In this document: piece after piece, positions 1 through 63,055 of the stretch
How the letters are laid out: each line of letters opens with the position of its first letter
How positions within the stretch are numbered: position 1 is the stretch's first letter
DNA from: an uncultured Gammaproteobacteria bacterium
Lineage (GTDB): Bacteria; Patescibacteriota; Patescibacteriia; HK-STAS-PATE-3
Length of the DNA stretch: 63,055 nt
Reading direction: 5' to 3'
NCBI GenBank assembly: GCA_964637345.1
Contig: CAZWTD010000004.1
Span: 1 to 63,055, forward strand
Position numbers and translations under genes: made by a program
The notes under the pieces: generated by a model
Database searches by the model: none
What the model saw: the letters and a program-made list of their open reading frames with translations, nothing else
What the model was told of the DNA's origin: nothing

Positions 1-149
1 AAAACAGCTTTCGAGCTTAATGGACTTATTGTTTTTTGTCAATAGTATCGAAGAAAGGCTCTTGCCACGCATCCCCCGCCTCTGCTAAGGTCTGGCTTGC
101 CTTTGTGAAAGGACAGTCAGTACATTCCACAACTCGGAGGGAAAGGACG

Positions 150-725
150 ATGCTGATCACGAACATTGGATTCTTCGGGAACCCGACGCAAGATGATTTA
201 GCGGTTCTGGCCAGTTTCGAAGACCTTGGGCAGGGTCTCGGCCGGAGCGAAGTGAACGTGGTGACGAACGGAACGACCGGATCCTGCCTGGCGCTCGCCA
301 AGGGCGCGCGTTCGGAACAGAGTCACGTCATCGGCTACACCTGTGGGAAGGAACCGGAACTGAGCGCGTACTTCTCGCACACGCGCCGGGTGGCGGACTT
401 GATCCCGGCCCCGCCGATGCCGATCGAAACCGAGCTGATGCACTGGCTGGGCCTGCTCTTGGCCCAAGATGCCCTGATCTTCGACGGAACGGCAGGAATC
501 GAGGCCTACCTCGGCTTCCTGGCCGCAGTCACCCTCGGTGCCTACGGACACCCGAAGCGGATGGCCATTCTGGTTCCAGGCGCCGCTATGACTGGACTCA
601 TCGACCGGTCCGATATGCTGGCGAACCGTGTTCATCAGCAGACTTGGGAAGGGGTCGATTTCCGAATCAGGACCAACCCGAACGAGATCCTGGACTACCT
701 TCTCGGAGAGCCAGTGACAACATGA
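150..725 (+). CDS. Degenerate SLOG/LOG-family Rossmann-like protein
   Basis: ORF 36-725, likely ATG at 150 after GGAGGGAAAGGA. The pattern IGFFG..LGQGL..VVTNG..LAKGA..VIGY resembles the LOG family, but the PGGxGT motif reads DGTAGI. Confidence 0.5.
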   Translation: MLITNIGFFGNPTQDDLAVLASFEDLGQGLGRSEVNVVTNGTTGSCLALAKGARSEQSHVIGYTCGKEPELSAYFSHTRRVADLIPAPPMPIETELMHWLGLLLAQDALIFDGTAGIEAYLGFLAAVTLGAYGHPKRMAILVPGAAMTGLIDRSDMLANRVHQQTWEGVDFRIRTNPNEILDYLLGEPVTT

Positions 726-734
726 ACGCACATC

Positions 735-768
735 GGGACGACTCCCTTCAGAGTCGTCCCATTTCATT
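735..768 (+). terminator. Intrinsic terminator-like hairpin
   Basis: Perfect 10-bp stem GGGACGACTC/GAGTCGTCCC followed by a T-rich tract, just after the stop at 725. Confidence 0.7.
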
Positions 769-866
769 TCTCATTTCACTTATCAGAGAATCTTGACAAA
801 TCTCGTATTTGTGCTACAACCTGAAAGCATTTTGTAGATTCTCAAGCGACCGAAACGGGAGGGTTC

Positions 867-1490
867 ATGTCGCATCGCTCATTACTCGCTTTCGCGCTCG
901 TCCTGACCCTGACTTCGCCGGCACTCGCCGAGAGCTTCCTCGCTCCGACGCTGGCCGATCAGAGCCTGGCCAAGAACCATCTGTCCGGAACCGTCATTTC
1001 GTACTCGTACGGACGGGACTCGCGAACGGCGCAAATCACAAAGCCGAGTCCGGGCGGGCGAGCTGCCGGCGGAGCGGCGATCGGCTGGTGGGCGCTCGGT
1101 CCCCTCGGTGCAGTTGCCGGCGCGGCGATCGGCGCGCGCTCAGCCAAGCCGGATACGCTGTTCGACGCAACGCCGGAGTTCCTCTCAATCAGCGTCCAGG
1201 CAAAGGGAGATACAATCACCCTTGCAATCTACGATTGCTCGGATCCGAAGAGCGGACGGGTCTTCCTGGCCGACCTCGAGGATTACGGCGAGGGGCTGGA
1301 GCGTTACGCGCGACCACGCGCGATCTCACTTGCAGTCATCGCTCAACATCTCGCCGCGAAGCCGCACGCCCGGATCGATGTCCCGATTCCCAGTTCGGCC
1401 GTCCGGCCGGTCATGAGCCTCACCTCTCGCTGCCTCTTTCTCGACGGTGAAGCGATCCCTAACCTGTCCCCGCTCCCCCAGCGCCGCTAG
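867..1490 (+). CDS. Secreted hypothetical protein with glycine-zipper segment
   Basis: SD GGAGG before the ATG, signal peptide ending PALA-ES, and GGAAIGWWALGPLGAVAGAAIGA. Confidence 0.65.
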   Translation: MSHRSLLAFALVLTLTSPALAESFLAPTLADQSLAKNHLSGTVISYSYGRDSRTAQITKPSPGGRAAGGAAIGWWALGPLGAVAGAAIGARSAKPDTLFDATPEFLSISVQAKGDTITLAIYDCSDPKSGRVFLADLEDYGEGLERYARPRAISLAVIAQHLAAKPHARIDVPIPSSAVRPVMSLTSRCLFLDGEAIPNLSPLPQRR

Positions 1491-1500
1491 TCCCTTCCCG

Positions 1501-1534
1501 AAGTCCCTGTACGCGCAGGGACTTCTTCTTTTTT
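1501..1534 (+). terminator. Intrinsic terminator
   Basis: AAGTCCCTG/CAGGGACTT stem followed by CTTCTTTTTT. Confidence 0.75.
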
Positions 1535-1585
1535 CTTCCATACCAAAAAGCTTTGAGGGTTCACGCTCAAGAAGTCCTTCGTACT

Positions 1586-3001
1586 TTATTCAAGAGAGAA
1601 GCTCGGGTTCTCGGCTTTTTGCCAGTCAGCTTCCTCGCTAACCCCGGCGTCCACTCGATTCGCGCCGAATGAGTAGACGCTCCCCTGCTCCGCGTCGTAC
1701 TGCATCGGCGTTCCAGTGTAGGGATCAAGCGGAACCTCGGGAAGATAACTTGGCACAAGATCAATCAACCGAGCTGGGATCGACCCGTGATCCTGGGCGT
1801 ACGCTCGGGCGGCAACGACCAGTTCCGTCGCGGACACGGCGAGCGATTCATCGCAGCGCTTCTTCGACAGACCGCCGTAGGAAATCTGACCGATGTTCAC
1901 GACGATATTCCCAACGGCGTTGCGCTGAAAAAACCCGCGCGGACCGGCATACTCCGGAAGGCGCCGCGTTTCCGGATTGAAGTCAACGAGATCGCAAGAA
2001 GTATTCGCGTTCGCAATCCTCACTCCAGCATCTTCAAGTAAAAATCGCTTTGTTCGGTTCGGCTGATAATAATATGTCGTCATCCCGGAAAACGCGATCG
2101 GCGCCCACGTCGCCTGGGTCAGCCAGCCGCTCAAGCCCTCGCGAGTCGTAACCGGAGGAATCTGCGCATTGACCCAATCGAAAAACCCAGGGCGGATCCG
2201 CGTCCCGTTGCTATCGTACGAAAGCGAGAACGAATCAACAAGTTCGCGATAGGTGTTCGGGAAAAACCGTAGACTCAAAGACGCCTCGGCTGTCAGGGCC
2301 GCAACTTCAGCCTCGCGAGAATCGCGAAAGGTTTCGAGTTCATTCACTAAGGCGAGAGATCGCTCCGCGCTCAGATCCGCGGCCTCGGCAATCCGGCGAA
2401 GCGCGGTTAGGCCGGTCTGCTTGATCGCACTTCCGACGAGATAATCAATGAGCACGCCACGCCCGTTCTGCATTGCCTGTCCTACACGGACAATCTCAAG
2501 CGACTCAACAATAGCTCCCTCACTATCGCCGGCTCGCGCCCGGCTCCGCGCGTCGAGGGCCGTGACCTCTGCGGCTTTGCGAATCGGCGAAAGATCCGGG
2601 TACTCAATCGAGGCCAGCGTCAATGATGAGAAATCGGCGTATCCGGGATAGAGATAGGCTGGCGCTTGAGCTGCCGCGCGAAAGGCGAAAATATCTTCAG
2701 CATGCTGATCGATTAACTCAGAAGCATATTCCGCATCCCACCCTTCAGCCGCGACAACCGAGGTGAGTGTTTGGTCAGGCTCATTTGAAAAACGATCGCT
2801 TTGTAAAATCGGCTCAAGCTTCCGGTACGCGTTCTCACTATCATCTAAGCGGATTGGGGGAAGGCGAAAGCTCGACACATCCGGTGGAGCCTCGTCGTGA
2901 ACAAAAACATTTGCCCCAATCACAAAGAACGCAAACAGCGCGATCGGCACAAAGATCACGAGGAGAAGCGCGGGCAAAATCTGCTGTTTTTTCATGTTCA
3001 T
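1586..3001 (-). CDS. Membrane-anchored helical protein with pseudopilin (GspG-like) C-terminal motif
   Basis: N-terminal TM helix and C-terminal AARAYAQDHGSIPARLIDLVPSYLPEVPLDPYTG. Start at ATG 3001 or 2995, because the ORF-track extension overlaps the promoter. Confidence 0.6.
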   Translation of the reverse strand: MNMKKQQILPALLLVIFVPIALFAFFVIGANVFVHDEAPPDVSSFRLPPIRLDDSENAYRKLEPILQSDRFSNEPDQTLTSVVAAEGWDAEYASELIDQHAEDIFAFRAAAQAPAYLYPGYADFSSLTLASIEYPDLSPIRKAAEVTALDARSRARAGDSEGAIVESLEIVRVGQAMQNGRGVLIDYLVGSAIKQTGLTALRRIAEAADLSAERSLALVNELETFRDSREAEVAALTAEASLSLRFFPNTYRELVDSFSLSYDSNGTRIRPGFFDWVNAQIPPVTTREGLSGWLTQATWAPIAFSGMTTYYYQPNRTKRFLLEDAGVRIANANTSCDLVDFNPETRRLPEYAGPRGFFQRNAVGNIVVNIGQISYGGLSKKRCDESLAVSATELVVAARAYAQDHGSIPARLIDLVPSYLPEVPLDPYTGTPMQYDAEQGSVYSFGANRVDAGVSEEADWQKAENPSFSLE

Positions 3002-3017
3002 TTTGATTTCTATGCTT

Positions 3018-3046
3018 ATTGTACCATATTTTTTCACTTTAATCAA
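3018..3046 (-). promoter_or_regulatory. Sigma70-type promoter
   Basis: TTGATT-N17-TACAAT with extended TG. Confidence 0.7.
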
Positions 3047-3049
3047 CAC

Positions 3050-3082
3050 AAAGCAGCTCCGTTTAGCTAGAGCTGCTTTTTT
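3050..3082 (-). terminator. Terminator after gyrB
   Basis: 10-bp stem AAAGCAGCTC/GAGCTGCTTT with A/T tracts on both sides. Confidence 0.75.
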
Positions 3083-3091
3083 GAAAACGCT

Positions 3092-7439
<4,348 letters not shown>

Positions 7440-7441
7440 AG

Positions 7442-8470
7442 CTAGTAGTTCGTTCGAAACCGCAAATCACCGGACAAGGTCAAGCGTATGTCCGGAATAC
7501 CGTAGAGGAGCATCATCAGGCGCTCAATCCCGAATCCAAAGGCAAAGCCGCGGACACGCTTCGGATCCAAGCCCATATTCTTCAAAACAACGGGATGTAC
7601 CATTCCCTGTCCCCCAAGTTCAAGCCAGCCGCTCCGGCCGCAGGTTGAGCAACCTGAACCGTTGCAAATCGTACAACGCATAATAATTTCCGCTCCCGGC
7701 TCAACGAAAGGGAAAAAACTCGGCCGATGGCGCGTTACAACCTCGCGTTCAAACAAGGCTGAAAGAAAATCGTTCACCGTTCCGAAGAGGTCAGTCAAGC
7801 GAATCCCTTCGTCAATAACGAGCCCTTCGCACTGCGTCAAGGTTGATTCATGAGAGGCGTCTGTTGCCTCGTGGCGGTAGACGCGGCCGGGCGCGATAAG
7901 TCGAACCGGCGGTTTCCGTGTTTCCATCGCGCGAAGCTGAACTGGGGACGTATGCGTCCGAAGAACAAGATTCGAGGCGTTGGCAAGATAAAAGGTATCC
8001 CAAAGATCTCGAGCCGGGTGGTCGTCCGGAATATTCAGCAGGTCGAAGTTATACTTCGTTGTTTCCACCTCCGGTCCAGCGAGCACCGCAAAGCCCATCG
8101 AGCGGAAGATCTCCACAATGCGACGCGTTACGATCGTCAGCGGATGAAGACGGCCGGGATAGGCAGGAGCGCCGGGAAGAGACTGCTCGAAGGCCGTCTG
8201 TTTCTCCGCGTTTCGGCCTGAAGATGCCCGGCGCTCAAGATCAATCAAGCGGGCCTTCATGGCATTTGCCGTTTGACCAACGCTTCCCCGCTCGGTTGGA
8301 GGGAGGGTCCCGAGTTGCGCCATCACCTGGGCGAGCCGGCCCTTTCGGCCGAGGTAGTTGACGCGCCAGGCTTCGAGGTCAGCAGGATTTCGAACAAGGC
8401 CAATCTCCCGCTGCGCAGCCGCCTCAAGGTCACGAAGTTCGGAATGGAGCTTAGAAGGGTCGCTGTTCAC
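7442..8470 (-). CDS. pheS: Phenylalanine--tRNA ligase alpha subunit
   Basis: GRLHP, NFDLLNIPDDHPARD, LRTHTSPVQ, FPFVEPGAE, FAFGFGIERL. Probable GTG start at 8470; start position uncertain. Confidence 0.95.
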   Translation of the reverse strand: MNSDPSKLHSELRDLEAAAQREIGLVRNPADLEAWRVNYLGRKGRLAQVMAQLGTLPPTERGSVGQTANAMKARLIDLERRASSGRNAEKQTAFEQSLPGAPAYPGRLHPLTIVTRRIVEIFRSMGFAVLAGPEVETTKYNFDLLNIPDDHPARDLWDTFYLANASNLVLRTHTSPVQLRAMETRKPPVRLIAPGRVYRHEATDASHESTLTQCEGLVIDEGIRLTDLFGTVNDFLSALFEREVVTRHRPSFFPFVEPGAEIIMRCTICNGSGCSTCGRSGWLELGGQGMVHPVVLKNMGLDPKRVRGFAFGFGIERLMMLLYGIPDIRLTLSGDLRFRTNY

Positions 8471-8834
8471 GGGCAAGGAAGAAAAATTCAATACAGGCGA
8501 GGAGGAGGAGATACACGATAAGGTTCCACCAGCGGAGGAAGTCGGCCGTTTCGAGGAGGAGACTCCCGACGAGAAGAAGACTAAAGAAGAATCCTTGACG
8601 GAAGGAGGTGCCAATCTGCCGGAACAGAACAACGCGTCGAGCAAAAATCCGTCGTAATCCCAATCCGACAAGCGAGAAGCTTCCCGTCAGCGCACAGAGC
8701 AGCGTAATAAAAAATGCAGCATGGCCGACCGGCCCGGATACTCCAGGGTCAACCGTAAGGAGCAGAAGGCTCCAAACTGCCCAGGACAGCAGGGTGGCCA
8801 CGCCCATCAGAATAACGTAGCGTCGAACAGTCAC
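8451..8834 (-). CDS. Conserved-type multi-TM small membrane protein
   Basis: About four hydrophobic helices. GTG start at 8834 lies downstream of the promoter. Confidence 0.75.
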   Translation of the reverse strand: MTVRRYVILMGVATLLSWAVWSLLLLTVDPGVSGPVGHAAFFITLLCALTGSFSLVGLGLRRIFARRVVLFRQIGTSFRQGFFFSLLLVGSLLLETADFLRWWNLIVYLLLLACIEFFFLAREQRPF

Positions 8835-8875
8835 TGAGGATGGATGAGAGTCAAAGAGACAAAAAACCCGCTCTG

Positions 8876-8904
8876 ATCGTACCAGAAATACCCCTTCTTC
8901 GCAA
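8876..8904 (-). promoter_or_regulatory. Sigma70 promoter for the membrane protein-pheS-pheT-gyrB operon
   Basis: TTGCGA-N17-TACGAT with extended TG. Confidence 0.7.
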
Positions 8905-8941
8905 GGGATTTTTCCCAAGAATACCGCCTCCGAGTATGAGC

Positions 8942-9016
8942 CTACGACTTCCCTGAACGAAAAGGGCAAATCCGATTAAACTCGCACTCAGCGCAGAGGA
9001 AGGGGTCTGGGGTGGC
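8942..9016 (-). pseudogene. Orphan duplicate of the helicase 3' end (ATPDPFLCAECEFNRICPFRSGKS*)
   Basis: 8958-9013 matches 10395-10450 at 52/56 nt, with a 32-nt perfect core. The differences are synonymous. Confidence 0.9.
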
Positions 9017-9060
9017 GGAGATTCTGTCCTGCGGATTGCTTAAATAATATCAAGGTATAT

Positions 9061-9088
9061 TTGACAATTATATTATTTATGTTATTTT
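9061..9088 (+). promoter_or_regulatory. Sigma70 promoter of the islet gene
   Basis: TTGACA-N16-TATTTT with extended TG in an AT-rich tract. Confidence 0.55.
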
Positions 9089-9130
9089 GACGAGTCCAAA
9101 AATAAAAACTAATAACCATGGAGGTGCCCT

Positions 9131-10255
9131 TTGAAAAAGTATGAGATCTTGCGTGCGATGGGTTGGACTCCGGTCCAAATCGCTGCTTTGCTGGATAGGG
9201 GAATTCCCCAACATGCAAAGGACCAATGCTTCCTCCACCGCTTCTGTCCCGAGCTTCGACCGGAGATTGAAGGGCGGTTAAAGGCGGGTCACTCGACGAT
9301 CAGAGAGTGGGAAAAACTGGCATCCTTAGATCCAGTTCTTCCATTCACTAAGGTTCACGATTTTGTTCTTGATCAGATTCTACCCCTCTTAGGAACTACG
9401 GTCGCCATTATTGATTCAATGTGCCAACTTGAGATGCGAGCAGATTCCATTAATCATCACCCTTGGACCCAGACAGCGTATGCAAGGGCGTTGTCCTTTG
9501 CAGCCAGCCTGGAGGACTGGATTTATCTCTGGCACTTCAGTCACGAAAAAGAAGTATCGAGACGGGCTGAGGCAAAAATCAGAGAGATGTGCTCCACGAA
9601 AGAAGACTGGGTGCACTTTCTTGAGAAGGCGGATGAGCTCGAAGCCTTTGAACGGGAGCTCTACGAATTTGCTGAACGGTTAGTCGGCAGAGAAATGGAA
9701 GATTCTGATCCTGGACTCAGCCTAAACACACACGCAGCCAGATCCACTTCTGATCCGGCGCTTGACTACCTTCGAACAGTTACGGCCTCTCTTCATGGAG
9801 AAATCACCGGAGACCCACAACAACTCTTCCAAGAACTCTTGCGACAGGTGCAGATTCTTCAGAGTGACGACAGCTGCGGTCCAGAACGAGCCTCGGCTAC
9901 CGGCTGGATCATGGATTGTCCGCTTCCCTTTTCTGCCTTCCTAACGGTAGCTAGACAACTCCCAATCGCTACCAAGCCAGAGGAGAAGATCTGGCAGTAT
10001 GTTAGCCGTGACGCTGAGTGTGGGGCGAATGACGCTGTTGTGAAGCGATTGATCGAAACGGCTCAAACACTGAGGGAATGTCACGCGGCGATCAAATACG
10101 CCCCAGACAGTGCTCGGCTAGCTCGCAAGTTCACCGCACTGGCCACATCGATTGAAGACTGGCTCTTTATCTGGAAGTTGGGACTTCAGACGCACAACGC
10201 TGAGCTACAAGACCTCGCATTTGTGAACGCTCTCCAGTATGCCACGGAGAGTTAA
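9131..10255 (+). CDS. Hypothetical alpha-helical repeat protein (islet cargo)
   Basis: GGAGGTG SD before a TTG start, with recurring A-x-[ST]-x-x-[DE]-W units. Confidence 0.7.
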   Translation: MKKYEILRAMGWTPVQIAALLDRGIPQHAKDQCFLHRFCPELRPEIEGRLKAGHSTIREWEKLASLDPVLPFTKVHDFVLDQILPLLGTTVAIIDSMCQLEMRADSINHHPWTQTAYARALSFAASLEDWIYLWHFSHEKEVSRRAEAKIREMCSTKEDWVHFLEKADELEAFERELYEFAERLVGREMEDSDPGLSLNTHAARSTSDPALDYLRTVTASLHGEITGDPQQLFQELLRQVQILQSDDSCGPERASATGWIMDCPLPFSAFLTVARQLPIATKPEEKIWQYVSRDAECGANDAVVKRLIETAQTLRECHAAIKYAPDSARLARKFTALATSIEDWLFIWKLGLQTHNAELQDLAFVNALQYATES

Positions 10256-10279
10256 TTCACAAGCATCAACGGCCTTTTC

Positions 10280-10314
10280 AGCAGCGACTAGCGAGGAACT
10301 AGTCGCTGCTTTTT
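10280..10314 (+). terminator. Intrinsic terminator
   Basis: Perfect 12-bp stem AGCAGCGACTAG/CTAGTCGCTGCT followed by TTTT. Confidence 0.85.
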
Positions 10315-10378
10315 CATATGCTTTCCCTTGCATCAGTCGCCTATTTGTGAGTATCTTTGTACTTTCCTTCTAAAATCT

Positions 10379-13300
10379 CTATCCTCTTCCCGCCCGAAAG
10401 GGGCAAATTCGATTGAATTCGCACTCAGCGCAGAGGAAGGGGTCTGGGGTTGCAACAAAATCTAGAGATTCTATTGCTTGTATTGCGTTGAGCGCCCAGT
10501 CTTTCGCTTTGTCGAGCTCGGCCGGCTTCGGTTCTTTCGTAACTTTTTTGTTTTCATCAATATAGAAAAGGCTCAGTTGGCGAACCGGCCGACCGAGTAA
10601 CTCTGGATCGCTGACTGCGAGCGCGTAGAGGAGAAGTTGATACCAGCGATCAGCCGACGGCTTCTCCTTAGCCGGTCCGGTTTTATAATCAATAATCTCA
10701 ACGCCCTCCGAATCCCCGGGAATCGGATCAACGCGGTCAATCTTCCCGCCGAGAATCCTCCCGTCAAACTTAAGCGTGAAGGATTGCTCAAGAAGAAGAG
10801 GAACAGGAAAGGCGCCTTCTTGTGCCTTGTAAAAACGCTCAAGAACTGCCCATCCCTCCTTTTTTCGTTGCTCCATCTCGCGCTCTGAAGCGTACCATTC
10901 ACGAATCCAGGCTGACGCATACAAGGTCTTGAGTTCCTCAAGCGAAACGAGAGGCTTCGTACCCGACGAAGTTTGGGCGCCGAACAAGCTTCCCTGCTGC
11001 TGAACGCTTCGCTGTCGAACGAGCTGAAAAAAATGATAGAGCGTAGCGTGGATCGACGATCCATAGGACAGTCGCGCGTTACCGGACACCGGAACGTCAA
11101 GGACATAACGATAGCGATATTTCCATGGACAAAGCTCGTAGGCGCTTAAGCGCGAATAGTCGTAACGTTCGTTTGTCCGGACCTTCCGAATAATCGCCTC
11201 GGGCTCTCCGTCCGCGACCCTCTGCGACAAAAGCGGGGCGAGCTTCGGCTGGCGAACTCGCTCTTCAGCAGCAGACTCTTTCGTCACCAACCCAAGCTCT
11301 TCGAGAAACAGAGAAGCTTTTTTCCGACGCGCCCCGCCGTAATCTAAGGCCCGACATAAAATGATATGCTCTTTCGCGCGGGTCAAGGCAACATAAAAAA
11401 GCCGGCGCTCCTCTTCGAGATGAATATCGCCCTCCGGGAGCGGCTCGCGAATCAAGGCATCTGGGACCGGAATTCCCTCGCTCCGGTCGCGGGACGGAAA
11501 ACGCTGTTCAACGAGGTGGACAACGAACACCATGCGAAACTCCAAGCCCTTCGCCGCATGAACCGTCATCACCTTCACGCTATCCGGCCCGTCTTCAGGG
11601 GCGGTTTCGAGCCGACCGAGCTCACCGGCGTCTATCGCAAGATCAATGACCTCAAGGAATGCTCGGACGTTGGGCGCAAGTTTTCCGCGCTCGAATTCAA
11701 CGACCTCGTTTAAGAGCTGATTCGCGTAGCCAATTTCGGCCTCGCGCTTCGGATCATCCGGCGCTTCGCTTAGCCACTTCAAATACCCGCTCTCTTCAAG
11801 GAAGCTTACGATAACTTCTCGAGGCGTAGCGCGACGAGCGAGCTCTGCATGTCGGCTGATAAGGCTCAGGAGCCGGTCAGCGTCTGCATGCGCTTCCGGA
11901 CGCCAATCAGCGAGGAGGGCGTGATCGCGCAAGACGGCGAAGGTCGATCGGCTCTGGCGGCGCGCGGTTTCATTCAAAAGAATGACGTCATCAGCCCGAA
12001 ATCGAAACATCGGGAGATTGAGCACCCGCTGAAGCGCGACGCTTTCATGATAATTGTCGAGAAGTCGCACGTAGGCAAAAATGTCGAGCACGATACTCAT
12101 CCGGTAGAGGCCACGCGAAGCGACGTATTGGTACGGAAGACCGTTCCGTTCCAACTCGGACAGAAAGAGCTCAGCGTGGTCATTAGCCCGAACGAGAATT
12201 GCTACGTCGCTCCAGGCTAGCGTCGCGTCGGCATTTTTCGCCTCTAAAATTTTCCCGACGACCGTCCGCGCCTCTTCAGCCTCAGTCTCAGCCACAACAC
12301 ACTGAATGGATCCGGCGTCCGGTCGCGCTGCAGTGAGTCTCTTAGAAACGGTCGTCCCGAGCTGCTTCGGAGCGGCGCTGAGCTGGGCCTCGAGCCGATT
12401 GGGGTTATTCTTTTGAATAAACGCATACGCCGCGTCGAGGATGGACTGGGCCGAACGGTAATTCTCCGTCAAAACGACGTCAGTGCTGTCCGGATAATCG
12501 TGCTTAAAGCCGAGGATATTCGCGACGGACGCGCCGCGGAACTTATAGATCGATTGATCATCATCTCCGACGACGGTGAGGTTTCTCCGCTTTCCGGCCA
12601 AGAGTTTCACTAACTCGTACTGCGCCCAGTTCGTATCTTGAAATTCATCAACGAGGATGGCGCGGAATTGCTCTTGGTAACGAGCGAGGATCGCCGGCCG
12701 CTCCCGAAAGAGGCGCATCGTCTCAACAATCAGATCGCCAAAATCGAGCCCCCAATGCTCGCGGAGCAAGCGCGTGTAGCGGTCGTAGCTTTCCGCGAGT
12801 TCGCGAAGGCGGTCGAGGTCGAGCGTTTCTTCATCCGCCGACACCCCGGGAACTCCGTCACTCGCATCACGATCGAGCTGAAGTTTTTTTACGAAATCGA
12901 GATAGTCGGCCGGCGTCACTCCCTCATCCTTTAATCGTGAAAAATGACTGACGAGGGATTTAAGAAATTTCGTGGGCTTTCCTGATGGGCGGTAATAGGA
13001 CAAGGGAAACTCGTCGAGGTGTTTTCGGAGAAACAGCCATTGCTGCCGTTCATTGAACAGCTCAAAGTCGCCCGGTAGACCGATATCAATCGCGTACTCC
13101 CGAAGAATGCGCTCGCCAAAGCCGTGGAAGGTCGACACCCACAAATCGAGATAGCCGTAGGGAACGCGCCGGTCAATTCGCTCCGCCATCTCGCCCGCCG
13201 CCTTTTCGGTAAAAGTCAAACACAATATTTCGTCCGGCCGGTACTTCTTCTCGGTCATGAGCCAGGCCATGCGCTCAACAATCACGGTGGTTTTGCCGGT

Positions 13301-13426
13301 CCCGGCCCCCGCGACGATTAAGAGGGGCCCGTCGCCATGCCGAACCGCTCGCTCCTGTTCAGCGTTGAGCCGTACTGCATTCAATTGTCCACCGTTGTCC
13401 CCCGCCGGTACATCGCCTTCCTTCAT
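10379..13426 (-). CDS. UvrD/PcrA-family SF1 helicase fused to a C-terminal PD-(D/E)XK nuclease with Fe-S cysteines (AddA/AdnB-like)
   Basis: AGAGTGKT, VDEFQD, GDDDQSIYKFRGA, ENYRS, TVHAAKGLEF, ERRLFYVALTRA. Nuclease part: CPWKY..GKIDRVD..IIDYKTG..CAECEFNRIC. Confidence 0.92.
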   Translation of the reverse strand: MKEGDVPAGDNGGQLNAVRLNAEQERAVRHGDGPLLIVAGAGTGKTTVIVERMAWLMTEKKYRPDEILCLTFTEKAAGEMAERIDRRVPYGYLDLWVSTFHGFGERILREYAIDIGLPGDFELFNERQQWLFLRKHLDEFPLSYYRPSGKPTKFLKSLVSHFSRLKDEGVTPADYLDFVKKLQLDRDASDGVPGVSADEETLDLDRLRELAESYDRYTRLLREHWGLDFGDLIVETMRLFRERPAILARYQEQFRAILVDEFQDTNWAQYELVKLLAGKRRNLTVVGDDDQSIYKFRGASVANILGFKHDYPDSTDVVLTENYRSAQSILDAAYAFIQKNNPNRLEAQLSAAPKQLGTTVSKRLTAARPDAGSIQCVVAETEAEEARTVVGKILEAKNADATLAWSDVAILVRANDHAELFLSELERNGLPYQYVASRGLYRMSIVLDIFAYVRLLDNYHESVALQRVLNLPMFRFRADDVILLNETARRQSRSTFAVLRDHALLADWRPEAHADADRLLSLISRHAELARRATPREVIVSFLEESGYLKWLSEAPDDPKREAEIGYANQLLNEVVEFERGKLAPNVRAFLEVIDLAIDAGELGRLETAPEDGPDSVKVMTVHAAKGLEFRMVFVVHLVEQRFPSRDRSEGIPVPDALIREPLPEGDIHLEEERRLFYVALTRAKEHIILCRALDYGGARRKKASLFLEELGLVTKESAAEERVRQPKLAPLLSQRVADGEPEAIIRKVRTNERYDYSRLSAYELCPWKYRYRYVLDVPVSGNARLSYGSSIHATLYHFFQLVRQRSVQQQGSLFGAQTSSGTKPLVSLEELKTLYASAWIREWYASEREMEQRKKEGWAVLERFYKAQEGAFPVPLLLEQSFTLKFDGRILGGKIDRVDPIPGDSEGVEIIDYKTGPAKEKPSADRWYQLLLYALAVSDPELLGRPVRQLSLFYIDENKKVTKEPKPAELDKAKDWALNAIQAIESLDFVATPDPFLCAECEFNRICPFRAGRG

Positions 13427-13486
13427 AGTGCTCCCCTATGATACCACAGACAGTGAAGCACATATTTTCCTAGCTTTTACCAGCCA

Positions 13487-13515
13487 TTGCCTTTCTGGGG
13501 CATGCGTGCTATTCT
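13487..13515 (+). promoter_or_regulatory. Sigma70 promoter of the RRM gene
   Basis: TTGCCT-N17-TATTCT with extended TG. Confidence 0.6.
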
Positions 13516-13609
13516 CGCGATGCACGTCTTTTCGGTCCGTCTCGCGATCCGCGTAGAGGGAAAGGTCGCCGAAGAGGTCGGCGATTATTCGTCTAAGTCT
13601 CGCTAGCAA

Positions 13610-13906
13610 ATGGCAAAACGTCTCTACGTTGGAAGCCTCCCCTACAGCGTCAACGACGATCAGCTCAAGGAGCACTTCTCCCAGGCTGGTACCGTTGAAT
13701 CGGCTTCGGTCATCATCGACCGAATGTCCGGACGCTCAAAGGGATTCGGCTTCGTCGAGATGTCGACTGACGAGGAAGCCCAGGCCGCCATTGATATGTT
13801 CAATGGTAAGGATTTCGATGGCCGGAACCTCGTTGTGAACGAAGCGCGCCCAATGACCGAACGACCCGCCCGTGGCGGCAACTTCGGTGGCAACGACCGC
13901 TACTAG
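13610..13906 (+). CDS. RRM RNA-binding protein
   Basis: RNP2 LYVGSL, RNP1 KGFGFVEM, and a Gly-rich tail. Confidence 0.95.
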   Translation: MAKRLYVGSLPYSVNDDQLKEHFSQAGTVESASVIIDRMSGRSKGFGFVEMSTDEEAQAAIDMFNGKDFDGRNLVVNEARPMTERPARGGNFGGNDRY

Positions 13907-13924
13907 TTCCCGACTACTCAACAA

Positions 13925-13950
13925 CAAAAGCGGCTCTTGAGCCGCTTTTG
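13925..13950 (+). terminator. Intrinsic terminator
   Basis: CAAAAGCGGCT/AGCCGCTTTTG stem. Confidence 0.75.
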
Positions 13951-14041
13951 TCTTTACCTTGACCAGAAAATCGAGCCCGACTAGACTGAAACCGTCCACT
14001 GGTACTATCAGTATCCGCTCTCTGAAAGGAGATTCGCGAAC

Positions 14042-14491
14042 GTGAAAGCACTCGTGCTGCTTGTTGTCGCGTGCGCCTCTTGCTTTCCCCTGACGGCTCG
14101 GGCTGTTCTCGACCGGATCGATATCGTTCCGGCCTCACCCAGTTCGACAGATACGATTCGCGTCTACGCAAGTGGCTGGCTGCCTGACGGCTGTTGGGAT
14201 TGGAACCGAAATTGGTCCTGCGTCCGCCAGCTCGACGATTCCCTCTTCGTGGGCATTCCAACTGTCGACCACTACGAGCCAGGCGGTCTCTGCCCAGAGG
14301 TACTGACTCGCTACGCAACTGTTTGCGAATTCACGCACCTCCCCGAGGGAATCTACACTCTGACAATCGTCGAGTGGCGGGAATCGCTGCGGACCCCAAA
14401 TCCCGACACCATCCGCACAGTTATCCGAGTTGTTCCCCCGGTCGCTAACCGATTAAGGACTTGGGGGAATCTCAAAACGCTCTTCCGGTGA
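14042..14491 (+). CDS. Secreted beta-rich protein with C-terminal TWGxLKxLFR tail
   Basis: AAAGGAG SD, GTG start, signal peptide ending ARA, and C-terminus RTWGNLKTLFR. Confidence 0.75.
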   Translation: MKALVLLVVACASCFPLTARAVLDRIDIVPASPSSTDTIRVYASGWLPDGCWDWNRNWSCVRQLDDSLFVGIPTVDHYEPGGLCPEVLTRYATVCEFTHLPEGIYTLTIVEWRESLRTPNPDTIRTVIRVVPPVANRLRTWGNLKTLFR

Positions 14492-14509
14492 GCTGATTCG
14501 CTCACGCAC

Positions 14510-14545
14510 AAAGGACGCTTGCCCTAGGCAGCGTCCTTTCTTTTC
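14510..14545. terminator. Bidirectional terminator between convergent genes
   Basis: AAAGGACGCT/AGCGTCCTTT stem followed by CTTTT. Confidence 0.7.
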
Positions 14546-14556
14546 CATGCCTAATA

Positions 14557-14985
14557 TTATTCGATCGTTTCAAAGTCAACCGACCAGCGCCCCTCTTCCC
14601 CGCTCAGCTTGGCGAGGACAAGACGGACCTTGAGATTCGGGTGAAGACCGACAACGCGATCACGCGCTGCGCGCAAGTCAGTCTCGTAAGCAGCCCGTTC
14701 GGCTGCTTCATCAGCGAAGGCGGATCGTCCGCCGTAGGCGCCGCAATCCGTGTGAGCGATGAAAACAATTTCCTGAATACCGTGCAGCCGGGAGCTAATC
14801 TCAATCTGCTTTAAGACGACCGCTTGCTCGGCGTCTGATCCATGGACCAAGTCTTTCATCGCTCCCGCGAGCGACACGAGATCGTAGTCCCCACTCAATC
14901 CTTCAGCGACCGATCGTTCTCGGAGCGCAGTCTGAAGACGAAAATCCATACAATGAAGAACGAGGGCTTTGCAGGTATGAGCCAT
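14557..14985 (-). CDS. Beta-class carbonic anhydrase-like protein
   Basis: HCMDFR..SLAG and H-x-x-C (HTDCGAY) zinc motifs. ATG at 14985 is 11 nt after the atpC stop. Confidence 0.75.
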   Translation of the reverse strand: MAHTCKALVLHCMDFRLQTALRERSVAEGLSGDYDLVSLAGAMKDLVHGSDAEQAVVLKQIEISSRLHGIQEIVFIAHTDCGAYGGRSAFADEAAERAAYETDLRAARDRVVGLHPNLKVRLVLAKLSGEEGRWSVDFETIE

Positions 14986-14996
14986 AAGCGTTTGAA

Positions 14997-15449
14997 TTAC
15001 TGAATTGGATTCGGAGTATGTTCGTCGCTGACGCGTCGGCCCTTCCAACGGCGGACAGCGCGAAGACGGGCCAATTCGCGTTCAAGCGCAGCAGCCGCAG
15101 AAGCGAAGGATTCCTCACTCTGCCGATTTTCCATCGCAGCCTTTGCCCGTTCGCGAGCCTCTTCAGCGCGCGCTTCGTCAATTTCCTCGGCCCGCTCCGC
15201 CGTGTCCGCCAGGATCGTCACTTTCTGGCCATGCACTTCAACGAAGCCGCCGGAGGTCGCAATCACCTGTGGATCGCCCTGCGCGGTAACGAGATGGAGG
15301 ACGCCCGGAACGAGGACCGAAACAATCGGAATGTGATTCGGGAGAATCGTAATCTCGCCGGACTGAGTCGGGATGGAAACCTGACGAACCTCGGACGTGA
15401 AAACCGTCCGTTCCGGAGTGACAATTTCGAACTGGAAGCTTCCGGCCAT
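14997..15449 (-). CDS. atpC: ATP synthase F1 epsilon
   Basis: FEIVTPER, GEITILPNHIP, SGGFVEV. Confidence 0.95.
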   Translation of the reverse strand: MAGSFQFEIVTPERTVFTSEVRQVSIPTQSGEITILPNHIPIVSVLVPGVLHLVTAQGDPQVIATSGGFVEVHGQKVTILADTAERAEEIDEARAEEARERAKAAMENRQSEESFASAAAALERELARLRAVRRWKGRRVSDEHTPNPIQ

Positions 15450-15456
15450 AGAGATA

Positions 15457-16857
<1,401 letters not shown>

Positions 16858-17766
16858 TTATGAGGCGAGGGCGATCTTCGAGGCGGAAATCTCCGAAAGA
16901 TCTTTCGTGATTCCGGCTTGGCGGGCTTTATTGTATTCGAGCGTCAGTTCGTCGATAAGTTCAGTCGCGGCATCGCTCGCATTCCGCATCGCGAGCATTC
17001 GAGCCGCGTGCTCCGAGGCCGAGGCTTCGAGCAGGCCTTGGTAGAGCTGCATCTCAACGAGTCGAAGCAGCATCGCTTCAAGAACCGCGTCCGGCGACGG
17101 CTCGAAGAGGTATTCCTGAATGTCCGGCGTTTCAAGCTCCGTCATTGGCTCGGCTGCCGGACCGGACTCCGCCATCATTTCCTGGACTGACGCGCGCGAG
17201 ATCGGAAGAATCATCCGAGCCCGCGGCTTCTGGGCGAGCGGCGAAAGGTAGTCGGTCCCGATCAGCACGACGCGGTCGTAGGTCCCGTCGATGTACTGAT
17301 CAATCGCGATTCGAGAAATCGGCAGGACGTCGGCCAGGCTCGCCTGACGGCTGGGAACCGGCCAGCTCGCGACAACGTTCGCGCCAGCGCGAACGAGCGC
17401 CGCTTCGGCGCGCGCGCCCATCGTCACGACGTCAACCGGGGTTGAACCGAAACGCTTGATGACCTGAAGCACGGTTCGAACCAACTGGGTCGTTAATCCC
17501 CCGGCGAGACCGCGATCGGACGAATAGACAACAAGGAGCGCCCGCTTCAGGTCGCGCTTCGTGAGAAGCCGGTGGAGATTCGGGTCAGTCACATCCGACA
17601 GGTTGACGAGAATGTCCCAGGCGCGTACCGCATAGGCGCGCGTCGCGAGCGCAGCCTGAACAGCCCGCCGCATTTTTGATGCAGACACCAGCTCCATCGC
17701 CTTCGTAATCTTCTTCGTGCTGGCGATGCCTTTGATTCGTCGTTTGAGTTCGCGCGTCTGGGCCAT
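16858..17766 (-). CDS. atpG: ATP synthase F1 gamma
   Basis: KITKAMELVSASK, SDRGLAG, SEHAARMLAM, NKARQAGIT. Confidence 0.97.
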   Translation of the reverse strand: MAQTRELKRRIKGIASTKKITKAMELVSASKMRRAVQAALATRAYAVRAWDILVNLSDVTDPNLHRLLTKRDLKRALLVVYSSDRGLAGGLTTQLVRTVLQVIKRFGSTPVDVVTMGARAEAALVRAGANVVASWPVPSRQASLADVLPISRIAIDQYIDGTYDRVVLIGTDYLSPLAQKPRARMILPISRASVQEMMAESGPAAEPMTELETPDIQEYLFEPSPDAVLEAMLLRLVEMQLYQGLLEASASEHAARMLAMRNASDAATELIDELTLEYNKARQAGITKDLSEISASKIALAS

Positions 17767-17773
17767 GATACTC

Positions 17774-19272
<1,499 letters not shown>

Positions 19273-19276
<4 letters not shown>

Positions 19277-19701
19277 ACCGTGGCCTTCGTTCGTGAATGA
19301 ATAGAGGGAGACAAAGATGAGGAAAGCTGGACGCGGAGCCGGCGAAGCGCGGCAGTCACACTGCCATCGATTCGGGTGTCCCCGACCGTGAGGACGGCGC
19401 CGCCCTTGAGCGAGGGGTCAACCGTGTGGTCGACGACAACTGCGCCAATCTGCTCCTTCAACCCGTTCGCAATCGACTGAGCCGAGTGCGGCCGGGCGGT
19501 CGTGATCCGGACGCGGGTCGTCCCGGAGCGTTGGAGGGCGAGCTCTTCGGCCGCCGCGAGAATACGCGGGAGGAGCTTTCCGGCTTTCGCCCGGCGAAGC
19601 CGGACGAGTAAGCGTTCGAGGATGCGCTTCTGCTCTTCGGCGTTCGCGCCGTCGCAGGCGTCGAGGTAGGCTTCGGCGTATTGGCGAGGAGAAAGCTTCA
19701 T
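19273..19701 (-). CDS. atpH: ATP synthase delta
   Basis: Operon position, and [22 protein letters not shown]. Confidence 0.88.
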
Positions 19702-20195
19702 CGTTTCGCGGTGGTGAGCGCCTGCTTCACAAGCTCAAGATCTTTCGCGTCGGTAAGCTTTTCGTCGAGAACGCGGCCCGTAGCTTCAGCGACAATATCC
19801 GCGAGCTCGGTGCGGGCTTCGGTGATTACCTGCTCCTTCAGGGCGGCAACTTCTCCCTGGGTCCGCTCCACCAACGCTTGAATATCGGCCTTTGCCTCGT
19901 TCAGCATAGTGACGCGAAGCTGTTCCGCGTCCGCTCGAGCGCCGGCCATAATCGACTCGGCCTTCTTCTCGGCTTCCGCCATTTTCGCGGCGTAGGCGGC
20001 TTCGCTGTTCTTGAGGTTCTCATCAATCTTCTTCGCGTCTTCGAGCGACTGCTCAATCCGCTTCGAGCGGCGTTCGAGCGCGCCGAGAATCGGCTTGTAC
20101 GCGAATTTGTACAAGACAAAGAACAGGATGAAGAAATTGACGAGCTGCGCAATCAGGAGTTTGAAATCGATGCCGAGCTTCTCGAGGAGTTCCAT
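19698..20195 (-). CDS. atpF: ATP synthase Fo b
   Basis: AQLVNFFILFFVLYKFAYKP followed by a coiled coil. Confidence 0.93.
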   Translation of the reverse strand: MELLEKLGIDFKLLIAQLVNFFILFFVLYKFAYKPILGALERRSKRIEQSLEDAKKIDENLKNSEAAYAAKMAEAEKKAESIMAGARADAEQLRVTMLNEAKADIQALVERTQGEVAALKEQVITEARTELADIVAEATGRVLDEKLTDAKDLELVKQALTTAKR

Positions 20196-20225
20196 ACGTT
20201 GATAGTGTAGTTAGGCGTTCATTCC

Positions 20226-20280
20226 CCCGCCCCATCATTGCGAGCGCATGCGCGGCAATCTCGGGGCGGGATCGATGACA
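20226..20280. repeat. REP-like palindromic element (TCATTGCGAGC..GCAATCTC family) between atpE and atpF
   Basis: CCCGCCCC-ATCATTGCGAGC..GCAATCTC-GGGGCGGG, then ATGACA. A second copy is at 40656-40705. Confidence 0.75.
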
Positions 20281-20286
20281 GTCCGA

Positions 20287-20514
20287 CTAAACGAACTTGA
20301 TAATCAAAGCAATGACTAATGCGTAGATCGCGATCGCTTCTGCGAAAGCCATCGCAATAAGCATCGGGACCTGGATCTTTCCGGCGGCTTCCGGATTCCG
20401 GCCGATCGCTTCCATCGCTTTCGCGGCGAGCTTACCGATCGCGAGCGCGGGGATCATACCTCCGAGGGCGATCGTGAGCCCAGCGGCGATGAGTTTAATT
20501 GCTCCTTCTTCCAT
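20287..20514 (-). CDS. atpE: ATP synthase Fo c
   Basis: AIGRNPEA and AFAEAIAIY (proton-binding Glu). Confidence 0.96.
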   Translation of the reverse strand: MEEGAIKLIAAGLTIALGGMIPALAIGKLAAKAMEAIGRNPEAAGKIQVPMLIAMAFAEAIAIYALVIALIIKFV

Positions 20515-20595
20515 ACTGACGTTCCTTTCTTCTGGGTCTGGTCGACGAGTGATTGGAGTTTAACGTCGCCTTTCCCTTACTACGAATGAAATGAC

Positions 20596-20646
20596 TTAGT
20601 GAGGCTCAAGGGTCGCGATCCTGACGCGCTTCGCGCTCAGGATGGC
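20596..20646 (-). repeat. Degenerate tandem copy of the atpB 3' end containing a palindrome
   Basis: Encodes AILSAKRVRIATLEPH* versus atpB AILTLVFIKVATLEPH*. It contains ATCCTGACGCGCTTCGCGCTCAGGAT. Confidence 0.75.
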
Positions 20647-20650
20647 CTTA

Positions 20651-21388
20651 TTAGTGGGGTTCAAGGGTGGCCACCTTAATAAAGACTAAGGTGAGGATGG
20701 CGAAGACAAATCCCTGGATGAATCCAACGAATATTTCGAGGAAGTAAAACGGGAGCGGGACGATAAAGGGAATAAGGCTCGAGATAACGACGAGGAGAAC
20801 TTCCCCGGCGAAGACGTTCCCGAACAACCGGAAGGAGAAAGAGAGGATCTTCGAGATATCGGAAACGAACTCAAGGGCCCCGACGAAACCGAGGATGGGA
20901 TTCCGGAAGTTGATGAAGCGCTTCGAGTACTTCGCCGCGCCGATCGCGAGAATTCCGAAGACCTGCATCGCGACCACCGAAACGATGGCGAGCGCCAGCG
21001 TCACATTCAAATCGCTGTTCGTTGAACGGAAGAAGGGAACGAGGACTTCATGTCCCTCATGCTGCTCGTAGATCCCGATCGGACCGAAACCTGGAAAGAG
21101 CCCGAGCCAGTTCGCGGTTACGACGAAAAGAAAAATCGTCATGATGAGCGGAAAAAACTTCCGCGACTGCTTCCGGTCGCCGGTCACGCCGTCCATCATT
21201 CCAAGCAGGGCCTCGAAAATCGCCTCAACAACGTTCTGAATCCCCCGCGGGACCTCGCGGATGCTCTTTTTAAGCGTAATCGCCAGGATCGAAAGCAGCC
21301 CGATCGTGATCCAGGAGGTTAACAAGGTATTCGTAATCGGAAAGCTTCCGATGTGGAAAATGGGTTCTGCGGCGAGGGAAATCGTCAT
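20651..21388 (-). CDS. atpB: ATP synthase Fo a
   Basis: SFSFRLFGNVFAGE, FIQGFVFAILT. Confidence 0.96.
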   Translation of the reverse strand: MTISLAAEPIFHIGSFPITNTLLTSWITIGLLSILAITLKKSIREVPRGIQNVVEAIFEALLGMMDGVTGDRKQSRKFFPLIMTIFLFVVTANWLGLFPGFGPIGIYEQHEGHEVLVPFFRSTNSDLNVTLALAIVSVVAMQVFGILAIGAAKYSKRFINFRNPILGFVGALEFVSDISKILSFSFRLFGNVFAGEVLLVVISSLIPFIVPLPFYFLEIFVGFIQGFVFAILTLVFIKVATLEPH

Positions 21389-21675
21389 GAGTGAGGTTGG
21401 GCGTCAGTTTCGTCCGATGTCGTGGGCTTCGTTTGATCCGGAGCGTCGATCGTCCGCATGATCTTCAGGGCTTTCACGATGAGCGCAACCGATGAAATCG
21501 CGATCGAGACGACGACCCCGGCCACAAAGAGCCAAGGATGGGTCCCGAACTTCCGATCAAGGACGCGCCCGCCAATTCCGAAGAGAATGAGAGGGACAAC
21601 GATCGTATACCCGAACTGCCAGGCATAGCCGAGCGCTTGGTAGAGAGCCGCGCGTTGAGGCGAGTTCGAGGCCAT
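21385..21675 (-). CDS. AtpZ/AtpI-family ATP synthase accessory protein
   Basis: Two TM helices with GRVLDRKFGTHPW, first gene of the atp operon. Confidence 0.85.
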   Translation of the reverse strand: MASNSPQRAALYQALGYAWQFGYTIVVPLILFGIGGRVLDRKFGTHPWLFVAGVVVSIAISSVALIVKALKIMRTIDAPDQTKPTTSDETDAQPHS

Positions 21676-21737
21676 AGGATCGTCCGAAAAGACGAAAAAT
21701 ACTGAAAATACGACTTATCCACAAAAAGAACGCATCT

Positions 21738-21766
21738 AAAATACCTATATTTGACATATAAGTCAA
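21738..21766 (-). promoter_or_regulatory. Sigma70 promoter of the atp operon
   Basis: TTGACT-N17-TATTTT. The -35 is one arm of the palindrome TTGACATATAAGTCAA. Confidence 0.6.
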
Positions 21767-21834
21767 TCCTCGGCTTTTTCAGTTTTGCCCGTCCCCTGTT
21801 TCTTCAGGGCAGACTGCGCTAAAATGCTAGCGCT

Positions 21835-22875
21835 ATGGAAACCCTCCTCCTCGTCGTTATCATCATTCTCGCCGCAATTCTTGTGGCTGGCTTCGCTTAC
21901 CTAAGCCAAAAACTCGGGAAGCTGCAAAAACCGGCTGACGATCCCCAGTCGCTCCTCATGCTCAACCAGAACCTTCAAGGCCTCCAGACCCGCCTCGACG
22001 AGACGAGCCGCTCGATCCACCAGTCGATGCAGACCCAGTTCGGCCAGAGCGCCCAGATTATCAAAGATGTCACCGAACGGCTCACAAAACTCGACGAAAC
22101 GAACAAGCAAGTCCTCAACTTCTCCGGCCAGCTTCAAGGGCTTCAGGACCTCCTGAAAAACCCGAAGCAGCGCGGCGCAGTCGGCGAGTATTACCTCGAG
22201 ACCGTCCTGAAGAATGTCCTCCCGCCCGGGAGCTACGAGACGCAATACCGCTTTAACGACGGCGAGATCGTCGACGCGATTGTCCGGGTGAAGGACAAGA
22301 TCATCCCGATCGACGCGAAATTCTCCCTCGAGAATTATAATCGCCTCGTCGAGACGACCGATCCGGTCGAGCGCGAGCGCCTCGAGAAGGCGTTCGTGAA
22401 CGACCTGAAGCTCCGAATCCAGGAAACCGCGAAATACGTCCGCCCGGAAGAAGGGACGCTCGACTTCGCCTTTATGTTTATCCCCTCGGAAGCGATTTAC
22501 TACGACCTGCTCATCAATAAAGTCGGCGCTGTCAAAGAGAACACCGAGAACCTCATCCAGCGCGCCGGCGGGAAATACCGCGTCATCATCGTCTCCCCGA
22601 CCTCCTTCCTCGCCTACCTCCAGACCGTCCTCCAAGGACTTCGCGCGCTCCAGATCGAAGAGTCCGCGAAAGAGATCCGCAAGAACGTCGACGACCTCTC
22701 GCGCCACCTCCGCGCCTACGAGGAGTATCATACGAAACTCGGCGGCCATCTGAAAACGACCTTGAACGCCTACGTCGCGTCCGACGGCGAGTTCAGGAAA
22801 ATCAACAAAGACGTCCTGAAGATTTCGGACGCGCCCGCCTCCCCCGCCCTCCCGCCGACCAACGAAACCGAATAG
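21835..22875 (+). CDS. rmuC: DNA recombination protein RmuC
   Basis: N-terminal TM, coiled coil, KQRGAVGE, IPIDAKF, FAFMFIPSE, VSPTS. Confidence 0.92.
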   Translation: METLLLVVIIILAAILVAGFAYLSQKLGKLQKPADDPQSLLMLNQNLQGLQTRLDETSRSIHQSMQTQFGQSAQIIKDVTERLTKLDETNKQVLNFSGQLQGLQDLLKNPKQRGAVGEYYLETVLKNVLPPGSYETQYRFNDGEIVDAIVRVKDKIIPIDAKFSLENYNRLVETTDPVERERLEKAFVNDLKLRIQETAKYVRPEEGTLDFAFMFIPSEAIYYDLLINKVGAVKENTENLIQRAGGKYRVIIVSPTSFLAYLQTVLQGLRALQIEESAKEIRKNVDDLSRHLRAYEEYHTKLGGHLKTTLNAYVASDGEFRKINKDVLKISDAPASPALPPTNETE

Positions 22876-22884
22876 CCCTGTTCC

Positions 22885-22992
22885 TTATAACAGCTCCCCG
22901 CTCGCAAGGTGCTGACTAGCCTGCGAGTAGTTCGCATAAAACACCAAACATAACCTTTATGCGCAATTATTTCGCATAATAACGAGTTGTAC
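22885..22992 (+). other. Degenerate attC-like recombination site preceding cassette 1
   Basis: TTATAAC(22885) and ACATAAC(22948), hairpins CTCGCAAGG/CCTGCGAG and TTATGCG/CGCATAA, ending in GTTGTAC. Confidence 0.45.
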
Positions 22993-23949
22993 GAAAATTT
23001 GCCTCCCTCATTATCAGATAAGCGCGGCTATACCACCAAGATTACTAAACACCGAATGACCCACAAATACCACATGCTAAAGTTCGACGTATTAGCAAAT
23101 GTTATATCGGGTCTTTTTGGAATAACTACAAAAAATAAAAGTGTTTTTGAAATCCCATCTGATTTCTTACTCATGTTTGATTTACAGGTAGAATTTCAAC
23201 AATGGCCTGATAAATCTGAAAGAAATGAAAGAGTGCATCAATTAGCCTCGAGACTGATATTAGCATTTAACGATATAAATGAATCGATTGGTTCATTAAA
23301 CAGAAATCTTGTTTTGCTAAATAGTGACTTTAGTTTGGTTAGAGTAAAAAAGATTCCGATTCAAAAAGCATTACTGGAGAAAAGACTAGACCAAGTATTC
23401 CATGATGTAAGAGTTTCTAAAGGTCTCTCTAGTATAATTACGCCCCATATAAAAAGTTCTCTAACTCTTTTATTAAGATCATATGTTGATCGGGTTGCTG
23501 AGGACTGTAAAAAGGTGGTCGAAGTAATTTCTCCAAGAGGTAACCCTTTAGTTAAAAACCTCAACGTGCCTCCCGCATACTTGCAGCAAACCAACGAGGT
23601 GTTAGATCTATTTTACCTTGGGTACAAATCTACAAGCCTACTGGTCTTAGGAAAACTATTTGAGGGAATATTAACTCGCTACATTATTCGTCTTGTGCAA
23701 TCGAATAAAATTAATTTGAACATGTCGGCCCTTAGAGAGATGACGTTTGATAATAAACTTGGACTATTGTTTTCAAAAGGATTTGTTACAAGAAAAGATT
23801 ACTTGATTCTTGCTAAACTGATTTGGGATAGGAACATTGGTGGGCATTTTGTGAGCGAAAGAAAACGTAGGGAATCAGAAAAAGAGGCAGAGGCCACAAT
23901 TAAGTTAGTTATGCCCTTATTGAAGAAGTATGACACAAAACTGAAATGA
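22987..23949 (+). CDS. Cassette 1: protein with C-terminal HEPN/DUF4145-like domain
   Basis: AT-rich. LVLGKLFEGIL..DRNIGGH contains R-x4-H. Alternative ATG at 23056. Confidence 0.7.
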   Translation: MYENLPPSLSDKRGYTTKITKHRMTHKYHMLKFDVLANVISGLFGITTKNKSVFEIPSDFLLMFDLQVEFQQWPDKSERNERVHQLASRLILAFNDINESIGSLNRNLVLLNSDFSLVRVKKIPIQKALLEKRLDQVFHDVRVSKGLSSIITPHIKSSLTLLLRSYVDRVAEDCKKVVEVISPRGNPLVKNLNVPPAYLQQTNEVLDLFYLGYKSTSLLVLGKLFEGILTRYIIRLVQSNKINLNMSALREMTFDNKLGLLFSKGFVTRKDYLILAKLIWDRNIGGHFVSERKRRESEKEAEATIKLVMPLLKKYDTKLK

Positions 23950-23988
23950 TAGCCGCGCTTATCTTTATTAGACGATCGGCAAATCATC

Positions 23989-24045
23989 GTACAACAGCGT
24001 CTATACGACATAACGAGTACGTCGTATGAGACGCAAACGTTAGGT
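23989..24045 (+). other. attC site 1 (57 bp)
   Basis: GTACAAC-A-GCGTCT-ATACGAC..GTCGTAT-G-AGACGC-AAAC-GTTAGGT, including an extrahelical G. Confidence 0.9.
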
Positions 24046-24063
24046 GCCATTTCGTCTCATAAC

Positions 24064-24654
24064 ATGTTGAAAGCTACGCTCGATAGAAATTGCTTAATAA
24101 GCCTGAAGGAAAAAGACGGCGAGTTTGAAGAAATTCAGGAAATTATTGAATTACATAAAAAGAAAAGTGTTACCGTTTTTGTATGTGCCATAAGCGCTTC
24201 TGAATATCAGAGTGACGGTAGCATATCTCCTAAATATGATGATTTTACAAATTACCTAAAATCAATTGGCTGTGAAACTTTGGATGAGCTAGAACCCATG
24301 GCATATTGGGATATAGCTTATTGGGATCACGCTCTCTGGTCTGGGGATTCTATGAAAGAGTTTGAGAAAAAAATACACGAAATTCTTTTCCCAAATCTCG
24401 AATTCGAATATCAAACTTTTTGCAAAGCAAAAGGAATTGATCCTGATGCTAAACCATTAGATAAAAAATGGCTGAATGCAAAAGCCGACGTACAATCCAT
24501 CTGGTCTCACATCAATTCAGGGAATGATATATTTATTACGCAAGACAAAAACTATTTAAAGGATCAAAAACGGCAACTATTAGTAACGCTTGGCGCAAAG
24601 AATATCAACTCGCCGAAGGAGGCATTAGAAATCATCCGACGAAACGGCACCTAA
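24064..24654 (+). CDS. Cassette 2: PIN-domain-like protein
   Basis: TLDRNCL, SASE, KADVQ, DIFITQDKNY acidic pattern. The stop TAA lies within the inverse core ACCTAAC. Confidence 0.72.
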   Translation: MLKATLDRNCLISLKEKDGEFEEIQEIIELHKKKSVTVFVCAISASEYQSDGSISPKYDDFTNYLKSIGCETLDELEPMAYWDIAYWDHALWSGDSMKEFEKKIHEILFPNLEFEYQTFCKAKGIDPDAKPLDKKWLNAKADVQSIWSHINSGNDIFITQDKNYLKDQKRQLLVTLGAKNINSPKEALEIIRRNGT

Positions 24655-25011
24655 CACGGGCTAGCCGGTTCGCGAGCTATACAACTTGTTTATCACTAAG
24701 CCATAAAAATATGTCAGCAGAATGGGTTTCAGCGGTAGCGGCGGTTATTTCAGTCCCAATATCTGTTTGGGCGATAATATCCGCAAGAAATAACTCTAAG
24801 AACATAAAGAACATCTCCCAACGCTTTGGGATAGTAATGGAAGGCAATACGGTAATTGGCTCTGGTACCGCAGTACATATTGGTGACAGGAAATAAGTTT
24901 GCTATACGCTCGCTCACCCAAATTGCTCATTCATTCCGGCGGTACCTCGCTTTGCTCGATATTCTACCGCCTCAATTCCGTCGCAACTTCGGCTAGCCCG
25001 AAACGTTGTGC
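24649..25011 (+). other. attC site 2, interrupted by a 225-bp insertion (138 bp when reconstituted)
   Basis: ACCTAAC-A-CGGGCTAGCCG ... CGGCTAGCCCG-AAAC-GTTGTGC, a perfect 11-bp stem. Confidence 0.8.
24711..24896 (+). CDS. 61-aa single-TM hypothetical protein nested in attC2
   Basis: N-terminal hydrophobic helix. Flanked by GCTATAC direct repeats at 24676 and 24901. Confidence 0.6.
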   Translation: MSAEWVSAVAAVISVPISVWAIISARNNSKNIKNISQRFGIVMEGNTVIGSGTAVHIGDRK

Positions 25012-25110
25012 GCCATCAGATGTATTTTACCTATTAAAGAACCGAGGCAGTTACTTCGCGCATTGCGGAGTACTTACCTCGGCGTTTCGTCGGGTCGCTG
25101 GTGATAACAG

Positions 25111-25506
25111 TCAGTCGATTCTGGATCTCGACGCGTTCGCCAGGTCGTCGATGACGAGTAATGTGGCGAGTCTGCTCGGATCATCCTTGATGACGTAGCC
25201 CGAGAAGGAACTCCGGGTGCCGTCAAGTCTTTGGAGCTCGACGACACTGACATTCCACTCAATCCCGGAAGATCCCAACCGGATGATCGTGGTCGACTCG
25301 TCGACGGCGAAGGCAGAGCTGTTATCGACAGTGCACTGTGCGATCCCGTCGTACCAGTAGACACCGAGGGTGCCCGTCGCACTCTGGAAGTGGAGCACCA
25401 TGGAATCGGTTGGAACAATGTGGCTGGTGAGTCGCACGCTACTGCACCCGGCGGACGCCCCGACGAAGAGCGTACCGATCAACACAAGGAACGTGAAACG
25501 CCTCAT
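25111..25506 (-). CDS. Cassette 3: predicted lipoprotein, reverse orientation
   Basis: AAGGAGG SD, signal peptide with lipobox-like SAG-C. Confidence 0.7.
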   Translation of the reverse strand: MRRFTFLVLIGTLFVGASAGCSSVRLTSHIVPTDSMVLHFQSATGTLGVYWYDGIAQCTVDNSSAFAVDESTTIIRLGSSGIEWNVSVVELQRLDGTRSSFSGYVIKDDPSRLATLLVIDDLANASRSRID

Positions 25507-25587
25507 AGCGAACCCTCCTTCAGTTGGGACGTTTGCCTGGCGGGGATCAAGACAATCGGTAGTTGCCAGATTTCTACCGAACGTGCG

Positions 25588-25616
25588 AGCGTATCACGAA
25601 ATGACTATAATGTCAA
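25588..25616 (-). promoter_or_regulatory. Cassette-internal sigma70 promoter
   Basis: TTGACA-N17-TACGCT with extended TG. Confidence 0.7.
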
Positions 25617-25646
25617 TAGAAACTGTAAGAAAATACATCTTACAGC

Positions 25647-25708
25647 GCACAACACGGCGTATACGCCACTCCGTTTCTCTCCGCAGCGCATACGCCGAAA
25701 CGTTAGCT
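25647..25708 (+). other. attC site 3 (62 bp)
   Basis: GCACAAC-A-CGGCGTAT..ATACGCCG-AAAC-GTTAGCT. Confidence 0.88.
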
Positions 25709-25730
25709 GACACTCAGGATTCTCACTTTT

Positions 25731-26210
25731 ATGACCTATAAACACACCCAAGTTAGCTACCTGATGATTACCGTAACGGCTGCGGTACTGATCCTCTTCG
25801 CCTGGGTGTATCTTACTGCCCGGGCCGAGGCGCCGTCCTATGACTCAGGAACAAACGCCGGCGTTACTGGAGCTATGGCGCTCGTCGTCGTTCTCCTCGC
25901 TTCCTTCGTTTCCTTGCACGTACGAATTGATGATCAGCGTCTACGGATCTCCTTTGGCTATGGCATTTTTACAAAGCACTTTGCCCTGCGCGACATCCAA
26001 TCAGCGAACGTCGTAAGAAATAAATGGTATTACGGGCTAGGAATACGCTGGTCCCTGAAGCCGAGGATGTGGATCTACGCCGTTTCCGGCCTTGACGCAG
26101 TTGAACTACAACTGAAGAACGGAAAAGTCTACCGGATCGGTACGGACGAAGCTCAAGAACTCGAGGGCGCGATTCTCCAATCGATACAAAGGGAACAGCG
26201 CGACTTCTGA
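25731..26210 (+). CDS. Cassette 4: two-TM protein with bacterial PH-like C-terminal domain
   Basis: Begins 29 nt after the core GTT. Two TMs, then WYYGLGIR..VSGLDAVEL..IGTDE. No matching attC seen downstream. Confidence 0.75.
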   Translation: MTYKHTQVSYLMITVTAAVLILFAWVYLTARAEAPSYDSGTNAGVTGAMALVVVLLASFVSLHVRIDDQRLRISFGYGIFTKHFALRDIQSANVVRNKWYYGLGIRWSLKPRMWIYAVSGLDAVELQLKNGKVYRIGTDEAQELEGAILQSIQREQRDF

Positions 26211-26319
26211 CCTAAAGCCAAGCCTCGCTTCTTTCGAGTTACATAAATAGGCCTTCAACACTCTCGCCTTCTCGGCAAGATTCGGATACCTTTCCCAAAT
26301 AAAAGTTGTCCCGCGGGTA

Positions 26320-26649
26320 TTACACCGCGGGACTTGGAGCAGACTGAAGCTTGCGAACGACGTCTTTCGGCAGGTCACGGTAACAGTGGCACTCATCATC
26401 GTAGCTTGCCAAGACGCCTCTTAGGGTCGCGACCACACGATCCCCGACCTTCGCTTCGGTCACGGTGATAAGCCGCTGGCCTTCGGCCCAGACTCTTGTC
26501 TCGATCTCGGCCACCGCGACCTGATCAGGCTCGAAAAAACGAAGGCTGTCGAGGATGACCGCGAGATGCCGAAGGCCGAGGCCGAACATGGCCAAGAGCT
26601 GACGCCGACGAGCACGCTCGAGAAAAAGCTGCACTTCGTCTAAACGCAT
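26320..26649 (-). CDS. Hypothetical protein
   Basis: AGGGAGG SD. A 9-bp hairpin GTCCCGCGG/CCGCGGGAC overlaps the stop. Confidence 0.6.
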   Translation of the reverse strand: MRLDEVQLFLERARRRQLLAMFGLGLRHLAVILDSLRFFEPDQVAVAEIETRVWAEGQRLITVTEAKVGDRVVATLRGVLASYDDECHCYRDLPKDVVRKLQSAPSPAV

Positions 26650-26701
26650 GACTACCTCCCTTTGTACAGAACCGATCCGAGCTTAATCGTGTTCAATAAA
26701 T

Positions 26702-26798
26702 CCGTCAAGAAAACACAAAACCGCCTCGGTGCCCGCCGAAGGGCGGACAGCCGGGCCTGGTTTGTGTGTTTGTGTTGCGCCGTGGACGGGAGTTTTTT
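26702..26798. other. Long irregular hairpin (leader RNA or terminator)
   Basis: Nested stems CCGTC/GACGG, ACACAAAACC/GGTTTGTGT and TGCCCGCC/GGCGGACA. Confidence 0.45.
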
Positions 26799-27063
26799 GT
26801 TTAACTGCGATCCGAATCGAGCTCGTGATTGAGCTCGTCGAGGAGTTCGCGCATTTCCGCGATCCACTGACGATGTCCGTGCGTTTTTAGACCAAGCTGA
26901 CGGACAAGCTTGGGCGTCCAGGAGCACAATCTCCGTTCAGACGCGTTCGAGGTTTCCTCCGAAACGAGAATCCTCCTTCCTCGAGCTCTCACCCGCCGAA
27001 AGCCTCTGAAGTACGCGGGCGAAAGAACAATAATGAACGAATCTGGATCACTCCAGAGCATCC

Positions 27064-27092
27064 AGTATAGCGCAAAAAAGGCTCCGAGTCAA
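27064..27092 (-). promoter_or_regulatory. Sigma70 promoter
   Basis: TTGACT-N17-TATACT. Confidence 0.75.
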
Positions 27093-27110
27093 CCCTCACC
27101 ATTTTTACTT

Positions 27111-27533
27111 AGCCGCTTTTCTTGGCAGCAAGAAAAGCGGCAGAAAAGAACTGCCGCCATGCCGAAAAACTCTTGAGCCTCAACCTCGCCGACCGGGACC
27201 GCGTAACTCGTTCGCCGGTATTCGGCGAACTTCGAACAAACGCGGTCATCCGAACGGCCGTCTCGGCCTGCGTTCATACGAGTTTTTCAGAATGGCGGAG
27301 CCAGAAGATCGTATCGAAGCGAAAATAAGATTTCAGCACGACGGGTCCGGGTCCCGCGCATGCTGTTTTTCAGCAAAAGAAACGCGTTCGACGGGAACGC
27401 ATTCGCGGGACCCGGAACTCTTTGCTTCTTTCTGGTTACAGAAAGAAGAGGGCGCCAGCCCTACGGATCAAAACCAAAAAGAATCTAAAATTCTTGCTGC
27501 CCTGCCTACCCCAGGCAGGCAAGAAAAGCGGCT
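27111..27533. mobile_element. MITE-like or structured non-coding element with 24-bp terminal inverted repeats
   Basis: Left end AGCCGCTTTTCTTGGCAGCAAGAA (27111-27134). The right end is its reverse complement (27491-27500 plus 27520-27533), split by a 19-nt palindrome. At least five internal hairpins. Confidence 0.6.
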
Positions 27534-27548
27534 CATTCAAGAATGCTC

Positions 27549-29240
27549 TTAGCGCAGCACCCCGCCCCACTCGAGGAGCGTAAAGCCTTTGCGCTCCGGA
27601 GTTTTGATATCATAGCCTTTCACGTCGATCGGCTTCTCGAGGGGCATGAAATCCATGAGCACGCGGATGATGGTATCCGGCTTCGGATCGACGGACAGGG
27701 GCGCGAGTTGATTCATCTCGCGGTTGCCGAGGAAGCTGATGAAGTAGTAGGGCGCGCTTTGCATCCGCGGTCCCCAGAACTCGATGAAGTCCGCGCGCTC
27801 TTTTGCGTTCAAGCCGAGTTGAGCGAGCTTCTCGAGAAGAAAGCCTTGGACTTCGTTTTGGGTAACGACCCAGCCGCGCTTCGGCGTTTCGTAGATCGAA
27901 TTGCTCCGACCTTCCCAGAAAAGATAGGGATAGGCGTTCCCGGTCGCGCGGTCGGTCAGATGCCCGGCCGGAGTCGCGGTCACCTTCCAGCCATTATTGT
28001 AGGCAGGTTCGGTCTTGCTGAAACCCCCAGTCGGCGCAACCTGAACACTGACATCAGTCGTCTTCTCCGGGTAAAGATAGATGACCGGCTTCCCGCATTC
28101 GGCGAGCGGCTGGAACTTCGTGTTCTGAGCCTGGATCAAGCGATCGAAGGGATCGAGGAAATAGATCAGCGGCCGATCAGCGAGAAATTCCTCGTAGGTT
28201 TGCTTTGTGCCATCCTCGCGCAAGGTGGCGTAGGAATCATAGATTTCAAGCAGGCGCTCATGGCGAGTATCCTTCAAGGCGTAGATTGCGTCGCCGAGAT
28301 TCGTAACGCCGACCCGCTCCAAGTCGCGGCCTAAAACAACCTCTTCCGGGTTCACCACATTCGCGTAATTCATCGCGCCGCAACCGCCAATTCGAACGAC
28401 GTTATAGATGGTCGTATTCGTCGTCCCGTCATTCCAGGTAATCGCCGGAATCTCGGTTGAGCCAATGAAATCAAAGACGAGCTTATAGGTTCGGACCGTC
28501 CCGTCCGGAGCTCGAAGATAAAAACCAAAATGTGGGAAATACTCGCTCGTTGAGGCTGGATCTGTGTAGACGTCGCCGTAGGTCGGATGCGTAAACGCGA
28601 CGGTCCGCCCTGCGCTATGGAAGAAGCCGTCTGCATCCTCGTCAAGTTCAAGGCTTTGGCGCGGACTCGGCCCGGTAATCGTTGCAGGGAAATCAAGCTC
28701 ACTGATCATCGTATCTGCATCAACCGTATACTTTGCCGGATCAAGCGCGTAGGCCGGGTCTTCAGACTGCTTTGCGAGGAGCACTAGTCCGGTCGGCGTA
28801 TTCACAAAACGATAGAACTGGGGAGTTGTTGCCGGGCCATCATACCGCGCGGAAACAAGATAGAGTGTCTGACCTTGATACTTCGAAGATTGCAAAGTTC
28901 CTGCGTCGATCGTAGTTAAGGTCATACCAGAGTCAGCGAGAAGGATGTCTGGGTTACTCACGACGCGAAGATCATCACCCGGCTCGAAAATCGACTCGGT
29001 TTGGACAGGCTCAAGTGAGGTATTCGTGTTCTCGAGCGAGGAATTGACGTTTTCGTTCGTGTTAGCGACGGCCGACCAGTTTACGTTGGCGACGGCATTC
29101 TCGTTCGCTGTCGTGTTCGTTCCCGTATTCGTGTTCGTCGGCGCTTCAGCTTTCTCAACGGCTAAAATCCACAACAAGGCGCCGATCCCGAGAATGAGAA
29201 CCGAGGCGGTCACGATCATCCAAATTTTTTGCTTCGTCAT
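27549..29240 (-). CDS. Membrane-anchored surface protein with C-terminal KPVIYLYP domain
   Basis: N-terminal TM, Asn/Thr-rich linker, CGKPVIYLYP..YLFWEG..FIEFW..EWGG. Confidence 0.8.
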   Translation of the reverse strand: MTKQKIWMIVTASVLILGIGALLWILAVEKAEAPTNTNTGTNTTANENAVANVNWSAVANTNENVNSSLENTNTSLEPVQTESIFEPGDDLRVVSNPDILLADSGMTLTTIDAGTLQSSKYQGQTLYLVSARYDGPATTPQFYRFVNTPTGLVLLAKQSEDPAYALDPAKYTVDADTMISELDFPATITGPSPRQSLELDEDADGFFHSAGRTVAFTHPTYGDVYTDPASTSEYFPHFGFYLRAPDGTVRTYKLVFDFIGSTEIPAITWNDGTTNTTIYNVVRIGGCGAMNYANVVNPEEVVLGRDLERVGVTNLGDAIYALKDTRHERLLEIYDSYATLREDGTKQTYEEFLADRPLIYFLDPFDRLIQAQNTKFQPLAECGKPVIYLYPEKTTDVSVQVAPTGGFSKTEPAYNNGWKVTATPAGHLTDRATGNAYPYLFWEGRSNSIYETPKRGWVVTQNEVQGFLLEKLAQLGLNAKERADFIEFWGPRMQSAPYYFISFLGNREMNQLAPLSVDPKPDTIIRVLMDFMPLEKPIDVKGYDIKTPERKGFTLLEWGGVLR

Positions 29241-29278
29241 ACAGAGAGTAAAAAAATATCTTGTCTAGGCTAAGAATA

Positions 29279-30058
29279 TCATATTTCACCCTCAACGAAG
29301 AGGCCGGTCAGATAGCTCGTATTTTCCGAGGCTGGGGCCTGCGGGTAGCGGCGAACTGAACTATCCCGTGCGAGAAATGCGAACGAAGTTGCGCCCAAGC
29401 CGCGAGCTACTTCTACGGTGAGCGCCAGGCCGGGCTGGGAATCGACCGTCACCTGACTCACGGCCCGAGGATCCATCGTCTCGAGCGCGGCACGGCTCCG
29501 ACCGTCTCGCTCAAGGGCTTCTGCCTCAGGTAAATAATGAGAAAAATCAAAGGAGCCGACAACAAAGCTATTCGAAGGGAGAAGCGTAGCGAGTTCATCG
29601 GCGGCAAGGATGGCGTCGGAAAGCGGAACGATGTCTTTTACGATAATCGGGAGAATCGGGGTCCCGGGAAAACGCGAACGGAGGTAGGGCAAGAGATTCG
29701 TAATGCCGTGCTCCTTCGCAAAAGGAGCCTCATCGATCGTGAACCGACCGGACGCGGTTACGCTCTCAAGCAACGCGGCGTCAGCTCCGCCAAGAGCGCT
29801 CGTTAAGAAGGGCCCGCTCCCCTCTTGAAAGTGATTCGGACTCACGAGGACGATAAGGTTCGGATCAGCGTCTACCGCCGTGAGTGCTGAGGTAATAAGA
29901 TCATCCGCGAGGAGATGATGATTCACGACCACGCCAAGATCACGCCGGCCAACAGGTGGCTCAGCTGGGCGTATGCTCAACGCGAACACCCCGACCGCTC
30001 CGACGAAGAGAGCAAGAGCGAAGAAGGCAACTGTTTTATGACGAATACCTTCAAACAT
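29279..30058 (-). CDS. AmmeMemoRadiSam protein B / MEMO1 family with N-terminal TM
   Basis: NHHL, SPNH, KEHG, SFDFSHY. Confidence 0.8.
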   Translation of the reverse strand: MFEGIRHKTVAFFALALFVGAVGVFALSIRPAEPPVGRRDLGVVVNHHLLADDLITSALTAVDADPNLIVLVSPNHFQEGSGPFLTSALGGADAALLESVTASGRFTIDEAPFAKEHGITNLLPYLRSRFPGTPILPIIVKDIVPLSDAILAADELATLLPSNSFVVGSFDFSHYLPEAEALERDGRSRAALETMDPRAVSQVTVDSQPGLALTVEVARGLGATSFAFLARDSSVRRYPQAPASENTSYLTGLFVEGEI

Positions 30059-30848
30059 ATTCAGCTATGCGAAATGCATTCTTCGTATTAACCGCAGTTG
30101 ACTCAACGACCTCCTCGTAGGAGACCCCTTTAAGCTCGGCGATTTGGCGCGCGACGAACTCGACATAGAGCGGTTCGTTCCGTTTTCCGCGATGAGGCTC
30201 TGGCGCGAGGTAAGGCGCGTCGGTCTCGAGGAGAATACGGTCGAGCGGCACCATCTTCACGACCTCGCGAAGTTCGGGAGCGCAATTCGCAAAGGTGATA
30301 ATCCCCGTAAAGCCGACGAAGCAACCAAAATCTAAAAAGCGCCTGGCTTGGGTCCGGTTTCCGAGAAAACAATGAATGATCGACGGGACGCGAAGCCCGC
30401 GCGACTCAATAACCGCCAACTGTTCATCGTAGGCATCGCGGCAGTGCATGATCACCGTTTTGTTCACCTTCTCGGCCAGGGCGAGTTGAGCACGAAACAA
30501 GGCTTTTTGCCGTTCGAAAGCCGCGGCCTTCGCTTCAGGTGTTTCGGCTTTAATCCGATAACGATCAAGCCCAGTCTCGCCGATCCCAACCGTTTTTGAA
30601 TCGCGAGCCAGCGCCTCATAGGCCTCAAGGTCAAAGGCTTCATCATCAACGTGAATCGGGTGAAGACCAACCCCGGCATAGACCCGCTCATAGCGGTTCG
30701 CGATCGCAACGGCACTCCGGCTCGTTTCGAGCTGTGAACTCGGCAAAACAAGCATCATTCCAGCTTCAAGCGAACGCTGAAGAATTGCGTCCGCGTCTTC
30801 GGCGAAGCGTTCAAATTGCAGATGGCAGTGAGAGTCAGTCAGCGTCAT
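30051..30848 (-). CDS. tatD: TatD-family DNase
   Basis: DSHCHL, GLHP, IGETGLD, MHCR, IHCF, LLETDAPYL. ATG at 30848. Confidence 0.93.
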   Translation of the reverse strand: MTLTDSHCHLQFERFAEDADAILQRSLEAGMMLVLPSSQLETSRSAVAIANRYERVYAGVGLHPIHVDDEAFDLEAYEALARDSKTVGIGETGLDRYRIKAETPEAKAAAFERQKALFRAQLALAEKVNKTVIMHCRDAYDEQLAVIESRGLRVPSIIHCFLGNRTQARRFLDFGCFVGFTGIITFANCAPELREVVKMVPLDRILLETDAPYLAPEPHRGKRNEPLYVEFVARQIAELKGVSYEEVVESTAVNTKNAFRIAEYV

Positions 30849-30885
30849 GGTCCGTTCTCGTCCGACCCGACCATTGAGAGTTGAG

Positions 30886-31401
30886 TTACACGAAGAGTGT
30901 CTTTGCGCTCTCGAGCGCCTTCGGGAAGAGTGGCACAAGCCAGCCGGACAAAGACACAAAGTACGACACAACGGCTGAATCTGCCAGGCGCTCGGTCCAC
31001 TCCGGCGAGAGCGGGAGCCGTCCGGCGAATTGGAGAATAATTCCAATAACGAAAGTGCCTTCAATGAATCCGAGAATACCGCCGGCCAGCCGATTTAGAA
31101 ACATCAAGCCTGGCACAACCGAGAACAGCTTGAAAATCTTATTGAGAATCGCAAACACTATCCCAACCAGCTGGGAGGCAATCAGGAAGACGAGAATGAA
31201 TCCAACGACTTGAGCCGCGAGCTCGTTCCCGCCGGTAAAAGGCTTTACCCAAACCGCAGCCTCGTCATACCAAATCCCGGCGAAGAAGGTTCCGGCGAAG
31301 ACGCCAATCAAGGAGCCGAGCGTTTTAATCAGTCCGGCCCAAAACCCGAACCAGACGAACCCAGCCAAGATGAGGATGAGAACGAAGTCGAAAATCGTCA
31401 T
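30886..31401 (-). CDS. cvpA: CvpA (colicin V production) family membrane protein
   Basis: IFDFVLIL..GFWAGLIK..LNRLAGGILG. Confidence 0.85.
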   Translation of the reverse strand: MTIFDFVLILILAGFVWFGFWAGLIKTLGSLIGVFAGTFFAGIWYDEAAVWVKPFTGGNELAAQVVGFILVFLIASQLVGIVFAILNKIFKLFSVVPGLMFLNRLAGGILGFIEGTFVIGIILQFAGRLPLSPEWTERLADSAVVSYFVSLSGWLVPLFPKALESAKTLFV

Positions 31402-31473
31402 ACGCGAAGGGACAAGGATTGAGAGACTGTTATTACTCTAGCATATCCGCCACATATCTTCCCAGAAAGACCC

Positions 31474-31502
31474 TTGCGGAAAACAACACTGCCTGCTAAG
31501 GT
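31474..31502 (+). promoter_or_regulatory. Sigma70 promoter
   Basis: TTGCGG-N17-TAAGGT with extended TG. Confidence 0.55.
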
Positions 31503-31542
31503 CGGCTCGGCACCTTCAACAATGGATGACGGAGGAACGAAG

Positions 31543-31995
31543 ATGGCCGCAACAACCGTCCCGAAAATCCAACCAGTTACGGATGTCCAGTTCGCCGCGC
31601 TCCTGCGGTTGATTGGCCGATCGAACGACGGGACCGAACCGGTCAAACAGCTTCTGATCTGGCTTCTGCGTCAGACTGAGAACTTGAGCCAACCCTGCTC
31701 GGTTACGGTGAAGCGCGATGTCGAGATCACGATACCCGTTGACGGCGCATCAACGACGGACGCATTCGCAAGCCACCTCCATGATGTTCTTCATGAGATG
31801 GTCAGCAGCGGTCGATCAACCAACCTCAACGAGCTCTTCCTTCTCGCCGGGTCTCCGATGGTCATCACCCGAAGCTGGGGGAGTGATGGCCTTTCGATCT
31901 GGTGCACCCCCGCCTTCTACGGAAAGGACTTCGAGGTAGTGAAATGCCCGCTCGACCTGGACGCCATTCTCGCGGTCAACCTGCGTCGGCTCTAG
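31543..31995 (+). CDS. Hypothetical protein, paralog A
   Basis: GGAGG SD before ATG 31543. Shares WLLRQT..LS..CSV and GSPM.IT with the next gene. Confidence 0.7.
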   Translation: MAATTVPKIQPVTDVQFAALLRLIGRSNDGTEPVKQLLIWLLRQTENLSQPCSVTVKRDVEITIPVDGASTTDAFASHLHDVLHEMVSSGRSTNLNELFLLAGSPMVITRSWGSDGLSIWCTPAFYGKDFEVVKCPLDLDAILAVNLRRL

Positions 31996-32008
31996 TGCGT
32001 ACCTTACG

Positions 32009-32040
32009 CCCCCAGTCATTGGCTGGGGGTGATCTTTATT
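32009..32040 (+). terminator. Terminator-like hairpin
   Basis: CCCCCAGTC/GGCTGGGGG followed by a T-rich tail. Confidence 0.55.
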
Positions 32041-32141
32041 CTGAAGACAGGCAAGATCGCTTGACCGCTTAAGTTGAGCTTTGGTAAGGTTGGCCTGGTT
32101 CATTTCAAGACACTCATGGCCGACGAAAACAGGAGGAACAC

Positions 32142-32552
32142 GTGCTAAGGCCGCTAAGAGAACGGCAGTACCTGGCGCTTGAGCAACTCATCCAGGGATA
32201 CTCGAGATCACGACAAGAGACGACGGCCGTTCTCCTCTGGTTTCTCCGCCAGACGAATCGCCTGTCCCATACTTGCTCGGTCATCATTCCCAACGACGAA
32301 TTGGTCGGCGGTGAATCCTTGGCCGATATCGTCTATAAGGCTTTTGATAGATGCCAGCGCGGTGGGGACTCAGTCTTCCTGTTTACCCTCCTGAAGCTCT
32401 CCGGATCGCCGATGATGATAACGGTTGAAACCATCAGTACTGGCTGTCGTATGAGCTGCGTCGACCGACGGTACGAACGGAGGAGCAACGTCCGTCAGCT
32501 CATCTTTAGCCGTTCCGAAATCGACGCTGTAGCCCATGCTCGCGTTCTTTGA
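32142..32552 (+). CDS. Hypothetical protein, paralog B
   Basis: AGGAGG SD, GTG start, and WFLRQTNRLSHTCSV..SGSPMMIT. Confidence 0.7.
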   Translation: MLRPLRERQYLALEQLIQGYSRSRQETTAVLLWFLRQTNRLSHTCSVIIPNDELVGGESLADIVYKAFDRCQRGGDSVFLFTLLKLSGSPMMITVETISTGCRMSCVDRRYERRSNVRQLIFSRSEIDAVAHARVL

Positions 32553-32563
32553 ACGTCCACACC

Positions 32564-32594
32564 AGCACCTCCTTGCCCTGCGAGAGGTGCTTTC
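32564..32594. terminator. Hairpin between convergent genes
   Basis: AGCACCTC/GAGGTGCT followed by TT. Confidence 0.55.
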
Positions 32595-32595
32595 G

Positions 32596-34047
32596 CTAAC
32601 GGCTTTCTAACTTCAGCCTCGGAAATAGACCTTCGCCCTTCGTAATCTTCTCGGCCGAAAACGCTTCCCGAATTCGCTTTCCGGTTTCCGGCAGAAAGGG
32701 TTCAACTAAGCCAGCAAGAGCCAGCAGGCTCTTCGCCCAGCGCGAGAGGTGATTTCGGACCCCTGCCTCGTCGGTTTTTACCAGCACCCAGGGCTTAGCC
32801 GCATCGATCTCTTCATCAATCGCGGTCACGAAACTCTGAATCGTTGTTAACGCGCCCTGAAGGTGGAGCTTCGTCATTTCCTCCTGATATTTCTCAACGA
32901 GCGCCGTACTCTGCTGATCGAGTTCGAGCGTCCGGTCAACCTGGCCGTCGCAGTATTGCTCGATCATCTTCGCCGTCCGCGCAACGAGGTTCCCGAGGCC
33001 GTTCACGAGATGAGCTTCGTACTGTTCAGCCAACACGCTCGGACGAATATCGCCGTCGCTCCCAAAACGGAACTGACTTAAGAGAAGAAAACGGGTCGCG
33101 TCGACGCCATACTTCGCAATGAGATCATTCGGATCAAGAACATTCCCGAGCGACTTCGACATCTTCGTCCCGTTCAGGGTGAAAAAGCCGTGCGCGAAAA
33201 TCCGGCGCGGTAACTCCTCCCCGGCCGCCAAGAGCATCGCCGGCCAGTAGACTGCATGAAACTTCAGGATATCCTTCGCCATGAGGTGAAGATCAGCCGG
33301 CCACCATTTCGTATACTCAGCCTCATCCGCTCCGTAGCCGATCGCGCTCACGTAATTCATTAACGCCTCAACCCAGACGTAGATCTTCTGGCCGTCCTCG
33401 TAGGGAAAAGGAATTCCCCATTCAACGCGCTGGCGGGTGATTGAGAAATTGTTTAAGCCCTGATCAATCAAGGCGAGGACTTCATTCCGCCGAGCCTCGG
33501 GCTCGATGCGAAGCGCATTCGTCTCGATCAACGCACGAACCTTCGGGAGATACTCTTCAAGGTGAAAAAACCAGTTGTCCTCCTTCACAAGCTCAGGACT
33601 GGTTTTGTGGATCGGACATTTCCCGTCGACGAGATCTTTCTCGGTATAAAAATCCTCGCAGCCTCGGCAATAGAGGCCTTCATAGGTCCCTTTATACAGA
33701 GCGTTTGCCTTATAGAGCTTATCGATAAATTTATGGACGGCATCAGCGTGACTCGGGAGAGTCGTTCGCATGAAAATATCATTACTGATATCGAGAGCTC
33801 GGAAAGCTGACTCAAACGCTTTCGCGTTCTCATCGACAAATTCCTGAATCTCGAGATTGGCCGCCATGGCGCTCGCTGCTACCTTATCCCCGTGCTCATC
33901 CGTCCCCGTTAAAAAGAACACATCGTCGCCGAGTGAGCGATGATAGCGCGCGAGAACGTCTGCCGCGAGGGTCGTATAGGCATGCCCCAGATGCGGCTTA
34001 TCGTTGACATAGTATATTGGCGTGGTGACGTAGAATTTCTTCACCAT
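32596..34047 (-). CDS. metG: Methionine--tRNA ligase (short form)
   Basis: YVTTPIYYVNDKPHLGH, GTDEHG, KMSKS. ATG at 34047. Confidence 0.96.
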   Translation of the reverse strand: MVKKFYVTTPIYYVNDKPHLGHAYTTLAADVLARYHRSLGDDVFFLTGTDEHGDKVAASAMAANLEIQEFVDENAKAFESAFRALDISNDIFMRTTLPSHADAVHKFIDKLYKANALYKGTYEGLYCRGCEDFYTEKDLVDGKCPIHKTSPELVKEDNWFFHLEEYLPKVRALIETNALRIEPEARRNEVLALIDQGLNNFSITRQRVEWGIPFPYEDGQKIYVWVEALMNYVSAIGYGADEAEYTKWWPADLHLMAKDILKFHAVYWPAMLLAAGEELPRRIFAHGFFTLNGTKMSKSLGNVLDPNDLIAKYGVDATRFLLLSQFRFGSDGDIRPSVLAEQYEAHLVNGLGNLVARTAKMIEQYCDGQVDRTLELDQQSTALVEKYQEEMTKLHLQGALTTIQSFVTAIDEEIDAAKPWVLVKTDEAGVRNHLSRWAKSLLALAGLVEPFLPETGKRIREAFSAEKITKGEGLFPRLKLESR

Positions 34048-34124
34048 AGATTGGGTCGTAATGCCTGCCCCACACAAGGAGCGAAGCAACGCGATGCGGG
34101 GTAGAACTTCTTGGGTTCAGTCAT
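34030..34124 (-). repeat. Duplicated metG start (MTEPKKFY / MVKKFY) around a palindromic insert
   Basis: AAGAAGTTCTAC (34101-34112) versus AAGAAATTCTAC (34030-34041), offset 71. Confidence 0.65.
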
Positions 34125-34133
34125 AGCGCTCCG

Positions 34134-34162
34134 ATTGTACGACCCTTTCCCGAGACAAGCAA
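34134..34162 (-). promoter_or_regulatory. Sigma70 promoter of metG
   Basis: TTGCTT-N17-TACAAT, 9 nt before ATG 34124. Confidence 0.7.
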
Positions 34163-34187
34163 GTCTCCGCCCAATTCTGAAAACGCA

Positions 34188-34862
34188 TTACTCCGGCGCG
34201 ACCAGGACTACGAACTCCCCCTTTTGACGCTTCGGATCAAGCTCAAGCTCGGCCTTGATCGTGACCGCATCGCCCCGGAGAATTTCCTCGTAGATTTTTG
34301 TCAGCTCGCGCCCGATGACGAGGCGCCGGCTCGGACAAAGGGCATGCAGTTGATCAAGCGTTTTCAGAATCCGATGGGTCGACTCGAAAAAAACCATCGG
34401 ATAGGGACTCTCGGCGATCTGACGGAAGAGCGTTTCGCGGCCTTTTTTATGAGGCAAAAAACCGAGGAAGGTAAAACGATCCGTTGGTAGTCCGGCGACC
34501 GAGAGAAGAGTTGTAACCGCGCTTGGTCCCGGAATCGGCTCAACGCGAATCCCGGCTTCAACCGCCCGCTGGACAAGGAGATTGCCGGGATCAGAAATTC
34601 CCGGCGTCCCCGCGTCCGAAACGAGGACCGCGTTCTTTCCTTCCTTCAGCCAGGCGAGGATATCATCAATGCGCTCAAGCCGACTATGCTGGTGATAGGA
34701 AATGAGCGGCTTGGCAATCCCAAAACGATCAAGGAGGACGCGCGTCACCCGCGTGTCTTCGCAAAGTACAAAATCAGCCCGCTGGAGCACAGCCTGACCG
34801 CGAATCGTCAAATCATCGAGATTGCCGATCGGCGTACCGAGAATAGAGAGCGTGCCGGCCAT
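34188..34862 (-). CDS. rsmI: 16S rRNA C1402 2'-O-methyltransferase
   Basis: GTPIGNL, CEDTR, SDAGTPGISDPG, PGPSA, RELTKIYEE. Confidence 0.95.
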   Translation of the reverse strand: MAGTLSILGTPIGNLDDLTIRGQAVLQRADFVLCEDTRVTRVLLDRFGIAKPLISYHQHSRLERIDDILAWLKEGKNAVLVSDAGTPGISDPGNLLVQRAVEAGIRVEPIPGPSAVTTLLSVAGLPTDRFTFLGFLPHKKGRETLFRQIAESPYPMVFFESTHRILKTLDQLHALCPSRRLVIGRELTKIYEEILRGDAVTIKAELELDPKRQKGEFVVLVAPE

Positions 34863-34868
34863 GAGCGC

Positions 34869-35924
34869 CTAGGTCTCGAGCCGTTGTTCTTCGGCCTGCT
34901 TCTCTTGAAAAAAATTCTCGAGGAGGGCGTTGCCAATAATCGTGACCGGGATTGCGAGAATGACTCCAGGGATACCGGCGATTTTCGCGCCAATGAGCAT
35001 CACAACTATGACTACGACAGGATTCAAGCCGGTCACTTTCTGCATTACCTTGGGAACAATGAGGTTGTTCTCAAGCTGCTGAATGACAATGTAGAGAATG
35101 ATGACGAGCAGCGCCTTTAAGGGCGACTGGGTAAAAGCAACAAGCACGGCCGGGATCGCACCAATAAAAGGTCCAGCGATCGGAACAAACTCGGTCAACC
35201 CGGCGATGAGCGAAAGAACAAGCGCAAAATTCACGCCGAGAATCGAAAGCCCGATGAAGGTCAGGACACCGATAATGAGGCAGAGGATGAGCTGGCCGCG
35301 GAGCCAGAGGCCGAGGCGATGCTGGATGCGGTTCATCGTCTGGATGAGGACCGGCTGGTAGTGCAGCGGCGCAATTGCCTGAAAGAACTTCTTAATCCCA
35401 TGTTCCTCAAGCGTCATATAAAAGGTCAGGACGAGGATACCGAACAAGGTGAAGACGCCGCCAAACAGGCTAACGACTCCGCTGAAAATGCTGGTCGTGA
35501 TTTTGAGGAGCGACTGATTCAGCGCGTTCAGCATGTTCTGAATGCCGTTGAGGAGCGACTGGTCAGCCGCGGTTTCATTTCCTATGCTGTCTGACGCCCG
35601 GTTATACAATTCCGGAAAACGCTGGACGAGCTGGTTGACCTGGTCAGCGACGAGCGGGACGAAAAGAACAACGGTTAACGTGATAACGCCAATTAAAATC
35701 GCGTAGAGAATGATAATGCCGAGGACGCGCGGAATTCCCCGCCGCTGAAGGGAATCTACCCAGGGGTCAAGCGCCGAGGCGAAGACGAGCGAAATGAAGA
35801 GGATCGCCAGAACATCCTTAATAACGTACAGAATCGCCACCAAGAGCAAAATCCCGAGGATCTTGATGATCCCGCCGGTCGAAACACGGAGCGTAACGGA
35901 TTCTTGGCGTTGCGGTTGTTCCAT
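34869..35924 (-). CDS. AI-2E family transporter
   Basis: Multi-TM with EFVPIAGP, QQLENNLIVPKV, GAKIAGIPG. Confidence 0.9.
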   Translation of the reverse strand: MEQPQRQESVTLRVSTGGIIKILGILLLVAILYVIKDVLAILFISLVFASALDPWVDSLQRRGIPRVLGIIILYAILIGVITLTVVLFVPLVADQVNQLVQRFPELYNRASDSIGNETAADQSLLNGIQNMLNALNQSLLKITTSIFSGVVSLFGGVFTLFGILVLTFYMTLEEHGIKKFFQAIAPLHYQPVLIQTMNRIQHRLGLWLRGQLILCLIIGVLTFIGLSILGVNFALVLSLIAGLTEFVPIAGPFIGAIPAVLVAFTQSPLKALLVIILYIVIQQLENNLIVPKVMQKVTGLNPVVVIVVMLIGAKIAGIPGVILAIPVTIIGNALLENFFQEKQAEEQRLET

Positions 35925-35966
35925 ACGACGCTAGTATAGCGTTCCGGGCGACGAAAAACAACCGAG

Positions 35967-37256
35967 CTAGCCGATCAGGCGCCGGAACGGTTCTTTATCA
36001 GCGTAAGGACCAATCAGGGCTAGGGTCAGCTGGCTGCGCTTGAGCACTGAGCGAGCAACGGATCGTACGTCCTCCCGCGTGACTTTTCGCAGCTTCGCCA
36101 TTTTCTCAGCCGGCGTCTCGAGCTTGTTCGTAAGAAGCCACTGTTTTCCGAACCAAGCCCCAAGACTCTCCGAATCTTCAAGCTCTAGGACGAGCTTGCC
36201 GTTCGTGAATTCTTTCGCCCGCTTGAGCTCAACCGCGCTCACGCCCTTCGCGGCGACTTGGTCAAGTTCGGCAAGGATGGCTTTAATCGCTTCTTCCGCT
36301 CGCGCCTTCGCTACCCCGGCCTGGATAAACAGCGCTCCTGTGTCTTCATACACACTCGGGGAGCAGCGAACCGCGTAGGCAAGACCCTTTCGTTCGCGAA
36401 TCGAAATGAAGAGCCGCGAACTCATATTCCCGCCGAGGATCGTCGAAAGGAGGGAGAGGGCTGGGAGCCGCCGATCCGCATACGACAAGGCCGGAAAGCC
36501 GAGTCCGATTTGTGCCTGTTCCGTTTCTTTCGTTTGAAGCCGGAGGCGCGGACCTTGCGCCACGGAGCGGTAGGGCCGAAGCGCGAGCGGTTGACGGCGA
36601 GACGTCGGGGCCGAGAACTGTTCCGAAATTTGCTTGAGGATGGTCGCCTCATCAAAGCGTCCGGAGACAACGACCATCATATTCGTCGGGAAATAATGCC
36701 GCTCGACGAATTTGAGAATCGTCTCCCGAGACACCGAGGAGATGACCGACCGCGGGCCGGCAATGAGCTGGCCGAGCGGATGGCCGCGGAAAAGCTCTTC
36801 TTCGAAGAGATCCTCAATGTACATGAGAGGATTATCTTCATACATGTTAATTTCCTCGATGATGACTTTCCGCTCCCGATCGATCTCCGTCGAATCGAAC
36901 TTCGAGTGATAAAGCATATCGGCCACAACGTCGAGCGCGAGGGCGAGATGGTCCGAGTTAATCTTCACGTAATAACCGGTATGGTCTTTGCTCGTGAACG
37001 CGTTGTATTCCGCGCCGACGCCGTCGAGCAAACGGGAGATCGCGAGCGTGTTCGGGCGTTTCGTCGTTCCTTTAAACATGAGGTGTTCAACGAAATGAGA
37101 AATCCCGTTCACCGCTCGGCTCTCGAAACGCGATCCGACCTTACAAAGGACAAGGACCGTTACAGCTTTGGTGTCCCGAAAGGGAACCGTTAATACGCGA
37201 AGACCGCTTCCTAATATTGTCGCATTGTACGGCCGATTAATGTGTTCCCTGATCAT
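35967..37256 (-). CDS. M16 (pitrilysin) zinc peptidase
   Basis: Inverzincin motif HFVEH, NAFTS, and ERKGLAY. Confidence 0.92.
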   Translation of the reverse strand: MIREHINRPYNATILGSGLRVLTVPFRDTKAVTVLVLCKVGSRFESRAVNGISHFVEHLMFKGTTKRPNTLAISRLLDGVGAEYNAFTSKDHTGYYVKINSDHLALALDVVADMLYHSKFDSTEIDRERKVIIEEINMYEDNPLMYIEDLFEEELFRGHPLGQLIAGPRSVISSVSRETILKFVERHYFPTNMMVVVSGRFDEATILKQISEQFSAPTSRRQPLALRPYRSVAQGPRLRLQTKETEQAQIGLGFPALSYADRRLPALSLLSTILGGNMSSRLFISIRERKGLAYAVRCSPSVYEDTGALFIQAGVAKARAEEAIKAILAELDQVAAKGVSAVELKRAKEFTNGKLVLELEDSESLGAWFGKQWLLTNKLETPAEKMAKLRKVTREDVRSVARSVLKRSQLTLALIGPYADKEPFRRLIG

Positions 37257-37258
37257 TT

Positions 37259-37834
37259 TTACGATGAGAATAACGTAGTCGGTAAATATGCCGAGATCTC
37301 TTCCTTCGTGAGAAGGCGGGTAATATTTGCATATCTTTGAAGGCCATAGCTTGGGCGGTCCGCAAAACCAATATACTCAACAGTCTTCTTGTACTTTCGA
37401 ACTCGCTGTAACGCCGGAATTAAATCGGTATCTGAGCTAATCAAAATCGCTACGTCATAACGGTCCTCAAAAGCGCCTTCGACAAGATCTACTGCCAGCC
37501 GAACATCGACGCCTTTTTCATGATACGTCTTATCCGGGTGCTTCATAATGTGTCCTCGGACAACAGAATAGCCTTGGTCTACTGACTCAAGCCAAGCGAA
37601 AAGTCGTTGCTGATTGCGAACCATCCTGTCTACATTCGCATTGAGATTCCCGGGATCTCTCCGGACGATACCTACGTAATAGTTTTTCGAAACAACCCTC
37701 CTCTCGCCCGCCAACCATTGAGCAAGAAGACCATAATTAAACAGAATCGGGAATCGCAATGCGCCGCTTTTTAGAAGGCGACTCGCCCCATTATAGAAAT
37801 TGCTTCCATCAATAAAAACGGCTACGCGCAACAT
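37259..37834 (-). CDS. NYN-domain (LabA/DUF88, PIN-fold) protein
   Basis: FIDGSNFY, EKGVDV, SSDTDL. AT-richer than its neighbours. Confidence 0.88.
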   Translation of the reverse strand: MLRVAVFIDGSNFYNGASRLLKSGALRFPILFNYGLLAQWLAGERRVVSKNYYVGIVRRDPGNLNANVDRMVRNQQRLFAWLESVDQGYSVVRGHIMKHPDKTYHEKGVDVRLAVDLVEGAFEDRYDVAILISSDTDLIPALQRVRKYKKTVEYIGFADRPSYGLQRYANITRLLTKEEISAYLPTTLFSS

Positions 37835-37835
37835 A

Positions 37836-37875
37836 AACAAAAACCTGCCATTACGCCTTTCGACGTAGGGGCAGG
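37836..37875 (-). terminator. Terminator-like hairpin inside the NYN 5' leader
   Basis: CCTGCC..GGCAGG stem followed by TTTTTGTTT directly before the ATG. Confidence 0.5.
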
Positions 37876-37891
37876 GGTGTTAGTAATAGGT

Positions 37892-37920
37892 AGTATATCC
37901 CCTTTTTTCACTATTGTCAA
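37892..37920 (-). promoter_or_regulatory. Sigma70 promoter of the NYN gene
   Basis: TTGACA-N17-TATACT. Confidence 0.8.
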
Positions 37921-37923
37921 CCT

Positions 37924-39252
37924 TTAAAACGATGAGCAAAAAAAACTAGGGATTTCGCTAAGAAGAATCCTCTCCTGTTCCATCGTATCCCGGTCACGGA
38001 CAGTCACAGCGTTATCATTCAAAGTATCGAAATCGACGGTGACGCAGTAAGGCGTCCCGATTTCATCTTGCCGCCGGTAGCGCCGGCCGATCGAGGCGAC
38101 GTCGTCATACTGAACAACGAAATTCGGCCGGAGCAACTCTAGGAGTTCCTGGGCTTTTTCAGGTAAGCGATCTTTCTTCGAGAGCGGAAGAATCGCAATC
38201 TGCACCGGGGCAAGGTGCTTCGGAAATTTCAAAACGACTTCCTCTTCTTTATTCGACTCTGTCGTCGTTGTCCGGCCTCCCTCAATCTTCGTGTACGACT
38301 CCAGCAAAACGGCGAGGAGGAGACGATCAATTCCGCCCGTCGGCTCGATGACAAAAGGCCGGTAGGTCTCCCCGCTTTCCGGGTCCCGGTAGATGAATTT
38401 CTTTCCGCTCGCTTTTTCGTGCTGTGCAAGATCAAAATCCGTTCGGTTCGCAATTCCCCAGAGCTCGTCCCAGCCCCACGGGAACTGATAGTGGAAGTCG
38501 ACGGTCCGCTTGCTGTAATGCGCGAGCGTATCCTTCGGGTGCTCGTGGAGTTTCAAATGCTCTTCCTTTAATCCAAAGTCATTCACGAGCGAGTCGCGCA
38601 TAAAGCTCAGCCACTCATCAAAGGCGCGTTCGTCGTCGCCCGGTTTCACGAAATATTCAAGCTCGGCAATCGTGAACTCCCGAAGCCGAAAGAGAAAATT
38701 CCGATAGGTGATTTCATTCCGAAAGGCCTTCCCGATCTGGGCAATCCCGAAGGGCAGGCGCGCGCGGGCGCTCGTCAAAATATTCGAAAAGTTCGTGAAC
38801 ATCCCCTGCGCGGTTTCCGGGCGAAGATACGCGACATTCGACTCCTCTTCGACCGGACCGACGAAAGTCTTAAACATGAGCTGGAATTCGCGCGGATCAG
38901 TAAACTGCCCTTGGTGCTTATGGGCCTGGATCGTCTCAACATGGTCGGCGCGGAAGCGCTCGTGGCAAACACGGCACTCGACGAGCGGATCAGTAAAGTT
39001 CGAGAGGTGTCCGCTCGCCTCCCAGACTTTCGGGTTCATGATGATCGTACTCTCAACCCCGGCCATATCCGAACGCGACTCAACAAAACGCTTCCACCAG
39101 CGCCGTTCGATATTCCGCTTCAGCTGAACCCCGAGCGGACCGTAATCATAAAAGCCGCCGATTCCGCTATACACTTCGGAAGAAGGATAGACAAAACCGC
39201 GCTGCTTTGCAAGCGAGATGAGCTTTTCCATGATGTCAGATTTCTCAGCCAT
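37924..39252 (-). CDS. glyQS: Glycine--tRNA ligase, homodimeric (eukaryote-like) type
   Basis: YDYGPLG, LRPETAQG, GKAFRNEI, LFRLREF, VIEPTGGIDR, YRRQDEIGTP. ATG at 39252. Confidence 0.95.
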   Translation of the reverse strand: MAEKSDIMEKLISLAKQRGFVYPSSEVYSGIGGFYDYGPLGVQLKRNIERRWWKRFVESRSDMAGVESTIIMNPKVWEASGHLSNFTDPLVECRVCHERFRADHVETIQAHKHQGQFTDPREFQLMFKTFVGPVEEESNVAYLRPETAQGMFTNFSNILTSARARLPFGIAQIGKAFRNEITYRNFLFRLREFTIAELEYFVKPGDDERAFDEWLSFMRDSLVNDFGLKEEHLKLHEHPKDTLAHYSKRTVDFHYQFPWGWDELWGIANRTDFDLAQHEKASGKKFIYRDPESGETYRPFVIEPTGGIDRLLLAVLLESYTKIEGGRTTTTESNKEEEVVLKFPKHLAPVQIAILPLSKKDRLPEKAQELLELLRPNFVVQYDDVASIGRRYRRQDEIGTPYCVTVDFDTLNDNAVTVRDRDTMEQERILLSEIPSFFCSSF

Positions 39253-39263
39253 AAATCCCTGCC

Positions 39264-39292
39264 AGTATACGAAGAATTGCCCGAACTGACAA
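39264..39292 (-). promoter_or_regulatory. Sigma70 promoter of glyQS
   Basis: TTGTCA-N17-TATACT, 11 nt before the ATG. Confidence 0.75.
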
Positions 39293-39296
39293 GATA

Positions 39297-39329
39297 AGAA
39301 AATGGGGCGGCGCTGCGTAGCGTCGCCCC
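39297..39329 (-). terminator. Intrinsic terminator
   Basis: GGGGCGACGCT/AGCGCCGCCCC (1 mismatch) followed by ATTTTCTT. Confidence 0.65.
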
Positions 39330-39455
39330 GGGGAACACGGCGTCTTGTTGACGTCGTCACGGAGGGTGCGAAGATTCGATCGACATTGCGCGCTCCATGG
39401 GAAGGAGGCCGTCATGCTGTTGCCAACGGGGTAAGACCCAGCCGCAACATCTCAA

Positions 39456-39484
39456 AGCCTACTCGTATGCCCGACCCGCGTCAA
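39456..39484 (-). promoter_or_regulatory. Sigma70 promoter of an apparent non-coding unit
   Basis: TTGACG-N17-TAGGCT. Confidence 0.55.
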
Positions 39485-39490
39485 GGTTGT

Positions 39491-39661
39491 CTACCGCTCG
39501 TCGTCCTTCTTCTCAACGCTGGGAACCTCAGATTCCTCTTCAGGAACGTCGTTCCCTCCCCCGGCCGGACGATACCCAGCGCAGAATAGGGTCGACCCAG
39601 GATACTCGACCGGCTCTTGAGGTTCTTCTTTCGGCTTTTCGTCGTCACTTTTGCCACTCAT
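39491..39661 (-). CDS. 56-aa small protein, below the ORF-track cutoff
   Basis: AAGGAG SD. Sequence MSGKSDDEKPKRRTSRAGRVSWVDPILRWVSSGRGGNDVPEEESEVPSVEKKDDER. Confidence 0.5.
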   Translation of the reverse strand: MSGKSDDEKPKEEPQEPVEYPGSTLFCAGYRPAGGGNDVPEEESEVPSVEKKDDER

Positions 39662-39721
39662 CACTATCTCCTTGTCGCCGAAATGGCAGGCCTATTCTTC
39701 TCCGAAGGGAAACATTTGTCA

Positions 39722-39760
39722 ATAAAAAAAGAGCCCCGCACCATTGCAGTGGTGCGGGGC
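39722..39760 (-). terminator. Intrinsic terminator
   Basis: Perfect 11-bp stem GCCCCGCACCA/TGGTGCGGGGC followed by TCTTTTTTT. Confidence 0.85.
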
Positions 39761-39800
39761 AAGGATCAGGCTACTGCCTCTCGAGTCGCGAGGTACGCGG

Positions 39801-40373
39801 CTAGCAGAGGGTCGCCGGCGTTGAGGTGGCGAAGGCGGTCTCGTCGATGAAGTTCGGCGCGGTTCCGCGCTCGCTTCCGGAACGTTGAACCATCGCGGGC
39901 TGCGTCATGCTGGCCGTCGTCGAGGTGGCCTTGTCGGAGATCTCGCCCGTGAACATCGCCGTCGGGTCGATCGGCGCCTGTCCGCGCTCGATTCCGAGTG
40001 CCAGCACTTGGCTCGACGGGTGATGCGAAATTCCAAACGACGACTCCTCGTTGATGGCCGCGCCGTCGAAGATGACGATGTGCCGCACCTCCGAGCGACT
40101 GGTCAGAGTGGCGTCGTTCCTGTTGACGCATCCTCCATTGGTGGTTCCGATGTAGTTGGCGACCTCGGACGTCCACACGCTCATCTTGACGTCGTTGGTC
40201 AGGGCGAACGCGGTCTTCTCCCCGTCGATGGGCTGACCCGTCGTAGCCACGCCGATGACGGACTGGGCGGTCTGGTCGAAGCAAATCGCGTTGGTCGCGG
40301 CCATGCTCTGCATGATCGGCAGAGTCAAAGCCAACGCGACCGACATGAGAACCAGGAGCCACTTGCGCGCCAT
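39801..40373 (-). CDS. Secreted Thr/Ala-rich hypothetical protein
   Basis: AAAGGAGG SD before ATG 40373, and a signal peptide. Confidence 0.65.
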   Translation of the reverse strand: MARKWLLVLMSVALALTLPIMQSMAATNAICFDQTAQSVIGVATTGQPIDGEKTAFALTNDVKMSVWTSEVANYIGTTNGGCVNRNDATLTSRSEVRHIVIFDGAAINEESSFGISHHPSSQVLALGIERGQAPIDPTAMFTGEISDKATSTTASMTQPAMVQRSGSERGTAPNFIDETAFATSTPATLC

Positions 40374-40500
40374 AGAGCCTCCTTTCACAGAAGCGCGCCT
40401 CGTACCTGTTGTGAAGGTTCACTGGTGTCGTCCGCCCCAAAACTGCCGGGACAAACGTGGTTATCCTACAAAATTAGCCAAAAAAGTCAAGAAGAAAACG

Positions 40501-40706
40501 AAAACCCCGCGCCGAGATTGAAACCTTTTACTAAGCGCGTATGATTCTCCCTGCATTGTCATGCCGGACCACGATCCGGCATCCATGGATTCCGGCTCAA
40601 GGCCGGAATGACAGAGGAGCAAAAGGCTACCCGAAGGCGAATGAACAATAGAAAACCCGCGCCGGTCATTGCGAGCCTAGGAAGGCGAAGCAATCTCGGC
40701 GCGGGG
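40501..40706. repeat. Composite palindrome cluster (REP dimer, TCATTGCGAGC element and 16-bp outer inverted repeat)
   Basis: CCCCGCGCCGAGATTG (40505-40520) and its exact reverse complement (40691-40706). TGTCAT..ATGACA dimer at 40557-40613. Confidence 0.8.
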
Positions 40707-40715
40707 GCAGAAGGA

Positions 40716-41948
40716 TCAGATTGTCGGCAGGCGTCCGAGGACGTCGCCGGCTTGCTTGAGGAAACCCCGGGCGATTTCGCAGGACTCGCGGGTCGGAACC
40801 GCCAGCGGCTCACTCGCCTGATCGAGGAGCGCGAGGACCTGGCCGCGAACCGGGAAACGGAAGCCCTCGTCGTTGATGGCGGCGAAACGCTTCCGGAGCG
40901 CGACTCGTCGACCCTCGAGTTCACCTGCCTTCGGAACCGGACGAATGCCGAGCTGAATGCGGGTCAAGACGAAGATGAAACGCTGAAGCTCGACGTGGAT
41001 CTCGGCCAGGCGAAGCGACTCGCGAGAACGAAGCAGGAGTGCAACCGCGGCCTCGGGGTGCTTTGGGAGCTTGAGCGCCGCCTCTCGAAACTCGTCCACC
41101 ACAAAACCCAAAGGAACAAGGAAGGGGTGGACATCAACCCGAAGCAACTCGGTAGCGTGCTGGCGTAGCCGGTGCTGCGCACGGGCCACGGTCAGCTCGT
41201 TCTCGTAGAAGCGTTGACGGCGGGTCTCAAGCTGCTGGACAAGATGCGTTACGAAATCGAGCGCCATATCAATCACGAACCAGGCGAGCTCATGAAGATT
41301 CAAGAGCGTCTTCTGGCGCGCAATGACGACGGGTTCGATTCGCATGATTCCGTCCTCGAGTCGCTCTCGAAACCGCTCCGATGCCGCGATGGCACGAACC
41401 ATCACAACCGTTGCATTCGCCCGACCGCGGATATCGCGAGCAGAAAGAAGATCGGAGAGGTATTGCTTCCCCTCCCGTTTCGGAAGATTCCGCGGCTCGC
41501 CGAGTTCATGGAGAATCTCTCCGGCAACAACCTTCAAGTCTTCAGCTGTCTCCCCGACGGTCACCGACCGAAGCCCGAGCGCGATCTGGTTCGCGTGGAG
41601 TGCGGCCTGGCGCGCCCGAAGCATGAGCGATTTCTCGCCGTGGTCGAGTACGAGGCCGTACGACGTGAGAACGTGCTCGACCTGACGGATCGCGTGGTAA
41701 ATCGAACCGACGGCCTGATACCGAAGATCCTCAGGCCGATAGCGATAGGCGCGACGCGAAGACTGATGGGTGATCAGACGGATCAACTCCTCCCAGCGCG
41801 GAACGAGGAAAAGACCGCGGTATTCAGGCGGACCGACGACAACGGCTAAGTCAGACCCGAACAGATTCGGACGAACCTGGAGGTCGGCGCGCTTCCGGCC
41901 GACCGTGACGGAAAGCGTCAGACGGCTGGAAGAACCGAGAGCGTGCAT
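40716..41948 (-). CDS. Hypothetical alpha-helical protein
   Basis: 410-aa ORF. Candidate promoter TTGACC-N17-TAGCCT upstream, and a terminator downstream. Confidence 0.7.
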   Translation of the reverse strand: MHALGSSSRLTLSVTVGRKRADLQVRPNLFGSDLAVVVGPPEYRGLFLVPRWEELIRLITHQSSRRAYRYRPEDLRYQAVGSIYHAIRQVEHVLTSYGLVLDHGEKSLMLRARQAALHANQIALGLRSVTVGETAEDLKVVAGEILHELGEPRNLPKREGKQYLSDLLSARDIRGRANATVVMVRAIAASERFRERLEDGIMRIEPVVIARQKTLLNLHELAWFVIDMALDFVTHLVQQLETRRQRFYENELTVARAQHRLRQHATELLRVDVHPFLVPLGFVVDEFREAALKLPKHPEAAVALLLRSRESLRLAEIHVELQRFIFVLTRIQLGIRPVPKAGELEGRRVALRKRFAAINDEGFRFPVRGQVLALLDQASEPLAVPTRESCEIARGFLKQAGDVLGRLPTI

Positions 41949-42024
41949 GCGACAACCCCTTTCTCGAAAGATGACAAAGAGCCTGCTGAGTGCAGGCGCA
42001 GGCTAGCAAATCATGAGACAACGG

Positions 42025-42321
42025 TCAATGCGCTGGGGTAATCTTCGGAGCTTTCTTCCGATCGCGAAGAAGCGCAATCCCCCAAATAAGGAAAACCGGG
42101 GCCAGCATCACGAGCCCAAGGAGTGTGGCGTCCGTCATGAGACCATTCGTCTTAGCCTCAAGAAAAGGTCCGCCCTCATAGCCAAGGAGATGGTCAACGA
42201 GGATCATTACGGTCGCGCCCCAGAGCATCAAACATAAGAGTTCAAGGCGAAAGCGCGGACGAAAACGTATCCACGCAAAGGTTGCCAGGAGAGCGGGAAT
42301 TGCTGTTGTGAGCAGCCACAT
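42025..42321 (-). CDS. Small 3-TM membrane protein
   Basis: LCLMLWGATVMILVDH. Related to the next gene. Confidence 0.75.
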   Translation of the reverse strand: MWLLTTAIPALLATFAWIRFRPRFRLELLCLMLWGATVMILVDHLLGYEGGPFLEAKTNGLMTDATLLGLVMLAPVFLIWGIALLRDRKKAPKITPAH

Positions 42322-42324
42322 GGC

Positions 42325-42654
42325 TTAGGCGCGAGGCGAGGCAGTTGAACGACTGGCGACCGTATTCGCAATGAGGACCATGACAGCCCAGAGCGCGACA
42401 ATCGCTAGAGTCATTGTTCCGCCAACGGTCAGGAGCTCCTTTAACATCACCCACGTTTCTTGCGGACTCCGCATCGCCGTCAGAAAAGGAGGAAACGGGA
42501 CAATTTCCTGATGCGCAATGTGCTCAACGAGAAGCATAATCGATCCGCCCCAGAGCATCGCGTTCAACCATTCAATATGATACCGCGCGGGAATTTTTTT
42601 CCGCAGAACGGTTGTGACAACTGCAGTTGCGACGGGGGCGGCGAGACAGGCCAT
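42325..42654 (-). CDS. Small 3-TM membrane protein
   Basis: MACLAAP start at 42654, and LNAMLWGGSIMLLVEH. Confidence 0.75.
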   Translation of the reverse strand: MACLAAPVATAVVTTVLRKKIPARYHIEWLNAMLWGGSIMLLVEHIAHQEIVPFPPFLTAMRSPQETWVMLKELLTVGGTMTLAIVALWAVMVLIANTVASRSTASPRA

Positions 42655-42730
42655 AGAAAAAGATGTTAGGGGTGAATACAAAAATCATACCGTCTTCGGC
42701 CACTCAGCGCAATGCACTGTACATTTTTCG

Positions 42731-45475
42731 CTACACTTCGGGCGCCTGCTCGACGCGAATAACGCCGCCAACTTCGAGAATAGCCGTATCGCGGCGTGAG
42801 AGTTGGCCCTGGAGGAGGAAGTTCGCAAGCGCGTTGTCGACCCGCTCCTGGATCGCGCGCCGCAAGGGCCGAGCCCCAAACATCGGATCAAAACCGATAT
42901 CGGCAAGCTCGCGAACCGCTTCATCGGACGCAATAAAGTTTATGCCTCGATCGGCAAGTTGATGCGCGATCGTCCCGAGCATAAGCCGAACAATCTCGAC
43001 AACCTCTTCCTTTGTCAACGGCTTAAAGACAATGATGCGGTCGAAGCGGTTCAAAAACTCCGGACGGAAGAAGCGACCAAGCTCATTCGCGATCAGCTCC
43101 ATCCGAATGGACTCAAGCGTGTGCCCTTCGCCAATGCGCTGTTGAATGAGCGCAGTTCCGGCGTTCGAGGTCGCGATAATAATGACGTTCGTGAAATCGA
43201 TCGTTCGGCCGCTTCCGTCGGTCAGGCGTCCATCGTCCATGACCTGAAGGAAGAGGTTCAAAACATCCGGGTGCGCTTTCTCAAGCTCGTCGAGGAGAAC
43301 GAGCGAGAAGGGACGTGCGCGGACCGCCTCGGTCAGCTGCCCGCCAGCGCCTGAACCTTGATAGCCGGGCGGCGCCCCAATCAGGCGGGCGATACTCGAG
43401 GGATCCTGATACTCGGACATATCAATCCGAATCATCGCTGTCTCCTCCCCGAAGTAGGCCTCGGCAACCGTTTTCGCTAATTCGGTTTTTCCAACTCCGG
43501 TCGGACCGAGGAAGAGAAAGTTGGCGATCGGGCGTTTCGGATCCCGAAGTTCGGTCCGTGCCCGTCGCAAGGCGGCGGCAACCGCCGACACAGCTTCATC
43601 TTGACCGATCATCCGCCGGTGCATGATCGACTCGAGGTTTAACAGTTTTTCGGTTTCTGATTGCGTAACGGTCGTTGCCTGGACGTGCGCTTTCTCTGAA
43701 ACAATTCGCGCGACATCTTCCGCCTCAACAAAGGCGTTCTTCCCCTTCGTTTTCCGAACCTCAACCGCAACTTCTTCAAGAAGCGCGATCGCTTTCTCAG
43801 GCAGGTAGCGATCGTGGAGGTAGCGCTGAGCGAGGGTTACCGTTTTCTCGAGTGCATCGTAGGTGAAAAAGACGTTGTGTTGATATTCAACCGGGCCGAC
43901 TTTCGATTCAAGCACGAGAATCGCGTTCTCCGTATCGACTTCTTCAATCTCCGTCTTCGTAAACAAACTCGCGAGCGCGGTTTTCCCTTCGATCGAGCGT
44001 CGATAGTCGATCGGCGTTGTCGTCGCAATAATTTGGAACAGACGGTTTCCGACCGCTTGAGCGAGTACGTCCGAAAGGTCAAGGTTATCGCCGCCCGAAG
44101 AGGAAACGCCGATGAGCGTTTGGACATTCTCAATAACGAGAATGACGTTCCCGGACCTGATGACCTCCTCGAGTATGCGATTCATCCGCGCTTCGAGCTG
44201 TCCCATCGATTTAGCTCCGCCGACCAGCGCCGGTACGGACAAAGCGACCAAGCGTTTATCTTTCAAAGGACCCGGAACATCGTCGGCCGCCATGCGCTGA
44301 GCGAGCCCGTGGATAATCGCCGTTTTTCCAACGCCCGAATTTCCAACAAGGATCGGACTTCCGCCTCGCTCGAGAACCCGATACAACTCATCGAGTTCGT
44401 GAACCCGGCCCACGGTCAGCGGGAGCGCGCCTGAACCAGCTAAGTCCGTAAGATCATGGCCAAACTGATTGAGGAGTCGGGTTTCCTGCGCGGTCATGGC
44501 GCGGTTCATGCCGTGCTTCGGTCGCCAAGCGCTGCGCGATCGATAACGCTTATACTGCGCACGCAGCATTTCCGTAATATGGATCCACGCCACAACCTGC
44601 CGAAGCTTCGTTTCGCTCACATTCAAATCGTCAAAGAGCTCGCTCGTCCGCTCGTCGGTTGTTGCAATCGCAACGAGGATTTCTGGAACGCCGATTTGCG
44701 GTCGCTTCGTTCGTTCAGCTTCGACGTAGGCCGAGAAAAAGAGTGCCTTCGTTACTCGTCCAAGGCGCGGCTCATCAGCCCAATCCTGGGGCAAGCCTGA
44801 GAAAAATTTTGCCATCCGCTCGGCAAGTGTTTTCCGATTGAGTCCAAGGCGGGTAAAAATAATCGCCGCGGTTTCGCTCGAGAGGAGCGCGGCAAGAAGA
44901 TGCGACGGATTAATTTCGCGATGATTCAATTTATCGGCAATGGTCCAGGCGGTCTGAAGCGCTCGTTCTGCTTCGAAGCTTAAGAGGTCGGCAACGTTCT
45001 CAAGCGCGTTGCTATTGACCCAGGCTTCAAAACTTTGTGGAGCCGCTATGAGCGGCGCTTCGTTCTTCTGGGCCTGCAGGACTTTTCGCGGACGCCGGTC
45101 GCGGTCAATCCGATAGTACACGTAGCAGTCAATAAATAACGACAACCAGAAGATGCGCGTGCTGAGATTATTGAGATCCCAAAAGTCCAGCGGCGTCCCG
45201 CCGTCGAGAAGAATTCGATAAAGCTCCCAGAAACCAAGCGCAAAACCGAGGGTTCCAAAAAGGATAAGGATCGTGTCGATGAAGATCCGTAAACGCCGTG
45301 CAGTTAATTCACCGGTGACCACTCGACGACCGAGTTGCTTCTTCCAATAGAGTCCGCGATTGCCATATGGCAACACAAATCCAACCCCGTCGCAGGTCAG
45401 GCACGTTGTATCGTGATTTGTCTGATCGACGAAATACCCGTCCCCGCCGCAGGTCGAGCACGCGGCGCGGGGCAT
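42731..45475 (-). CDS. ClpA/ClpB-family AAA+ ATPase with N-terminal zinc finger and TM helices
   Basis: CSTCGG..CLTCDG, two TMs, Clp-N-like region, GNSGVGKT, GPTGVGKTE, LLDELEKAH, FRPEFLNR, GARPLRR. Confidence 0.9.
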   Translation of the reverse strand: MPRAACSTCGGDGYFVDQTNHDTTCLTCDGVGFVLPYGNRGLYWKKQLGRRVVTGELTARRLRIFIDTILILFGTLGFALGFWELYRILLDGGTPLDFWDLNNLSTRIFWLSLFIDCYVYYRIDRDRRPRKVLQAQKNEAPLIAAPQSFEAWVNSNALENVADLLSFEAERALQTAWTIADKLNHREINPSHLLAALLSSETAAIIFTRLGLNRKTLAERMAKFFSGLPQDWADEPRLGRVTKALFFSAYVEAERTKRPQIGVPEILVAIATTDERTSELFDDLNVSETKLRQVVAWIHITEMLRAQYKRYRSRSAWRPKHGMNRAMTAQETRLLNQFGHDLTDLAGSGALPLTVGRVHELDELYRVLERGGSPILVGNSGVGKTAIIHGLAQRMAADDVPGPLKDKRLVALSVPALVGGAKSMGQLEARMNRILEEVIRSGNVILVIENVQTLIGVSSSGGDNLDLSDVLAQAVGNRLFQIIATTTPIDYRRSIEGKTALASLFTKTEIEEVDTENAILVLESKVGPVEYQHNVFFTYDALEKTVTLAQRYLHDRYLPEKAIALLEEVAVEVRKTKGKNAFVEAEDVARIVSEKAHVQATTVTQSETEKLLNLESIMHRRMIGQDEAVSAVAAALRRARTELRDPKRPIANFLFLGPTGVGKTELAKTVAEAYFGEETAMIRIDMSEYQDPSSIARLIGAPPGYQGSGAGGQLTEAVRARPFSLVLLDELEKAHPDVLNLFLQVMDDGRLTDGSGRTIDFTNVIIIATSNAGTALIQQRIGEGHTLESIRMELIANELGRFFRPEFLNRFDRIIVFKPLTKEEVVEIVRLMLGTIAHQLADRGINFIASDEAVRELADIGFDPMFGARPLRRAIQERVDNALANFLLQGQLSRRDTAILEVGGVIRVEQAPEV

Positions 45476-45488
45476 TTCGTTCGTCGGG

Positions 45489-45854
45489 TTAGAATTGACG
45501 GATGATGGCATAGACAATCAACACAGGAAGCGCAACCCAAAGGACGACGAGAATCCCAAAAAATGCGGACCAAAGGATAAGCCCGATCAAACGCCAGATG
45601 AGAACGAAGATGCGCAAAAAGAAGCTGATGATTCGTCCGCTCTTTGTATAATCCCCGTACATCGGGGTAAACATGTTCTGGAGCCAAATGCGCACCGAAA
45701 GCCGCTCGAGGGCGATGCGTACCTCTCGGATCCAGGCCCGAACAACCTTCATAAGCCCCCGCGTGTACCACCAAAACGGGAAGCGAACGATATCAAAAAG
45801 CAATTCCTGAAGAAGGAATGCGATCGAGTACTGGGTTTTTTCCGTCGCCTTCAT
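45489..45854 (-). CDS. Small membrane protein co-transcribed with the Clp ATPase
   Basis: FPFWWYTRG..NMFTPMYGD plus TM helices, ending 13 nt before the Clp start. Confidence 0.8.
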   Translation of the reverse strand: MKATEKTQYSIAFLLQELLFDIVRFPFWWYTRGLMKVVRAWIREVRIALERLSVRIWLQNMFTPMYGDYTKSGRIISFFLRIFVLIWRLIGLILWSAFFGILVVLWVALPVLIVYAIIRQF

Positions 45855-45937
45855 GTTCTCTTTGTTTTTCGTTTCAATTCAGACAAATACAATATAGCAC
45901 ATTTTTCATGTTTTGTAAACATCGCTACAAATGTGAA

Positions 45938-47056
45938 TCAGAATTTCCCGGACCGAATCGCCTTCCGGATCGCTTCCATGAGCCGCTGATAAAAACGGAC
46001 GTTATGGATTGTTGCAAACCGAGCAGCCAGCGGATCTTCAGTCGCGAACAAATGTCGAAGGTAGGCTCGGGTCGTTGTTCGGCAAGTCGGACAGTCACAG
46101 GTCGGATCAATTGGGCTAAGATCGCTCGCGTACTCGGACCGAGTAATCTTTAGCGTATCCCAAAACGCTCGATCGCCTACCGCAGCTTTCTTACGCCAGA
46201 CGTACAAAAGCTCATGGCGGGCGTTTCGGGTTGGAAGCACGCAATCGAAAAGATCGACTCCCCGCTTCACAGCGTCAACAATCTGGTTAGGTGGTCCAAC
46301 GCCCATAAGATAGTGCGGCGACTCCCCGGGGAGCTCAGGGACGACCCAGTCAAGAACGCGGTGAATTTCCGACTCCTCCATTTGCACGCGCTCGCCCATC
46401 GCAACGCCCCCAACAGCATAGCCGTCGAAAGGCATCGCGCCGATCGTCCGAGCGTGCTGAATCCGGAGATCTTTCACGTTTGCTCCTTGGACAATCCCAA
46501 AGAGGAGTTGGCCCTTCGGCCGCTTCGTCTTTAGGCAACGTTCGGCCCAGCGCGTCGTCCGCTCGACAGCTAACTCAATGACTGGACGGGACGCGTTATA
46601 CGAGGGACATTCATCGAAGGCCATCGCAATATCGGATTTCAACACCCCTTGAATCCGCATCGACTCCTCGGGGGAAAGCATACGAAGCGTTCCGTCGACA
46701 TCATCGCGAAAGGACACGCCCTCATCCGAAATTGTCCTAATGCCGGATAGACTAAAAACTTGATACCCGCCCGAGTCAGTCAGGATCGGCTTCGACCAGT
46801 GCATGAAGCGGTGCAGCCCGCGCGCCTTTTTGATGAGATCGAGCCCGGGACGAATCCAAAGGTGGTAGGTGTTCGCGAGGACAATCGGAACCCCGAGCTT
46901 CGGAAGCGCTTCAACCTCAAGCGCCCGAACCGAGCCGCGGGTTGCAATCGTCATAAACGCCGGCGTTTCAATCCGGCCGTGGGCCGTCCGGAGAAGCCCA
47001 AGCCGCGCCTGACTCTTCCGAGACGATTTCTCAATACGAAAAGTCTTGCTAGCCAT
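45938..47056 (-). CDS. tgt: Queuine tRNA-ribosyltransferase
   Basis: TPAFM, NTYHL, TDSGGYQ, FDCVLPTRNAR, CDCPTC..HN. ATG at 47056. Confidence 0.95.
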   Translation of the reverse strand: MASKTFRIEKSSRKSQARLGLLRTAHGRIETPAFMTIATRGSVRALEVEALPKLGVPIVLANTYHLWIRPGLDLIKKARGLHRFMHWSKPILTDSGGYQVFSLSGIRTISDEGVSFRDDVDGTLRMLSPEESMRIQGVLKSDIAMAFDECPSYNASRPVIELAVERTTRWAERCLKTKRPKGQLLFGIVQGANVKDLRIQHARTIGAMPFDGYAVGGVAMGERVQMEESEIHRVLDWVVPELPGESPHYLMGVGPPNQIVDAVKRGVDLFDCVLPTRNARHELLYVWRKKAAVGDRAFWDTLKITRSEYASDLSPIDPTCDCPTCRTTTRAYLRHLFATEDPLAARFATIHNVRFYQRLMEAIRKAIRSGKF

Positions 47057-49034
47057 TCGTGTTTTCTCCTTCAGCCGACTGGACCGTACCCTGGCCGTGT
47101 GCATATTGATCAGTTTCGCAGTTTGTCGTGAGTCCATCGCGCGTTTGTTCCAATGTGGCTCCTGTAAAACCATCGGTTCCGGTCAGCTTCGCCCCATCGA
47201 CGAGAATCATCACTGACCCGAGATCAGCGCTCGTTGGGCTGATCGACACGTCAAATTCCGCGGTCACTTTCCCTGTTTTCGAGCCTACTCCAGCCGGAAG
47301 GCGATCAAGCGTCCAGACGACTTCGCGTTTTGTGGGATCAAAGTTGAGCGTCCCGCTCGATGCTGTTACGGAGCGCCCAGTCCAAAATACGCTGCTTGGG
47401 ATAGTAGCTCGGATAGCGAGACCTGTCGCATCATTGATCGAGTTTTCGAGAGTCCAACGGATTCGATATCTCGTTGTCGAACCGACGCGCGGCGGAAGCG
47501 GACCGTCGCCGAGCTTTGTAAAATCCTCTTCGTAATACCGCGCTTCAGTTCCGAGCGTTACCTCGGTATTCACTTTCGTCGTCAGCGGCCCAGCACTTGC
47601 TTCGATCGGGCCCCCGAGATCTTTTGATGTTGCAGTAAAGCGGGCATTACTCACCACGGAGAAAGCTCCGTTCGCTTCGGAAGGCGTTTCGCTCACGCGA
47701 ATGGAAAAGCGGACATCGCCCGTCTCCCCGGACGCAATTTCTCCGAGCGCGCTTACTTCATCCTTCGTCCAGCGCAAGGTCGTTCCATCACGCACGGGTT
47801 TTTGGGCATCAGGGGCGTCAAAACTATCCCAATCTAAAACACTCCCTTCCGCTGTCAACTCGATGCTCGCATCACTCAAGGTATCATCGGTCGCGTTTTC
47901 ATAACGGACGACATATTCGAGCGCGCTTCCAAAGCTCGTCGAACTATCAACTGTCGAATCATTCACCGCTAAGGTAAAGGTGAGCGACGGCTGAACAATC
48001 TGTGTGATAATTTGCTTCTCAGTCTGGAGCTGGAAACTGCCGTCGCTACCAATCAACCCGACCCGGACGCGAATCTCGTGGAGGCTCCCGATCTCGCCGC
48101 TGAAGGTCCCGGTAAAGGTCAGGGTTCCGCCAGCGTTCGGGGCTAAATCACGAATAGCCCAGGCCTGGTCATTATCGAGCGCTGGCTCTGAAGAAACAAC
48201 GCTGCAGCCTTCCGGCAATTCGAGCTGAACGCGGGCGAGGCGCATCTGTTTTGTCGAGCGATTCGTGTAAGTAACCGTAAATGGGATTGGAGCATCAGGC
48301 ACAACGCGCGTCGGGCCTTCAAACTTCACCTCAAGAACTGAATCGGCCAGCGTCACGTCAGCGCTCGCTTCAGTCGTGAATTCGGAGTTGAAGGTTTCGG
48401 GAGTATAGGCCGCAGTCGCAGTAAAGCTTCGGGTCTCGCCGATATTTCCAACGAGCCGGCCGTTAATCTCAAGCCGGGCGCTTCGTCCGGGCGCGAGGTT
48501 ATCGAAGAGGAAAGCGTTCTTCGCGCTATTGGTCGGTTCTTCACTCGCGCTTTCGTAGGTAAAGCCCTGGGGGTAGGTTACGGCTATTTGGAGATTCTGG
48601 AGCGTTACTGCCTCCGAATTCTCTAGTTCAACGAGAACGGTTACCTCTCCGCCCGAGGCGAGCGTCTCAGGAAGCGTTACCTGAAGCTGAACACCATCGC
48701 CAGTAAAACGATCCGCAGCGGTAAAAACGAAGAAGCCGGCTACCGCGGCAGCGAGTCCGAGGAGAATACTCGAAAACACGATGAATTTCTTCCAGGAGCG
48801 TTTTGGCTTTCGGCTCAACTTCGTCATATCAACCCGGGACTCATCAGCAAAAGCGCTCGTCATGACCTTCGCGAAGGCATCAGCGGTGTTCGAAGTTGCG
48901 GTTGACTGGGACGGCGCTGAACTCGGCCTTTGCAGGATGGATTTCGGCTCCGGCTGAATAGTGGATGCATCCGGTCGAATCGTCCGCGGACTCGGCGCTG
49001 ACTGAGGTCGAATAATGCGTGGGGATTTCTTCAC
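47049..49034 (-). CDS. Membrane-anchored protein with tandem Ig-like beta domains
   Basis: Single TM near residue 85, followed by repeated beta-rich units. GTG start 7 nt after TG-n-TATACT. Confidence 0.8.
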   Translation of the reverse strand: MKKSPRIIRPQSAPSPRTIRPDASTIQPEPKSILQRPSSAPSQSTATSNTADAFAKVMTSAFADESRVDMTKLSRKPKRSWKKFIVFSSILLGLAAAVAGFFVFTAADRFTGDGVQLQVTLPETLASGGEVTVLVELENSEAVTLQNLQIAVTYPQGFTYESASEEPTNSAKNAFLFDNLAPGRSARLEINGRLVGNIGETRSFTATAAYTPETFNSEFTTEASADVTLADSVLEVKFEGPTRVVPDAPIPFTVTYTNRSTKQMRLARVQLELPEGCSVVSSEPALDNDQAWAIRDLAPNAGGTLTFTGTFSGEIGSLHEIRVRVGLIGSDGSFQLQTEKQIITQIVQPSLTFTLAVNDSTVDSSTSFGSALEYVVRYENATDDTLSDASIELTAEGSVLDWDSFDAPDAQKPVRDGTTLRWTKDEVSALGEIASGETGDVRFSIRVSETPSEANGAFSVVSNARFTATSKDLGGPIEASAGPLTTKVNTEVTLGTEARYYEEDFTKLGDGPLPPRVGSTTRYRIRWTLENSINDATGLAIRATIPSSVFWTGRSVTASSGTLNFDPTKREVVWTLDRLPAGVGSKTGKVTAEFDVSISPTSADLGSVMILVDGAKLTGTDGFTGATLEQTRDGLTTNCETDQYAHGQGTVQSAEGENTNG

Positions 49035-49052
49035 GCACTATAGTATAGCAGA

Positions 49053-49808
49053 TCAGACGGCAAGCGCGGACGCCCGATTCATGCTTCTCCAGAATGTATC
49101 GGTCGGAAGACGCTCTCCGAGATGGGCCAGCAAGGTTGACTCTACGATCTGCGCGGCCAAACGGTCGACCGCACCCCCCGCACTCTCCGCTTCTGTCTCA
49201 GTTAGGAGCCGATCGAGCGCCAGGGCGGCGGCCGTAGTGAACTGAACGCCGTCACTTGCCCGATCTTTACAAGAATCGCAGAGCGCTCCCCCCATCGAAG
49301 GCGAGTAGGAGCGGGATTCGCCCAATTCCTTCCCGCACGTCACGCAACGATCGAAGCGCGGCCGAAACCCGAGACGGTCAATCATCCGCCAAAGCGCGCG
49401 CCGAACAAGTAGGCCAAGACTCTGTGGAGTCGCTCCGGCGATTGACGTTATCGTATCCCGAATGAGGTCGTAGAGCTCGGCGTCCGCGTGTTCATCCTGA
49501 ACAAGGTGGTCGACTGCATCAAAAAGAAAACTCGCGGCCGCGAGGCGCCGAAGCTCCTCCCGCAATCCTTCCCAGGACTGAAGCCGGACGCTCCCGATAA
49601 TACGATTCGTTCGTCCGCGGGCAAAGCTTACCTGCGCCTCGGTCAGCGGCTCGAGCGATCCCGCGAGCTTGCTGACAATCCGCTGGGTCCCTTTCGCGGT
49701 GAGCGTCAGCTTCCCGAGCTCCCGGGTATAGACAACGATCCGACGATCAAAATCTCGAAGCGGCCGCCGCGTGAGAATGAGGCTGGTGACGTGATCGATC
49801 CTTCCCAT
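49053..49808 (-). CDS. recO: DNA repair protein RecO
   Basis: DFDRRIVVYTRELGK..AKG, and the zinc finger CVTCG..CDSC. ATG at 49808. Confidence 0.9.
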   Translation of the reverse strand: MGRIDHVTSLILTRRPLRDFDRRIVVYTRELGKLTLTAKGTQRIVSKLAGSLEPLTEAQVSFARGRTNRIIGSVRLQSWEGLREELRRLAAASFLFDAVDHLVQDEHADAELYDLIRDTITSIAGATPQSLGLLVRRALWRMIDRLGFRPRFDRCVTCGKELGESRSYSPSMGGALCDSCKDRASDGVQFTTAAALALDRLLTETEAESAGGAVDRLAAQIVESTLLAHLGERLPTDTFWRSMNRASALAV

Positions 49809-49812
49809 CTGC

Positions 49813-52737
49813 CTAGTCCTTCTCGACCGAAAGCCCGAAGCGCTGGCCGTCGAATTCAACCTCCCGAGCGTTCTCGAGCGAGTCAGCATATTCCATCGAA
49901 CGGGCTTTTCCGAGCGACGTAAGTTCGTCGCTATGCTTCCGAATCGCGTCCGCCAGCGCTCCTTGGGCGCTCCAGCGAATTCGCACGAGGTCGTTACGAT
50001 CAACTCCAAGGGTTTTCCTCGCGTCGTTGATATGCCGGGCAATTTCCCGAACCCAGCCGGCTTCGCGGAGCTCTTCAGTCAGCGTGGTGCTGAGCGCGAG
50101 CGCAATAACGCCGTCGTCTTGAATCGACCACCCTGCGCCGCTCGGAAGCGTTTCAGCGTAGCGGACAAGAAGAACATTCAGCTCATCCTTTAATACTGTT
50201 TCAACATCATCAGGTAGGACTGAACTCTTGATGACGACTTCACCGAGCGGCTGGCGCACGCGTACCCCGGCATTCGCGCGGGCTGCGTGACCAGCTTCTA
50301 CGTAGCGACGGAGCTGCGTCATCGATTGGAGTAGCTTTTCCTCAGACCCTCCCTGCGCTTTCGGCCAGGCTTCGAGATGAACGCTGGCCAGCCCGCCCTG
50401 AAGCTTTAGGTACACGACATCGGCAATCATTGGAGAGAAGGGCGCGAGGAGCTTCGCAAGGTCCAGCAGGACAACGCGTAAGATGTTTCCCGCCTGGTCG
50501 CGTTCCGCTCCGGGTTCGCGGAAACGGTCGCGGCTTCGGCGCAGGTACCAAGTCGAGAGGTCAGTCACGAATTCCGCAATCGCTCGTCCTGCGCCGGTCA
50601 AATCGTAGGCTTCAAGTTCTTCCGTAACATTCTTCACGAGCTCATTGCGCTTCGCGAAAATCCAACGGTCGAGGATGTGCTTGCCTTTCGGCGCATCGTC
50701 TACTGAGGAAGGCGCATGGAGTTCGTAGAAGGAGACGACGTTCATGAGAATGAAAAAAACTTTCTTCACAACCTCGTCAACGCCCTTTGGATCGAAGTTT
50801 TTAAAGTCCCCGGCCTGACTCATCGTATAGAGGTAGAAGCGAACCGCGTCAGCGCCGAATTTCGGAAAGAGTTCAGTCGGCAGAATGAGGTTCCCGAGCC
50901 GCTTCGACATCTTTTTCCCCTCGGCGTCGTTGACGAGCCCGAGCGAGACGACGTTCTTGTAGGGCGCTTTTCGATCAAGGAGCGCCGCGACCGCGAGCAA
51001 GGTGTAGAACCAGCCGCGGGTCTGGTCGATTCCTTCGGCGATGAAATCCGCGGGGTACTGCTCGCCCGAATCGATGAGCTTTGTATTCTCAAAGGGGTAA
51101 TGCCATTGCGCGAGCGGCATCGAGCCGGAGTCGAACCAAACGTCCGCTACGTCGAGGACGCGCGTCATGAGTCCGTCGCACTGGTCGCAGGAAAGTGTAA
51201 CCGCATCAATACCTGGTCGGTGCGGATCAAACGGATCAGACAACGCGGTCGCGGCGCGCTTTTGAAGTTCTTCATAGCCGCCGATCACGGTCCGATGCCT
51301 CTCATCTTTATCGCAAAGCCAAATCGGCAAAGGAATCCCCCAGTAGCGCTCGCGCGAGATCGCCCAATCCTGAAGGTTCTCGAGCCACTCGCCCATCCGG
51401 CCTTCTTTGATATACGCCGGGACCCAGTTGATCGACTGATTCATCTTGATCAACTTGTCTTTCACGTCGGTCGTCCGAAAAAACCACGAGTCTTTCGCGT
51501 AATAGAGAAGCGGGGTATCGCAGCGCCAACAGAAGGGATAATCGTGGGCGTAGGTCTCTTCCGTATAGAGGAGGCCGCGTTCCTTCAAATCATCAATGAT
51601 GGCTCGGGTCGTTTTTTCCTCGGTCGGTTTGTCTTTATGCTTAACCGGCCAGCCCGCCCATTTCGGAACGAGCTCGTTGAACTTCCCGTCGCGGCCGACC
51701 GTATGCACTTTCGGAAGTCCGACCTTCTCGCCGAGTTTGTAATCGTCTTCGCCGTACATGACTGCCGTGTGGACTACGCCGGTTCCATCATCGATTGTCA
51801 CAAAATCTGCCGCGTAGACTTTAAAGGCATTTTCATAGCCCGGCGTTGACTCAGGAATCGCGCCAGGGAAGAGCGGTTCGTATGCGACACCAAGCATGTC
51901 CTTGCCATAAAATGTGGTTCCGGTAACTTGAGATCCAAAAATCTTTTCAAGGAGAGTCTTCGCCACAATGAAACGTTCATTCTGAATCGAGATAAGAACG
52001 TACTCGACTTCCTCCCCAACCGCCAGCCCCACATTCCCGGGCAAGGTCCAGGGCGTTGTCGTCCAGGAGAGAATGTAATCCCCTTTCTTCACTTGCCCCT
52101 TATCACTTTTCACTTTGAATTTCACGAACACCGCGCTATCTTCTACCTTCTTATATCCCTGCGCCATTTCGTGGGACGACAAGGCGGTTCCGCAGCGCGT
52201 ACAGAGCGGCACAACTTTAAAATCTTTGTAGAGCCGGCCCTTCTTCTCGATCTCGGAAAAAATCCACCAGCACGATTCGATGAACTCGGGCGTTAGGGTA
52301 ACGTAGGCATTCTCGAAATCGAGCCAATAGCCCATCCGCTCGGTAATGGCTTCCCAATCCGACTTCATCAAGAAGACATTCTTCCGGCACTCATCAATGA
52401 ACTTCTGGACGCCGATGACCTCTTCGATCTCGCGCTTCGATTTTATCCCGAGCTGCTTCTCAACGAACATCTCAACCGGAAGGCCGTGGGTGTCCCAGCC
52501 GGCGCGGCGGCCGACGTGAAAACCGCGCATTGTCTTATACCGGACAATCGCGTCCTTATAGGCCCGGGAGAGCATATGATGAACGCCGGGTTGGCCGTTC
52601 GCGTAGGGCGGGCCTTCGTAGAAAACGAAATGAGGCTTGCCCTTTGTCTGCTCGAGCGTTTGCTCAAAAATCCTCTCGCTCTTCCAGCGTTTTAGGACCT
52701 CTTCTTCGAGTTGGGGCAGGGAAAGCGGGCCAGGCAT
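49813..52737 (-). CDS. ileS: Isoleucine--tRNA ligase (type 2 / mupirocin-resistant-like)
   Basis: EGPPYANG..HH, GWDTHGLP, WTTTPWTL, WAISRERYWG, EGIDQTRGWF, KMSKR. Confidence 0.95.
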   Translation of the reverse strand: MPGPLSLPQLEEEVLKRWKSERIFEQTLEQTKGKPHFVFYEGPPYANGQPGVHHMLSRAYKDAIVRYKTMRGFHVGRRAGWDTHGLPVEMFVEKQLGIKSKREIEEVIGVQKFIDECRKNVFLMKSDWEAITERMGYWLDFENAYVTLTPEFIESCWWIFSEIEKKGRLYKDFKVVPLCTRCGTALSSHEMAQGYKKVEDSAVFVKFKVKSDKGQVKKGDYILSWTTTPWTLPGNVGLAVGEEVEYVLISIQNERFIVAKTLLEKIFGSQVTGTTFYGKDMLGVAYEPLFPGAIPESTPGYENAFKVYAADFVTIDDGTGVVHTAVMYGEDDYKLGEKVGLPKVHTVGRDGKFNELVPKWAGWPVKHKDKPTEEKTTRAIIDDLKERGLLYTEETYAHDYPFCWRCDTPLLYYAKDSWFFRTTDVKDKLIKMNQSINWVPAYIKEGRMGEWLENLQDWAISRERYWGIPLPIWLCDKDERHRTVIGGYEELQKRAATALSDPFDPHRPGIDAVTLSCDQCDGLMTRVLDVADVWFDSGSMPLAQWHYPFENTKLIDSGEQYPADFIAEGIDQTRGWFYTLLAVAALLDRKAPYKNVVSLGLVNDAEGKKMSKRLGNLILPTELFPKFGADAVRFYLYTMSQAGDFKNFDPKGVDEVVKKVFFILMNVVSFYELHAPSSVDDAPKGKHILDRWIFAKRNELVKNVTEELEAYDLTGAGRAIAEFVTDLSTWYLRRSRDRFREPGAERDQAGNILRVVLLDLAKLLAPFSPMIADVVYLKLQGGLASVHLEAWPKAQGGSEEKLLQSMTQLRRYVEAGHAARANAGVRVRQPLGEVVIKSSVLPDDVETVLKDELNVLLVRYAETLPSGAGWSIQDDGVIALALSTTLTEELREAGWVREIARHINDARKTLGVDRNDLVRIRWSAQGALADAIRKHSDELTSLGKARSMEYADSLENAREVEFDGQRFGLSVEKD

Positions 52738-52807
52738 AGCGCGCAAGAACAGTGCTTAAGCGTGTTCACTAGTGTACGTATTTCACGCTTCTCCGGCAAG
52801 GGCGTGA

Positions 52808-52841
52808 AATGAAGAGAGCCGGGCGCAGAAGCGCTCGGCTC
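52808..52841 (-). terminator. Intrinsic terminator
   Basis: GAGCCGAGCGC/GCGCCCGGCTC followed by TCTTCATTT. Confidence 0.65.
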
Positions 52842-52856
52842 AGGTGGAACAAAATC

Positions 52857-53348
52857 TCACTGCGGCGGCCCGGGCGGAATAATGGTCGTGATCCGCCGGA
52901 TCTGATAACCGGACCGGCCCGAAGGATCCTCGACGATCAAGAACTCCTTGGTATGGACGACCTTCATCGGACCGTAGGTAAAGTGGATCGTGAGGAAGAA
53001 CTGAGCCCCGGTACCGAGCCACTCTCCCGGTTTGATCATCACGAACGTGGGGCGGCTGATCGAGCAGCTCAAGCTGTCCGGAACCAGCCACTGCCCGGCC
53101 CAGCCGAGAAGATGTTCGCACTTCCCGTGGCTGACCGGAGGAGTCCCCCCACAGTCGGACTCGAACCGGTAGTCGGCCACGAAGTCCTCGGTCAAGAGTT
53201 CGGTCATAGCCGGGAGGTCGCGATCCCTGACCGCAGCCACGTACGCGTCAACCGCCCGTTGAGCCCAGATCACATTCGGATCGAGGTCCTCGGCCAGGAC
53301 AGCTCCGGCGCACACGAACACGAGCACGAGCGTCCAGAAAACTCGCAT
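52857..53348 (-). CDS. Secreted NTF2/SnoaL-like protein
   Basis: GGAGGAG SD, signal peptide, and AYVAAV..DLPAMTELLTEDFV. Confidence 0.6.
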   Translation of the reverse strand: MRVFWTLVLVFVCAGAVLAEDLDPNVIWAQRAVDAYVAAVRDRDLPAMTELLTEDFVADYRFESDCGGTPPVSHGKCEHLLGWAGQWLVPDSLSCSISRPTFVMIKPGEWLGTGAQFFLTIHFTYGPMKVVHTKEFLIVEDPSGRSGYQIRRITTIIPPGPPQ

Positions 53349-53452
53349 CACTCCTCCAGTCTTCCCGATCGGGAAAACGGTCCAAGCCTCAGAGGAACTT
53401 CCCCTGAACAAAAAAGGTACTGCCGTAGCAGTTCCCGTTCTAGCGCAAAGCG

Positions 53453-54598
53453 CTATTCGTGTAAAGACGCCCCGAGCTTCTCGTAGAGCGCGACGGTTCG
53501 CAGCGCGACTTTCTCCCAGCTGAACTTCGCAGCCTGGACGAGGCCGTTGGCCTGGAGCCGTTTTCGGAGCGGTTCGTCGAAGAGGATGCGCTCAATCCCC
53601 TTTGCGATTGATTCCGTACTCTCCGGATCAACGTACTCCGCCGCGTCTCCCGCGACCTCAGGGAGGGAGGAGAGGTTGCTCGTCAGGACCGGAGTCCCAA
53701 GAGCCAGCGCTTCGAGTACGGGTAGGCCAAAACCTTCATAGGATGAAGGAAAGACAAAAGCCCGGGCGTTTCGCAGTAATCCGACCTTCTCGGGTAAGCT
53801 GATGTAATCGAGGAAACGAACCGAGGTCTCGAGATGATGCGTCTTTACCGCCTGAAAAATAGCATCTGACTTCCAGCCGCGCTTCCCGGCGAGCACAAGA
53901 GGGATGTGCTCAAGCGCAGCGTTCCGCTTCCGAAGATCGGCGTAGGCTTCGATGAGGCGAACGAGATTCTTCCGCGGTTCAAGCGTTCCGACGAAGCAGA
54001 GGTAGTGCGCGGGCAATCCGAAGCGCTTCCGCGGATCAACCGCTTGAACCCTGCGCGCGAGTTCAAGATCAACGCCTTCGGGAATGATGGCAATTTTCTC
54101 TTCCGGAACTCGAAATAGCTCGCGCAAATCTTGCGCGGTATTCTCGGAAACGGCGAGCACGGCGCGTGCTCGCTTGAGTGTTTGCGGGACGAGAAGGCGC
54201 GTCGAAAAAAGCTGGGCTGGAAACCAGTGAGGATTTTGATAGATCGCAAGATCGTGGATTGTCACTACTGAGGGCTTCGTGTATCCGAGCGGGATAATGT
54301 TCGCTGGAGCGTGAAAAAGATCGAGGCGTTCACGATTCAAGGTGGCTGAGATGAGAAGATGTGAATACGCGAAGGGCAGGAAGCGGCGGTATTGTGAGAA
54401 AGGAAAGAAACGAATCGTTGTGTTGTCGCGTCGGAAGGGCCCGACCTGCTTCATTCGAGAATCAAAGAAGAGCACGTAGTCGTTCTGGCGATCGGCATCC
54501 AGAAGGCTCATGACGAGATAATAGGTATAGTGCCCAACACCGGCGCCTTCGCCGTGGTCAGGATTGAGAATAGTCCGACAGTCGATTCCGATGCGCAT
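53453..54598 (-). CDS. Glycosyltransferase family 4
   Basis: VGTLEPRKN, FVFPSSYEGFGLPVLEA, SSLPEVAG. Confidence 0.93.
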   Translation of the reverse strand: MRIGIDCRTILNPDHGEGAGVGHYTYYLVMSLLDADRQNDYVLFFDSRMKQVGPFRRDNTTIRFFPFSQYRRFLPFAYSHLLISATLNRERLDLFHAPANIIPLGYTKPSVVTIHDLAIYQNPHWFPAQLFSTRLLVPQTLKRARAVLAVSENTAQDLRELFRVPEEKIAIIPEGVDLELARRVQAVDPRKRFGLPAHYLCFVGTLEPRKNLVRLIEAYADLRKRNAALEHIPLVLAGKRGWKSDAIFQAVKTHHLETSVRFLDYISLPEKVGLLRNARAFVFPSSYEGFGLPVLEALALGTPVLTSNLSSLPEVAGDAAEYVDPESTESIAKGIERILFDEPLRKRLQANGLVQAAKFSWEKVALRTVALYEKLGASLHE

Positions 54599-54627
54599 TG
54601 ATAAGAAATTCTCCTTGTTTAGCTAGT

Positions 54628-54665
54628 GAGATCCTTCGCTCAGGATGATCCCTTGCTCGGGATCA
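54628..54665. repeat. REP-like palindrome (ATCCT..CGCTCAGGATG family) at the argS stop
   Basis: GAGATCCTTCGCTCAGGATGATC plus TGATCCC/GGGATCA. Same core as 20618-20646. Confidence 0.6.
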
Positions 54666-56306
54666 CATCTTCTCCGGCGCCCGAACACCCAAGAGGTTGA
54701 GGGATTGAGCGAGAACGAGCTGGGTTGCTTGCGCGAGCTCGAGGGCCGGAAGTTGAACTACTCCATCGTTGATAATACGCACCTTCGTATAAAAGGTATG
54801 AAAATCCGTGGCCAGCCGAATCGTATAGGGCGGAAGCTCGCTGACATTCCGCGTTCGCGCCGACCGCTCAACAAGCTCCGGAAACTCGAGAAGAGTTTTC
54901 ACTAAAGTAAAGGCGCTCGGGTCAGTGACGGGAGCTTTGCGAGCTACCTGTTTTTTTCTTAACAAGGGCTTCGCCTTCTTCAGTAAGCTAACAATTCGGG
55001 CATGAGCATACTGGACATAGTAGACGGGATTCTTTTCTGAATGCTCCTTCGCGAGCTGAAGATCGAAGTCCATGTGGGTTCCCGGACCGACCATGAGGAA
55101 AAAGAAACGGGCCACGTCCAAGCCAACATCATGAATGAGCTCATCGAGCGTAACAAAAGTTCCGCTCCGTTTCGACATCCGAACTTCTTTCCCTTGGTCC
55201 ATGAGGCGAACGAGCTGAAAAATATTCACCTCAAGCCGCCCGGGCCAGCCGAGCGCCTGGGTAACTGCCTGCATCCGATTGACGTAGCCATGATGATCCG
55301 CGCCAAGAAGAAGGATCGCGCGGTCGAAACGGCGAAGCGCAAACTTCTCCCAGAGATAGGCGACGTCAGACAAGAAGTAGGTTTTCTCGCCGTTCGCTTT
55401 GATGAGGACGCGATCTTTATCATCTCCATAGTCCGAAGTCTTCATCCAGAGCGCTCCCTCCTTCTCGTACGCTAGGTCGCGCTCGCGAAGCAGCTTAAGC
55501 ATCCGTTGATCGATCTTCTTCCTATATAACTCCGACTCAAGGAAAAATCGATCAAAGCGAACCTTCATCACCCGTCGAGTCAGTTGCTTTATCCCCGAGA
55601 GCATTCGCCGAATCGCTTGACCCTGGATTCGCGCCTTCGCTTTTTCAATATGCGTTAGACTCACGCCCTCAAGCGGAAGCGTTTTTGCAAGTTCAGTAAC
55701 ATAGGCTCCCTGGTAACAATACTCGGGATACTCAACGGGAATCCCCTGCAGCTGAAAATAGCGCCGGACAATTGATTCGGCGAGCGTCTCAACCTGCTTC
55801 CCCACATCATTCACATAGTACTCTCGATGGACGCGTGCGCCGCTCATCGACAAAACATTCCCGAGAACATCTCCGGTAAAGCCGCCGCGTCCGTTCCCGA
55901 GCGTTAGCGGTCCGGTCGGATTAGCCGAAATGAACTCAAGATGAATGCGCTCGCGCTTCGCGATCTCACTTCGGCCATAGTTGGATCCGGACGCGAGAAT
56001 GCGCTTCGGCTGCTTCGCAAGCCAGCTCTTCTTCAGAGAAAAATTCAAGAAGCCGGGCGCGGCGACAACCGGCTCCTCAAGGGCAGGGAGGGATAGCCCA
56101 GTTTGCTTCAATTTTTCCGCAATCTCAAGCGGCGAACGCTTAAGGATTCCGGCAAGCTGAAGCGGGAGCGTTGTTGCGAGGTCACCGTTTTTCGGATCAG
56201 CGGGTCGTTCGACTTTTACCGACGGCAACTTCTCCTGAAGCTCCGGCCATATGGCTACGGCGCGTTTTGCGATGCGTTTCGAAAGCTGGTCGCTAAGAGA
56301 AGGCAT
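54663..56306 (-). CDS. argS: Arginine--tRNA ligase
   Basis: EFISANPTGPLTLGNGR, GADHHGY, MSKRSG, YYVQYAHAR. Confidence 0.96.
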   Translation of the reverse strand: MPSLSDQLSKRIAKRAVAIWPELQEKLPSVKVERPADPKNGDLATTLPLQLAGILKRSPLEIAEKLKQTGLSLPALEEPVVAAPGFLNFSLKKSWLAKQPKRILASGSNYGRSEIAKRERIHLEFISANPTGPLTLGNGRGGFTGDVLGNVLSMSGARVHREYYVNDVGKQVETLAESIVRRYFQLQGIPVEYPEYCYQGAYVTELAKTLPLEGVSLTHIEKAKARIQGQAIRRMLSGIKQLTRRVMKVRFDRFFLESELYRKKIDQRMLKLLRERDLAYEKEGALWMKTSDYGDDKDRVLIKANGEKTYFLSDVAYLWEKFALRRFDRAILLLGADHHGYVNRMQAVTQALGWPGRLEVNIFQLVRLMDQGKEVRMSKRSGTFVTLDELIHDVGLDVARFFFLMVGPGTHMDFDLQLAKEHSEKNPVYYVQYAHARIVSLLKKAKPLLRKKQVARKAPVTDPSAFTLVKTLLEFPELVERSARTRNVSELPPYTIRLATDFHTFYTKVRIINDGVVQLPALELAQATQLVLAQSLNLLGVRAPEKM

Positions 56307-56384
56307 AGTATCTCCATTCTACACTGCCACGCTCTTTCCGAAAATGGAAGGCGGCGCCTCATTGATGAGGAGCCGCCAGAACGA

Positions 56385-57080
56385 TCAGGCTGACTTCGTA
56401 ACTAGACCGCGCCTGAAGACCACAACCGAAACGCCGAGGACGAATCCGACAACGGCACCCGTAACCGCCTGCCCGTCCAAGACATGGTTGACTCCCGAAC
56501 CGATGGCGAGGCCTGCGCCTATCGTTACACCGGGAGATTTCAAGCCCCAGCGGATGATTCGCGGCGCAACATCGACGAGGTATCGGGCGAGAATCCAGGC
56601 TAGAACTAGAGGATTGGCCCTCCAGGCGTAGTGGCTCCAGTCCTGTGCGTCATCATCCGGATCCCCTTTTGGATAAACCATAAGAACCACGAGATACCCG
56701 ATGATGATCACGGAGAAAATCGCAAGGAACAACGCTGGTAGGAACGAAAGAAAAAACACGCACCCGGGTAGCGAAACCTTAACGATAGGAAACCGTTCAC
56801 ATCCGTACAGAAACAGAAGGTACCACAAGGCGCCCGAGACGAGACAGCCTGCCAGGGCCACATAGACCAAGCGGCATTGAACCGTTCGACGAATGCCGTA
56901 CAAGAACAACATCACGAGCGCAAGGAAGAGCGTCGGGAGAGCCCGCACGAAACCGAGTGCCAGCATCCCGCTGATGAGTCCCAGCCACCAGAACTCGGGT
57001 CGAACAATCATCGCCCCGGCAAATCCCAGAAAGGCCCCTGTGAGGATCCAGACATTGTAAGAATTCGAGCGCACGGCCAT
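56385..57080 (-). CDS. Multi-TM hypothetical membrane protein
   Basis: AAGGAGG SD before ATG 57080, and several hydrophobic helices. Confidence 0.7.
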   Translation of the reverse strand: MAVRSNSYNVWILTGAFLGFAGAMIVRPEFWWLGLISGMLALGFVRALPTLFLALVMLFLYGIRRTVQCRLVYVALAGCLVSGALWYLLFLYGCERFPIVKVSLPGCVFFLSFLPALFLAIFSVIIIGYLVVLMVYPKGDPDDDAQDWSHYAWRANPLVLAWILARYLVDVAPRIIRWGLKSPGVTIGAGLAIGSGVNHVLDGQAVTGAVVGFVLGVSVVVFRRGLVTKSA

Positions 57081-57352
57081 GTCTTCCTCCTTGTTGCGCC
57101 CTTGCAATGATACAAAGAACCAGGGAGAGTATGCGATCTGATCCCGATTTTGTCAATACAAAAAGAAGAGCGGCGCCTCAAGCTTGAGGCGCCGCGAAAA
57201 AACCGTACTCTCCGATCCTCCAATCGGAAGAGTAGCCTTGGACGCACGTTCAAGATGAGTTGACATCCTTCCGAGTTGGTCTAGGCTAGGTGCTGGGGAG
57301 TGGGAAGGCCCTGGCGTCCTAATTCCATGGGTCTCCTGCTCTCTTTTGTTGA

Positions 57353-58603
57353 TCATCCGCTCACGATTGCGCCGAGCTGAAGGGAATCCTTCGCCCCGTG
57401 AACGCTTCGGTCCTGGCGAGCGGTCACGATGAGATCAGCGATCGCACCCTGCGCATAGTGAACCGTTGCCCGAACGAACCACTCGGCTTCCAACTCCGCG
57501 CCCTCGGGCGAAAAGTACCGGAAACGGAAGGGGTGGTTTTCGACTTCCTCCTGAAGCACGCTCCGGAAAATCGAACGCTGAGCCGAAGCGAGCACGGTCG
57601 GGAAGCGCGGATCGTCCGAAAAGATCGTTCCCTTCATGCCACTCGACACCGCTTCCTTCAGTACGAAGCGATGGCCGTTGCCGTTCGGGTTCGGAAGTTC
57701 GCCCGACCGCTTCCCGACGAGCCAAGTCGGCGGAATCGCGGCACGAAGCGTGTCGAGCGCTTCAGCCTTGATGTGCGCACGGAGGATCGCCTCGAGCTCG
57801 GGGTTCTGGCCGTCGTTGCGCAGGAGCGCGAGAAGGGCCTTCGACCCGAGGAAGGGCTTCGGCGGAATAAGGAATGCAATCTCCCCCTTCCGGTAGCGGT
57901 CAACGAGCCCGGCGATGAGATCCTGATTCTTGAACATGAAGGGAAAATCCACGAAGAGCATTCCGAGTTTGAGCTCCCCGACGGAGAGCTCACGTTCACT
58001 CACAACCCGCAAGGCGATCCCGGCGGCCTGGAGCGCCTTCGCGAGAATTTCACACTCCGGCAGATAGAAGCGCTCCTGGTCAGCCGTGAGTAAGGTACAC
58101 TCGTTGTGTCCGCGCTTGCGGATCGCGTCAACCAGAACGGTAACCACGCCTGGGAAAGACCGCTGATCGCCCGCGAGAAAATGACGAGCCTGCGCGGCGA
58201 GGGTGGAGTACCCCAGACCGTGCTTATTGTGACCGTCGATTTCAGCGATCTGGAAGCGCCCCTTCGTATCAACCATGAAGTCGACCTTGCAAATGTCCGG
58301 GGTCCGATTCGGCCCAAGTCCTTGGAGTTCGTGGTAGTAGGCCGGGATGCCCGTACGGGAGATTCGCGCAATCATGTCCCAGGTCTTCCCGTGGGTCAAT
58401 CCGGGCGTTGTCGAGATGGCAACGATTCGCGCCAGCCCGCCGAGGCAAGCCTGAAGCGCCCGACCGATTCCCTGAAGTTCCGCGGCTTGTGCTGGCTGAA
58501 GAATGAACAGATCGGGCGAGAGAAGAAAAGCATGCGTCCGCTCTCGCTGTCCGTCCCAAAGACCGGACGCGCGAACGAGTCCAGCAAGCGATTCATACAA
58601 CAT
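57353..58603 (-). CDS. ATP-grasp-type ligase (glutathionylspermidine synthase / circularly permuted ATP-grasp-like)
   Basis: KVDFMVDTKGRFQIAEID, GSKALL, FVLKEAVSSGMKG, LQEEV. AAGGAG SD. Confidence 0.6.
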   Translation of the reverse strand: MLYESLAGLVRASGLWDGQRERTHAFLLSPDLFILQPAQAAELQGIGRALQACLGGLARIVAISTTPGLTHGKTWDMIARISRTGIPAYYHELQGLGPNRTPDICKVDFMVDTKGRFQIAEIDGHNKHGLGYSTLAAQARHFLAGDQRSFPGVVTVLVDAIRKRGHNECTLLTADQERFYLPECEILAKALQAAGIALRVVSERELSVGELKLGMLFVDFPFMFKNQDLIAGLVDRYRKGEIAFLIPPKPFLGSKALLALLRNDGQNPELEAILRAHIKAEALDTLRAAIPPTWLVGKRSGELPNPNGNGHRFVLKEAVSSGMKGTIFSDDPRFPTVLASAQRSIFRSVLQEEVENHPFRFRYFSPEGAELEAEWFVRATVHYAQGAIADLIVTARQDRSVHGAKDSLQLGAIVSG

Positions 58604-58679
58604 ACCGCTCCTTTCCCGGCTGAACCGGCGTGATCACTCCGACGAATGATCAACATGTGAAGTTGTCAACGAACTACCG

Positions 58680-59120
58680 CTAACGAATGATGTCGAGAAT
58701 CTCAATCAAGCTCGACACCGTCGCCCGAGGCTCTTCCTCGGTCCGACAGGGCAGCTCTTGGGCGAACCTGCCCTGTCGAACCCAGATCGTAACCAGGCCG
58801 CACCGATTCCCAAACGCAATTTCTTTCCGCACACGGTCCCCCACGACGTAACTTTGCGCCGAGTCCGCCTTTGTTTCCTTGATAATTGTTTCGATATCGT
58901 TCTCGCCCTTCTCAGTAGTGAGAACAATTTTCTCAAACTCCTTCTCAAGCCCTAACGTTTGAATACGTTCACGGCGAGAGGGCGCGGCTTGAGCCAGAAG
59001 AGCTAAGGAATACCCTCGCTCGCGCAATGCGCGAAGGACTTCTCGCGCACCGGGCATGAGACAATTCGCCTCAGGGTCGTAGAGCGTTCGATTGAAGTCG
59101 AAAATGATCATTTGATGCAT
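58680..59120 (-). CDS. HAD-superfamily hydrolase
   Basis: IIFDFNRTL (second Asp replaced by Asn), VVGDRVRKEI, GLVTIWV. Confidence 0.8.
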   Translation of the reverse strand: MHQMIIFDFNRTLYDPEANCLMPGAREVLRALRERGYSLALLAQAAPSRRERIQTLGLEKEFEKIVLTTEKGENDIETIIKETKADSAQSYVVGDRVRKEIAFGNRCGLVTIWVRQGRFAQELPCRTEEEPRATVSSLIEILDIIR

Positions 59121-59179
59121 ATGACAAAAGCGCCGGCCCTCGCGGGACCGGCTTCGATGACGTTACTGATTCGGCTACA

Positions 59180-59266
59180 CTATGCGATCAACGTCAACTG
59201 CGCCTGGGCCGCGAGGCCAAGGTTGAAATGCCAGCTAAAGTAATGGCGCAGTGATTGAAGACTCAT
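59180..59266 (-). CDS. Candidate 28-aa leader peptide MSLQSLRHYFSWHFNLGLAAQAQLTLIA
   Basis: ATG 9 nt after the -10 box, followed by a GC hairpin at 59132-59152. Confidence 0.45.
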   Translation of the reverse strand: MSLQSLRHYFSWHFNLGLAAQAQLTLIA

Positions 59267-59275
59267 CGTGCGCGT

Positions 59276-59304
59276 ATCGTACTCCTGAAAAACTCCCGCG
59301 TCAA
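59276..59304 (-). promoter_or_regulatory. Sigma70 promoter
   Basis: TTGACG-N17-TACGAT. Confidence 0.7.
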
Positions 59305-59314
59305 GTTTTCTCTA

Positions 59315-59349
59315 TGAAAGACGGCTCCGCGCGAGATGCACGGAGCCGT
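59315..59349 (-). terminator. Intrinsic terminator
   Basis: ACGGCTCCG/CGGAGCCGT followed by CTTTC. Confidence 0.6.
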
Positions 59350-59783
59350 TAAGCGGATTCGTCGTCGTCCTCATCGAAATCAGGGACGAGAACGAGCGGT
59401 TGAGCGAAGGTTGACTGGGCGGAGGAACGCAAGAAGCAACAGAACTGATAGGACCACCAGAAGAAACCGAGGATCGGATGCGCCCGAAGCGCAATTCTTC
59501 GCATCTGTTCCACCCTCCTCCGACTATGATCCTGGACAGCCGAGAAGGTGAGGAAGACGGACAGGATGACGTTCATTCCGATTGTCACTGTCGGAACGAG
59601 CTCGACGACCCGAATGTCGGTCACGAGGAAGTAGATGAGTCCGGTCAGCAGCATCGTAACCTCGCCCCAGAAGACGATCGCCGAATTGCCGAGAAGATAC
59701 CACGCGAAATACACGATCGACAGACGTCGATGGACGCGGCGAGCTTCTTCGATGGAGAGAATTGCTGGTAAGGGCTTCAACAT
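59349..59783 (-). CDS. Membrane hypothetical protein
   Basis: GGAGG SD before ATG 59783, overlapping the upstream stop, with TM helices. Confidence 0.6.
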   Translation of the reverse strand: MLKPLPAILSIEEARRVHRRLSIVYFAWYLLGNSAIVFWGEVTMLLTGLIYFLVTDIRVVELVPTVTIGMNVILSVFLTFSAVQDHSRRRVEQMRRIALRAHPILGFFWWSYQFCCFLRSSAQSTFAQPLVLVPDFDEDDDESA

Positions 59784-60124
59784 CTCGCCCTCCATCGCTT
59801 GATAATCCAGCCGACCGGGTGCGCCTGAAAAAAAACTTGGCGATCTTGTTCCGCTTCCTCGAGTGTCCCCTCGCTAGCGCAGATGAGCCCGAACACGAGG
59901 GGAAGCACGCCGACGAAGAAAAACACGACCGGAAGGAGTAGGCGAAGGGGCAAGCACAAAAACAGAGGGGAAAGCCCGGGACCGCCGAGGAGGCCGACCC
60001 AGAGCATCGAGTAGAAGAAGACTGTTTCGAAGAGTAGGGTCCGATCGACAAGGCGACGGGCATAGACCGTCCAGCGCCAAGCCAAATGCTCGATGTTGCC
60101 ACGGGCAGAAGAAGGCATTCGCAT
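59777..60124 (-). CDS. Membrane hypothetical protein
   Basis: GGAGGTGG SD before ATG 60124, with two TM helices. Confidence 0.6.
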   Translation of the reverse strand: MRMPSSARGNIEHLAWRWTVYARRLVDRTLLFETVFFYSMLWVGLLGGPGLSPLFLCLPLRLLLPVVFFFVGVLPLVFGLICASEGTLEEAEQDRQVFFQAHPVGWIIKRWRARC

Positions 60125-60236
60125 AGCACCACCTCCATTGGGAATGTGCGACTGTCCCCACCCTGACGGATGAAGGGTCAAGATGTCAACATCTTGGTTG
60201 TGCGAGCTGAACCCGCTATACTGGGCCTGACGCTCT

Positions 60237-60692
60237 ATGCCTACCCTCGCGACCAACGACGCCGCTGGATTCCACTACGAACTTCTCGACCGTTACGAAA
60301 CAGGAATCCAATTAACCGGACCAGAAGTTCGGTCGGCGAAGCGTGGGGAAATTTCTCTCAAAGGGAGCTACGTCACGATCGACCCGAAAGGCGCCTGGCT
60401 TATTGGGGTCCGCATCGCTCCCTATAAACCCGCACGAGTCGTCCAAGTAAATTACGACCCAACCCGAAATCGACGACTCCTCCTCTCGAAGCGAGAGCTC
60501 GGAGAGTTGATCGGAAAAAGCTCGGCCCAGGGCTTGACAGTAGTCCCGATTTCATTCTATACTAAAGGCGGTTTCATCAAGCTTGAAATTGCTCTTGCGC
60601 GTGGAAAAAGAAAGTTCGACAAGCGCCAATCGATAAAACGGCGCGACATAGAACGCCGAATCCACCGGGCCATGAAGCAACGCACCTCCTAA
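60237..60692 (+). CDS. smpB: SsrA-binding protein
   Basis: YETGIQLTGPEVRS, RNRRLLL, LARGKRKFDKRQSIK. Confidence 0.96.
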   Translation: MPTLATNDAAGFHYELLDRYETGIQLTGPEVRSAKRGEISLKGSYVTIDPKGAWLIGVRIAPYKPARVVQVNYDPTRNRRLLLSKRELGELIGKSSAQGLTVVPISFYTKGGFIKLEIALARGKRKFDKRQSIKRRDIERRIHRAMKQRTS

Positions 60693-60739
60693 AAAGCTCT
60701 ATTAGACTCCGCCGTTAGGCCCCGCTTCGGGTGCTGACG

Positions 60740-61141
60740 GGGGATGCCTAATAATCGACCGTTCGTTCACAATTATCATCGGCAAGCCGGAAACCCAGGG
60801 TCATCCGCAACGTTCCCTGGAACTGCAAGTGTCAACTCATTTGCGAGCAAGGTGAAGACGCTGGTCGCGCGAGCGTTCCAGCCGATGCAGCTTGCGTCCG
60901 CTGTCGCTTAAAGTCGACAGCCATCTGGGGTGGTTTTCTTCCTGAATAGCCACCTTGGGTGCTATTACCTCAGGATAGGACTTCTCGTTGGCTCGCGAGA
61001 CGTCTGAAGTCATTGAGCCTAGAGTGCATGGGATTTCGTTCGCTTCCCACCTGTGCATTTGAAACTTTGAAGCGAACTCTGCTTGGACACCGTTGATAAT
61101 TGTCCGACGAGACGCGGGTGCAATACCCGCCATCTCCACCA
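60740..61141 (+). ncRNA. ssrA: tmRNA (one-piece)
   Basis: 5' GGGGATG pairs with 3' CATCTCC-A-CCA, including a G3.U wobble. T-arm GCGGG-TGCAATA-CCCGC. Internal tag ORF. Directly follows smpB. Confidence 0.93.
60825..60911 (+). other. tmRNA tag reading frame ASVNSFASKVKTLVARAFQPMQLASAVA*
   Basis: Resume codon GCA after AACT, ending in AVA-TAA. Confidence 0.75.
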
Positions 61142-61279
61142 CGGGTCATCGTTGGCTGCGACCTCCGTGTCTCCGATACTGGATCGGATTCACTTCGGTC
61201 TTCGTCAACGCGCCCCTTTCCTCGCGAATCGAAGATTCGCGAGGGACCCCGATCGTTTATTCGTCTAACCGCGCTCGAG

Positions 61280-61786
61280 ATTCAAAAACGGCTTCGCGTC
61301 AATCAGTTCATCCGGGTTCCCCAGGTTCGACTGATCGACGAACACAACCAGCAACTCGGCGTCGTGCCAACCTCTGATGCTCTTCGGATTGCGCTTGAGC
61401 GAGGCTACGATCTCGTCGAGGTTGCTCCGAACGCCGCCCCGCCAGTTTGTCGCCTTCTCGACTACGGAGCCTACCAATACCAGCTCGAGAAAACCGAACG
61501 GAAATCGCGCGCGAAGCAAAAGAAAGTCGACGTTAAGGGGGTTCGACTCTCGCTCAAGATCGGAACCCACGATTTTGACCACCGCGTTGAGCAGTCGAAA
61601 AAATTCCTCGGACAAGGCCACAAGGTTCGCGTTGAGCTCATGCTCCGGGGCCGCGAACGCGCCCATTCCCAGCTCGGTGTTGAAATCATGGAAAAGTTTA
61701 TCAAGCAATTGGGCGAAGACGTCGTGATCGACCAGGCGCTCTCCCGCCAAGGCGGAAAATTCTTCATCATCGTTCGAAAAAAGTAA
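61280..61786 (+). CDS. infC: Translation initiation factor IF-3, probable ATT start
   Basis: NQFIRVPQVRLID, DLVEVAPNA.PPVCR, GHKVRV..RGRE. No in-frame ATG between tmRNA and the conserved core. Confidence 0.92.
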   Translation: MQKRLRVNQFIRVPQVRLIDEHNQQLGVVPTSDALRIALERGYDLVEVAPNAAPPVCRLLDYGAYQYQLEKTERKSRAKQKKVDVKGVRLSLKIGTHDFDHRVEQSKKFLGQGHKVRVELMLRGRERAHSQLGVEIMEKFIKQLGEDVVIDQALSRQGGKFFIIVRKK

Positions 61787-61848
61787 GAAGCGAGCCGCGG
61801 ATTCCCGCCGCGCTTCACTCCTGACTCTTTTCTCCACTCCTGAATCTC

Positions 61849-62046
61849 ATGCCGAAGCTCAAGACCCATAAAGCGACTGCCAAGCGCTTCAAAATAACGA
61901 AGAAAGGCAAGATCCTTCGCCGCCAAGCCGGCCAGGATCATTTCAACGCCCGAGAATCCGGCCGAACGACAATGAAGAAGCGACGCGACGTCAGCGTTGC
62001 TGAATCCGACGTTCGCAACATCAAACGCTTAGTCCCCTACCGCTAA
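61849..62046 (+). CDS. rpmI: 50S ribosomal protein L35
   Basis: MPKLKTHKATAKRFKIT. Confidence 0.95.
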   Translation: MPKLKTHKATAKRFKITKKGKILRRQAGQDHFNARESGRTTMKKRRDVSVAESDVRNIKRLVPYR

Positions 62047-62061
62047 TCGAGGAATCCCGCT

Positions 62062-62406
62062 ATGCGAGTCAAACGAGGAACAAGTCACGTCAAGCGCCGC
62101 AACCGTCTGCTCAAACAGACAAAAGGCTACCGTTGGGGACGGAAGTCGAAGATCAAGCTGGCGAAGGTTGCCGTTCTCAAGGCCGGCGCCCACGCCTACC
62201 GAGATCGCCGGAAGAAAAAGCGCGATTTCCGAAGTCTCTGGACACTGCGGATTAACGCGGCTGCTCGAGAGAATGGTCTCACCTACAGCGCACTCATCGC
62301 GAAACTCAAAGCCGCGAAGATCGAGCTCGACCGCAAGAGCCTCGCTGACCTGGCGCAAAACGACCCAGCAGCCTTTGCCGAAGTCGTGAAGCGCGCGACC
62401 GCGTAG
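62062..62406 (+). CDS. rplT: 50S ribosomal protein L20
   Basis: MRVKRG, AYRDRRKKKRDFRSLWTLRINAA, LDRKSLA. Confidence 0.97.
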   Translation: MRVKRGTSHVKRRNRLLKQTKGYRWGRKSKIKLAKVAVLKAGAHAYRDRRKKKRDFRSLWTLRINAAARENGLTYSALIAKLKAAKIELDRKSLADLAQNDPAAFAEVVKRATA

Positions 62407-62446
62407 GCGAGACTTCAGTCTCGCGTTCCAATAAACCATAAAGTAT

Positions 62447-62481
62447 AAAGACGAGGCATCCGTGCCTCGTCTTTTGTTTTT
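62447..62481. terminator. Bidirectional terminator
   Basis: AAAGACGAGGCA/TGCCTCGTCTTT stem. Confidence 0.8.
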
Positions 62482-62488
62482 CAATACC

Positions 62489-62878
62489 TTAAGCGAGATT
62501 GCTTCGCTTTAGCCACCGGCGACGAAGGTCAATCCCGACTACGACACCAAGACAATCGATTACGACGTCCCGTACTGCCCCGACCCTGTCGACCACAAAA
62601 CCTTGGTGAATCTCGTCACTAACTGCATACAAGCCGGCGATGAGAAAGGCGAAAACGTAATCACGTCTCCGAGTATCGTGAGGCCGAAGCGCTCGAAGAA
62701 CAAGGGCTCCGAGGATACCGAACTCGGCCGCATGGGCAATCTTGCGAAGGACAAGGTCAAGGCCTTCAACAAGGCCACTCCTTAATCCGCTCACGGAAGA
62801 CAGGGCAAAAATCAAAGCCATCCAGAGGAGCACGGGGAGCCAAGGGGTGAGCCAGGATTGCTTCTTTATCTTGATCAT
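62489..62878 (-). CDS. VanZ-family membrane protein
   Basis: WLPVLLWMALIFALSS, RKIAHAAEF, SDEIHQGFV.DR, DVVID. ATG at 62878. Confidence 0.88.
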   Translation of the reverse strand: MIKIKKQSWLTPWLPVLLWMALIFALSSVSGLRSGLVEGLDLVLRKIAHAAEFGILGALVLRALRPHDTRRRDYVFAFLIAGLYAVSDEIHQGFVVDRVGAVRDVVIDCLGVVVGIDLRRRWLKRSNLA

Positions 62879-62881
62879 GGA

Positions 62882-63050
62882 AATCCCACAGCGTTGGCGG
62901 GATGACAGGGAGGCGTGTTCCACCTTATGAAAGTCTTGGCGGGCTCGATCCCGCCTTCCGGCGGGACGATCTTCGGAGTTTATCCCGCCGTATGGCGGGA
63001 TGACAGGGAGACGTGTTCCACCCTTCGGGTGGTCAGCCGAAGGCTGAAAC
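62882..63050. repeat. Cluster of ATCCCGCC-n4-GGCGGGA palindromes with a 30-bp direct repeat
   Basis: 62895-62924 versus 62993-63022 match at 29/30 nt, offset 98. Hairpins near 62948 and 62982. Confidence 0.8.
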
Positions 63051-63055
63051 CTGTT

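Follow-up and report, generated by a model that had tools for sequence, protein, structure and literature searches.

An inverted pair of structured intergenic repeats with a predicted intrastrand triplex in a Patescibacteria genome

Intrastrand triplex repeats of the BoxC/PIT/TM_ECO type, found in E. coli and other bacteria, were reportedly studied by Hoyne and Maher in 2000 and 2002. They are short, non-coding and strictly intergenic, occur in few to tens of copies, have no adjacent transposase and show no tie to the function of neighbouring genes, all of which also holds for the Patescibacteria repeat described here. At 37 nt, TM_ECO is G/C-rich and so nearly invariant that covariation is absent; strand bias and an attached long hairpin are likewise missing (Holder et al. 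2015, PMC4666352). Five E. coli loci hold an inverted pair, which always joins type A with type B (PMC4666352). REP/REPIN-RAYT and IS200/IS605-derived PATE are extragenic hairpins without TIR or TSD that form inverted pairs (BIME/REPIN-like). For IS608 and ISDra2, Ton-Hoang is said to have described in 2010 an orientation bias relative to replication. RNA triple helices such as MALAT1, MENbeta and ENE are eukaryotic, viral or transposon-borne; in MALAT1/ENE, two U-rich strands on opposite sides of an internal loop hold a separate 3' tail between them. We know of no such repeat families described for Patescibacteria, and a literature search found nothing on such repeats in Patescibacteria/CPR.

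Make-up of the 423-bp stretch

Within the analysed stretch of 63,055 nucleotides (the window), the first-pass annotation had read positions 27111-27533 as a single non-coding element closed by 24-bp inverted repeats and packed with hairpins. All listed stems are present, and the terminal inverted repeat was found as 27104-27129 / 27515-27540 (26 nt, 81% complementary), with the exact 14-mer GCAAGAAAAGCGGC at 27128 and 27519. Folding of a 446-nt stretch yielded -200 kcal/mol on the plus strand (shuffles -136 +/- 5.8, z -11.1) and -208 kcal/mol on the minus strand (z -9.3 versus shuffles), and the energy model closes the whole region by the terminal repeat. The annotation had seen no credible ORF, no obvious target-site duplication and no recognisable RNA family; indeed no internal ORF matches Pfam, no duplication is visible in the flanks and no Rfam family reaches its gathering score. 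Rfam 15 at E<=1 returned only chance miRNA-like hairpin matches for the region, far under gathering scores (the best, mir-3910, with 25 bits versus 95), and ARAGORN found no tRNA or tmRNA there. The only Rfam family at gathering score in the window is tmRNA (60740-61141).

However, the 423-bp stretch is a composite of two back-to-back repeat copies and a fragment, not one unit, and for this reason the earlier interpretation has to be revised. Two related modules of ~125-190 nt form an inverted pair with their tails facing outward, accompanied by a solo hairpin (Table 1). Its left half (minus strand) shares its plan with its right half (plus strand): a long stem with conserved ends (P1), a pyrimidine linker, and a hairpin with a pyrimidine and a purine arm (P2). 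The left arm of the supposed terminal repeat is the P2 hairpin of the type-2 module, a complete 13+13 hairpin, and the right arm is the solo hairpin, a degenerate copy of the former interrupted by a 19-nt insert. Comparative data show the terminal repeat to be three copies of one P2 hairpin arm. Since the repeat is made up of copies of one arm, the 423 bp that it closes probably do not form a unit in the biological sense. As a whole, the 423 bp is single-copy, its arrangement being found nowhere else in 41 relatives; only the modules recur at other loci, where the two halves occur separately.

Table 1. Features in and around the composite stretch.
Feature	Position	Strand	Details
Type-2 module	27302->27109	minus	minus-strand fold and model R2; order P1 -> linker CAGTTCTTTTCT -> P2
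Type-2 P1	27154..27298	minus	closing stem 27154-27172 / 27280-27298 (19 nt, 89%)
Inner hairpins of type-2 P1	27197-27204/27240-27247; 27210-27217/27223-27230	minus	8 nt each, 100%
Putative type-2 third-strand tract	27143..27150	minus	TTCTTTTC
Type-2 P2 hairpin	27112..27141	minus	GCCGCTTTTCTTG / CAAGAAAAGCGGC, 4-nt loop; 13 nt, 100%
Conserved 5' leader motif	27314..27326	plus	TCGAAGCGAAAAT, weakly -10-like
Type-1 module	27340-27464	plus	model R1, fold, covariation
Type-1 P1	27343-27363 / 27399-27420	plus	inverted repeat 27346-27363 / 27399-27416 (18 nt, 94%); then linker ACTCTTTG, P2, P3
Putative type-1 third-strand tract	27419..27423	plus	TCTTT, parallel Hoogsteen complement of AGAAA (27440-27444)
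Type-1 P2 hairpin	27425..27448	plus	CTTCTTTCTG gtta CAGAAAGAAG; 27425-27434 / 27439-27448 (10 nt, 100%)
Type-1 P3, small variable hairpin	27449..27462	plus	AGGGC gcca GCCCT
Solo type-2-like P2 hairpin	27488-27533	plus	nested 19-nt palindrome CCTGCCTACCCCAGGCAGG at 27501-27519
563-aa membrane-anchored protein gene	27549..29240	minus	stop 16 nt from element
Sigma70-like promoter	27064..27092	minus	TTGACT-17-TATACT; drives small minus-strand gene

The type-1 module scored 128 bits (E 8.5e-29) with its covariance model, R1, and folds at -70.3 kcal/mol (z -8.1). Its P1 base is conserved (GGGGTYYGGGGG ... CCCCCRRRAC), and its P2 (helix 4) is 99% paired with double changes in 9/10 pairs. On the minus strand, P3 is followed by CUUCUUUCUG, which gives it a terminator-like look. 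The leader motif lies 27-29 nt upstream of P1 in three own-genome copies, with TCGAAGCGAATAAT (C5) and TCGAAGTGATAAT (C8) at equal spacing. Model R2, the type-2 counterpart, matched the window at 27109-27163(-) with 72.4 bits (E 9e-16), and the same architecture is found at G000:C1:16516-16640(-) and in G037, G022, G088 and G146. The P2 copies of C1, G037 and G022 carry compensatory changes, and the C1 copy bridges the two types by combining a type-1 P1 base with a type-2 tail. The window itself pairs type 2 with type 1, as the E. coli inverted pairs join type A with type B.

In the solo hairpin the 5' arm is degenerate. Because a U-rich run (27490->27473) follows on the minus strand, the hairpin may terminate transcription of the 563-aa gene; the minus-strand fold of 27466-27552 is weak (z -1.4). 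That gene is real: G001, a genome of the same family, and four further families have homologs at 48% identity. The promoter on the other side is conserved in G001, whose orthologous spacer of ~70 nt holds a simple 35-nt terminator hairpin only.

Distribution, covariation and the third-strand rule

Both models were run against 151 genomes of the class, and R1 also against a sample of the phylum. R1 found 4 copies in the own genome, 47 matches in 18/151 class genomes, and 8 further genomes in the phylum sample, one of them with 14 copies. Type-2 tails (R2, E<=0.01) were matched in 29/151 class genomes, strongly in about a dozen, with the weaker matches unverified and some cross-matching type-1 P2. 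Copy number per genome is 1-16, with 16 near-identical R2 copies in G062 as the maximum, and copies within a genome are more alike than those from different genomes. Among the genomes searched, the repeat occurs in Patescibacteria only. A single-copy sequence with neither homologs nor covariation, named in the annotation as the outcome that would overturn its reading, is not what the modules present; both are abundant. Stem cells are paired in 91.9% versus 69.1% in shuffles and double changes occur in 37/42 pairs, while slid controls reach at most 60%. The P1 interior (60-130 nt) is free to vary provided that pairing persists. Conserved sequence runs 10-35 nt past P1 on the 5' side and beyond P2 on the 3' side, without symmetry. 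A 25-nt core is kept across classes of the phylum, which is odd for selfish DNA unless constrained or transferred.

The pyrimidine tract is 5-10 nt long; the 5' arm of P2 is its mirror image and the 3' arm the matching purine tract. About 19 distinct linker/purine-arm states, length changes and indels included, obey the parallel Hoogsteen rule. Examples are AGAAA/TCTTT, AAAAA/TTTTT, AAAA/TTTT, AAGAAA/TTCTTT, AAAAAG/TTTTTC and AGAAAAG/TCTTTTC; further ones are AAGAAAAG/TTCTTTTC, the type-2 state of the window, in which tract and P2 purine arm are parallel Hoogsteen complements, as well as AAAGAAAAG/TTTCTTTTC, AAGAAAAAG/TTCTTTTTC and AAAAGAAAG/TTTTCTTTC. Linkers match their own arm over 6.28 nt, compared to 5.15 +/- 0.10 for permuted pairs (0/2000). 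Among 61 copies, the mirror match is better than a direct-repeat match in 32, equal in 15 and worse in 14. A direct-repeat model, in which the linker would be Watson-Crick-paired to the purine arm, fits symmetric tracts only and fails for AGAAA, AAGAAA, AAGAAAAAG and AAAAGAAAG. On this comparative evidence, the rule is the signature of a predicted intrastrand triplex, which on the sense strand would be of class IV (pyrimidine motif: T/U.A-T, C+.G-C) and on the complement of class II (purine motif: A.A-T, G.G-C).

Class II is also the class of TM_ECO and E. coli BoxC/PIT, and as in these, three consecutive blocks on one strand obey the triplex rule. In the window, the sequence rule holds for tract 27419-27423 with 27425-27448 and for tract 27143-27150 with 27112-27141. 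The Patescibacteria repeat is likewise multi-copy, intergenic and transposase-free. Unlike TM_ECO, it has an A/T-rich triplex of 5-10 triads fused to a 70-190-nt P1 with a conserved base, three-strand covariation and a replication-strand bias; judged by the published description of TM_ECO (PMC4666352), it has no sequence similarity to the repeat (125-190 nt, A/T-rich triads). The repeat also follows the sequence rule of MALAT1/ENE: the order of a 5' U-rich Hoogsteen strand, a U-rich Watson-Crick strand and a 3' A-rich tract is alike, and stacks of U.A-U (5-10 triples) are broken by C+.G-C. In contrast to these RNAs, it is a simple fold-back on a hairpin and a dispersed repeat, and its transcription is putative. 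Pyrimidine-motif triplexes that contain C+ are typically RNA structures, which speaks against a DNA reading. Sense-strand wobbles are G.T-type versus A.C in a ratio of 32:16; this lends slight weight to a fold in the sense strand; that strand is the template for leading-strand synthesis and not the one exposed in IS608-type transposition.

Genomic position, orientation and candidate enzymes

The copies are intergenic, and their orientation is independent of neighbouring genes and consistent relative to replication. Type-1 copies are sense-tandem in 8, antisense-tandem in 11, convergent in 6 and divergent in 2 cases. For all 5 primary copies of the own genome, the sense strand is the negative-GC-skew strand (+/-20 kb); the C5 and C8 copies follow that skew, and their immediate flanking genes run in the direction of the repeat. 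In this genome it is the majority gene strand, and not coding composition, that GC skew follows. Read along the sense strand, the GC skew of type-1 flanks (~3 kb, 1.5 kb each side) was negative in 25 and positive in 7 cases (18 versus 1 at |z|>2), and that of type-2 flanks, G062 left out, in 11 versus 1. Along G062, the 16 copies change strand a single time, which fits two replichores that start at dnaA. This orientation bias matches that of IS608/ISDra2. In G283, copies lie between co-oriented genes and run in the same direction, a point against the repeat reading, and the local GC skew of 0.25 is too extreme to be read as a pure replication signal. A riboswitch or 5' leader is ruled out because orientation is independent of the downstream gene. 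The suggestion that a large structured RNA is cut out of the upstream mRNA finds no support for a 423-nt unit, because the two halves have opposite polarity and the family is oriented independently of its neighbours.

Presence of the repeat differs between species of one genus. In G078 it lies between a 195-aa gene and ileS, where the congener G010 has a 45-nt spacer; in G084 it directly follows a stop codon, and the congener G133 is without it. Congener comparison defined no exact element ends, the intergenic DNA being too diverged (70-76% identity), and the lack of a definable end or target-site duplication speaks against a mobile repeat. G029 carries two 100%-identical 217-nt copies 1134 nt apart; there and in G283, copies ~1 kb apart surround single genes in a cassette-like manner. 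Like the repeat, integron attC sites are hairpins whose ends are conserved while the centre varies. An integron-like cassette array (22885-26210) lies 1-4 kb to the left; both are within one 4.66-kb accessory stretch, the repeat at its far end. Unlike attC, however, the repeat lacks a GTTRRRY/RYYYAAC core, and most copies are solitary between housekeeping genes; the sites of the array itself (AAACGTTAGGTGCC) are unrelated. An attC site or a part of the array is ruled out by these differing cores.

As in REP/REPIN, the hairpins of the repeat are kept by compensatory change, copies within a genome are more alike, and the host genomes encode HUH Y1 enzymes (NF047646). The own genome has three RAYT-like genes, two of them over the NF047646 cut-off; their flanks carry other palindromes. 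Such genes occur in 18/18 type-1-positive class genomes versus 79/133 of the rest; the type-2-positive G050, G126, G095 and G048 gave no RAYT-like match at E<=1e-5, which is a point against a mobile repeat. The absence of a transposase next to any copy is another, as are RAYT-like genes that stand without R1 or R2 beside them in the own genome, G062, G088 and G131; a RAYT-flanking REP is thereby ruled out. REP palindromes measure 20-40 nt, carry a GTAG/CGTC tag and number tens to hundreds; the repeat has no such tag, and its copy numbers of 1-16 are low and speak against a REP-type repeat. It is a larger, asymmetric unit (P1, tract and P2), flanks no RAYT-like gene examined and has no autonomous element with its ends. 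As to IS200/IS605-derived elements, the repeat has hairpins and the strand bias; neither its ends nor a target sequence could be delimited, and no parent IS came to light. TnpB (PF07282) is absent from the own genome, which rules out a TnpB omega-RNA. A DDE-type MITE does not fit either, as there are no terminal inverted repeats at the very ends and no duplication visible in the flanks.

Explanations and meaning

The reading that we favour, as somewhat better than an even guess, is a previously undescribed family of small, non-coding, non-autonomous Patescibacteria repeats that fold as single strands and are comparable to the E. coli BoxC/PIT triplex repeats and to REP/IS200-type elements. Such a repeat would multiply as folded ssDNA exposed at replication forks, probably handled by an HUH Y1 (IS200/RAYT-like) enzyme, abundant in these genomes, and the hairpin-plus-triplex fold would be the feature recognised or selected. 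The window pair would have come to lie in the short gap that separates the 563-aa gene from the next promoter, where the solo hairpin may now act in place of the 35-nt terminator hairpin of the closest relative. Of the three earlier suggestions, a MITE came closest, except that there is no single 423-bp element with terminal repeats. An origin-like ssDNA structure holds as regards folding as a single-stranded nucleic acid, but not as an origin, because there are 1-16 dispersed copies and most relatives have none.

The main rival to the repeat reading takes the modules for sibling small RNAs, each an independently transcribed ~125-200-nt RNA whose 3' part forms a U.A-U / C+.G-C triple helix in the major groove. 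As a fold-back version of the stability element of MALAT1/ENE, the triplex would shield the RNA from 3' exonucleases or present P1 to a partner, and the window would hold two divergently transcribed copies. Strong covariation around a variable-length apical insert is as in structured RNAs, the 5' leader keeps a fixed spacing (TCGAAGYGAWAAT in the own genome; TTAGCA..TATTAGCA across three genera of one family), and some copies (C9, G062) end in a GC hairpin and a U run. The GU:AC ratio (32:16 on the sense strand) points the same way, as does the triplex rule itself, whose pyrimidine motif forms in RNA while the purine motif does not (PMC4666352). Yet nearly all copies would run head-on to replication, the distribution is patchy (12-20% of genomes), orthologous loci within genera differ in presence, and identical duplicates extend over 70 nt of additional flank. 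Upstream motifs vary by lineage, and neither window copy is preceded by a good sigma70 promoter. As proof of an RNA strand, the G.U-rich base of P1 carries less weight, since type-2 copies lack it and it shares nucleotides with the third-strand tract. On balance, we consider small RNAs doubtful.

Improbable, in our view, is a host-selected punctuation element, i.e. a bidirectional terminator, insulator or mRNA 3' stabiliser recruited between genes, in which GC hairpins (P1 one way, P3' the other) precede the U-rich P2 arm. In the window the element replaces the simple terminator hairpin of the orthologous G001 spacer, terminator-like matches lie on the minus strand at 27462-27449 and 27158-27136, 14/16 G062 copies face the 3' end of a gene, and only 2/27 copies lie between divergent genes. 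But terminator-like matches are no more numerous than in shuffles (4 versus 2.4 +/- 1.7), the U tracts are broken and partly sequestered in P2, most class genomes do without the element, and mirror-tract covariation and replication-strand bias are left unexplained. E. coli PIT elements are without terminator or promoter activity (PMC4666352). Finally, a single 423-bp MITE or structured RNA with terminal inverted repeats of 24-26 bp at its ends, although its MFE fold is closed by a repeat longer than chance expectation, is already contradicted and scarcely credible, given a unit seen once and in none of 41 relatives, halves that occur apart, a repeat accounted for by three P2-arm copies, and no TSD.

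The three-strand covariation is out of the ordinary. Earlier triplex repeats (E. coli BoxC/PIT) are near-identical, so that selection for the triplex is not demonstrable from them; the ~19 variant states provide comparative evidence for selection on the triple-stranded fold itself in a bacterium. Patescibacteria genomes are tiny and tightly packed, and persistence of the repeat across classes therefore suggests an active ssDNA mobilisation pathway or a conserved RNA device. In its specific form this is a tentative proposal, possible rather than probable: either the modules are transcribed and linker and P2 form an RNA triple helix in the major groove (5-10 U.A-U / C+.G-C triples) that caps a mobile or sibling small RNA, or the fold is an HUH-type ssDNA mobilisation signal. 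In the former case, bacteria would have, as far as we know for the first time, a counterpart of the MALAT1/ENE triplex that stabilises 3' ends; in the latter case, the triplex-plus-hairpin fold would be the recognition signal of a new HUH-type mobilisation system in Patescibacteria. Whether intrastrand triplexes are important in vivo, and on which strand or molecule, is a long-standing question that thus becomes testable, and R1 and R2 annotate puzzling 'super-structured' intergenic regions in CPR genomes.

Composite make-up of the 423-bp stretch

The first-pass annotation had described 27111-27533 as one 423-bp non-coding element, closed by 24-bp inverted repeats, without a credible ORF and matching no RNA family that it recognised. 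All of its hairpins and inverted repeats are present within 27104-27540, a region that folds with -200 kcal/mol on the plus strand (z -11.1) and -207.6 kcal/mol on the minus strand (z -9.3, both versus dinucleotide shuffles). ORFs inside the region were without any Pfam match, no Rfam family fits it, and ARAGORN detected nothing in the window. Both flanking units are minus-strand, and the flanking 563-aa gene is a real gene.

The idea of a single element did not hold. As a whole, the 423 bp occur once in the 1.0-Mb genome and were not found in 40 relatives; only their pieces recur. The right half (type-1, 27340-27464, plus strand) matches C5:58451-58575(+) and C8:14313-14436(-) of the same genome, with compensatory changes in the long stem among the three copies, and the left-end hairpin (27112-27154) matches C1:16519-16561. 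On the minus strand (27302->27109), the left half (type-2) shares the layout that the right half shows on the plus strand. In each, a long P1 stem is followed by a linker of pyrimidines and then by the hairpin P2, in which the 5' arm is pyrimidine and the 3' arm purine. Since the C1 copy fuses a type-1 P1 base (CTGGGGTCTGGGGG...CCCCCAG) with a type-2 tail and bridges both types, we regard them as one superfamily. Both 'ends' are type-2 P2 hairpins, so the inverted repeats thought to close the element are three copies of one hairpin arm.

Two further sequences were recorded. Just past the stop of a 159-aa gene, 26227-26247 (GCTTCTTTCGAGTTACATAAA) shares 86% identity with the 5' portion of type-1 P2 (27424-27444); this may be a decayed hairpin remnant, or chance. 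At C18:16850-17060 of the same genome (G000), the D-loop position of two tRNA-like sequences is occupied by a 19-nt palindrome, CCTGCCTACCGCAGGCAGG, which is 1 nt off the one inside the window hairpin (27501-27519). Neither tRNA-like sequence was called by ARAGORN, which reported only an intact tRNA-Ile(UAU) nearby (C18:17155-17230); CCTGCCTACCGCAGGCAGG may be a tiny mobile palindrome disrupting tRNA gene copies.

Features of the repeat region and RAYT-like genes of the same genome
Feature	Position	Strand	Remarks
563-aa gene	stop at 27549	-	flanks region; homologs of 31-51% identity in five other families
sigma70-like promoter TTGACT-17-TATACT	27092->27064	-	other flank of region
Type-2 linker CAGTTCTTTTC	window left half	-	pyrimidine
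Type-1 linker ACTCTTTG	window right half	+	pyrimidine
Type-2 P2 arms CTTTTCTTG/CAAGAAAAG	window left half	-	pyrimidine 5' / purine 3'
Type-1 P2 arms CTTTCTG/CAGAAAG	window right half	+	pyrimidine 5' / purine 3'
Third, solo type-2 P2 (right 'terminal' repeat)	27488-27533		decayed 5' arm; loop with 19-nt palindrome 27501-27519
Type-1 putative triplex tracts	27419-27423 with 27425-27448		window
Type-2 putative triplex tracts	27143-27150 with 27112-27141		window
RAYT-like genes (L044-L046 set)	C2:50145-50552; C13:18021-18503; C11:22609-22809	-; +; +	NF047646

A three-strand rule between linker and P2

The linker is neither a copy nor the complement of either P2 arm. It mirrors the 5' arm: replacing A by T and G by C in the purine arm, with both read 5'->3', gives the linker. 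This rule was kept in about 19 distinct states, among which insertions and deletions hit all three strands together. Linkers matched their own arm over 6.28 nt versus 5.15 +/- 0.10 for the arms of other copies (0 of 2000 permutations, kinship ignored). A direct-repeat (alternative helix) model did not fit the asymmetric tracts. Template-driven processes generate direct or inverted repeats but not mirror repeats, and the mirror rule is therefore explained most simply if selection favours a parallel third strand lying in the major groove. In the intrastrand triplex nomenclature given in PMC4666352, the sense strand (reading P1, linker, P2) would be a class IV pyrimidine-motif and its complement a class II purine-motif triplex. 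From the third strand to the Watson-Crick pyrimidine arm, the gap comprises one nucleotide and a stem extension of 3-5 bp, and we infer that the triplex is sterically feasible.

States of purine arm and linker, with the copies or genomes (G) carrying them
Purine arm	Linker	Carriers
AGAAA	TCTTT	12 copies, 6 genomes
AAAAA	TTTTT	18 copies, 9 genomes
AAAA	TTTT	
AAGAAA	TTCTTT	G010
AAAAAG	TTTTTC	G124
AAGAAAAG	TTCTTTTC	window left half, C1, G088, G146
AAAGAAAAG	TTTCTTTTC	G022, G062, G088
AAGAAAAAG	TTCTTTTTC	G037
AAAAGAAAG	TTTTCTTTC	G126
AGAAAAG	TCTTTTC	G095, G115
AAAAAA	TTTTTT	G048

Distribution, covariation and genomic placement

Using R1, a covariance model built from the three closest type-1 copies, we found four copies in the genome of the window and 47 matches in 18 of the 151 class genomes (1-7 per genome, patchy over 13 families); a sample across the phylum added 8 positive genomes, one of which has 14 copies. 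R2, a 55-position model of the type-2 tail, matched 29 of the 151 at E<=0.01, about a dozen strongly, the weaker matches being unconfirmed and some of them cross-matches to type-1 P2. One genome, G062, holds 16 near-identical copies. Among 33 distinct type-1 sequences, 91.9% of the cells were paired (shuffles gave 69.1 +/- 0.9%, and sliding the partners gave no more than 60%), figures that are somewhat inflated because the alignment was fitted to the model. Double-sided changes occurred at 37 of 42 pairs, and inside P1, where sequence and length (60-130 nt) differ between copies, pairing is kept. The homologs and covariation that the first-pass annotation had proposed to look for thus exist for the modules.

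G283, from another class of the phylum, carries 14 type-1 copies (loci L169, C5:6500-15500, L170 and L171), all preceded by CTCGTAGCAACA and several of them 0.2-1.2 kb apart in one orientation between co-oriented genes. Two copies in G114 (L024/L043) have about 25 nt in common downstream of the small variable hairpin P3. This stretch includes TTGTGAGTATAAT, an outward-directed motif resembling an extended -10, and in this lineage the repeat may carry an outward promoter.

Copies are intergenic and have ordinary housekeeping genes as neighbours, miaB/miaA, ileS, tgt, mraY and nusG among them. Relative to their neighbours, type-1 copies are sense-tandem (8), antisense-tandem (11), convergent (6) or divergent (2), and 14 of the 16 copies in G062 face the 3' end of a gene. 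In G078 a copy separates a 195-aa gene from ileS, where G010 of the same genus has a 45-nt spacer; a G084 copy directly past a stop codon has no counterpart in G133, again of the same genus. A recent duplication is seen in G029, whose two 217-nt units are 100% identical and lie 1134 nt from each other. In G001, the only close complete relative, rmuC and a 565-aa gene are separated by 400 nt, with a 35-nt hairpin next to the 565-aa stop and the homologous promoter after it. In the window, the composite element occupies precisely the interval between these two points.

From the 563-aa gene to rmuC, the window has 4.66 kb (22885-27548) in place of the 400-nt spacer; these 4.66 kb are accessory and include a putative integron-like array (four AAACGTTAGGTGCC-type cores at 24035, 25001, 25554 and 25698). 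They also hold a low-GC (34-40%) two-gene stretch (22900-24700). A small minus-strand transcription unit (26715-27092) comprises the TTGACT-17-TATACT promoter, a reading frame of no more than 86 aa whose end reads ...QWIAEMRELLDELNHELDSDRS, and a terminator-like hairpin with ACACAAAAC/GTTTGTGT on its two sides. Sequence and position of this unit are kept in G001, of the same family (L049 1100-1494).

Replication strand and possible origin of the repeats

In the genome of the window, GC skew follows the strand that carries most genes, with a coding-strand skew near zero, so it is a valid replication indicator there. The sense strand is the negative-skew strand in 5 of 5 primary copies (+/-20 kb), including those on C5 and C8, which are flanked by genes co-directional with the repeat; a sixth copy, the inverted partner in the window, lies outside these five. 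In G062, with dnaA at C1:14.4 kb, all 8 C1 copies are on the minus strand; those on C2 change strand once, from minus (three copies, below 90 kb) to plus (five, above 500 kb), in the way a terminus would predict. In other genomes, skew relative to the sense strand was negative around 25 of 32 type-1 loci (about 3 kb, 1.5 kb each side; 18 negative versus 1 positive at |z|>2) and, outside G062, around 11 of 12 type-2 loci. G283 is an exception: its copies are co-oriented with its own genes, and its skew of 0.25 is too extreme to interpret.

Replication-linked orientation bias is known for single-strand transposition of the IS608/ISDra2 type. We lean slightly towards reading the copies as non-autonomous repeats of a new family, which would fold as single strands, multiply in genomes and be tied to replication. 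The main rival, that the copies are instead a sibling sRNA family with a triplex-capped 3' part, seems rather unlikely: the pyrimidine motif, conserved 5' leaders and a GU:AC ratio of 32:16 on the sense strand speak for it, but nearly all such genes would run head-on to replication, an odd bias for an sRNA gene family. The two readings are compatible, because a mobile element may act via its transcript.

The genome of the window encodes three RAYT-like Y1 proteins (two above the NF047646 cut-off) and one Xer-like integrase; TnpB was not found in it. RAYT-like genes occur in 97 of the 151 class genomes, with up to 17 matches in one, and in 18 of 18 type-1-positive versus 79 of 133 other genomes (chance about 3e-4, phylogeny ignored). 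They are missing from some type-2 carriers, and no repeat copies were found beside them in the genomes checked; the link remains circumstantial. A 24-nt inverted repeat (GCGCAAGC...GCTTGCGC) brackets the C2 gene, and the C13 and C11 genes have palindromes within the reading frame.

The repeats are analogous to REP/IS200-type elements and to the E. coli BoxC/PIT intrastrand-triplex repeats, which likewise form inverted A+B pairs (PMC4666352). Our literature search turned up no account of comparable repeats from Patescibacteria. Intrastrand triplex repeats are already known as a kind (PMC4666352). What is new is the family itself, its fusion to a long hairpin with a conserved base, the support that covariation across copies lends to a triple-stranded fold, and the bias in orientation relative to replication.

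Follow-up and report, generated by a model that had tools for sequence, protein, structure and literature searches.

A dispersed hairpin element between a truncated and an intact start of metG in a CPR/Patescibacteria genome

Results

The metG locus

The window, i.e., the whole stretch of 63,055 nucleotides analysed, belongs to the genome (G000) of an ultra-small bacterium of the CPR/Patescibacteria and carries metG, the essential gene encoding methionyl-tRNA synthetase (MetRS), behind a gene for an rsmI-like methyltransferase; all features of the metG start lie on the minus strand of the window, where they were read directly (Table 1). The rsmI-like gene is closed by a TAA at 34190-34188, and the same rsmI-metG neighbourhood recurs in relatives, where the upstream gene ends in GEFV.. 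Behind a promoter-like sequence the start of metG is present twice, namely (i) as copy 1, which is cut after codon 8, and (ii) as copy 2, which opens the complete coding sequence. Each copy contains a 12-nt core, at 34112-34101 in copy 1 and, 71 nt further on, at 34041-34030 in copy 2, and the two cores are identical at 11 of their 12 positions. Between them lie a hairpin and its tail, together spanning 34102-34048 (about 55 nt, with a core of about 49 nt), where the core exhibits an apical GCTTCGC and the 3' motif CAGGCATTAC, and where the full tail after the hairpin arms, CAGGCATTACGACCCAATCT, is conserved with that of a related genome, G088 (ACACCAATTT). This insert contains no ORF of its own, no integrase, no recombinase and no cargo. 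No stop interrupts the main frame of metG between the junction and ATG 34047, and this stretch includes a TTG at 34089, from which a longer MetRS N-terminus (MLRSLCGAGITTQSMVKK…) may conceivably be translated.

Table 1. Features around the start of metG in the window (nt, nucleotides; aa, amino acids).
Feature	Position	Strand	Evidence or remark
rsmI-like methyltransferase (TP_methylase), upstream neighbour of metG	34188..34862	-	PF00590, E = 1.6e-31
Promoter-like TTGCTT-N17-TACAAT	34134..34162	-	direct reading; 9 nt ahead of ATG 34124
-35-like TTGCTT	34162-34157	-	followed by a 17-nt spacer
-10 TACAAT	34139-34134	-	followed by 9 nt (CGGAGCGCT) to ATG 34124
Copy 1, old metG start, ATG ACT GAA CCC AAG AAG TTC TAC (MTEPKKFY)	34101..34124	-	truncated at junction TA(C)/CCCG
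Decoy frame, 27 codons (MTEPKKFYPASRCFAPCVGQALRPNLW*)	34041..34124	-	from old start through element to TGA
Hairpin element core	34054..34102	-	covariance model R1, 56.4 bits, E = 2.4e-14 in the window
Hairpin arms CCCCGCA and TGTGGGG	34101-34095 and 34074-34068	-	7 pairs, one G-T
End of element tail (..CCAATCT)	34048..34053	-	abuts new ATG directly
ATGGTGA	34041..34047	-	new metG ATG 34047-34045 overlaps decoy TGA 34043-34041
Copy 2 of metG start, ATG GTG AAG AAA TTC TAC (MVKKFY)	34047-34030	-	
metG CDS, 483 aa (MVKKFYVTTPIYYVNDKPHLGH…)	32596..34047	-	PF09334, E = 8.5e-102; the collection's own gene call is also 483 aa

Promoter and start codons

A preliminary description of the locus, made from the letters of the DNA alone, had reported a promoter followed 9 nt later by the ATG of MTEPKKFY, a palindrome between two starts, a second start MVKKFY in the metG frame at offset 71 and a 27-codon upstream frame closed by the TGA inside ATGGTGA, all of which was confirmed, the promoter and first start by direct reading of 34162-34124 on the minus strand and the palindrome also by its model score. 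The element TTGCTT agrees with the -35 consensus at 3 of 6 positions, and a promoter and terminator scanner applied to the metG region returned neither a promoter call nor a terminator-like site, its silence on the promoter being due to a -35 criterion that excludes TTGCTT. Throughout G000, -10-like hexamers are strongly enriched 6-9 nt ahead of the ATGs of long ORFs, which bears out the earlier claim that the 9-nt spacing is that of other core genes, and SD sequences are rare; on this evidence, leaderless-type starts are common in G000. Uninterrupted relatives carry TATACT or TATAAT (TAnAAT) 8-11 nt ahead of the metG ATG, and the comparison of metG 5' ends that had been called for thus finds the palindrome-free genes starting directly behind a -10 box. 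From this spacing in relatives and the commonness of leaderless-type starts in G000, ATG 34124 is taken, as previously proposed, to be the original start, now serving as a decoy. Ahead of ATG 34047, no -10-like hexamer was found at 6-10 nt, and neither an SD sequence nor a second -10 box is available to this codon. As far as the comparison of relatives and the sequence allow, neither of the two observations named beforehand as contradicting the earlier interpretation was thus made. ATG 34047 opens the real MetRS, as had also been claimed, since the reading frame matches PF09334 and since in G146, a relative for which an uninterrupted allele exists, copy 2 aligns with that allele. The upstream regions of the filled and uninterrupted alleles of G146 are unrelated, and as such this pair serves only to identify copy 2 as the orthologous start.

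Recurrence of the layout in metG of relatives

Inspection of metG in 55 related genomes showed partial start, CCCCG..CGGGG hairpin, tail and intact start in succession in 10 of them, which represent 7 families (G000, G088, G255, G013, G037, G033, G241, G029, G146 and G347), while about 80% of the inspected metG loci are devoid of the element. The junctions lie after FY (4 events), VND (6) or KPH (1), and in G347 the element is present twice, one copy nested in the other. The metG genes of G088 (L056) and G255 (L036) exhibit the same form as G000, i.e., M..KKFY followed by CCCG. Within one family, clearly different variants of the element occupy the same codon boundaries (G255 versus G347), and in both of these genomes the layout is seen in a complete or near-complete single contig. 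Three genomes have a disrupted decoy frame, owing to a frameshift in G037, lack of an ATG in G029 and a deletion in G146. The closest relative of G000 among 5.8 billion proteins searched reaches 63% protein identity and, there being no relative above that value, the lineage of G000 offers no empty-site allele.

The hairpin family

The covariance model R1 was built from six metG hairpins, the G000 copy included; pairing in the outer stem of the family reaches 92.6%, and at 4 pairs both partners have changed (covariation). Strong matches to R1 (E <= 1e-6) occur in 18 of 151 genomes of the class, and at E <= 1 there are 24-31 matches, mostly weak, in each of G088, G347 and G241, with the copies of G347 outside metG reaching 50 bits. 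G000 itself harbours a single strong copy of the family, the next best match being terminator-like (25 bits), and BLAST of the 150-nt region against G000 found no second copy. When gene starts present in duplicate were sought throughout G000 with 15-mers at up to 2 mismatches, a setting too strict for the 12-nt repeat of metG, only tRNA-like and ordinary repeats were retrieved. Since a generic scan of G000 for CCCCG…CGGGG hairpins gave 172 matches, mostly terminator-like, the stem alone is not diagnostic. The RNA fold of the G000 copy is no more stable than that of shuffled sequence (z = +0.28), and a search of Rfam with 33800-34400 at E <= 10 returned no relevant family, the lone match being a glutamine riboswitch on the wrong strand with 14.8 bits against a cut-off of 35 bits. 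The left flank of the element reads YNAC at 8 of 10 distinct sites. Looking up the family consensus by sequence gave no match, and no description of an element family splitting the starts of essential genes was found in the published literature searched. The preliminary description had overlooked that its palindrome is a member of a dispersed hairpin family with the same effect on other genes and in other genomes.

The element in other genes

As found with R1, the element splits the start of lepA in G241 and G036 with the same topology, that of fusA in G118, where about 24 codons are duplicated, the frame is different and the junction falls off the codon boundary, and that of a response regulator gene in G125; including metG, the insertions in protein genes lie within the first 6-25 codons. 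tRNA genes likewise carry it at their ends (G146, G131 and G033), and further copies are intergenic. The partial tRNA copies may exhibit stems that are different yet self-consistent, e.g., acceptor GGGCGGC versus GGGCACG with an identical D arm in tRNA-Ile of G146, or a tRNA-Val half in G131 whose T and acceptor stems both differ between copies, while the tRNA copies of G033 are 97% identical.

Divergence of the two copies

The flanking repeat begins at the ATG of the gene, is 18-75 nt long and shows about 75-92% nucleotide identity. Over 15 cases, at about 75-90% nucleotide identity between copies, 83 codons differ synonymously and 13 nonsynonymously, which indicates that the upstream copy is not simply decaying; either the history would not be one of simple in-place duplication or copy 1 would still be constrained. 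Calling the metG start "regenerated", as was done earlier, is too simple, as copies differing almost solely synonymously point to a duplicated or imported coding copy and not to a start created de novo. The third-position differences are directional, with G/C in copy 1 and A/T in copy 2 in 48 cases versus 23. In G146, two derived synonymous states that the uninterrupted allele lacks are common to copies 1 and 2. The GC3 of each copy relative to the gene body gave no clear native or foreign signal. To our knowledge, no known insertion mechanism yields synonymously diverged flanking copies of 18-75 nt.

Discussion

Translation of the split metG

The reading favoured here, with a probability of roughly 0.7, is that a protein-less hairpin element, belonging to a dispersed Patescibacteria family, sits between the truncated old start and an intact, functional start of metG, as tolerated selfish or junk DNA and not as a regulator; the gene would survive, and the element be tolerated, because the interrupted gene end is present twice. 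Transcription would still begin at or just before ATG 34124, ribosomes would read the decoy frame (MTEPKKFYPASR) across the hairpin up to its stop, the TGA within ATGGTGA, and would then start anew at the overlapping ATG 34047, and functional MetRS would be made from there with the N-terminus (M)VKKFYVTTPIYYVNDK…. A leaderless essential gene would in this manner probably have been converted to dependence on re-initiation in a CPR bacterium. Coupling by termination and re-initiation is known at overlapping stops and starts of the ATGA or TGATG type, as is 70S scanning, and the overlap at 34047-34041 makes re-initiation plausible here, with the difference that the upstream cistron is a by-product, i.e., the truncated first copy of the gene running on into the element, and not a functional partner gene. 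Elsewhere the stop and start are arranged as ATGA, as ATGAGTAA or with a few nt separating the stop from the ATG behind it (TAAATATG). Among 13 cases in protein genes, 9 have the decoy stop between -15 and +5 nt from the new ATG, compared with 7 of 26 control frames, a hint of coupling that is suggestive only. Of these 13 decoys, 9 run in a different frame from the gene and all stop before joining it, and copy 2 keeps its own ATG in 14 of 14 protein-gene cases.

Alternative explanations

That upstream frame and hairpin might constitute a purpose-built leader for translational control of MetRS, e.g., sensing the charging of initiator tRNA via leaderless initiation, would suit the recurrence ahead of metG in 7 families, the decoy stop often adjoining the real start and the conserved amino-acid sequence of the upstream copy. 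Such a leader is nevertheless very unlikely, as this hairpin also interrupts lepA, fusA, a response regulator gene and tRNA genes and occurs in intergenic DNA, as metG has three insertion points besides the nested double in G347, and as most inspected metG loci do without it; moreover, the decoy is broken in three genomes, frames vary between events, and the G000 hairpin folds like its shuffles and comes with neither an Rfam family nor a terminator. It is highly improbable that the split is bypassed by recoding, with ribosomes hopping from TAC 34103-34101 to TAC 34032-34030, or with the intervening RNA excised, in which case copy 1 would provide the real N-terminus and MetRS would begin MTEPKKFYVTTP…. 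Copy 2 retains its ATG wherever a protein gene is split, copy 1 is without ATG, frameshifted or deleted in G029, G037 and G146, no stop codon stands behind the take-off codon, an out-of-frame TAC occurs earlier in the tail (ATTACG), the fusA junction is not on a codon boundary, and pairing into an acceptor stem would be impossible between a partial tRNA copy and the resident 3' half; set against this are the matching take-off and landing codons (TAC/TAC; GAC/GAC or GAT at the VND site), a hairpin beginning exactly after the take-off codon and the conservation of copy 1 at the protein level. A chance resemblance or an assembly artefact might be suspected from a window repeat of just 12 nt and a hairpin with a G-T pair and an unremarkable fold, but is hardly credible given a model score of 56 bits, the identical layout in the single-contig genomes G255 and G347 and independent recurrence in four other protein genes.

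A further alternative departs from the favoured reading only in the origin of the second copy. The mobile unit would comprise hairpin, tail and a gene-start copy from a related genome, and would integrate at the matching codon, site-specifically or by one-ended recombination, displacing the resident start, in such a way that the apparent duplication would be two alleles that diverged as working genes. The excess of synonymous over nonsynonymous differences (83 to 13) fits this, as do the self-consistent different stems of the partial tRNA copies (G146 tRNA-Ile, G131 tRNA-Val) and the 1.4-kb insert in a helicase gene of the window, described below, with its synonymously different duplicate of 20 codons, while the different variants at the same codon boundaries in G255 and G347 suggest targeting. 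The two copies nonetheless share lineage-specific N-terminal residues (MSDP in G037, MNKKFY in G088, RYY in G033), the derived synonymous states shared in G146 favour in-place duplication or a very close donor, the tRNA copies of G033 are nearly identical, the direction from G/C to A/T fits recoding of the new start after in-place duplication, and the insert lacks any recombinase or cargo; as such, import of the second copy appears doubtful, though with some claim to attention. Equally tentative is the wider idea that the hairpins mark a new protein-less, "self-repairing" integrative unit of ultra-small bacteria, a DNA segment ending in a hairpin, which would home to the first or last codons of essential genes and to tRNA genes, supply a recoded replacement end and be mobilised in trans. 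If true, the long, synonymously diverged "duplications" would not stem from target-site duplication but would represent two alleles that the insertion mechanism had joined; the inserts consisting of a hairpin alone (metG, atpB) and the 1.4-kb helicase insert would be the small and the large form of a single process, and the trans mobiliser might be, e.g., the RAYT-type HUH enzymes or the Xer-type recombinases encoded by these genomes.

Comparison with known systems

The family resembles REP/REPIN-RAYT systems in consisting of short, G+C-rich, imperfect palindromes that are non-coding and that, judging by the mostly weak matches to R1, may reach up to dozens of copies in some genomes. G000 carries genes for RAYT, the REP-associated tyrosine transposase (NF047646, 114 and 122 bits); Y1/HUH genes (PF01797) were present in 5 of 5 genomes tested. 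REPs are extragenic by definition, whereas the present element occupies the opening codons of essential genes as well as tRNA genes, is flanked by a second copy of the gene end of 18-75 nt and has one strong copy in G000. No hairpin of this family was found in the flanks of the G000 RAYT genes, and no report of REP/RAYT systems in CPR was found in the literature searched. Some integrative elements bring along a replacement gene end, e.g., prophages e14 and phage 21 for the 3' end of icd, or islands in tRNA genes. The order of displaced partial copy, insert and intact gene, with copies differing mainly at synonymous or structure-preserving sites, is shared with this type of replacement end, of which the window also holds a 1.4-kb version at the 3' end of a helicase gene; unlike it, the metG insert measures about 55 nt, has no integrase or cargo and leaves a decoy frame and, lying at the 5' end, must also supply a start codon.

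Rickettsia palindromic elements (RPE) and MITEs of the Correia/NEMIS type are, like the present element, small palindromic repeats that can land in or beside genes; they are co-transcribed with these, as the present element would be. An RPE is inserted in frame and translated within the host protein, whereas here the frame is broken and the gene restarts behind the element at an ATG of its own. MITEs possess terminal inverted repeats and a target duplication of 2-10 bp, in contrast to a flanking repeat of 18-75 nt that is only 75-92% identical. The IS200/IS605-derived PATE inserts 3' of a fixed tetranucleotide, makes no target duplication and has different hairpins at both ends; the YNAC left flank might recall such a site, yet the element has one hairpin and a long flanking duplication. 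A T-box or other Rfam cis-regulator was discarded for want of an above-cut-off Rfam match and of a terminator-like site in the region searched. Bypass as in gene 60 of T4 was likewise discarded despite the TAC/TAC match, as no stop follows the take-off codon, copy 2 always has an ATG and copy 1 is defective in G029, G037 and G146.

Significance and other inserts

Small palindromic repeats are usually seen as extragenic passengers, and here they occur repeatedly inside the first codons of metG, lepA and fusA, all essential genes of translation, as well as in tRNA genes of reduced genomes. For annotation, this means that gene callers find the right start only by luck, decoy frames mimicking genuine N-termini, and for the biology of mobile elements the synonymous-only divergence of the copies constitutes a concrete, testable puzzle. 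The window also contains an integron-like cassette array, a link to which was rejected since the hairpins there, of the TATGCG…CGCATA type, show no sequence relationship to the present one. G000 also tolerates the mirror arrangement, at the 3' ends of genes, which fits the favoured reading of metG. One such gene is atpB, with a hairpin-only insert, and the other is the helicase gene in the window, which carries the cargo-bearing insert of 1.4 kb together with the duplicate of 20 codons; the cargo ORF matched no family.

The split start of metG

On the minus strand of the window, metG, the length of which (483 residues) was borne out by separate checks, is preceded by a truncated copy of its own start, the upstream and downstream copies being separated by a small hairpin and its tail (hereafter the element; see the table). 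The promoter-like motif, the MTEPKKFY and MVKKFY starts with the palindrome between them, and the 27-codon upstream reading frame (the decoy frame) closed by the TGA of ATGGTGA are all present as given in the preliminary description, and the 12-nt cores of the two starts, at offset 71, match at 11 of 12 positions. The duplicated core is indeed only 12 nt long, but this short repeat is no longer the mainstay of the case, since the layout recurs at metG of relatives. The -35-like hexamer is poor (3 of 6 consensus positions), the promoter scanner called nothing at this promoter-like site, and the RNA fold of the window's hairpin copy was no better than that of shuffles (z = +0.28). The metG frame contains no stop from the element junction to ATG 34047 (window 34047-34101, minus strand), and TTG 34089 in the hairpin loop, in this same frame, could extend the protein by 14 residues; a main frame without stops downstream of the junction is seen in 7/13 protein-gene cases, the window's metG included.

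Features of the split genes in the window and its relatives (G###, genomes of the same class; G000, that of the window; L###, inspected loci; C#, contigs; a slash marks a junction)
Feature	Genome	Position	Strand	Remark
rsmI-like gene stop TAA	G000	34190-34188	minus	PF00590; first in order, before promoter-like motif
TTGCTT (-35-like)	G000	34162-34157	minus	17-nt spacer follows
TACAAT (-10-like)	G000	34139-34134	minus	9 nt before ATG 34124
Upstream metG start	G000	ATG 34124	minus	ATG ACT GAA CCC AAG AAG TTC TAC, read directly
Decoy frame	G000	34124-34041	minus	27 codons; TGA overlaps metG start
Imperfect hairpin	G000	34101-34095 with 34074-34068	minus	CCCCGCA paired with TGTGGGG
Element tail	G000	between hairpin and second ATG	minus	CAGGCATTACGACCCAATCT
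Second metG start	G000	ATG 34047	minus	ATG GTG AAG AAA TTC TAC GTC…
metG CDS, 483 aa	G000	32596-34047	minus	PF09334, E = 8.5e-102
atpB intact end	G000	stop 20653-20651	minus	…ATLEPH*
atpB-end hairpin	G000	20618-20643	minus	sequence unlike metG hairpin
Displaced atpB end	G000	after hairpin	minus	ACC CTT GAG CCT CAC TAA (TLEPH*); synonymous differences only
Orphan ORF in helicase insert, 374 aa	G000	9131-10255	plus	no Pfam or NCBIfam family
metG	G088	L056		MNKKFY/CCCGCAC..GCGGGGCAAGCATTAC../ATG; closely resembles window's copy
metG	G255	L036		MSKKFY/CCCGTACC…
metG	G013, G037, G033, G241			M..YYITTPIYYVND/CCCG…
metG	G029			…VNDKPH/CC…
metG	G347	L042		two nested insertions, three successive starts
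lepA	G241			MSNFIRNFCIIAHIDH/element/MSNCIRNFCIIAHIDHGKST
lepA	G036			junction one codon before that of G241
fusA	G118			~24 codons duplicated
Response regulator	G125			partial start/element/intact start
tRNA genes	G146, G131, G033	L097 (G146:C29), L089 (G131:C11), L096 (G033:C3)	either, relative to element	partial end piece, element (hairpin), whole tRNA

Expression of the split gene

The host genome comprises ~1.0 Mb in 36 contigs at 54% G+C. Judging from the enrichment of -10-like hexamers 6-9 nt upstream of long-ORF ATGs (26, 11, 14, and 16 cases vs ~4 in the background) and from the scarcity of SD-like motifs (before ~18% of crude gene starts vs ~10% in the background), leaderless-type starts are common and SD-less starts normal in this genome, a class that the TACAAT-N9-ATG of metG fits. 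Neither a -10-like hexamer at 6-10 nt nor an SD precedes ATG 34047. By the simplest route to metG expression, ribosomes would translate the decoy frame from a 5′ end of the leaderless type and then re-initiate where its stop overlaps the metG start. The decoy stop lies -15 to +5 nt from the new ATG in 9/13 protein-gene cases vs 7/26 for the other two frames, which is suggestive, not proof, of coupling, as such stops are partly supplied by AT-rich tails. In some relatives, a plausible new -10 box or SD is found before the downstream ATG instead.

Recurrence in relatives

Comparison with relatives' metG 5′ ends, as suggested in the preliminary description, covered 55 genomes of the same class and revealed the split-start layout in 10/55, from seven families, the tenth being G146, which counts by its second metG locus. 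Uninterrupted genes, the best-matching relatives among them, start with M(A/S/K)K(K/R)FY 8-11 nt after TATACT/TATAAT (L032, L033, L034, L037, L040, L045, L054), while others start directly after the rsmI stop. The MetRS relatives of G000 are named, e.g., Patescibacteria or Kerfeldbacteria, and no near relative can show the empty site for this lineage, since the best MetRS match in a set of 5.8 billion proteins reaches no more than 63% identity. Two metG loci, L044 (C19) and L091 (C77), lie in the G146 bin, which has 4% contamination, and encode proteins 93% identical; the hairpin is present in one and absent in the other, their upstream regions are unrelated, and they probably represent two strains. 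L042 (G347:C1, about 391300-391560) reads MAKRFY / element / MSKKFYITTPIYYVND / element / MKKFYITTPIYYVNDKPH…, the first of the two elements itself looking composite.

The hairpin family and its targets

Across six aligned metG elements the outer stem covaries, with 92.6% of cells paired (35-40% in slid controls) and four pairs changed on both sides. Against R1, the covariance model of this hairpin, the window's copy scores 56.4 bits (E = 2.4e-14) and is the sole strong family copy in its genome; this score and the recurrence in near-complete genomes rule out chance or an assembly artefact. R1 matches at E <= 1e-6 occur in 18 genomes of a 151-genome sample; G088, G347, and G241 have 24-31 matches at E <= 1, mostly weak, with non-metG copies in G347 reaching 50 bits. 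Besides metG, the element splits lepA, fusA, a response regulator gene and tRNA genes, the remaining copies being intergenic, many of them next to tRNA genes. Of 10 distinct sites, 8 have …YNA(C)/CCCG at the left junction. The family is akin both to REP-like palindromic repeats and to integrative elements carrying a replacement gene end, and full-text literature searches turned up no account of such elements from CPR bacteria, nor of hairpins splitting duplicated gene starts. Short near-identical hairpins, CCCCGCACCA-N5/6-TGGTGCGGGG, terminator-like with a T-run on one strand and sharing stem sequence with the gene-splitting family, lie at window 39733-39772 and elsewhere in G000 (C5:25020, C26:6456, C9 near 39345).

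That the element is a purpose-built regulator of metG is unlikely given that tRNA genes are among its targets, that insertion sites and frames vary, that three genomes have a disrupted decoy and that most metG loci lack the element. Ribosome hopping or RNA excision joining the upstream copy to the gene is likewise improbable: the downstream copy always retains its ATG, the upstream copy is broken in some cases, the take-off codon has no following stop, and the tRNA halves are incompatible.

Divergence and origin of the copies

In 15 cases (~75-90% nucleotide identity), the two copies differ by 83 synonymous and 13 nonsynonymous codons, where random change would give ~80% nonsynonymous; case selection by protein similarity cannot yield a ratio of 15:1 when identity is 78%. 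At third positions, the differences are directional, with G/C upstream and A/T downstream in 48 and the reverse in 23 (p = 0.004, the cases not being independent). Partial tRNA copies range from 97% identical to the whole tRNA (G033) to quite different with self-consistent stems (G131 tRNA-Val, G146 tRNA-Ile), conserved loops being identical and stem changes seemingly compensated. With such mostly synonymous, directional and stem-compensated differences, the upstream copy is no relic left to decay freely. The copies may already have differed when joined, the downstream one being a replacement end brought in from elsewhere, as e14 and phage 21 bring one to icd; possibly, too, recombination within the population maintains the upstream copy as it does working alleles. 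A duplication in place, the new start then being quickly recoded to A/T-rich codons, is also possible; an in-place or near-kin origin is favoured by lineage-specific residues common to both copies (MSDP, MNKKFY, RYY), by two derived synonymous states that the G146 copies share vs the 93%-identical uninterrupted allele, and by the one tRNA pair at 97% identity.

Candidate enzymes and mirrored gene ends

Several small Y1/HUH proteins are encoded in each of five genomes tested and are no more than candidates for the enzymes acting on the element. The three G000 genes lie outside the window (C2:50199-50504, C13:18060-18266, C11:22609-22809); two encode REP-associated tyrosine transposases (NCBIfam NF047646; 114 and 122 bits, cut-off 80), and no metG-type hairpin was found beside the three. 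Within its reading frame, the C13 gene appears to contain a G+C-rich segment resembling a hairpin (RQGRDASQPRQGRDA…).

No link of the metG element to the reported cassette array (22885-26210) is proposed, the array hairpins being unrelated in sequence. The atpB gene (PF00119) has its 3′ end twice around a hairpin (window 20596-20674, minus strand), a layout that is the mirror image of that of metG. Likewise on the minus strand (window 8990-10460), a UvrD/AddB-like helicase of 1015 aa ends in …ATPDPFLCAECEFNRICPFRAGRG* and is followed by a 1.4-kb insert and a displaced 20-codon copy; the last ~20 codons of the gene (…ATPDPFLCAECEFNRICPF…) and this copy lie 1437 nt from each other and differ at synonymous positions.
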